A stretch of 26,823 bases of DNA from a virus (IMGVR_UViG_3300044261_000005:1-26823); one strand, 5' to 3'. Shown: positions 1-26,823, numbered from the stretch's first letter. Notes: generated from the sequence alone by a model not told the origin. Made by a program: numbers and translations.

Positions 1-1
1 C

Positions 2-184
2 CCGACCCGGATCTACCTGCGCGGTTTACTGCGGAACTCCCACACGATCCTCACTGTGGACGCCAATCAGGTGAACCCGGAGGAGTACGTCAACGACCCG
101 CAACTCCACGAGTGGGCAGCACAGGATGTCCGTCCCCCGCAGCCATACGATCCCCAGCGTGTTCGCGAGGGGACTTCGCGGTAG
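2..184 (+). CDS. 3' end of a phage structural (head/neck region) gene, truncated by the window start
   Basis: Frame 2 is open from the window edge with GC3-rich codons (PTRIYLRGLLRNSHTILTVDANQVNPEEYVNDPQ...REGTSR*) to TAG 182-184. It lies upstream of the tail operon. Confidence 0.7.
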   Translation, partial: PTRIYLRGLLRNSHTILTVDANQVNPEEYVNDPQLHEWAAQDVRPPQPYDPQRVREGTSR

Positions 185-230
185 AGTTCCGCTCGTCAAA
201 GTCTTCCTCCCAAGGGACCCTGACACCGAG

Positions 231-269
231 AGAGCCCCCGGCGACCGTGATGCGTCGGGGGTTCTTTCT
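231..269 (+). terminator. Intrinsic terminator-like hairpin
   Basis: AGAGCCCCCGGCG (231-243) pairs with CGTCGGGGGTTCT (253-265): 13 bp with 2 G-U pairs and a 9-nt loop, followed by TTCT. Confidence 0.7.
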
Positions 270-273
270 GCGT

Positions 274-308
274 TGACCCTGACGTGGAGTCCCACGAGGT
301 CATAGCGT
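274..308 (+). promoter_or_regulatory. Putative promoter for the tail operon with an overlapping dyad
   Basis: CTGACG (279-284), 18 bp spacer, TAGCGT (303-308). Nested inverted repeat TGACC..CGTGG-agtc-CCACG.GGTCA spans 274-302. Confidence 0.4.
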
Positions 309-366
309 GATCCCCAAGAGGAGCCCACTGCGGGGCCCTCCGTATTGCGGGTAGGGGCGGTGCGAA

Positions 367-696
367 ATGCCCGAGGGACTGAAGGCTGTGGAGTCAGCCT
401 TGGATCGTGTTGCCTTGCGCATGACCCCCGTCGTCCAGAACCGCGCTCTTGAGGCCGGATGGCCGGAGGATGTAGCAGCCAGCCTCTCCATGATTCGCAC
501 TGCGAACGGCATCGGCGTCCACGTCGATTCGGCGTTCCGGCATGTCGCAACAGATCTGGAGTACGGGTCGGCGAGCAGTGCTCCTCGATCCGCGCTGTCC
601 ACGCTGTACTCCCCGCAGACCAAGAAGATGATGGGCTCGCTGGCCCGTGACTCCATGGATGAACTCATCGACCGGATGAAGGGGATGTTCTCGTGA
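367..696 (+). CDS. Hypothetical virion morphogenesis (neck/head-tail) protein
   Basis: 109-aa ORF with a GTGA overlap to the next gene, located just before the terminator and sheath genes. Confidence 0.7.
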   Translation: MPEGLKAVESALDRVALRMTPVVQNRALEAGWPEDVAASLSMIRTANGIGVHVDSAFRHVATDLEYGSASSAPRSALSTLYSPQTKKMMGSLARDSMDELIDRMKGMFS

Positions 697-1379
697 CCCG
701 CACTCCTGTCCCCACCTACCCCTCCGAGGGCTTCCTCCTAGATGAGGACCGCGCCCTGCGCGACCTCATGAAGGGGATCGTGGTCTCTGACAACGAGAAC
801 TCCTCCCGCAACGTCGAGGCTTGGTTCGGCCATCCCGACATCGAACTGCGGGAGCAGAAGTACCCGTACATCACCGTCGATCTGCTGGAGATCCAAGAGG
901 GCACCGACCGGGTGCATCGTGGTGATCTCTGGCTGCCGGACGAGCCAGCGCCCCACGGACCCCCGGACTGGTGGGGCTACCCGGACCAGAAGCCGAATCA
1001 CCAGTGGCTCATGGAGATGCCGACCCCTGTGGACCTGATCTATCAGGTTGGGACGTGGGCCCGGAACCCCCGCCATGATCGGCAGATCCTGCGCGCCTGC
1101 ATTACGCGTGGACGCACCACCCTCCGTGGTGGCGTGATCGCCACGGCTGACGGCTACACCCGCCGTCTGGACTATCTGGGTCACATCAAGCGTGACAGGG
1201 AAGAGGGCGGCAAGCGCCTCTTCAACAACATCTTCCGGCTGCGAATGTCGTCAGAGGTCCCATACGGGGTTCTGGAGGAGTTCCGGACGGTGGAATCGGT
1301 ACACGTCAACATCCGCACCAAGGCAGATGAGTGGCGCGGGGCTGCGGCCCTCGACTCGGTGATCGTGACGGAGCAATGA
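693..1379 (+). CDS. Putative tail terminator / tail-completion protein
   Basis: 228 aa, immediately upstream of the sheath. Motifs such as YPYITVDLLEI and PTPVDLIYQV resemble tail-terminator/Pvc16-like proteins. Confidence 0.65.
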   Translation: MTRTPVPTYPSEGFLLDEDRALRDLMKGIVVSDNENSSRNVEAWFGHPDIELREQKYPYITVDLLEIQEGTDRVHRGDLWLPDEPAPHGPPDWWGYPDQKPNHQWLMEMPTPVDLIYQVGTWARNPRHDRQILRACITRGRTTLRGGVIATADGYTRRLDYLGHIKRDREEGGKRLFNNIFRLRMSSEVPYGVLEEFRTVESVHVNIRTKADEWRGAAALDSVIVTEQ

Positions 1380-1413
1380 TCGGCCTGTACGCATACTCGA
1401 ATGGAGAGATCTG

Positions 1414-2877
1414 ATGGCAAACACCCGTCCCGGCGTCTACGTCAGTGAGGCCCCCCTCGCTCGCGTCATCGCCAACCCCAACGCCTCTGAGACGCTCGGC
1501 GGCTTCATTGGGACTGCCCTGCGCGGTCCTACTACCCCGGAACTGGTCACGTCGTGGTCGGACTTCGTCTCGAAGTTCGGCACGTTCAGCGGAACGACCA
1601 CTCTGCCGTACGCGCTCTACCAGTACTTCAACAACGGCGGCGGGGATGCCTACGTCGCCCGTGTGCTGGCCTCCGACGCCGTCGCGGCCACGAGGGCGTG
1701 GAACTCTCGTCTGACCTTCACCGCCATCACCAAGGGCACTTGGGGCAACGCGGTGTCCGCCGAGATCACGCTGAACTCCGATCCTTCGACTTTCACCCTC
1801 GCCATCAAGGAGGTGCAGCGCGGCGTCACTGTGACGGTGGAGCAGTTCCGCGACCTCTCGATGGTCAGGACCAGCCCTCGCTACATCCTGAGCATCGTCA
1901 ACTCGCTGACCATCGGCAGCCAGTACGTCACCGTGACGGACACCCTCGCCAACGATGCGAACCTCACCGCCTCCCCGGAGGTCACCCTGACTGGCGGGTC
2001 CAATGGCGTCGCAGCGATCACCGCTGGGGACTACGGGACCGCGCTCGACAAGTTCGACCCCATCGACGCGAACTTCGTCTTCAACGCCCCCGGTCTCGCC
2101 GACGCCACCTCGCTGGTTACCAAGATCGCTGCCGGTCGTCAGGACTCGATCTTCGTCTGTGACACCGCTGCGAATCAGGCTGCGTCCATGGCGGGTGCAA
2201 CGCTTCCCTCCAGTTCCTACGCTGCGGTGTACTACCCGTGGATCTGGATCGCGGACCCATCGCCGGACGCGGTCAGGGGTGGGATCGTCAAGGTCCCGCC
2301 GGGCGCATCCGTCGCGGGCATGATCGTCCGCACGGACACCTCGCGGGGCGTCTTCAAGGCCCCGGCGGGTGTCGCTGCCACCCTCGCGGGGGCAGTTGCC
2401 TCTGAGACCCGGCTGACCAACGCGGAGTTGGACACGCTGGCCGGGATGAACATCAACGTCACCCGTCCGGTCCCCGGCTCGGGCATCGCGGCGATGGGCG
2501 CTCGGACTCGCGCCTTCGGGACCGTGGACCAGTACGTGTCGGTCCGCCGGACGATCAACTACGTGAAGAAGCGGGCGGCGGATGTCAGCCGGTTCGCGCT
2601 CTTCGAGCCCAACACCCCTCCGCTGTGGGAGCAGTTGCGTGTCGCCAACGGCGCGTTCCTGTCGGAACTGTGGCAGATCGGCGGTCTCGCGGGTCTGGAC
2701 TTCTCACAGGCGTTCTACGTCAAGTGCGATGGGGAGAACAACACCCCTGCATCCATCGCCGCTGGCGAGGTCCACATCGAGATCGGAATCGCTCCCGCGT
2801 TCCCCGCAGAGTTCGTTGTCATCCGCGTCGGGCAGTTCGAGTCAGACGCTTCCGTTGTTGTGACCGAGGAGGTCTGA
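1414..2877 (+). CDS. Contractile tail sheath protein
   Basis: N-terminal RPGVYVSE; GFIGTALRGP; YAAVYYPWI; RGVFKAPAG; YVSVRR; FALFEPN; C-terminal PAEFVVIR. These are typical sheath motifs. RBS GGAGAG upstream. Confidence 0.95.
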   Translation: MANTRPGVYVSEAPLARVIANPNASETLGGFIGTALRGPTTPELVTSWSDFVSKFGTFSGTTTLPYALYQYFNNGGGDAYVARVLASDAVAATRAWNSRLTFTAITKGTWGNAVSAEITLNSDPSTFTLAIKEVQRGVTVTVEQFRDLSMVRTSPRYILSIVNSLTIGSQYVTVTDTLANDANLTASPEVTLTGGSNGVAAITAGDYGTALDKFDPIDANFVFNAPGLADATSLVTKIAAGRQDSIFVCDTAANQAASMAGATLPSSSYAAVYYPWIWIADPSPDAVRGGIVKVPPGASVAGMIVRTDTSRGVFKAPAGVAATLAGAVASETRLTNAELDTLAGMNINVTRPVPGSGIAAMGARTRAFGTVDQYVSVRRTINYVKKRAADVSRFALFEPNTPPLWEQLRVANGAFLSELWQIGGLAGLDFSQAFYVKCDGENNTPASIAAGEVHIEIGIAPAFPAEFVVIRVGQFESDASVVVTEEV

Positions 2878-2881
2878 TCCA

Positions 2882-3532
2882 ATGCCCGGTACTTCGTCCG
2901 CGAACGCGGCACTCCCGATCAATGGTCGGGAGAACCTGAACTCGGACCCGACGAGGAACTTCCGATTCCTCGTGGAGTTCCAGCCCTACGGGACCGATCA
3001 CCCCATGAAGAAGGTCAACTTCGGATTCACCTCCGTGGCGGGCCTCTCCATGGCGGTGGAGTCGATCCCCTACCGCGAGGGTGGCATGAACACGACCCTG
3101 CACCAGATCCCCGGTCAGGCGTCGTTCTCCCCGCTCACCCTCACGCGGGGGGTCCACCTTGGCAACAGTCAGGCGTGGCGCTGGATGAAGCGTCTGTTCA
3201 CTGCGGTGGGTCCGACCACCGCCAGTGGCTACGCGGCCTACCAGTTCCGCACCTCTGTGACGATCCATGTCCTCCAGCACCCGGTGAACATGGGCAACGA
3301 CACGGGGGTCCCCGCCAACAACACGCTGGCGATGACGCGCAACGACCCCATCGCGGCGTCCTTCCGGGCCTACAACGCTTGGATCTCGTCGCTCGCGTAC
3401 TCTGACCTGAATGCTGGCGACAACGCCATCATGGTGGAGCAGATGACTCTGGTCCACGAGGGTCTGGACATGTACTGGGAGAAGAACATCGGCACCCAGA
3501 AGGCCGTGGGGTCGAGCCAGTTCCTTCTCTAG
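2882..3532 (+). CDS. Tail tube protein (T4 gp19-like)
   Basis: DP.RNFRFLVEF, GFTSVAGL, IPYREGG, PGQASFSPLTLTRG, SDLNAGDNAIMVEQMTLVHEG; directly follows the sheath. Confidence 0.92.
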   Translation: MPGTSSANAALPINGRENLNSDPTRNFRFLVEFQPYGTDHPMKKVNFGFTSVAGLSMAVESIPYREGGMNTTLHQIPGQASFSPLTLTRGVHLGNSQAWRWMKRLFTAVGPTTASGYAAYQFRTSVTIHVLQHPVNMGNDTGVPANNTLAMTRNDPIAASFRAYNAWISSLAYSDLNAGDNAIMVEQMTLVHEGLDMYWEKNIGTQKAVGSSQFLL

Positions 3533-3553
3533 GCACACAACAAGGGAGCACAG

Positions 3554-4360
3554 ATGACGACGATGAGCATCAACGATCCATCGATCCAGAAGGTGATCGA
3601 GGACGCCAACCGGGGATCACTCGAAGCCCCAGACGGCCCCCCGATTGTGGGTCCGCCGGATCCGGTGTTCAGGTTCGCCGCTGGCTACATGACAGACGAC
3701 GGGGAGTGGACCAAGGAGTTCGAGGTCCGCGAACTGACTGGTCGCGACGAGGAGGCGCTCGCTCGGATTCCCGATGTCGGGCGCTCCCTCGTGGCGATGA
3801 TCGAGCGGGGAGTCGTTCGGCTGGGTCCGGACCCAGCCACACCTGAGCGGCTGGACAGCCTGTACGGGGGTGACTGGGACACCGTCCTTCTGGCCGTCCG
3901 GGCAGTCACCTTCGGGGAGGAACTCGAACTCAAGCCGACCTGCAAGGGGTGTGGCTCCTCTTACGAGGTGACGGTCAACATCCTGAAGGATCTCCCTGTT
4001 CGCACTGCGAATCCGGAGGATCTTGCGTGGACCGTCGAAGGTCGGCGTCACGTCTACGAGATGACCCTCTACTCCGGGGCCACCCAGCGCACCATCTTCG
4101 ACCTGATGGGCGAGGGCAAGTCCATCGCAGTCATCAACACAGAGGTGCTGCACGACAGCATCCAGCAGATCGACGGGATGCCGGTGCTGGGCCGGGACAC
4201 CGTTCGGGACATCCCGCTGGCGGACAGGCGGGCACTGCTGGACTCAATTCAGGAACGACGGGTGGGGCCAGACCTTCAGGGGGTGAAGATCAAGTGCCCC
4301 ACTTGCAGCCACGAGCAGGGGTTCCCTCTCAACGCTGCCGCCCTGTTTCAATGGAACTAA
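3554..4360 (+). CDS. Tail assembly chaperone / baseplate hub assembly protein (T4 gp26-like)
   Basis: Lies between tube and tape measure; VRELTGRDEE, VRAVTFG and two CxxC pairs (CKGC, CPTC). Confidence 0.8.
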   Translation: MTTMSINDPSIQKVIEDANRGSLEAPDGPPIVGPPDPVFRFAAGYMTDDGEWTKEFEVRELTGRDEEALARIPDVGRSLVAMIERGVVRLGPDPATPERLDSLYGGDWDTVLLAVRAVTFGEELELKPTCKGCGSSYEVTVNILKDLPVRTANPEDLAWTVEGRRHVYEMTLYSGATQRTIFDLMGEGKSIAVINTEVLHDSIQQIDGMPVLGRDTVRDIPLADRRALLDSIQERRVGPDLQGVKIKCPTCSHEQGFPLNAAALFQWN

Positions 4361-4517
4361 GCACTCCTACGGATCACTGACTCTCCTGTATGACGCACTG
4401 GCTCGGAAGTACCCCGGTTGGTCCTTGAGTGAGATCAGGGACCTGACCAGCCGGGAACGCAACAACTGGTTCGAGATACTTCGATGGCGTCGAATGCGGG
4501 AGGTGAATCGTGTCTGA
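4347..4517 (+). CDS. Second tail-chaperone ORF, probably reached by a +1 frameshift
   Basis: The +1 frame reads FNGTKHSYGSLTLLYDALARKYPGWSLSEIRDLTSRERNNWFEILRWRRMREVNRV* (TGA 4515-4517). GWSLSEI..L...ER..W resembles post-frameshift chaperone segments. There is no in-frame ATG/GTG ahead of the motif. Confidence 0.7.
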   Translation, partial: FNGTKHSYGSLTLLYDALARKYPGWSLSEIRDLTSRERNNWFEILRWRRMREVNRV

Positions 4518-6351
4518 GGACGCGACGTTCAGTGGGATGAGCAGCACTGGCGACGCCGCTGAAGCCTTCGCCAAGGTCACGTCCCAGATCAAGTCCGACA
4601 TGGCGGCGATGGAGAAGTCCGCCAAGAACATCGAGCAGCATCTGGGCAAGGCGTCCAAGCACTCGCTAGGCGGCGGGGGAGCGGGCAGCGCCGACAAGGG
4701 TTCGGGAGGCACAGGAGACGCAGCCCCTGCCTTCACCGGATCCTCTCTGGGCGCGATCTCGTCCCAGTTGGGCGGGGCAAAGGGCATGGGATACGGCGCT
4801 GCCTTCAGCGGCGGGGCGCTCGCTGGGGCTCTCGGCGGCTTCGGTGGCGCAGGGACCCTCGCGGGCGGCATCGCCCTCGCTGGCCTGCCTGATCTGGTCA
4901 TGCGTCCAGAGCGTGCTCTGAACATGGAGGGTGCCCGATTCGGGATGGCTCAGGCCACCGGATCGTTCGGCACCTTCCAGAACATGATGAACACGGCTCG
5001 CAACCAGTTCAACGTGCAGAACGAGCAAGCGTTCATGAACACCATGGTCTACGGCACCCAGCGCATGGGCATGGTGGGTCTGGCCGGTGGGGAGCAGAGG
5101 GCTGCCTCGCAGATTGGTGGGTACAACACCCTTGCGGGGATGGCTGGGATCGATCAGTCCATGGTGCCGGGCGTCATGGGGTCCATGAACTCCGCTCAGG
5201 CGTACTACTCCTCCATGGCTGCCGGGGTGGCAACGAGGAACCCAGTGACCGGGGAGTTGCTCGGCATCGAAAGTCAGGTCAACCAACTCTGGGGATCCGC
5301 TGGGATTCAGGGGATGGGACAGAAGCAGGCCCTCGACCAGATCGATATCAACTACGGCGCGGGGTCAGCGGGACGTGCCCAACTGGAACAGATGTACGGC
5401 GGGGACCAGAACGCCGTCAACATGGTCATCGAGGGTTTGCGCATCCGGGCTCGTCAGGGTGGGGATCCTCTCAAGGAGAACCAAGTCCAAGATCAGGTCA
5501 AGGGCAAGGCGGGGGGTCTCGGCTCGGAGTACACGCAGGGCATGGAGGGAACGCGAGGGCTGGAAAGTTCCAAGATGGCGATGGGGGCGGAGTACCTCAA
5601 CGACGCCACCGCTGGCATCGAGGAGGCTGCCAAGCACATCACCAACGCGGTGGACCTCCTCACGGAACTGGAGGGCCCCCTGCGGGACATGGTCGGGGCC
5701 TACACCACGATGGCGAACCAGATGGATGTCTTCAAGACGGAACTCCCCAGAGCCACTGACGGAGTCACCTCCTTCTTCACCGGGCTACCCGGACTGTTCA
5801 CGTCCTTCATCATGGGAGCGTTCGGGAAGTCCATGCTGGCCCGCCTTGGTATTGGGGCTGCGACCAGCGGAGTCGCCGGGTCTGCCCTCGCGGCTGCTGC
5901 CCCTGTCTTGGCTGTCGGCGCTGTCGCTGCGGGAACGGTGGCTGGTGTCGGTCTAGCGGGCAAGTGGGCGGTCAACAGGTTCACCGACTACGACGAGCAC
6001 AAGGGAGCCGACGCGAACAAGGCCATCGCAACCCAGCCCTACGTCCCCCGCGCTTCCGGGTACGGCTCCTACTCCAAGGGCGAGTGGTTCGTGGAGTCAG
6101 ATCAGGTCGCTCAGATCCACTACGGCGAGATGGTGGTCCCCAACCGGATCGCCACGGCTGTGCGCGAGGAACTGGCCGTGGGAAAGACCTCTCCGGTAGC
6201 CAAGAAGGAAGGCACCATCGTCAACATCAACTTGACGATCCAGAAGGCGTCAGACCAAGAGGCTGTGTACTTCGCTCAGAAGGTCAAGCGACTGATCGAG
6301 GATGACCGGGAACTCATGTCGATTGGGTCCGGGAGGATGGGCTATGCGTGA
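4510..6351 (+). CDS. Tape measure protein
   Basis: 613 aa, Gly/Ala/Met-rich and helical, following the chaperones. C-terminal YSKGEWFV..DQVAQIHYGEMVVP motif. RBS GGGAGGTG before the GTG. Confidence 0.85.
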   Translation: MSEDATFSGMSSTGDAAEAFAKVTSQIKSDMAAMEKSAKNIEQHLGKASKHSLGGGGAGSADKGSGGTGDAAPAFTGSSLGAISSQLGGAKGMGYGAAFSGGALAGALGGFGGAGTLAGGIALAGLPDLVMRPERALNMEGARFGMAQATGSFGTFQNMMNTARNQFNVQNEQAFMNTMVYGTQRMGMVGLAGGEQRAASQIGGYNTLAGMAGIDQSMVPGVMGSMNSAQAYYSSMAAGVATRNPVTGELLGIESQVNQLWGSAGIQGMGQKQALDQIDINYGAGSAGRAQLEQMYGGDQNAVNMVIEGLRIRARQGGDPLKENQVQDQVKGKAGGLGSEYTQGMEGTRGLESSKMAMGAEYLNDATAGIEEAAKHITNAVDLLTELEGPLRDMVGAYTTMANQMDVFKTELPRATDGVTSFFTGLPGLFTSFIMGAFGKSMLARLGIGAATSGVAGSALAAAAPVLAVGAVAAGTVAGVGLAGKWAVNRFTDYDEHKGADANKAIATQPYVPRASGYGSYSKGEWFVESDQVAQIHYGEMVVPNRIATAVREELAVGKTSPVAKKEGTIVNINLTIQKASDQEAVYFAQKVKRLIEDDRELMSIGSGRMGYA

Positions 6352-7648
6352 CAACCCATCGTCTGGCGGGGGCAGCATCACGATCACGAGCCCTTCCTAC
6401 TCACCCACAGCCGGTCCTACTACAGGGACCAGTGATGCCTCGGGCGGAACCGGTACGGCGGAGATCCAGAACTTCGATGCGTCGGGTCTCCCCTTCCGGT
6501 TCAACCCTCCGATGCACAAGATGTCGCGGCTGGTGCGTCCGGACCTGACTGGGGCCTCCCCGAAGAGTTCCTTCGCCCGGTTCTACAACGAGGAGCACAA
6601 CACCTACGACTCCGATTTCGCAGTGCGAAACGGGAACGGCAAGACGGGGTTCGAGAACCTCCGACTAGGTCGCATCGTCATGGACGACATGGCGATCACT
6701 CGGGGGATCATCGAGGGTGGCAAGAGGTACGGCTTCCGGTTCCTCTACAACCCGGCGGAACTCAGCGGGACCCTGAACGTGGGAACGTCGTTCATCCCTG
6801 ACCAGCGGGCTACCAACACTGCTGTCCTCCAGAGCGGTCTGGAGACGATCACGTTCGAGGTGATGCTCAACCGGATCCCTGATGTGACCAGCAAGGCGAC
6901 GACCTCGGACTACTCCCCGCAGATCTCGAAGGATGATCTGAAGCAGATCAAGGAGCGAGGGACCCACTACGACCTCGACTTTCTGTACCGCTGCGCGAGC
7001 GGGGTTCACAACACGAGGGCCCGACAGAAGACTGGAGACATCGGAGTCCTTCTACCGAACCCCTGCCGACTGGTCCTTGGCCCCTATACCTCTCGTGGGG
7101 CTCTGGTCAGCGTGGCAGTGACCGACACCCTCTTCTCGGGGGACTTGGTTCCCACCGTCTCCTACGTCAACATCACCTTCGCCCGGTTCCTGAACATGGC
7201 CCCCTCAGATCAGACGAGGCTGGAGTCCTACGGGATCACTCGGGAGGGTGGAGCAGAGACCAGCACTGTCGATCCGCCCTCCAGTGTCGGCGGGTACGGG
7301 AAGTCCCTGACGGGCAAGTCCGTCTATGACTACGCGAAGGGCGCGGGGTTCTCCTCCACGGAGGCGGACACCATGACGAAGATCGCCAACAGGGAGTCCA
7401 ACTGGAACACGCACGCCCACAACGGCAACGCGGGCACCGGGGACAACTCGTATGGACTGTGGCAGATCAACATGCTCGGGTCCATGGGGACCTCCCGGCG
7501 TAAGGCGTTGGGGATCTCCAACAACGAGCAACTGTTCGATCCTGCGACCAATGCGCGAGCAGCCCGGATGATCTACAAGAGTCAGGGCTACGGGGCATGG
7601 TCGGTCTACAAGAACGGCTCCTACAAGCAGGTCGCGAAGACGTGGTGA
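6344..7648 (+). CDS. Baseplate/tail-tube initiator-like protein with C-terminal lysozyme-like (transglycosylase) domain
   Basis: ATG 6344 follows GGGAGG and overlaps the TMP stop. N-domain YGFRFLYNP...ITFEVMLNR; C-domain IANRESNWNTHAHN..GDNSYGLWQINM..LFDPATNARAA..GYGAWSVY. Confidence 0.8.
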   Translation: MRDNPSSGGGSITITSPSYSPTAGPTTGTSDASGGTGTAEIQNFDASGLPFRFNPPMHKMSRLVRPDLTGASPKSSFARFYNEEHNTYDSDFAVRNGNGKTGFENLRLGRIVMDDMAITRGIIEGGKRYGFRFLYNPAELSGTLNVGTSFIPDQRATNTAVLQSGLETITFEVMLNRIPDVTSKATTSDYSPQISKDDLKQIKERGTHYDLDFLYRCASGVHNTRARQKTGDIGVLLPNPCRLVLGPYTSRGALVSVAVTDTLFSGDLVPTVSYVNITFARFLNMAPSDQTRLESYGITREGGAETSTVDPPSSVGGYGKSLTGKSVYDYAKGAGFSSTEADTMTKIANRESNWNTHAHNGNAGTGDNSYGLWQINMLGSMGTSRRKALGISNNEQLFDPATNARAARMIYKSQGYGAWSVYKNGSYKQVAKTW

Positions 7649-7652
7649 TGAG

Positions 7653-8948
7653 ATGAGGATGCCAGTCGATCCCGGAGGGTCAATCGTAGAGTCGGAGGCG
7701 GCGGAGGTAACCCCAGCGTCAGACGCAGAGAAGTCCGCTGACATCTCTCACAAGACATTCCGGTTCAACCCCCCGATGCACAGCGCGAACCTCTCGGTAC
7801 GCCCGGACATGGGGAACGTGGGGCAGACCGCCTCCCAGTTCTACGACGAGAAGACTGCGCCGTCGGGCTACACGGACAAGTGGGCTAAGGAGGGTCTGGG
7901 CACCCTGCGTCTGGGTCGGATCATCCAGCACTCTGTCGTCCCCGGACCTGCTGGACAGATGTCCCGTCGATGGGGATTCCGGTTCCTCTACAACCCGACG
8001 ACGATCTCGACGGCTGCATCGCGAAACGACTCCTTCGTCATCGACCCCCGCAGTGAAACCAATCAGGTCGTCTCGGGTGTGAGCCAGAACTTCCAGACCG
8101 TCTCCTTCACCGTGCTGCTGGACCGGCTTCCGGACATCGCCTCAGGGATACCCAATGGTGGGAAGAACCAGTACTCTCCCAGCCTCAGCAAGTCAGACCG
8201 GGATGGGATCCTCCGGTACGGAACCCACTGGGATCTGGAGGCCCTGTTCAAGGTCTGCAACGGCGACTGGAACCTCACCGACCGGGGCAAGACCGCCAAC
8301 ATCGGGGTCCTCATGCCCAGCAACGCACGTCTCATCCTCGGGTCAGGAGTCAACTTCTACGGCTTCGTCATGGGAGTGACGTGGAAGGACGAGATGTTCC
8401 TCGGGAACATGATCCCGGTGCGCACTCGGGCGGACATCACCTTCCGCCGACATGTGGACATGACCATCGATCAGGCGAAGGCTGCCTTCCCCGGAATGGT
8501 CTCCGACGCGACGGATTCCCCGGCTGATCCGAACTCGGGTAGCGGAGACAGTTCTGTTGGGAACAATCGGGATGCACCCGTGCCCGGCCACAATCGGGTC
8601 ACGACTGGGTTCTATGGGTACTCGGGCCATAACGGGTGGGACTACGCCGTCCCCACGGGGACATCTGTCCACGCGACGCATGGTGGGGTGGTCGAGAGGA
8701 TCCGGTACCTCACCAACTCGTACGGGAAGCATGTGTTCGTGCGGTACGGGAACGTCCAGATGATCTACGCCCACCTGAGTGCCATCAACTCAGGTCTTCG
8801 GGAGGGCGCATCCATCAACTCTGGGGACTACATCGGCAAGTCCGGGAGCACCGGGAGATCGACTGGTCCTCATCTTCACTACGAAGAGCGAGTGTCCGGA
8901 ACCTCCCGGATCCCACAGTTCGCGAACAACACCGGAAGGGTCCGCTGA
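7653..8948 (+). CDS. Baseplate/tail-tube initiator-like paralog with C-terminal M23 peptidase domain
   Basis: Shares its N-domain with the preceding gene. The C-domain has the M23 zinc motifs HNGWD (HxxxD), YAHLS and STGPHLHYE (HxH). Alternative start ATG 7659. Confidence 0.85.
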   Translation: MRMPVDPGGSIVESEAAEVTPASDAEKSADISHKTFRFNPPMHSANLSVRPDMGNVGQTASQFYDEKTAPSGYTDKWAKEGLGTLRLGRIIQHSVVPGPAGQMSRRWGFRFLYNPTTISTAASRNDSFVIDPRSETNQVVSGVSQNFQTVSFTVLLDRLPDIASGIPNGGKNQYSPSLSKSDRDGILRYGTHWDLEALFKVCNGDWNLTDRGKTANIGVLMPSNARLILGSGVNFYGFVMGVTWKDEMFLGNMIPVRTRADITFRRHVDMTIDQAKAAFPGMVSDATDSPADPNSGSGDSSVGNNRDAPVPGHNRVTTGFYGYSGHNGWDYAVPTGTSVHATHGGVVERIRYLTNSYGKHVFVRYGNVQMIYAHLSAINSGLREGASINSGDYIGKSGSTGRSTGPHLHYEERVSGTSRIPQFANNTGRVR

Positions 8949-9211
8949 TGATCACCAGTCGCTCGCGCTACGTGGACGGATCCATCATCCCGCAGGAGGA
9001 CGGCACGGTCGCCGTTCGCCGGAACTTCGCTACCGTCACGATCCAGCCCATGTTCTACACATGGGGTGAGTACGACCGTCTGGATCGCATCGCCTCGCGG
9101 TACCTCGGTGATCCGCTCCTGTGGTGGAAGATCATGGACGCGAACCCCATCATCCAGAACCCCTCGGACATACGACCGGGGACGCAAATCCGGATACCCG
9201 CCGATGTTTAG
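8948..9211 (+). CDS. LysM-like / P2 gpX-like baseplate protein
   Basis: ATG overlaps the upstream TGA; 87 aa with DRLDRIASRYLGDPLLWWKIMDANP...PGTQIRIP. Confidence 0.88.
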   Translation: MITSRSRYVDGSIIPQEDGTVAVRRNFATVTIQPMFYTWGEYDRLDRIASRYLGDPLLWWKIMDANPIIQNPSDIRPGTQIRIPADV

Positions 9212-10391
9212 CCTCTTCCCCACGAGGGTCTCGTTCCCACTGACACCGCTTGACCGGCTCGACATCACCAACCTCGTGGTGCTGCGTCACGAGTACCAGA
9301 TGGACACGGCGAGGATCACCCTCAAGGTGTCCTACGACGACATCAACCAGTACGTGGGGGCGGGCAGCCCGATCTTCGTCCGGTGGGGGTCATCACTGAG
9401 GTTCGATGAGTTCGTCGGGTACGTCCACTCGTTCCGACCAGTGACCGACGGGATCACGAAGCGCACGGAGATCGTCGCGATCTCTGCCGCCTACCCGATG
9501 GTCAACGAGAGCGGGCGGACCTTCACGAACGTCGGGATCCACAACGTCGCTCAGGAGATCGGGGACACCTACCGGTTCCAAGTGGAGACCGATCCGCACC
9601 CCTACATCCATGACCAGATCCTCCAGCGCGGTGATTCCGACTGGGTTCTCCTGTCCCGTCTCGCGGAGCAGTGGGGGTACGTCCTCCTGATGGATGGGGT
9701 CACCTTGGTCTTCCGCCCCCTGAAGGACGTGCTGGCGGAGAACTACCGGTACTCCTTCAACGCCAAGACCAGCGTCGCCGGAACCCTCGATCCGCTCGCC
9801 AACGTCCTCTCCTTCGAGGAGTCCTACTCTGCGACCGGGGACGAGCCTCTGACCGTGTCGTCCGTGCAGGGTGTGGACCCGATCAGTGTGGAACTGGTGG
9901 ACCAGAGGAACATCGTCCCCGTTGCCGGGGTGTTCGAGGAGATCGACTCCTCGCGGTCAGTGACCTCCAACTTGGAGGGTGAGTTGCGCGCGGCAGGCGT
10001 GACCACACGTCGTCAGTTCCCCTATGAGGCGCGGGCTACCTTCCGGGCGGCGTACCGGAAGAAGCCCTTCGACGTGTACCGGATCTTCAACGACAACCAG
10101 TACCGAACGTGGGTAGTCCGCTCGGTCCGCCATACGGTGACCGGCGGGGACTACATCTCTGAGATGATCCTTGGGTCGGATGGGCTGGACCACTCCAGCA
10201 AGTCTCGGGACTCCCAGTTGGATATCAACACTCTGCTCAAGCAGAGTCGTAGGGCCCGTCGCCCCTACCCGGTGATCATCGATTCTCGCCCCTACGTGGA
10301 AGGGGCGGGCGCAAGCGTTGTCGTGCCAGATCAACGATGGAAGGCTCAGGTCATGACCGTTCCCATCCAAGACCGGGAGGTGTCCGCATGA
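9204..10391 (+). CDS. Baseplate hub protein (gpD/gp27/VgrG-like)
   Basis: ATG 9204 overlaps the LysM gene; QILQRGDSDWVLLSRLAEQWGY is a hub-type motif; canonical synteny. Confidence 0.8.
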   Translation: MFSLFPTRVSFPLTPLDRLDITNLVVLRHEYQMDTARITLKVSYDDINQYVGAGSPIFVRWGSSLRFDEFVGYVHSFRPVTDGITKRTEIVAISAAYPMVNESGRTFTNVGIHNVAQEIGDTYRFQVETDPHPYIHDQILQRGDSDWVLLSRLAEQWGYVLLMDGVTLVFRPLKDVLAENYRYSFNAKTSVAGTLDPLANVLSFEESYSATGDEPLTVSSVQGVDPISVELVDQRNIVPVAGVFEEIDSSRSVTSNLEGELRAAGVTTRRQFPYEARATFRAAYRKKPFDVYRIFNDNQYRTWVVRSVRHTVTGGDYISEMILGSDGLDHSSKSRDSQLDINTLLKQSRRARRPYPVIIDSRPYVEGAGASVVVPDQRWKAQVMTVPIQDREVSA

Positions 10392-10789
10392 GCCTCGCAG
10401 TGAAGTTCCCCTTCACCATCCAGTCAGGATCAGTGGCCGTCACGGACAACCCGACGGAAGCGGTCGGCTCCATGATCGTCTTCTGCTTGGGCACGATGAT
10501 CGGCGAGCGAGTCATGCGTCCGACGTGGGGCGTGGACATCATGAACACGATCTACTCCGTCGGTGGAGATCTGGACACGGCGATGCCAGAGGCCGTCGAG
10601 AACGCCTTCAAGAAGTGGTTCCCGGACTACGAGCCACGGGAGATCACGATCACGCGGAGCCCTGACCGTCCCACCTACGTGGATGTCGAAGTTCGGTTCG
10701 GCGCTTATGACAGCGAGGTGGACATGACTGTTCGCGTCGGTACGCAACTGCCCGGTGGCACTGAGATCTACACGAACGAGGGGTTCTGA
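10388..10789 (+). CDS. Baseplate wedge / sheath initiator (GPW/gp25 family)
   Basis: ATGA overlap; AVKFPF...LGTMIGERVMRPTWG signature. Confidence 0.9.
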   Translation: MSLAVKFPFTIQSGSVAVTDNPTEAVGSMIVFCLGTMIGERVMRPTWGVDIMNTIYSVGGDLDTAMPEAVENAFKKWFPDYEPREITITRSPDRPTYVDVEVRFGAYDSEVDMTVRVGTQLPGGTEIYTNEGF

Positions 10790-12300
10790 TGGCTGTCTCT
10801 CCGCTCCTGCCCGTCATCGACTACACGAGTCGGGACTACGAGTCGATCCGCGCGGATCTCATCCGCCTCATCAGGGCCCGGATCCCTACGTGGACGGCAG
10901 AGAACCCGTCTGACTTCGGCGTTGCCCTCGTGGAGGGCTTCTCCTACGCCGTGGACGGTCTGCACTACTACCTCGACCGGGTAGCCAACGAGGCGTACCT
11001 GCCCACGGCAGTCCAGCGGGAGTCTCTGTACGCCATCGCGGCCATGTTCAACTACACCCCCCGGCGCGCGGTGCCCTCGGAGGTCAACCTGACATTTCGC
11101 AATGCGACTCAGGCGGAGGTGATCCTCCCCGCTGGGACCCGCGTGCAGGCCAGCGTCCCCGGACAGTCCGGCGCGATCCTGAAGAACTTCGAGGTCCAGT
11201 CCGACCACACCCTGCCTCCGGCTTCCGCCACCTCAGAGACCACTCTCGAAGACGTGCCCGCTGTAGAAGGTCGTACCTACACAGACGAGACAGTGGGCAT
11301 TTCCAATGGCTTCGTAGGACAGCGGTTCTTCCTCCCTCGAACCTCCGTTCTGGAGAACACGATCCGGATCACCACCCAGTTGGGTGAGGTCACCATGGAG
11401 TGGGAGGAGGTCCCGACCCTTCAGGACTACGCCACTCCGACCGACAACAAGTTCGAGACGATTGCGCAGACCGACGGCTCCACCGTCGTCCGCTTCGGAG
11501 ATGGCCTGCACGGCGAGGTGCCTCCCCTGCACGCGGTCATCCGGGCCACCTACCGGGTTGGCGGGGGCACGGAGGGCAACGTCCCGGCCAACACCATCAA
11601 CACGATCATCGAGCCGGTGATGTACGGAGTCAGCGTCTCCAACCCGGAGCCCGCCACGGGTGGACTGAACGCAGAGAGTCTCGCCAGCATCCGGTCCAAC
11701 GCAGCGAAGTCCTACCGGTCTCGCGACCGGGCGGTGACGCTGGGGGACTACGAGTCCCTCGTGGTCACGGGCGTGCCGGAGATCGACAAGGCCAAGTCGG
11801 TGGGCAACAACGCCTCCTCGGTCACCGTGTACGTCGCTCCTGTGGATGACGGAACGAAGCGTCCGCCGCTCACGCAGGCTCTGGACGATGCAGTCACCTA
11901 CTACCTTGAGCAGCGGGCAATGGCAGGCGTGACCATTCAGGTCTTCTCCGCGTCCTACGTCCCGATCTTCCTGTCCATGACCGCCCACTGCACCGCCACC
12001 GCCCGACAGGATGAGGTCAGCGCAGCGGTCAAGGCTCAGTTGGACTACTTCTTCCGCTACCAGAACACGGACTTCGACCAGACCATCACGGTCCACACGC
12101 TCTACTCCCAGTTGGCCCAGATCGACGGTCTGGACTACGTGTCGATCACCCGGCTGAGTCTGGCCTTCGTGGACCCGGACATTGAGGTCATCACGATGGA
12201 TCAGGTGGCTATCAACGCAGTCCCGTACTTCCTGTCCGACGGTCTGGAGGGGGGCAATCCGCTCCTGACCTTGACCATGTCCGGGGGCATCACGGCATGA
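10789..12300 (+). CDS. Baseplate J/gp6-like wedge protein
   Basis: IDYTSRDYESIR, SDFGVALVE, YYLDRVANE, VRFGDG..G..P, YRVGGGTEGNV, RDRAVTLGDYE. Confidence 0.93.
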   Translation: MAVSPLLPVIDYTSRDYESIRADLIRLIRARIPTWTAENPSDFGVALVEGFSYAVDGLHYYLDRVANEAYLPTAVQRESLYAIAAMFNYTPRRAVPSEVNLTFRNATQAEVILPAGTRVQASVPGQSGAILKNFEVQSDHTLPPASATSETTLEDVPAVEGRTYTDETVGISNGFVGQRFFLPRTSVLENTIRITTQLGEVTMEWEEVPTLQDYATPTDNKFETIAQTDGSTVVRFGDGLHGEVPPLHAVIRATYRVGGGTEGNVPANTINTIIEPVMYGVSVSNPEPATGGLNAESLASIRSNAAKSYRSRDRAVTLGDYESLVVTGVPEIDKAKSVGNNASSVTVYVAPVDDGTKRPPLTQALDDAVTYYLEQRAMAGVTIQVFSASYVPIFLSMTAHCTATARQDEVSAAVKAQLDYFFRYQNTDFDQTITVHTLYSQLAQIDGLDYVSITRLSLAFVDPDIEVITMDQVAINAVPYFLSDGLEGGNPLLTLTMSGGITA

Positions 12301-13523
12301 CCACCTACTCCTCACTGCCGATGGACGCCTACGCGTGGGCGGATCCACACGTCGATCTGGAGAACCCCCGGTTCGTCATCAGCGTGGAGTGGACGTGGCC
12401 GGAGGGGGACTGGTCCCACTTCTCCCTCGTGCGGAGCACCCGGTCTCCAGTGCGTCGCCGTGAAGAGGGCCAGATCATGATGGAGACGGTCGGGAGAGTC
12501 TGGGACCAGTACGCGTACCAGACCACCGGTCAGCCGGTGTACCGCGACCCGCAACCCCCGCCGGGGGAATGGGTCTACTACACGGCCTTCGTCCTCGACC
12601 CGAACCGGGTGTGGATCTACGCCGGGGAGGTGTTTGAGGTCAGCATCGCTGACTATGACTGGGCCCTGCGCCTTCCGGAGTTGCTCCCCGGTGTGTCCAT
12701 CGGAGACCTCCAGCGAACCATCTCTCCCGCCCAGCAGGACAACGATCTGGTCCAGTTCCTTCAGACCCCCGGTGCCCTTCTGGACAAGGTCGTGACGATG
12801 GGGGAAGCGGCTCAGTTCTACTGGGACCCGATCCGGGTTCCTCCGCAGATGTTCCCCCCAATGGTGGAGTCTCTCGGGTACCCCTACGACCCCACACTCG
12901 GCTTGGGCCGGATGAGGTACGCCATCGACGCTCTTGAGGGTCCGGTGTCTGGGTCGTTGGACTTCGTGCAGACCTTCGCTGGTGGGGTCTCCGGATGCGA
13001 CGTGCGTGCCGAGATCTCGAACAACCTCATGCTCGACATCAACGACTCCTCGTTCGAGTCGGGGTCTCTTGTGGGGACCAAGTGGGCGAACTCGGCCAAC
13101 ATCCAACTGCGGAAGTACGAGAACTGGCTGGGGAAGCCCCCGGCGCTGTACCCCAATGTCGAGGCAGTCTGGTTCGCCTACCTGACCGCGTCTGGCACCT
13201 ATACCTGTGGGCTGGCGGACCCTGTCCAGTACGGGCTCCCTGTGGCGACGTGGACGAAGGCTCGCATGGGAATCCACGCGTACAAGCCCAGCGCTACCGC
13301 CTGCACCATCACGCTGGGGCTGAAACTGTATGACCACCTTGGGGTCTACCTGAGGGACGTGACCGTCCTCGCTGCACAGCCCATCACGGAGGAGTGGGCG
13401 TGGTACGGCTCACCGGACGCCAGCGCCGTGTCTCTGGGGCAAACCGGCTTCGCTTACGCGGTGCCGTGGGTTCAGGTGAGCAATCCTTGTTCCATAGACC
13501 TTCTTGTCGTAGATGATGGGTGA
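12297..13523 (+). CDS. Baseplate wedge / P2 gpI-like tail protein
   Basis: Follows baseplate J with an ATGA overlap; LPELLP...DLVQFL...NLMLDINDSSFE. Confidence 0.65.
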   Translation: MTTYSSLPMDAYAWADPHVDLENPRFVISVEWTWPEGDWSHFSLVRSTRSPVRRREEGQIMMETVGRVWDQYAYQTTGQPVYRDPQPPPGEWVYYTAFVLDPNRVWIYAGEVFEVSIADYDWALRLPELLPGVSIGDLQRTISPAQQDNDLVQFLQTPGALLDKVVTMGEAAQFYWDPIRVPPQMFPPMVESLGYPYDPTLGLGRMRYAIDALEGPVSGSLDFVQTFAGGVSGCDVRAEISNNLMLDINDSSFESGSLVGTKWANSANIQLRKYENWLGKPPALYPNVEAVWFAYLTASGTYTCGLADPVQYGLPVATWTKARMGIHAYKPSATACTITLGLKLYDHLGVYLRDVTVLAAQPITEEWAWYGSPDASAVSLGQTGFAYAVPWVQVSNPCSIDLLVVDDG

Positions 13524-13529
13524 TGAGCG

Positions 13530-14213
13530 ATGCCAGTGAATGTGACCACCGCCAAGCGGCTCCGGTACGACGGTCTGGAGACGTACCTCGCTCTCCAACT
13601 CAATCCGGGTGTGACCACCATCCAGTTCACGACTGTGCTCTCGGCGGATGGCGGCGCTCCCATTGCGACCCTTCAGGCCAACGAGTACATCGCCCTGTCG
13701 ATTCTGGACGCCAACTACCGGCTGTCGGAGATCATCTACCTCACTGCCTACACCTCGGGGGCTCTCACCGGGACGATTGAGCGCGGAGCCGAAGGAACCA
13801 CCGCCTCCAAGACACACGTTGTGAACAGCAAGGTCGTTCACGCAGCGACGGTCGTGGACTACGTGCTCGTGCAGGACCACGACGACGCCGTGGGTGCTCA
13901 CCCGGAGATCCTGACGCAGGCGAACGCATACACCGACGGGAAGTTGTCGGACCATGTCAACGCCGCCGACCCGCACTCGGTCTACGCCAAGAAGGCGGGC
14001 GACACCTTCACCGGGGATGTCACCCACGCCGGGGCCACCAAGGTCTTGACCGTCGAGGGGACCCTCCGGATTCCGGTAGGGGCCACCCTCGAAGTTCTCG
14101 GAGACCTCAAGGTCACCGGGAGGTTCTTCATCAACGGCAGGGAGATCGTCGTCTCCAACACCGCGCCTGTGGCCCCCGCAGCAAACACCATCCACATCCA
14201 GACCTTCGGGTGA
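13530..14213 (+). CDS. Minor tail / fibre-attachment protein
   Basis: 227 aa; IERGAEGTTA; HVNAADPHSVYAKKAGDTFTGD, a motif type found in tail fibres. Confidence 0.65.
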   Translation: MPVNVTTAKRLRYDGLETYLALQLNPGVTTIQFTTVLSADGGAPIATLQANEYIALSILDANYRLSEIIYLTAYTSGALTGTIERGAEGTTASKTHVVNSKVVHAATVVDYVLVQDHDDAVGAHPEILTQANAYTDGKLSDHVNAADPHSVYAKKAGDTFTGDVTHAGATKVLTVEGTLRIPVGATLEVLGDLKVTGRFFINGREIVVSNTAPVAPAANTIHIQTFG

Positions 14214-14218
14214 TCTGA

Positions 14219-15646
14219 ATGCCCCAGAGCATCTATCAGGGACCGACCTACATCGGGGAGACGATCCAGACCACCCCGAACACCACCCCCGTGTGGCAGA
14301 AGTCCCCGGTGAAGAACTGGGTCAACGGACAGTGGATCTGGTTGAACGCTCCCATCGGGCCGGTGGACTTCGCACTGCGAAATCTGGCCTTCGACCGGGT
14401 GATGATCGAGATCTTCGACAGTCAGAACTTCGACCACGTCGGGGCCTACGAGGTCTACCTCAAGACCGGCGGTGGTGCGTTCGTCCGACGCTCCGATCTG
14501 GACATCCCAGACGACACCTCGACGGGGTGGATCACTGGACTGTCCGCGACCACCACCTACACAGTGCGGATCAAGGTCAACCTGTTCAGTGGGGGTCAGA
14601 CCCCCGACAGCGATCAGACCTTCACCACCCCAGCCAACCCTGCTCCGGCTGCTGTGATCGATCTGCGTACCCCCGCCCAGACCAACGCGTGGCTCGACCT
14701 CGCGTGGACCAATCCGGCAGGCTCATCGGCCACTTCCTACAACGTGTACTGGGGAAGGAACGGGGAGGGCCCGGCTGGGGTCGTCAACGTGGGCATGGCG
14801 ACCACGTACCGCGTGGCTGGGCTCAATGAGGACACGGCGTACTGGTACTTCGTCCGGGGGAAGAACGCCTCTGGTCTGGAGGGCCCTGACTCGAACCGTC
14901 TCCAGTGGGCCACCGGGTGGGGAGAGATACGACGTTTGGGCGGAGACGAGCAGATCCAATGGAAGCCTCGTGAGTGGGGATCCTACCGACCGGACATCCA
15001 GTGGAGGTGGGCTCGGGAGAACGGGATCGTGGACCGGAATCCACACCTGTATCAGGGGTACTGGCCGGGTGACAACTGGCACGGTGCCTCGAACCCGTCC
15101 TCGAACCTTGAAGCAGGGAAGACTCGACGCTACTGGGGGACCGTCGTCTACACCGCCTCCGATCTCCGTGACGCTCTGAACGCCAAGCATGGTGCTGGAG
15201 TCGGAGACAACATCGTCATGAGCATGGTGGCGCTCCGCCGCGCCTACCGGCACACGGATCCCGGCAACATCGCTGCTCAGGACATGGTCTGGCACCTGAC
15301 GAAGGCCAACCCGTTCAACAGCGGTCAGCCTCCCACCTACAGCAAGTACTCCGGAGGACCGGCAATGAAGGCTGGGGAGGTCAGGCAGTCCTACCCTCTT
15401 CCAGCCTCCTTCGGGACGAAGTTGCTCCGGGGATGGGACGAGGGAACTGCCGTCAACGGGATCGTCCTGCACCGGTCCGACAACGTCACCAACGGGTACG
15501 GAGCCGCAGGATACGGGCGCTGGTCCGGGCACCTCCTGAAGGACCCGAACACGTCTGGTACGTGGAGGTACAGTGACCTGACCCTGCTGATGGAGGGCTC
15601 ATGGAATGTCCTCGTTCGAGCCTATAGGGGGCCGTACCAGTGGTGA
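14219..15646 (+). CDS. Fibronectin type III-containing tail protein (candidate receptor-binding protein)
   Basis: Two FN3-like repeats (ITGLSATTTYTVRIK; LAWTNP..ATSYNVYW...YRVAGLNEDTAYWYFVRGKNASG) followed by a Trp/Gly-rich C-domain. Confidence 0.75.
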   Translation: MPQSIYQGPTYIGETIQTTPNTTPVWQKSPVKNWVNGQWIWLNAPIGPVDFALRNLAFDRVMIEIFDSQNFDHVGAYEVYLKTGGGAFVRRSDLDIPDDTSTGWITGLSATTTYTVRIKVNLFSGGQTPDSDQTFTTPANPAPAAVIDLRTPAQTNAWLDLAWTNPAGSSATSYNVYWGRNGEGPAGVVNVGMATTYRVAGLNEDTAYWYFVRGKNASGLEGPDSNRLQWATGWGEIRRLGGDEQIQWKPREWGSYRPDIQWRWARENGIVDRNPHLYQGYWPGDNWHGASNPSSNLEAGKTRRYWGTVVYTASDLRDALNAKHGAGVGDNIVMSMVALRRAYRHTDPGNIAAQDMVWHLTKANPFNSGQPPTYSKYSGGPAMKAGEVRQSYPLPASFGTKLLRGWDEGTAVNGIVLHRSDNVTNGYGAAGYGRWSGHLLKDPNTSGTWRYSDLTLLMEGSWNVLVRAYRGPYQW

Positions 15647-16707
15647 ATGTCCTAGCCGCCTCGACCGGAGCCATCGGCCTAGGGCCGTACGGCGACGAGT
15701 CTGAGCACACAGGCCCTCCCGCAGTCATCGTCTACACCCCGCCCTATCGCGACTTCATGGCGATGGATGCTCGGTCAATCATGCTGACCCTGCTCCCCCA
15801 GCACTACAACCTAATCCCGAACCCGTCGTTCCGCGCGAACCTCACCGGATGGACTGTCTGGGGCATGGGCACAGCCGTGGACGCTGCGGTGTCGTGGGTG
15901 GGCAAGTCCATCGTGTGCGACGGCGCGGGTCACCTCAAGAGAATGGTCTACACGGGGCCCTTGGTCGGAACTCAGGAGAACCAGTGGGATCCCAAGAGGG
16001 GTGGTCCTGAGGCCACGTTCAGCGTCTACGCGAAGGGAGTGGGTGAGGTCCGTCTGTTGATGTCCGCCTACTACTCCACGGATCAGACCGACCTGACTGC
16101 TGGACCTCAGTACCAGAACCTGCCCACTTCTGCCAGCCCTGCCACAGCGCCCTCAGGGGTCCCGGCGCTGCTCGACAGCACCACGGGTCGGGTCTGGACC
16201 CTCATCTCCCCAGCGCCCTCCATCGCCCCGTTCTACGAGGACATCGGGCGGGGACCCGCAATTGCCAGTGTCACTGGGGAGTGGACCACCATCGAAGATG
16301 ACGGGGACTGGCACCGCAACCTCATCCACACCTACGCCCGGATCTTGGAGGAGGAGGGGCAGATCTCCTTCGTGGGGGCGCGGTGGGTCGAGGTCACGGT
16401 CGAAGTTCGCAATGCGAATGGCCTGCGTCTGTCTGCCACCATGCTGGACCCGACGGAGTACCCGGTGTGCGCCTACTTCGATGGGGGCATGACAGAGAGC
16501 CTCGCGCTCGATGACTTCCTGTGGGAGGGGGTCACGGACAACAGCGCCAGTTACTACTACTTCGACCGGGTACTGCGGGCCAAGTGGCTGCACGAGAACA
16601 TCGGCTACGCCAAGCCAGCAGGTCGTCCGCACCAGATCTTCTTTGGCTCCTACTGGAGGCCCTACGTCGGGGCCACTGGAGAGACCAAGATTCTGGCGCT
16701 CACCTAG
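15643..16707 (+). CDS. Minor tail protein
   Basis: GTGA overlap (alternative start 15640); NLIPNPSF..NLTGW and YFDG...WEG motifs as in actinophage minor tail/carbohydrate-binding proteins. Confidence 0.65.
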   Translation: MNVLAASTGAIGLGPYGDESEHTGPPAVIVYTPPYRDFMAMDARSIMLTLLPQHYNLIPNPSFRANLTGWTVWGMGTAVDAAVSWVGKSIVCDGAGHLKRMVYTGPLVGTQENQWDPKRGGPEATFSVYAKGVGEVRLLMSAYYSTDQTDLTAGPQYQNLPTSASPATAPSGVPALLDSTTGRVWTLISPAPSIAPFYEDIGRGPAIASVTGEWTTIEDDGDWHRNLIHTYARILEEEGQISFVGARWVEVTVEVRNANGLRLSATMLDPTEYPVCAYFDGGMTESLALDDFLWEGVTDNSASYYYFDRVLRAKWLHENIGYAKPAGRPHQIFFGSYWRPYVGATGETKILALT

Positions 16708-16716
16708 ACTCCAAGG

Positions 16717-16983
16717 GTGCTGACTGACCTACTGATCGTTGCCCTGTCCGCGTCATTCGTCGTGTCCTTCGTGGACCGTTGGTTGAACTACCCGATGCTC
16801 CGTGGGGTGGTGGCTCTGCTGCTGTCCGTCGGGGGCGCTCTGCTCTTCGACTACTCGGGGTGGATGTTGGTTGTCGCTGCAACCGCGTCGGCCTTCATCG
16901 TCCTGATCCTGATCCTCGTCGGGGAGCGCCTCGCCACGCCTCCCCCACTGGTCGTGGATACCCGGCGCTCTAGGGGCCTCTAG
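16717..16983 (+). CDS. Small multi-pass membrane protein, holin-like
   Basis: 88 aa, about 3 hydrophobic segments and a basic C-terminus (RRSRGL); last gene of the structural operon. Confidence 0.55.
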   Translation: MLTDLLIVALSASFVVSFVDRWLNYPMLRGVVALLLSVGGALLFDYSGWMLVVAATASAFIVLILILVGERLATPPPLVVDTRRSRGL

Positions 16984-17051
16984 AGACCTCTGTTGGAAAG
17001 AGGCCAGATTCGGGCCCCACAACAAATAGAAGTTGGACTAAAAACCGGCCT

Positions 17052-17111
17052 CTGACCTGCGACGATGCGGAAGTGTCGCTAATAAGACTGATAACGGCAT
17101 CACTGACCTGC
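17052..17111. repeat. Two direct copies of CTGACCTGC
   Basis: Exact 9-mer at 17052-17060 and 17103-17111 in the intergenic region between modules. Confidence 0.5.
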
Positions 17112-17162
17112 ATATCCAACGAGGTCCCTGTGGTATGGGCGACGCACCGATACGACCCCTAC

Positions 17163-17194
17163 TTGACAGATACGGAGGGGGCGTGGTGTAGGGT
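17163..17194 (+). promoter_or_regulatory. Putative promoter of the replication operon
   Basis: Perfect TTGACA at 17163-17168. The nearest TANNNT (TAGGGT 17189-17194) gives an atypical 20-bp spacer. Confidence 0.45.
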
Positions 17195-17206
17195 GTGCCC
17201 AGCCCC

Positions 17207-17243
17207 AAAGAGAACCGCCCCCCGGTTTCCCGAAGGGCGGTTC
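17207..17243 (-). terminator. Minus-strand intrinsic terminator
   Basis: The minus strand reads GAACCGCCC-UU-CGG-GAAA-CCG-GG-GGGCGGUUC-UCUUU: a 14-bp stem with a GAAA tetraloop. The two U-G pairs are C/A mismatches on the plus strand. Confidence 0.7.
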
Positions 17244-17311
17244 AGAGACTGGGCCCGGTTGACGCCGGGTTCGCAGTCGAAACTGGAGAGTCCACCTCCA
17301 GTGCGATGTGC
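17207..17311 (-). ncRNA. Predicted ~105-nt counter-transcribed antisense RNA in the initiator leader
   Basis: Minus-strand -10 TACGAT (17323-17318) with a weak -35 TTCAAG 17 bp upstream, and a minus-strand terminator at 17243-17207. No credible minus-strand gene explains the terminator. Confidence 0.5.
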
Positions 17312-17355
17312 AAGAGCATCGTACAACAGGTGGCCTCTCCCTTGAAATGAGAGGC
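17282..17355 (+). promoter_or_regulatory. Two-state translational switch covering the initiator Shine-Dalgarno
   Basis: GCCTCTC (17333-17339) can pair with the SD GAGAGGC (17349-17355). Alternatively AGGTGGCCTCTCC (17328-17340) pairs 12/13 with GGAGAGTCCACCT (17285-17297). Confidence 0.6.
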
Positions 17356-17361
17356 AAGAGA

Positions 17362-18267
17362 TTGAGCCACGATTGGGTCGAGTACTCCATCAAGGAGTCT
17401 CCCTACACAGGTGCGACGTTTGCCGTCCACATGGTCCTCGCGCACCACGCTGACAAGAACACCGGCATGTGCTGGCCCAGTCAGGACCTCATTGCCGAAG
17501 AGGCCCGTGTCACTGTGCGGACCGTCAAGAGGTCCATCAAGCAGATGTGCGATGACGGCTATCTGGAGCGGTCCTACCGCCACCGTCAGCGTCGGTACCG
17601 TCTTCTCGTATCCAACGGAGAGGGGACATGGGTGTCCCTTGAGAAGGGACATGGGAGTCCCTTGAGAGGGGACATGGGTGTCCCGTCAGAAGGGACACGG
17701 GTGTCCCTTGCATATAGAACCGTCACTGAACCGTCAGTAGAACCGTCAGTGGAACCGAAAAGCACCGGACCCTCCGGGCCCGGCGAAGGAGTAGACGTGA
17801 AGATCGGGAACCTCAGCGAGGACGCGGACATGCCGGAAATGGATGTCACGCGGAATCCGAAGCGGAAGTTGCCGTTCAAGGCGGTCCCCCCGGTCGGCAC
17901 CAACGACTGGCTGCTCTACCGGTTCGAGCAGGAGCGGGCACGGGCTGGGGTCCGGACCGGGAGGTACAACAAGGGTCACCTGAACCACACCTTCCGGTCC
18001 CTTCGGGATGATGACGGGATGACCAACGCGGAGATCGAAGTCCTGATCCGCACCTTCTTCGTCCGTCACGGGGACGTGGCCCGGACCAAGGTCCGGGAGT
18101 GGGATCTCTCTTCGCTGTTCCGGCAGATGGTCCCCCAGTTGCAGATTCAGGCCAGAGACACGACCCGTGCCGTTCGAGACGGGCGCAAGACCACGACACA
18201 GAAGGGCAAGGAACTGAGCGGCGATCTTCTCGCTCGCTTCGGAGTATCGAAGGATGATGACGAATGA
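17362..18267 (+). CDS. Replication initiator with N-terminal winged HTH (HTH_36-like; functional analogue of lambda O)
   Basis: TTG start after GAGAGG; VLAHHADKNTGMCWPSQDLIAEEARVTVRTVKRSIKQMCDDGYL; internal iterons; followed by loader and DnaB genes. Confidence 0.85.
   Translation: MSHDWVEYSIKESPYTGATFAVHMVLAHHADKNTGMCWPSQDLIAEEARVTVRTVKRSIKQMCDDGYLERSYRHRQRRYRLLVSNGEGTWVSLEKGHGSPLRGDMGVPSEGTRVSLAYRTVTEPSVEPSVEPKSTGPSGPGEGVDVKIGNLSEDADMPEMDVTRNPKRKLPFKAVPPVGTNDWLLYRFEQERARAGVRTGRYNKGHLNHTFRSLRDDDGMTNAEIEVLIRTFFVRHGDVARTKVREWDLSSLFRQMVPQLQIQARDTTRAVRDGRKTTTQKGKELSGDLLARFGVSKDDDE
17620..17757. repeat. Putative replication origin: four 23-bp iterons plus GAACCGTCA repeats
   Basis: GGGACA(T/C)GGG(T/A)GTCCC at 17623, 17646, 17669 and 17692 (exact 23-bp period, each a dyad), then GAACCG(TCA) at 17717, 17728, 17740 and 17752. 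Confidence 0.85.
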
Positions 18268-18980
18268 CTGAGACCCAGAAGAAGAAGCGGTACTGGTACA
18301 GGCCGGATGGCTATGAGACCGATCACCTGATCGACTCCCTCTCCGACGAGGAACTTCTCGACCATATGGGCGTCCCGCTGAAGTACATCCGGCACGCGGT
18401 CGCGATGCAGAACGATCTGCCAGATGAGGTGGAGTCGTGGTTGGCGAACATGCCCTACGTCTACCGGCCCACCTTCGACCGGCTGGACAAGGACATGTGC
18501 GGCGTTGGTCTGGTCTTCTGGGGCGAGCCCGGAGGGCGGAAGACCACCGTGGCGGCTGCCACCTTGTTGCGGGCGGTCCGACTGAAGACCCCCAACACCG
18601 ACCCCACCGGACACAACTACACATGGCACGGGGCAGCGATGGGTCGCTTCGTGGACTGGCAGGAGGCCAGCGCGCTCTTTCGCAGTGCGAGTCGCAGCGA
18701 GGAGGACGAGATGGCGGCGGAGGAGGTCAAGAAGTTCATGAAGCCCAACGGACCGGCGGTCCACCGGGCGGACTTCCTCATTCTGGACGACATCAGCCGC
18801 GAGCGGGCCACTGAGTTCAACATCACGGAGTTGCAGCGGACCCTCCGCCGTCGCGGGGACAATGGCTACCCGACCATCCTCACCAGCAACCGCCACCCGG
18901 ACGATTGGGAAGAGGCGCATGGGGATGCCCTCTCCGGCTACATCCACCGCCAGTTCCTTCCAGTCGAGTTCGCGCTGTGA
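18264..18980 (+). CDS. DnaC/IstB-like AAA+ helicase loader
   Basis: Walker A variant GEPGGRKTT, Walker B FLILDD, RRRGDNGYPTILTSN; between initiator and DnaB. Confidence 0.85.
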   Translation: MTETQKKKRYWYRPDGYETDHLIDSLSDEELLDHMGVPLKYIRHAVAMQNDLPDEVESWLANMPYVYRPTFDRLDKDMCGVGLVFWGEPGGRKTTVAAATLLRAVRLKTPNTDPTGHNYTWHGAAMGRFVDWQEASALFRSASRSEEDEMAAEEVKKFMKPNGPAVHRADFLILDDISRERATEFNITELQRTLRRRGDNGYPTILTSNRHPDDWEEAHGDALSGYIHRQFLPVEFAL

Positions 18981-19390
18981 AGGACAACGACCTGAGCGCA
19001 GCGCCGACCCATCGCTACTGGGTCCTGTCGGACTTGGTCTTCACCAAGGTGGAGTCCAGTGAGGTGAAGAAGGCGGGGTGGTTCCGAAAGACGGAGACCA
19101 TCACCATCACCCGCGCCCCAGACCTGCGGGTCATGAGTGAACTGTGGCGGTGGAGTTCCCGGTACGGGGTCCGGCTCGAACTGATCTTCGTGGGTGAGGA
19201 CGACGCACCGGGACTCTGGGACTCACTGATCAAGGCAGCCAACCCGTTCAGCGACTTCATCGAGTTCGAGAACATCAACGACGTGGTGGGGCTGATGGAC
19301 TACCGACCTGACCTACTCGGAGTCATTGACGTTCCGGAACGCTCCGCCTACTACGGCGGTCGTGGACTGACCATGCAGGAGTTGAGGTAA
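18977..19390 (+). CDS. Hypothetical protein
   Basis: GTGA overlap; 137 aa (MKDNDLSAAP...YGGRGLTMQELR) with GC3-rich codons. Confidence 0.75.
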   Translation: MKDNDLSAAPTHRYWVLSDLVFTKVESSEVKKAGWFRKTETITITRAPDLRVMSELWRWSSRYGVRLELIFVGEDDAPGLWDSLIKAANPFSDFIEFENINDVVGLMDYRPDLLGVIDVPERSAYYGGRGLTMQELR

Positions 19391-19393
19391 CCC

Positions 19394-20644
19394 GTGGCAC
19401 TCTCCAACGAGAACCGGATCATCGCCAAGATCATCACCGAGCGGGACATCACGGCGGTCAGGGACCGGGGGATGACCTCCAAGTGGTTCTACGGCCCAGA
19501 GCATAAGGACGCGCTGGACTTCATCCTCAAGCACCACGAGAAGTACGGCGAGGTGCCGACCAAGGTGGCCTTCCAGAGCCACTTCGGAACGAAGTACAAG
19601 ATCGTCTCCATCCCAGAGGCGATGGACTACCTGCTCGACACCTGTGCCGAACACGCCCAGTGGATGCACGCCAAGGAGGTCTCGCTGAACGTCGCGGACG
19701 ACCTCAAGGACAGTCGCACCGCTGACGCCATCGCCAGCATGGAGGCGGGGCTCGCCAAGATCCGGTCGTTCACCCCCGTGGCGACCCATCTGGTGGACTC
19801 CATGGACAACGACCGACTGGAGGAGCGGTGGAAGGAGTACGACCTCAGGAAGACCTCCACCGGTCTGCTGGGGTACTCCACCGGGTTCCCCACGATTGAC
19901 GACGCGACGCTGGGTCTCCAGAACGGCCAGTTGGTCACGCTGCTGGCCCAGCAGAAGGTGGGCAAGACCAGCCTGTGCCTGACGATGGGCAACAACATCT
20001 ACGCCAACCACAAGGTGCCGATCCTGTTCGTCACCTTCGAGATGAGCGTTCGTGAGTTGGAGATGCGGCAGGAGTCACTGATGGCTCACATCAACTTCCG
20101 CCACCTCCAGAAGGGCGACCTGACTCCGCTGGAGGAGAAGCGCTACGACGAGTGGTTGGATATGGCCCAATCTGACTACGACTGGCCGTTCCACTTCATG
20201 GATGTCGCGTCTGGGGCGACCGTCAGTGCAGTAGAAGCCACTGCGGTCCGACATGACCCGGCAGTGATCTTCGTGGACGGCATCTACATGATGACCGACG
20301 AGGTCACGGGTGAGCGGAACTCGTGGGAGGCCATCACCAACATCACTCGTGCCCTGAAGCGGTTGGCGATGCAGTTGAACAAGCCCATCGTCATCAACTC
20401 GCAGGCACTGGCGAGCAAGTCCAAGGGCACGCGACTGTCCACCTCCAGTGCTGGCTACTCGTCGTCCTTCGGGCAGGATTCAGACGTGATCATGGGTCTG
20501 GAGCGGATCCAACCGGGCAAGGGAGAGGACGAGTCCCTGTACGCCTACGAGCGCATCCTGAGGATCCTCGACTCCCGCAACTCCGGGACGGCTCAGGCCG
20601 ATCTCATCTTCGACTACGACACCGGCACCATCGAGGAGACCTGA
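19394..20644 (+). CDS. dnaB: DnaB-like replicative helicase
   Basis: GYSTGFPTIDDATLGLQNGQL, Walker A AQQKVGKT, FVTFEMS, IFVDGIYMM, LKRLAMQLNKPIVINSQ, GQDSDVIMGL. Confidence 0.93.
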   Translation: MALSNENRIIAKIITERDITAVRDRGMTSKWFYGPEHKDALDFILKHHEKYGEVPTKVAFQSHFGTKYKIVSIPEAMDYLLDTCAEHAQWMHAKEVSLNVADDLKDSRTADAIASMEAGLAKIRSFTPVATHLVDSMDNDRLEERWKEYDLRKTSTGLLGYSTGFPTIDDATLGLQNGQLVTLLAQQKVGKTSLCLTMGNNIYANHKVPILFVTFEMSVRELEMRQESLMAHINFRHLQKGDLTPLEEKRYDEWLDMAQSDYDWPFHFMDVASGATVSAVEATAVRHDPAVIFVDGIYMMTDEVTGERNSWEAITNITRALKRLAMQLNKPIVINSQALASKSKGTRLSTSSAGYSSSFGQDSDVIMGLERIQPGKGEDESLYAYERILRILDSRNSGTAQADLIFDYDTGTIEET

Positions 20645-20645
20645 C

Positions 20646-20759
20646 ATGGTTGGACGAGGAAGCGAGCACTGCGTATGCGGTCACACCTACAGCGGCCACA
20701 CCCTGCATGCTGGGGTCTGCATGTCCTGTGGCTGCGACCAGTTCGAGGAGGCGAAGTGA
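20646..20759 (+). CDS. 37-aa Cys/His-rich micro-protein (putative zinc finger)
   Basis: MVGRGSEHCVCGHTYSGHTLHAGVCMSCGCDQFEEAK*; GAGGAG upstream; exactly fills the gap and overlaps the next start (GTGA). Confidence 0.65.
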   Translation: MVGRGSEHCVCGHTYSGHTLHAGVCMSCGCDQFEEAK

Positions 20760-20977
20760 GCCGCGAAGGGGAGCCCGCTGGACTGGGCTGTGATGTCAGC
20801 GCGGGGGTGGAGCCGGGCAGGTTCGGAAGGCTGGTCGCGATCCTCAAGCCACACAAGTCGTGGGACGACGGCAGCCGGATGCAGTACATGTTCCGCAAGT
20901 ACCAGCCCGAGGACGGGGACTTCCCGACGGGTGGCTACTACCGGTCCGGCTTCCTGTGGCCGACCGAGTTCAACTGA
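20756..20977 (+). CDS. Hypothetical protein
   Basis: GTG after GAGGAGG; 73 aa. Confidence 0.6.
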   Translation: MSREGEPAGLGCDVSAGVEPGRFGRLVAILKPHKSWDDGSRMQYMFRKYQPEDGDFPTGGYYRSGFLWPTEFN

Positions 20978-20986
20978 GAGGGAGAC

Positions 20987-21250
20987 ATGACCGAGCATGA
21001 TCTGCTGTGCCACCTCCACGGCACAGACACACCTCGCGGCCATGTGGACTGCCGCTGCGACTTCATCGGCATGGTCCGCGACAACGAGCATGGACGACTC
21101 CTGACGAGTGTTCGCGAGGACGTGTTCAACGAGGTCATCTACGGACTTGGTGTTCTATTGAGTACCACGCAGCAGATGAGCCTAGAACACCGCTCCGGAG
21201 TGTGGATGTCGTTGGAATACGTCAAGGCCATGAAGGCGGCGGAGGCGTGA
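20987..21250 (+). CDS. Hypothetical protein
   Basis: RBS GAGGGAG; 87 aa with an N-terminal His/Cys cluster. Confidence 0.7.
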   Translation: MTEHDLLCHLHGTDTPRGHVDCRCDFIGMVRDNEHGRLLTSVREDVFNEVIYGLGVLLSTTQQMSLEHRSGVWMSLEYVKAMKAAEA

Positions 21251-21510
21251 GAAGGACGGGACCCGCTCCGGAACTGGGGATCCTGATCGCAGGCTGGGCT
21301 ACCGGCAAGTCGGTCAAGATCAAGGGTGACGAAGGCGAGTGGCACGAACTCACCCCCGACAACATCCACGGACAGACCGAGGAGAAGGAGTGGGTGACTC
21401 TCAGAGAGGCCATCGCTCGATACGACCACCGACACATGGAGAACAACGAGTGCTCGCACAAGCAGTGCGAGTGGATCAAGGACGAGGAACGCTATGACTG
21501 CGAGAGATGA
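21247..21510 (+). CDS. Hypothetical protein
   Basis: GTGA overlap; 87 aa (MRRTGPAPELG...YDCER). Confidence 0.6.
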   Translation: MRRTGPAPELGILIAGWATGKSVKIKGDEGEWHELTPDNIHGQTEEKEWVTLREAIARYDHRHMENNECSHKQCEWIKDEERYDCER

Positions 21511-21835
21511 CATCAAGCCCGAGTGGCTCGACGCGTTTGCCGATGCGTGGTTCGCTACACCTGAGGGTGAGCCCGGTGATCGGAGGAGCGCGGGATTGGC
21601 AGCCGTGCTCCCGCTGATCTACAACGACTTGCGGGCCAAGGTGGAGATCCTTCCGGACGCTCACCGCCGGAAGTCCAAGATGGGCGGCAAGGGCTATGGA
21701 CAGTGGGGCGGTGATGGCTCCATCTGGCGGGGCGACGTTCTGTCCCTGTTGGGGGGAGAACCTGTGTGCGATCACTGCAAGGGGAATCCCCCAGTCGGGC
21801 ATGAGTGCCCTCGTTGTGGGAGGTCCAATGACTGA
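21494..21835 (+). CDS. Hypothetical protein with C-terminal zinc ribbon
   Basis: 113 aa; CDHC...CPRC; RBS GAGG. Confidence 0.7.
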   Translation: MTARDDIKPEWLDAFADAWFATPEGEPGDRRSAGLAAVLPLIYNDLRAKVEILPDAHRRKSKMGGKGYGQWGGDGSIWRGDVLSLLGGEPVCDHCKGNPPVGHECPRCGRSND

Positions 21836-22136
21836 GGACGCTGACTGGATCGCGGCGGAGCGCAAGCACGAGCGCGAGATGACCAGCATGATGAACGAGG
21901 ACCGACGGCGTCGTCGGGAGACCGTCACGGAGCGAGTGGTGGCTGCTTCGTGGGCACTGTCCGTCGCTGTCGTGGTGTGCGCAGTCGCCGCGATGATCTA
22001 CTTCTGGCAACACGACGCGGGCACTCGCGGTCAGCAGGCAGAACTGGCCTGCCTCACCAATGGTGGGACGTGGACCTCCATCGGGGGAAGCACGTCGGAC
22101 GTGTGCCTGTACCTCAAGGAAGGGGTCAGCCCATGA
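21828..22136 (+). CDS. Single-pass membrane protein
   Basis: ATG after GGGAGG; charged N-region, hydrophobic helix VVAASWALSVAVVVCAVAAMIYFW, C-terminal C...GGTW...C. Confidence 0.7.
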   Translation: MTEDADWIAAERKHEREMTSMMNEDRRRRRETVTERVVAASWALSVAVVVCAVAAMIYFWQHDAGTRGQQAELACLTNGGTWTSIGGSTSDVCLYLKEGVSP

Positions 22137-22453
22137 GCACCGCGAACCCCGAGTGGGTCAACGCCGCTGCGCGGGCCATCCACACCCAAGACCCCGACGC
22201 TGTTCAGTTCGCCTGCGCTGCGGCTGCGGTGTCCGCCGTCGAGCCGCTGATCCGCGCCGACGAGCGGGAGCGGGTAATAGCCGAAGGCATGGAGATCCTG
22301 CCCGTCACAATCGCTGCTGAGATGTCCATCGTCCTCACCGACCTGAGGGCCAAGGTGGAGGGGCTGAGCCTGTCGGGCACGTCCGGTGAACGGTACGGGT
22401 TCGACATGGCTCTACGTGCCGTCCTCGCCCTGATCGACAAGGTGGGGAAGTGA
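22133..22453 (+). CDS. Hypothetical protein
   Basis: ATGA overlap; 106 aa (MSTANPEW...LIDKVGK). Confidence 0.7.
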   Translation: MSTANPEWVNAAARAIHTQDPDAVQFACAAAAVSAVEPLIRADERERVIAEGMEILPVTIAAEMSIVLTDLRAKVEGLSLSGTSGERYGFDMALRAVLALIDKVGK

Positions 22454-22719
22454 GCCCGTACTGGTCATGGGTACTGACCGCTGTCGGTGTCACCGGCCTG
22501 TACTTCGCTGGTCAGAAGAAGCCGTGGGCATGGCTGATCGGTCTGGGGGCTCAGGTGCTCTGGCTGGCCTACGCCATCGCTACGGAGCAGTGGGGCTTCA
22601 TCGTTTCGGCGGGAGCCTACGGGACTATCTACTTGAAGAACCATCTCGCTTGGTGGCGCGATAGGCCCGAGACGCTTCCAGTTGGCACTCGCGGCAGCGA
22701 CGGCCCCCATGTGCATTGA
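22450..22719 (+). CDS. Small PnuC-like membrane protein (3 TM)
   Basis: WSWVLTAVGVTGLYFAGQKKPWAWLIGLGAQVLWLAYAIATEQWGF..YG..Y..N...W resembles the half-size PnuC-like proteins of actinophages. Confidence 0.7.
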   Translation: MSPYWSWVLTAVGVTGLYFAGQKKPWAWLIGLGAQVLWLAYAIATEQWGFIVSAGAYGTIYLKNHLAWWRDRPETLPVGTRGSDGPHVH

Positions 22720-23166
22720 CGTAGACGTTGTCGTCAGTCATCGGGTGCCCCTGCTTGCAGTGAGTCCACGGGAGACTGCGAGGCCAACGGTTGGCGCGCT
22801 TGATTTCGTACTCGTCCAGTCGGGCCGTGAACGCGGACCTCTTGTCGCTGGACAGCCACGGCCACAGGGCGTCACGGACGATGATCACTTTCGCGTACGC
22901 GTTGATCTGCAACTGGTAGCGGGGCTTTCGGTTGGGTATGTAGATCGGTCCTCGGATGGCGGCATCTACATCGACGGCGGCGCAGAATCGCAGCAACGTG
23001 TCGGGGATGCCGTCCACCCCGGCTTGTGTGATGGAGACGGCAGGCACGCCGACACGTCCGTTCTTGGCGACAGTTCGCGCGACAGATCCTTCACCATCGA
23101 AGAATCCAGCAGCCCAAGCACGCTCAGTATCGGGGATCATTGCATGAGACTACTACTGCACTACGG
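22617..23166 (-). mobile_element. Homing-endonuclease cassette flanked by CTACGG direct repeats
   Basis: CTACGG at 22617-22622 and 23161-23166. Deleting the 544 bp between them rejoins the PnuC-like ORF in frame to an alternative C-terminus. Confidence 0.7.
22625..23140 (-). CDS. Single-motif LAGLIDADG endonuclease with C-terminal HCxxGH...CxxC domain
   Basis: AWAAGFFDGEGSV; VSITQ; LWPWLSSDKR; C-terminal THCKQGHPMTDDNVYV...RRCREC. The only credible minus-strand gene in the window. Confidence 0.88.
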   Translation of the reverse strand: MIPDTERAWAAGFFDGEGSVARTVAKNGRVGVPAVSITQAGVDGIPDTLLRFCAAVDVDAAIRGPIYIPNRKPRYQLQINAYAKVIIVRDALWPWLSSDKRSAFTARLDEYEIKRANRWPRSLPWTHCKQGHPMTDDNVYVNAHGGRRCRECQLEASRAYRATKRDGSSSR

Positions 23167-23175
23167 CTGGGTCTA
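23147..23175 (-). promoter_or_regulatory. Leaderless promoter for the endonuclease
   Basis: Minus strand: TAGACC (23175-23170), 17 bp, TAGTCT (23152-23147), 6 nt, ATG 23140. No SD is present. Confidence 0.55.
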
Positions 23176-23233
23176 TGCCCGCAACGCTCGTCTGTGGATG
23201 CGTCCGGAGGTGACTGATGGACAGCCTTCCTGA
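23162..23233 (+). pseudogene. Displaced original 3' end of the PnuC-like gene
   Basis: Reads YGWVYARNARLWMRPEVTDGQPS*, aligning without gaps to YGTIYLKNHLAWWRD of 22450-22719. Contains the primase RBS GGAGGTG. Confidence 0.65.
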
Positions 23234-24158
23234 GGGTGCGGTCGCGGCGGCGATGGAGTCCTTGGGCATCGAGGTACTGACTCAGAACGGCGACGAGTTG
23301 GTCGCCTTGTGCCCCGGACACGAGGCGCGGGTGGGCAAGGTGGATGGCAACCCCTCGTGGTCCATCAACGAGGAGACCGGTATCCACTTCTGCTTCTCCT
23401 GCCACTACAAGGGCAACCTGATCACCCTCATCCGGGACATCAAGGGCGACACGGAGGCGAGTCGCTTCCAGAGCGAGTTCGAGACCCACAAGCGGATCCT
23501 CATGGAGGACCCGGACTTCACCATCGTCATCGACAAGCCGACGACCACTCCTGTTCGCACTGCGAACTGGCACCCAGAGTCGTGGCTGTCGGAGTTCATC
23601 CCTCCGCCCAAGTGGGCCCTCGCTGCCCGTCGGATCTCCGCTGCTGCGGCGGCGAAGTACGAGGTGCTCTGGGACGAGGCCAGAGAGGCGTGGATCCTCC
23701 CCCTACGGGACCCAGAGACTGACCGCCTCCTTGGCTACCAGAAGAAGTCCCAGCGCACGCGCCTGTTCCGCAACCGTCCACGGGAGGTCCCCAAGTCGGA
23801 CACCTTCTTCGGGTGGAAGGCCGTCCGTGGTCGCAAGTGGGTGGTAGTTGTCGAATCTCCCCTTGATGCTGTACTCTTAGCAGATATGGACGTTCCTGCA
23901 ATCGCCGTCTGCGGTTCCTTCTTGAGCGAGGCTCAGGTGGAACTGCTGCGCGAGGCTGACTTCGATCAGGTCTACCTGTGGCTCGACAATGACAAGGCCG
24001 GGTCACTGGAGACGAAGCGGATGAAGAAGACCCTGATCAAGAGCGGCGTACGAACTGAGTTCATCACTACCGAGTCCTACCCTGAGTTCACAGGGAAGGA
24101 CGTGGGTGAACTCACAGACGACGACATCGAGGCCGTGCTCGACGCTGCCGGGATCTGA
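23217..24158 (+). CDS. dnaG: DNA primase (CHC2-type zinc finger + TOPRIM)
   Basis: CPGH...PSWSIN...HFCFSC; VVVVESPLDA; WLDNDKAG; KDVGE. Confidence 0.92.
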   Translation: MDSLPEGAVAAAMESLGIEVLTQNGDELVALCPGHEARVGKVDGNPSWSINEETGIHFCFSCHYKGNLITLIRDIKGDTEASRFQSEFETHKRILMEDPDFTIVIDKPTTTPVRTANWHPESWLSEFIPPPKWALAARRISAAAAAKYEVLWDEAREAWILPLRDPETDRLLGYQKKSQRTRLFRNRPREVPKSDTFFGWKAVRGRKWVVVVESPLDAVLLADMDVPAIAVCGSFLSEAQVELLREADFDQVYLWLDNDKAGSLETKRMKKTLIKSGVRTEFITTESYPEFTGKDVGELTDDDIEAVLDAAGI

Positions 24159-24159
24159 C

Positions 24160-24534
24160 GTGCCGTGGATCATTGGGAGAGCCTGCTCTGGACAGTGGGC
24201 CTACGCGCCCCGCTGGCTGGAGATCCTCAGGCACCCGTCGATGGAGAAGTTCCGGGTGGAGACCCGGATGTTCGCAGTACCTGATCTGGAGGACAGATCG
24301 GTGAAGGTCGGAGTGGAAGTAGTACGGAGAGAAGCCGCGAAGCGGTTGGTGAACAGAGAGGTCAAGCACTTCGAGGTTGTGGCGAAGCGTCAGGACGGAG
24401 TCCGGCGGGTCCCACACGAGAGGTGCAGGGAACAAGGATGCGACGGGTGTCGCGGATTGGGAGCACTGCTCATGGTGGACAGAGAGAGCCACGTAGACCT
24501 GATGGGTTGGGTGGCGGTCGTCAGTGTGGCGTGA
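24160..24534 (+). CDS. Hypothetical protein with Cys cluster
   Basis: Fills the primase-helicase gap; HERC...CDGCRGLG. The start is uncertain (GTG 24160). Confidence 0.55.
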   Translation: MPWIIGRACSGQWAYAPRWLEILRHPSMEKFRVETRMFAVPDLEDRSVKVGVEVVRREAAKRLVNREVKHFEVVAKRQDGVRRVPHERCREQGCDGCRGLGALLMVDRESHVDLMGWVAVVSVA

Positions 24535-26110
24535 GGAACACAGCCTGTATCCGTTCCAGCAGCAGGCGGCAGAGACGATGCTGGAAGCCAACGTCCTCCT
24601 CGCATTCGAGATGGGCTGCGGAAAGACGCCGACCACCCTGTGGGCCATTGAGCAGTTGCGGGAGTCGGGCGATGTCATGGGAGCGGGGATCATCCTTGCC
24701 CCGGCAAGCCTGATGTACCAGTGGGAGCGGGAGATCTCGAAGTTCACGACTGCCACCTGTTGCGTGCTGTCCGGGTCTCCCAAGGTCCGCAAGATGCTCT
24801 ACGCGACGGTGTCTCACATGGACTACGTGATCATGACGTACGACACCTTCATCCGGGATGCCGAGGAGATCGCTCGTCGGAAACTCAACGCCTTCCTCAT
24901 TCTCGATGAGGCGACGGCGATCAAGACGTTCAAGGCCAAGCGCACAAAGGAACTGAAGCGGGTCCGGTCGTCATATCCAATCCGCTACGCCCTGTCCGGC
25001 ACCCCCATCGAGAATGGAAAGCCGGAGGAGTTGTACTCCATCTTGGAGTGGGTTGACCCAGACATTCCGGGGCCGTGGTGGCAGTTCGAGAAGAAGCACC
25101 TGATCCGCAACACCCTTGGCTGGGTGGAGGGCTACCGGAACATCAAGGACTTCCACAAGCGGGTCAAGCCCAACCTCCTGCGGAAGACGGTCAACGATCC
25201 AGAGGTGTCCAAGTACCTTCCCAGCGTGATCACGCCGGACCCGGTCGAGATCTGGATGGACAACAAGACGCAGCGGGTCTACGACCGCATCGTCGGCGAC
25301 CTCATGGTGGATCTCGATGAGGCAGCCGACAAGATCGGCGAGCGACTCGCCATGCCCGACGACTGGGCCTTCGAGGACCCGGACCACCCGGACGGCAAGA
25401 TGATGGCGAAGATCCAGACTGCCCGGATGCTGTTGGATCACCCGGTCGCCGTCTACTCGTCGGCTGCCCGCTTCGATGATCCCGACGATGATCGTGGGTC
25501 CTCCTACGCGAGCGCTCTGGTCAACGACGGCTCCGTGGATGAGGTGAAGCCTCTGAAGTTCGACGCGCTCGCCCTGTACCTCAAGGAGTTCCTCGAACGG
25601 GACGAGAAGAACAAGGCGGTCGTGTTCTGCTCCTTCGTGGATGTCGCGGAGATGATCCACCTGTCCCTGCCGGGGTCAGTGGTCTTCACCGGGAGCATGA
25701 CGGCCAAGGAGCGCGACGCAGCGGTGGTCAAGTTCCAGACGGAGCCGGGCTGCCGGGTCTTCGTCTCCACCGACGCCGGGGGCTACGGGCTGGACCTGCC
25801 GCAGGCCAACCTCCTCGTGAACTACGACATGCCGTGGCAGGCAGGTCTGCTCAAGCAGCGCAACGCGCGGATCCGACGCGCCAGCAGCGAGTGGAAGCAC
25901 GTCGTGGTTCAGGACTTCGTCGTGATGGGCACCATCGAGCAGCGCCTGTTCGAGATGCTCAGTCACAAGGACGCAGTCGCGGAGGCATTCGTGGATGGCG
26001 AGGGGATCTTGGAGGACGGCACCCTTGGGTCCGACCTCGACACCCTGCGGTCCTTCCTCGAACGTCCTGTGCTGACCCTCTCAATGTCAGACGGCTCCAC
26101 TACGCTTTGA
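24524..26110 (+). CDS. SNF2-family (SF2) helicase
   Basis: LYPFQ; EMGCGKT; ILDEAT; ALSGTPIEN; STDAGGYGLDL; NYDMPW; QRNARIRR. Confidence 0.93.
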   Translation: MWREEHSLYPFQQQAAETMLEANVLLAFEMGCGKTPTTLWAIEQLRESGDVMGAGIILAPASLMYQWEREISKFTTATCCVLSGSPKVRKMLYATVSHMDYVIMTYDTFIRDAEEIARRKLNAFLILDEATAIKTFKAKRTKELKRVRSSYPIRYALSGTPIENGKPEELYSILEWVDPDIPGPWWQFEKKHLIRNTLGWVEGYRNIKDFHKRVKPNLLRKTVNDPEVSKYLPSVITPDPVEIWMDNKTQRVYDRIVGDLMVDLDEAADKIGERLAMPDDWAFEDPDHPDGKMMAKIQTARMLLDHPVAVYSSAARFDDPDDDRGSSYASALVNDGSVDEVKPLKFDALALYLKEFLERDEKNKAVVFCSFVDVAEMIHLSLPGSVVFTGSMTAKERDAAVVKFQTEPGCRVFVSTDAGGYGLDLPQANLLVNYDMPWQAGLLKQRNARIRRASSEWKHVVVQDFVVMGTIEQRLFEMLSHKDAVAEAFVDGEGILEDGTLGSDLDTLRSFLERPVLTLSMSDGSTTL

Positions 26111-26139
26111 CCATAAGACGACACGCCGTACGAAGGTAC

Positions 26140-26168
26140 TTGATCCACCCCTTCCTATCTGATAGGTT
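26140..26168 (+). promoter_or_regulatory. Leaderless sigma-70-type promoter with overlapping palindrome
   Basis: TTGATC (26140-26145), 17 bp, extended TGn-TAGGTT (26163-26168), 6 nt, ATG 26175. Perfect dyad CCTATC-T-GATAGG at 26154-26166. Confidence 0.7.
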
Positions 26169-26174
26169 CTACCC

Positions 26175-26672
26175 ATGACACCCAGAGAGCCCGGAATCCG
26201 GGACTTCACAGAAGACCAGCAGGCAGCGCCTGCTCCGCATCAGCAGATGTCGGAGGAGGACTACGAGAACTTCCTCCGTGAGGCCCGCGAGATGATCCTC
26301 ATCCGCGAGCAGAAGACTCGCATTGCGAATCGCGAGACCGAACTGAAGAAGGACCTGATGGACGCGCTGAAGGTCTTCGGCGATCCCTACGGCACCTCCG
26401 GTCAGCACCAGACCATCGAGTTCCCCAAGGCCATCCGTGGCATCGTCCGGTTCGTCCGCCAGTCCAAGACCGCCAACGAGGTGGACGAGGAGGCGGCGGA
26501 GGCCATCGCCCGTCGGCAGGGCATCTACGACCGGCTCTTCAAGCCCGTGATGACGCTGGACGACGCAGCCGTCATGGTCGCCCTGCGCGAGGGGGTTCTG
26601 ACCGACGCCGACGTGGAAGCGATCTTCCCCAAGAAGACCATCTACGCGTTCGTGGCGGAGAAGAAGAAGTGA
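26175..26672 (+). CDS. Hypothetical protein (coiled-coil N-region; possibly Gam/gp157-like)
   Basis: 165 aa with GC3-rich codons, directly behind the promoter. The family assignment is only tentative. Confidence 0.75.
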   Translation: MTPREPGIRDFTEDQQAAPAPHQQMSEEDYENFLREAREMILIREQKTRIANRETELKKDLMDALKVFGDPYGTSGQHQTIEFPKAIRGIVRFVRQSKTANEVDEEAAEAIARRQGIYDRLFKPVMTLDDAAVMVALREGVLTDADVEAIFPKKTIYAFVAEKKK

Positions 26673-26823
26673 GCCCTCGCGACCTCGTTGACGAGTACTT
26701 CAGCGACCCCGACTCGGACCCCATCCACATGGATGTCCCGAAGCCGGAGCCGGACGAGTACTACCCCGGCTCGAAGCGGAAGATGGCGGAGAAGCCCGCC
26801 CCCGTGGAGTTCATCCCTGATCC
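26669..26823 (+). CDS. 5' part of a gene truncated by the window end
   Basis: GTGA overlap; open to the edge: MSPRDLVDEYFSDPD...EYYPGSKRKMAEKPAPVEFIPD. Confidence 0.7.
   Translation, partial: MSPRDLVDEYFSDPDSDPIHMDVPKPEPDEYYPGSKRKMAEKPAPVEFIPD

Follow-up and report, generated by a model that had tools for sequence, protein, structure and literature searches.

A putative antisense-RNA translational attenuator in the leader of a lambda-O-like replication initiator gene of an actinobacterial myovirus

The DNA analysed here, referred to below as the window, is a 26.8-kb virus record with a G+C content of 62.6%. Pfam and PHROG matches identified a contractile-tail module (sheath, tube and baseplate), followed on the same strand by a replication module. 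The latter includes a gene for a 301-residue initiator, in which the HTH_36 domain is located N-terminally and whose PHROG matches are to replication initiation or O-like proteins (E 3e-11 to 1e-7). Within this gene are four 23-nt direct repeats, which by analogy with lambda O and the Rep of pSK41 are likely to be origin iterons. Every repeat also contains an inverted repeat of the GGGACA..TGTCCC type, and the array can be read as inverted repeats as well. Genes for a helicase loader and a DnaB-like helicase lie downstream (Table 1). A previous reading of the window, made from the sequence alone (the sequence-only reading), had proposed a lambda-O-like initiator-loader-DnaB operon, and the N-terminal HTH, the internal direct repeats and the two downstream genes bear this out.

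The initiator had no match in cultured phages, and about 50 loader homologues and more than 20 close initiator homologues exist. The closest cultured DnaB sequences are those of Streptomyces phages, at about 29% identity, and one relative carries WhiB, PolA and a RecA-like gene. On these two grounds the host is presumed to be actinobacterial. A scan of a genome collection with the loader alignment returned seven matches, all weak (E 3e-4 to 1e-3, 32-50% over short stretches) and not true relatives, and therefore provided no host or prophage. Close relatives of 15-23 kb have been rated 15-24% complete, which suggests a genome of near 100 kb, the window being, like these relatives, a fragment. 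Several other features of the replication module were noted. An HNH endonuclease gene lies on the minus strand inside it (22625-23140), and L002, a close relative, has no match over part of this area. In a further relative, L007 (L007:3411-5678), the DnaB gene is interrupted by some 335 additional codons that match Hint and LAGLIDADG, an intein placed between residues 191 and 192 of the window DnaB. The initiators themselves look mosaic when that of the window is compared with P0002, P0003, P0004, L007 and L171. In P0002 the N-terminal HTH and repeat region is nearly identical to that of the window and the sequence beyond has diverged; others agree with one another in the C-terminal part and differ in their HTH domains and repeats. 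Judging from these comparisons, origin specificity seems to have been swapped behind a constant leader.

Table 1. Mapped and predicted elements of the initiator leader and adjoining replication genes (window coordinates)
Feature	Position	Strand	Basis
Predicted sense promoter block, -10 TAGGGT (17189-17194)	17183..17197	+	Invariant at 14/15 positions among 4 leaders
HP1, 14-bp GAAA-capped hairpin with TTCTCTTT tail; predicted antisense terminator	17204..17243	-	Paired in 3 lineages
Predicted antisense RNA of ~105 nt with three hairpins (97-105 nt in relatives)	17207..17311	-	Inferred from -10 box and terminator
HP2, conserved stem with variable upper stem and loop; candidate recognition loop	17247..17278	+	Relatives
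HP3 (ACTGGAG/CTCCAGT), invariant 7-bp stem with variable 6-7-nt loop	17282..17302	either strand equally	4 leaders
Anti-anti-SD, 5' strand of predicted ON helix (partner 17328-17340)	17285..17297	+	12/13 pairs, one T.C mismatch
Inner 9-bp stem of ON fold (17301-09/17316-24), overlapping antisense -10	17301..17324	+	Folding
Predicted antisense -10 TACGAT (TAGGAT in L007)	17318..17323	-	Aligned TAnGAT in 4/4 leaders
SD hairpin, anti-SD GCCTCTC (17333-39) with SD GAGAGGC (17349-55)	17333..17355	+	Kept in relatives
Lambda-O-like replication initiator, 301 aa from TTG	17362..18267	+	Pfam HTH_36, E 1.7e-11
Four 23-nt direct repeats inside initiator gene, spacing 23	17618..17709	+	Repeat family D1
DnaC-like helicase loader, start overlapping initiator stop	18264..18980	+	phrog_50, E 7e-15
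DnaB-like helicase	19394..20644	+	Pfam DnaB_C, E 1.4e-29

The region of about 160 bases preceding the initiator start codon (TTG, 17362-64) was then mapped. TAnnnT is the -10 pattern of Actinobacteria. TAGGGT at 17189, which the sequence-only reading had missed, is the only plus-strand TAnnnT within 16900-17400, and a sense RNA starting near 17201 is predicted from it. A sigma-70 promoter scan found no promoter, as expected for boxes of the TAnnnT type. No conserved -35 was seen for either the sense or the antisense -10 box, and nothing else in the window closely resembles the sense promoter block. TTGACA at 17163-68 was considered as the sense -35 and rejected, as its spacer to the -10 is 20 nt and it is not kept in relatives. 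Upstream of the promoter, the intergenic 9-base word CTGACCTGC occurs twice (17052-17060 and 17102-17110) and is a possible operator. The motifs that had been picked out earlier (ACTGGAG/CTCCAGT, GCCTCTC/GAGAGGC, the 12/13 ON pairing, the hairpin at 17247-78 and TACGAT) were all found in place. The SD stem is followed by AAGAGA and then the TTG, with no U run, and no plus-strand terminator was called within 15500-19000. Compared with 200 dinucleotide shuffles, the sense leader of the window folded with a z score of -6.1 and its predicted antisense RNA with one of -4.7; over the three lineages described below the ranges were -4.8 to -6.1 and -4.7 to -6.2, respectively.

Pattern scans of a viral collection gave 4, 9, 5 and 70 loci, and the leader was present only in the same four contigs, L001 (identical), L002 (96% identical overall), L007 and L171. 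A tandem repeat of about 99 nt on an unrelated contig (L180:2001-2122) matched one search pattern twice. A further variant of the leader, X1, came from a sequencing run kept as contigs, probably of DNA, and is a partial contig with a depth of 3.3. The sample consequently consists of three independent full lineages and one partial, low-depth contig. The leaders of L007 and L171 are 80% and 75% identical to that of the window, against 51-52% for shuffles. The first 300 coding bases of the initiator are 56% identical, the 150 bases upstream of the leader are 49% (L007) and 58% (L171) identical, and the L007 initiator protein is 32% identical to that of the window. The stems could be compared across L002, L007 and L171 and proved to be conserved in these homologous leaders. 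RNAalifold, run on an automatic alignment, returned HP3, the inner stem and the SD stem, with double changes at 0 of 17 pairs. Outside these contigs, no match to the leader was obtained in cultured phages or plasmids (including a plasmid BLAST search), a leader model found nothing in four complete distant genomes, and a loose pattern scan of 7 of 64 parts of a metagenome collection gave at least 118 loci, none of which fitted the leader profile (best E 0.27). One metagenome candidate, L115, lies within a coding gene. Rfam 15 gave no match at the gathering score for the window and seven related loci; below it were three chance-level matches (E 0.56-9.8), none to the ctRNA, OOP or C4/CI RNA families. 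The region of about 160 bases is a real, conserved and folded control element.

We then examined the minus strand. The sequence-only reading had described a 14-bp GAAA-capped terminator fully paired on the minus strand only, and this held in all three lineages. With arms at 17243-17230 and 17225-17212, HP1 was paired on that strand in all 42 cells. Variation is confined to four pairs, which show only switches between C-G and U-G, without any pair altered on both sides; on the sense strand these swaps are mismatches, because U-G there reads C.A. The calculated energies were -27.7 to -28.5 kcal/mol on the minus strand and -18.4 to -21.2 kcal/mol on the sense strand among the lineages (-27.9 vs -21.2 kcal/mol in the window). 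A column-shuffle control for HP1 was uninformative, as its result (500/500) cannot discriminate, and the U-tail of the hairpin is weak in L171. The predicted antisense -10 box is unchanged in X1, and its third base differs in L007 despite the loss of a stem pair. Its first base, 17323, marks the only minus-strand TAnnnT in the 1.4 kb from 16900 to 18300, the background on this strand being 0.63 per kb. Conservation of the box could partly be explained by pairing, since it lies in a stem. The predicted sense and antisense boxes face each other over a predicted overlap of 97-105 nt. The relatives support the counter-transcribed RNA of this length proposed earlier, through the conserved -10 box and the terminator-like hairpin, and from these comparisons we consider it probable that a minus-strand RNA exists, a point common to the reading that we favour and two of its rivals. 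The predicted span of this RNA lies upstream of the RBS (17349-64), which it leaves uncovered, and the same is true in the four leaders.

The pairing around the RBS was examined by folding calculations. The SD hairpin, conserved as had been claimed, is kept in L007 with another loop and has both of its strands changed together in L171 (CTCCTC/GAGGAG). When the region covered by the antisense RNA was held unavailable, the SD/anti-SD stem formed in all four leaders. When the RBS was held open, a three-part ON helix was the best fold, again in four of four, which supports an alternative upstream partner for the anti-SD. The best fold of the window leader is this ON form extended by the inner 9-bp stem, which had been overlooked; it stacks within the ON helix and contains the antisense -10 hexamer. 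The ON helix had probabilities without antisense RNA of 1.00 in the window and 0.99 in L002. The corresponding values were 0.02-0.03 in L171 and, in L007, 0.00 at full length and 0.76 in the 3' sub-domain only. Equilibrium folding gives no clean switch in L007 and L171, because in both full-length leaders the SD hairpin is already dominant without antisense RNA (probability 1.00). The expected contrast between folds with and without the antisense RNA was consequently obtained in part: masking produced the SD stem in every leader, but the free leader adopted the ON form only in the window, L002 and the 3' part of L007. The claim that the ON state frees the SD also needs adjustment. The 12/13 helix is indeed dominant in the window, but bases 17353-55 of the SD stay mostly paired in that fold, so that the SD is partly free, and L171 is not in the ON state. 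Owing to two changes, L002 has an additional 4-bp hairpin, which extends to the first bases of the SD in the ON fold as well.

Masking raised the cost of opening positions -16 to +3 by 2.6, 3.4, 3.0 and 5.1 kcal/mol in the four leaders, and that of the SD alone by just 2.0, 1.1, 1.0 and 2.0 kcal/mol. Random HP3 loops matched the natural loop in pairing with the anti-SD segment in 0.9%, 4.3% and 19% of draws; the tests on the window and L007 are not independent of each other, as the two share this segment. Duplexes across lineages displayed no cognate preference, the 5' strand of L171 giving -16.0 with the window segment and -14.8 with its own. The hairpin at 17282-17302 (HP3) had been assigned to the OFF state. 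This is incompatible with full antisense pairing over it: an antisense RNA, if fully paired, covers HP3, which places the hairpin outside the repressed state. HP3 may just as well serve as a transient target, or form the hairpin at the 5' end of the antisense RNA.

These results favour the view that the leader is a translational attenuator of the pSK41 type, acting in an actinobacterial myovirus on a lambda-O-like initiator whose gene contains the origin, a reading to which we assign a probability of roughly 60%. Two predicted convergent promoters would flank the folded leader. In the folding model, sense RNA starting at about 17201 would refold HP3 into the ON helix (17285-97 with 17328-40) and thereby occupy the anti-SD, and masking of 17207-17311 would restore the SD hairpin, making the RBS dearer to open by 2.6-5.1 kcal/mol. 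By pairing with the leader, an antisense RNA of about 100 bases would make the anti-SD available to fold onto the RBS and close it, and less initiator would be made. First contact may occur via the variable loops of HP2 and HP3. In this way origin firing would come under a negative feedback whose strength follows the number of genome copies.

A parallel layout, which also speaks for a minus-strand RNA, was found in a distant but syntenic clade, with DnaB proteins 31-41% identical to that of the window. Among 39 loci (L008-L046), 25 matched a pattern for a hairpin before the initiator and the 14 without a match were left out. The 25 represent 16 distinct leaders, which are mutually related and share no sequence relationship with the leader of the window. 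All 16 have a minus-strand TAnnnT 44-45 nt past a terminator-like hairpin, in six different hexamers, so that the T, A and T of the box are kept and the middle is free. In 15 of the 16, a frame of 13-15 codons ends in a stop codon overlapping the initiator start codon. The elements of the distant leader, in the approximately 150 nt before the initiator, are a long bidirectional hairpin, a direct repeat, the minus-strand -10 box and the coupled frame.

That the region is simply coding, from 17308 or 17347, or that its pairings are due to chance, is extremely improbable and largely refuted. The frame is open from 17308, and in P0002 the gene has been called from the ATG equivalent to 17347. However, ATG 17347 is lost in L002, L007 and L171, and as for GTG 17308, L171 lacks it and L007 has it in another frame, so that neither of the upstream starts whose use would have made the region coding is kept across relatives. 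The TTG-AGC start is aligned in four of four leaders, in agreement with the earlier choice of TTG as the initiator start, and the leader lengths (161, 161, 163 and 156) differ by numbers that are not multiples of three. With the loss of ATG 17347, these points indicate that the leader is not an extension of the gene, and the folding z scores of -4.7 to -6.2 speak against chance pairing. A structured leader acting only in cis, opened by protein, temperature or folding kinetics, is a more serious alternative, although we regard it as quite unlikely. In such a case the minus-strand hairpin would be an insulating terminator or a single-stranded DNA signal, and there would be no regulatory antisense RNA. 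Consistent with this, the -10 hexamer lies within a conserved sense-strand stem, L192 has an almost identical GAAA hairpin behind the end of an unrelated gene, suggesting that the hairpin type is generic, and a divergent gene lies behind the hairpin in L007 and L171. On the other hand, the third base of the hexamer varies at the cost of a pair, the hexamer is unique in 1.4 kb, and the distant clade has retained the three fixed bases of such a box around a free middle. A terminator at this place also presupposes a transcript that runs into it, and within 16900-18300 the minus strand offers no second TAnnnT that could supply one.

Two further alternatives accept an antisense RNA and differ in how it would act. 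One is that it works mainly through duplex-triggered mRNA decay or through interference between the convergent promoters, similar to lambda OOP and pO, with SD refolding secondary. The evidence for a minus-strand unit fits this equally well, L171 and full-length L007 have a closed SD hairpin even when no antisense RNA is present, and OOP itself, at 77 nt, is a self-terminating antisense RNA situated immediately before lambda O (PMC3349717). We nevertheless consider this unlikely, as all four leaders maintain a conserved anti-SD partner inside the region covered by the antisense RNA, which a decay-only model does not need, and the overlap contains no cII-like gene. The other invokes coupling to a leader peptide, as in R1 tap or ColIb-P9 repY: translation starting at ATG 17306 would open the SD hairpin and restart at TTG, and the antisense RNA would block the upstream start. 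ATG 17306 is invariant in the four leaders. The frame ends at -11 (window), +4 (L002) and -4 (L171) relative to TTG, and is in frame with the initiator in L007. The distant clade has its 13-15-codon leader with an overlapping stop in 15 of 16, and the start context NTGAGC is common to both groups. Neither the frame, the length nor the peptide is conserved, however, and no SD is present 5-13 nt before ATG 17306. By a rough estimate, chance would place the end of such a frame near the RBS in nearly one case out of two for each lineage. We regard this coupling as very unlikely at the present locus.

If an antisense RNA recognizes the leader through its loops, the variation among relatives becomes relevant. 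The HP3 stem is identical at seven of seven pairs in the four leaders, and its loop differs in every lineage. In HP2, the upper stem is entirely replaced yet still paired in L171, and G-U pairs have become A-U in L007. In X1, read by hand, HP2 pair 17258-17265 is swapped on both sides in a compensatory manner; all three changes near HP3 are in the loop, and the ON helix retains 11 of 13 pairs. Nine of the 15 listed differences in X1 fall within 36 of 332 nt, namely the top of HP2 and the loop of HP3 (P about 0.002, with a rough correction for the window having been picked after seeing the data). Taking into account that incompatibility in the I-complex plasmids depends on bases of the loop and upper stem, the loop changes in this one low-depth contig suggest a role in specificity. 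The YUNR motif reported in the HP2 loop could be read in the region of this loop in the window, L007 and L171, and not clearly in X1. In the predicted fold of the window, however, U17259 pairs with G17264, which leaves the Y outside the loop, and by a rough estimate about one in six six-base loops would contain a YUNR by chance. A wider proposal is that the HP2 and HP3 loops form a specificity code and that the leader is an antisense copy-number sensor on a lambda-like origin, defining exclusion groups among actinobacterial myoviruses of about 100 kb, with the layout rebuilt in a sister clade out of unrelated sequence. This is speculative, and we consider it rather doubtful.

In plasmids, the regulation of initiator translation by antisense RNA has been studied extensively. 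In the I-complex plasmids, an upstream loop pairs next to the anti-SD in a pseudoknot that favours translation, the antisense RNA competes with this pairing, and a leader peptide takes part. In IncK, IncB/O and ColIb-P9 of this group, bases of the loop and upper stem set incompatibility (PMC10724649). The differences here likewise fall in loop and upper stem, but there is no conserved leader peptide, the ON pairing can be extended to a helix of 12-13 bp, and there is no sequence similarity. The present leader also differs from R1 CopA/tap and ColIb-P9 repY in having no conserved leader ORF with its own SD, although the distant clade has a coupled leader ORF in 15 of 16. The closest parallel in mechanism is pSK41. 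PMC5703833 describes its RNAI, about 83 nt in length, as counter-transcribed, as complementary to the rep leader well upstream of the initiation region and as proposed to induce an RBS-sequestering stem-loop without terminating transcription, and places the four repeats of the pSK41 origin inside the rep gene. Here too the predicted antisense target is upstream of the RBS and four repeats lie within the initiator gene. According to the same source, plasmid pPR9 joins a pSK41-type control region to a phage-like PF13730 HTH, and the window initiator matches the same Pfam family. Unlike in pSK41, the predicted RNA has three hairpins, the host group is actinobacterial, plasmid BLAST and Rfam gave no sequence similarity, and the element resides in a myovirus of about 100 kb with its own loader, DnaB, primase and PolA. 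In pT181, a pre-emptor sequence competes for the 5' arm of an RBS-containing stem, and the RNAI of pT181 and RNAIII of pIP501 act by transcription termination (both in PMC5703833). The competition for the 5' arm is similar here, whereas the SD hairpin has no U tail before the start codon. Control of rep by a ctRNA is present in Actinobacteria in Corynebacterium pGA1, whose ctRNA overlaps the rep start (PMC9592669); the RNA predicted here ends 50 nt short of the initiator start, and had no Rfam match.

Among phages, the closest case in the literature that we searched is lambda OOP, which targets cII. This 77-nt RNA is transcribed opposite to the operon and acts on cII, the gene whose 3' end it overlaps (PMC3349717). 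As in the pO/OOP/tO unit, a short antisense RNA with its own terminator is predicted directly ahead of an O-type initiator gene holding iterons. The overlap here is instead a non-coding leader with its own predicted promoter and SD/anti-SD switch. No antisense control of the origin-binding initiator of a tailed actinobacterial phage was found in this literature, with most subscription papers outside its scope. The mechanism is of a known kind and the element is uncatalogued.

It had been suggested that such control hints at an extrachromosomal (phage-plasmid or carrier) state. A scan for ParA-type partition genes and for integrase genes did not favour this. No ParA of the AAA_31 type (PF13614) was found in 10 records, including five complete distant genomes, and a tyrosine recombinase (PF00589) is present in four of those five genomes. 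In one locus, L194 (G005), the tyrosine recombinase is adjoined by a frame that, read by eye, looks similar to the C-terminal portion of a large serine recombinase. A lone ParB-like gene is divergent to the L007 leader, with no ParA nearby; its Pfam score is 23.4 bits (cut-off 26.3) and its PHROG match has E 2e-13. In L172 (1817-4188, minus strand), from the genome of L007, this gene and an HTH gene occupy, in divergent orientation, the interval from the last tail gene to the leader. A different and unrelated gene, also divergent, is present at this site in L171, and none in the window. The interval has the appearance of a hotspot for insertions. There are actinophage prophages that live extrachromosomally and rely on parABS (PMC7157519), and BRock, a distant cultured relative, has been described as virulent (PMC7453282). 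Antisense control of an initiator needs no plasmid state, in a temperate or a lytic phage.

If the attenuator is real, a large phage with its own replisome would limit origin firing, or exclude its kin, without a protein repressor. Should the more speculative loop code also hold, the RNA of a resident genome would silence the initiator of an incoming phage with matching loops, a repressor-independent exclusion based on RNA. A compact switch of 160 nt with natural loop variants could also serve as a source of orthogonal regulators in Actinobacteria.
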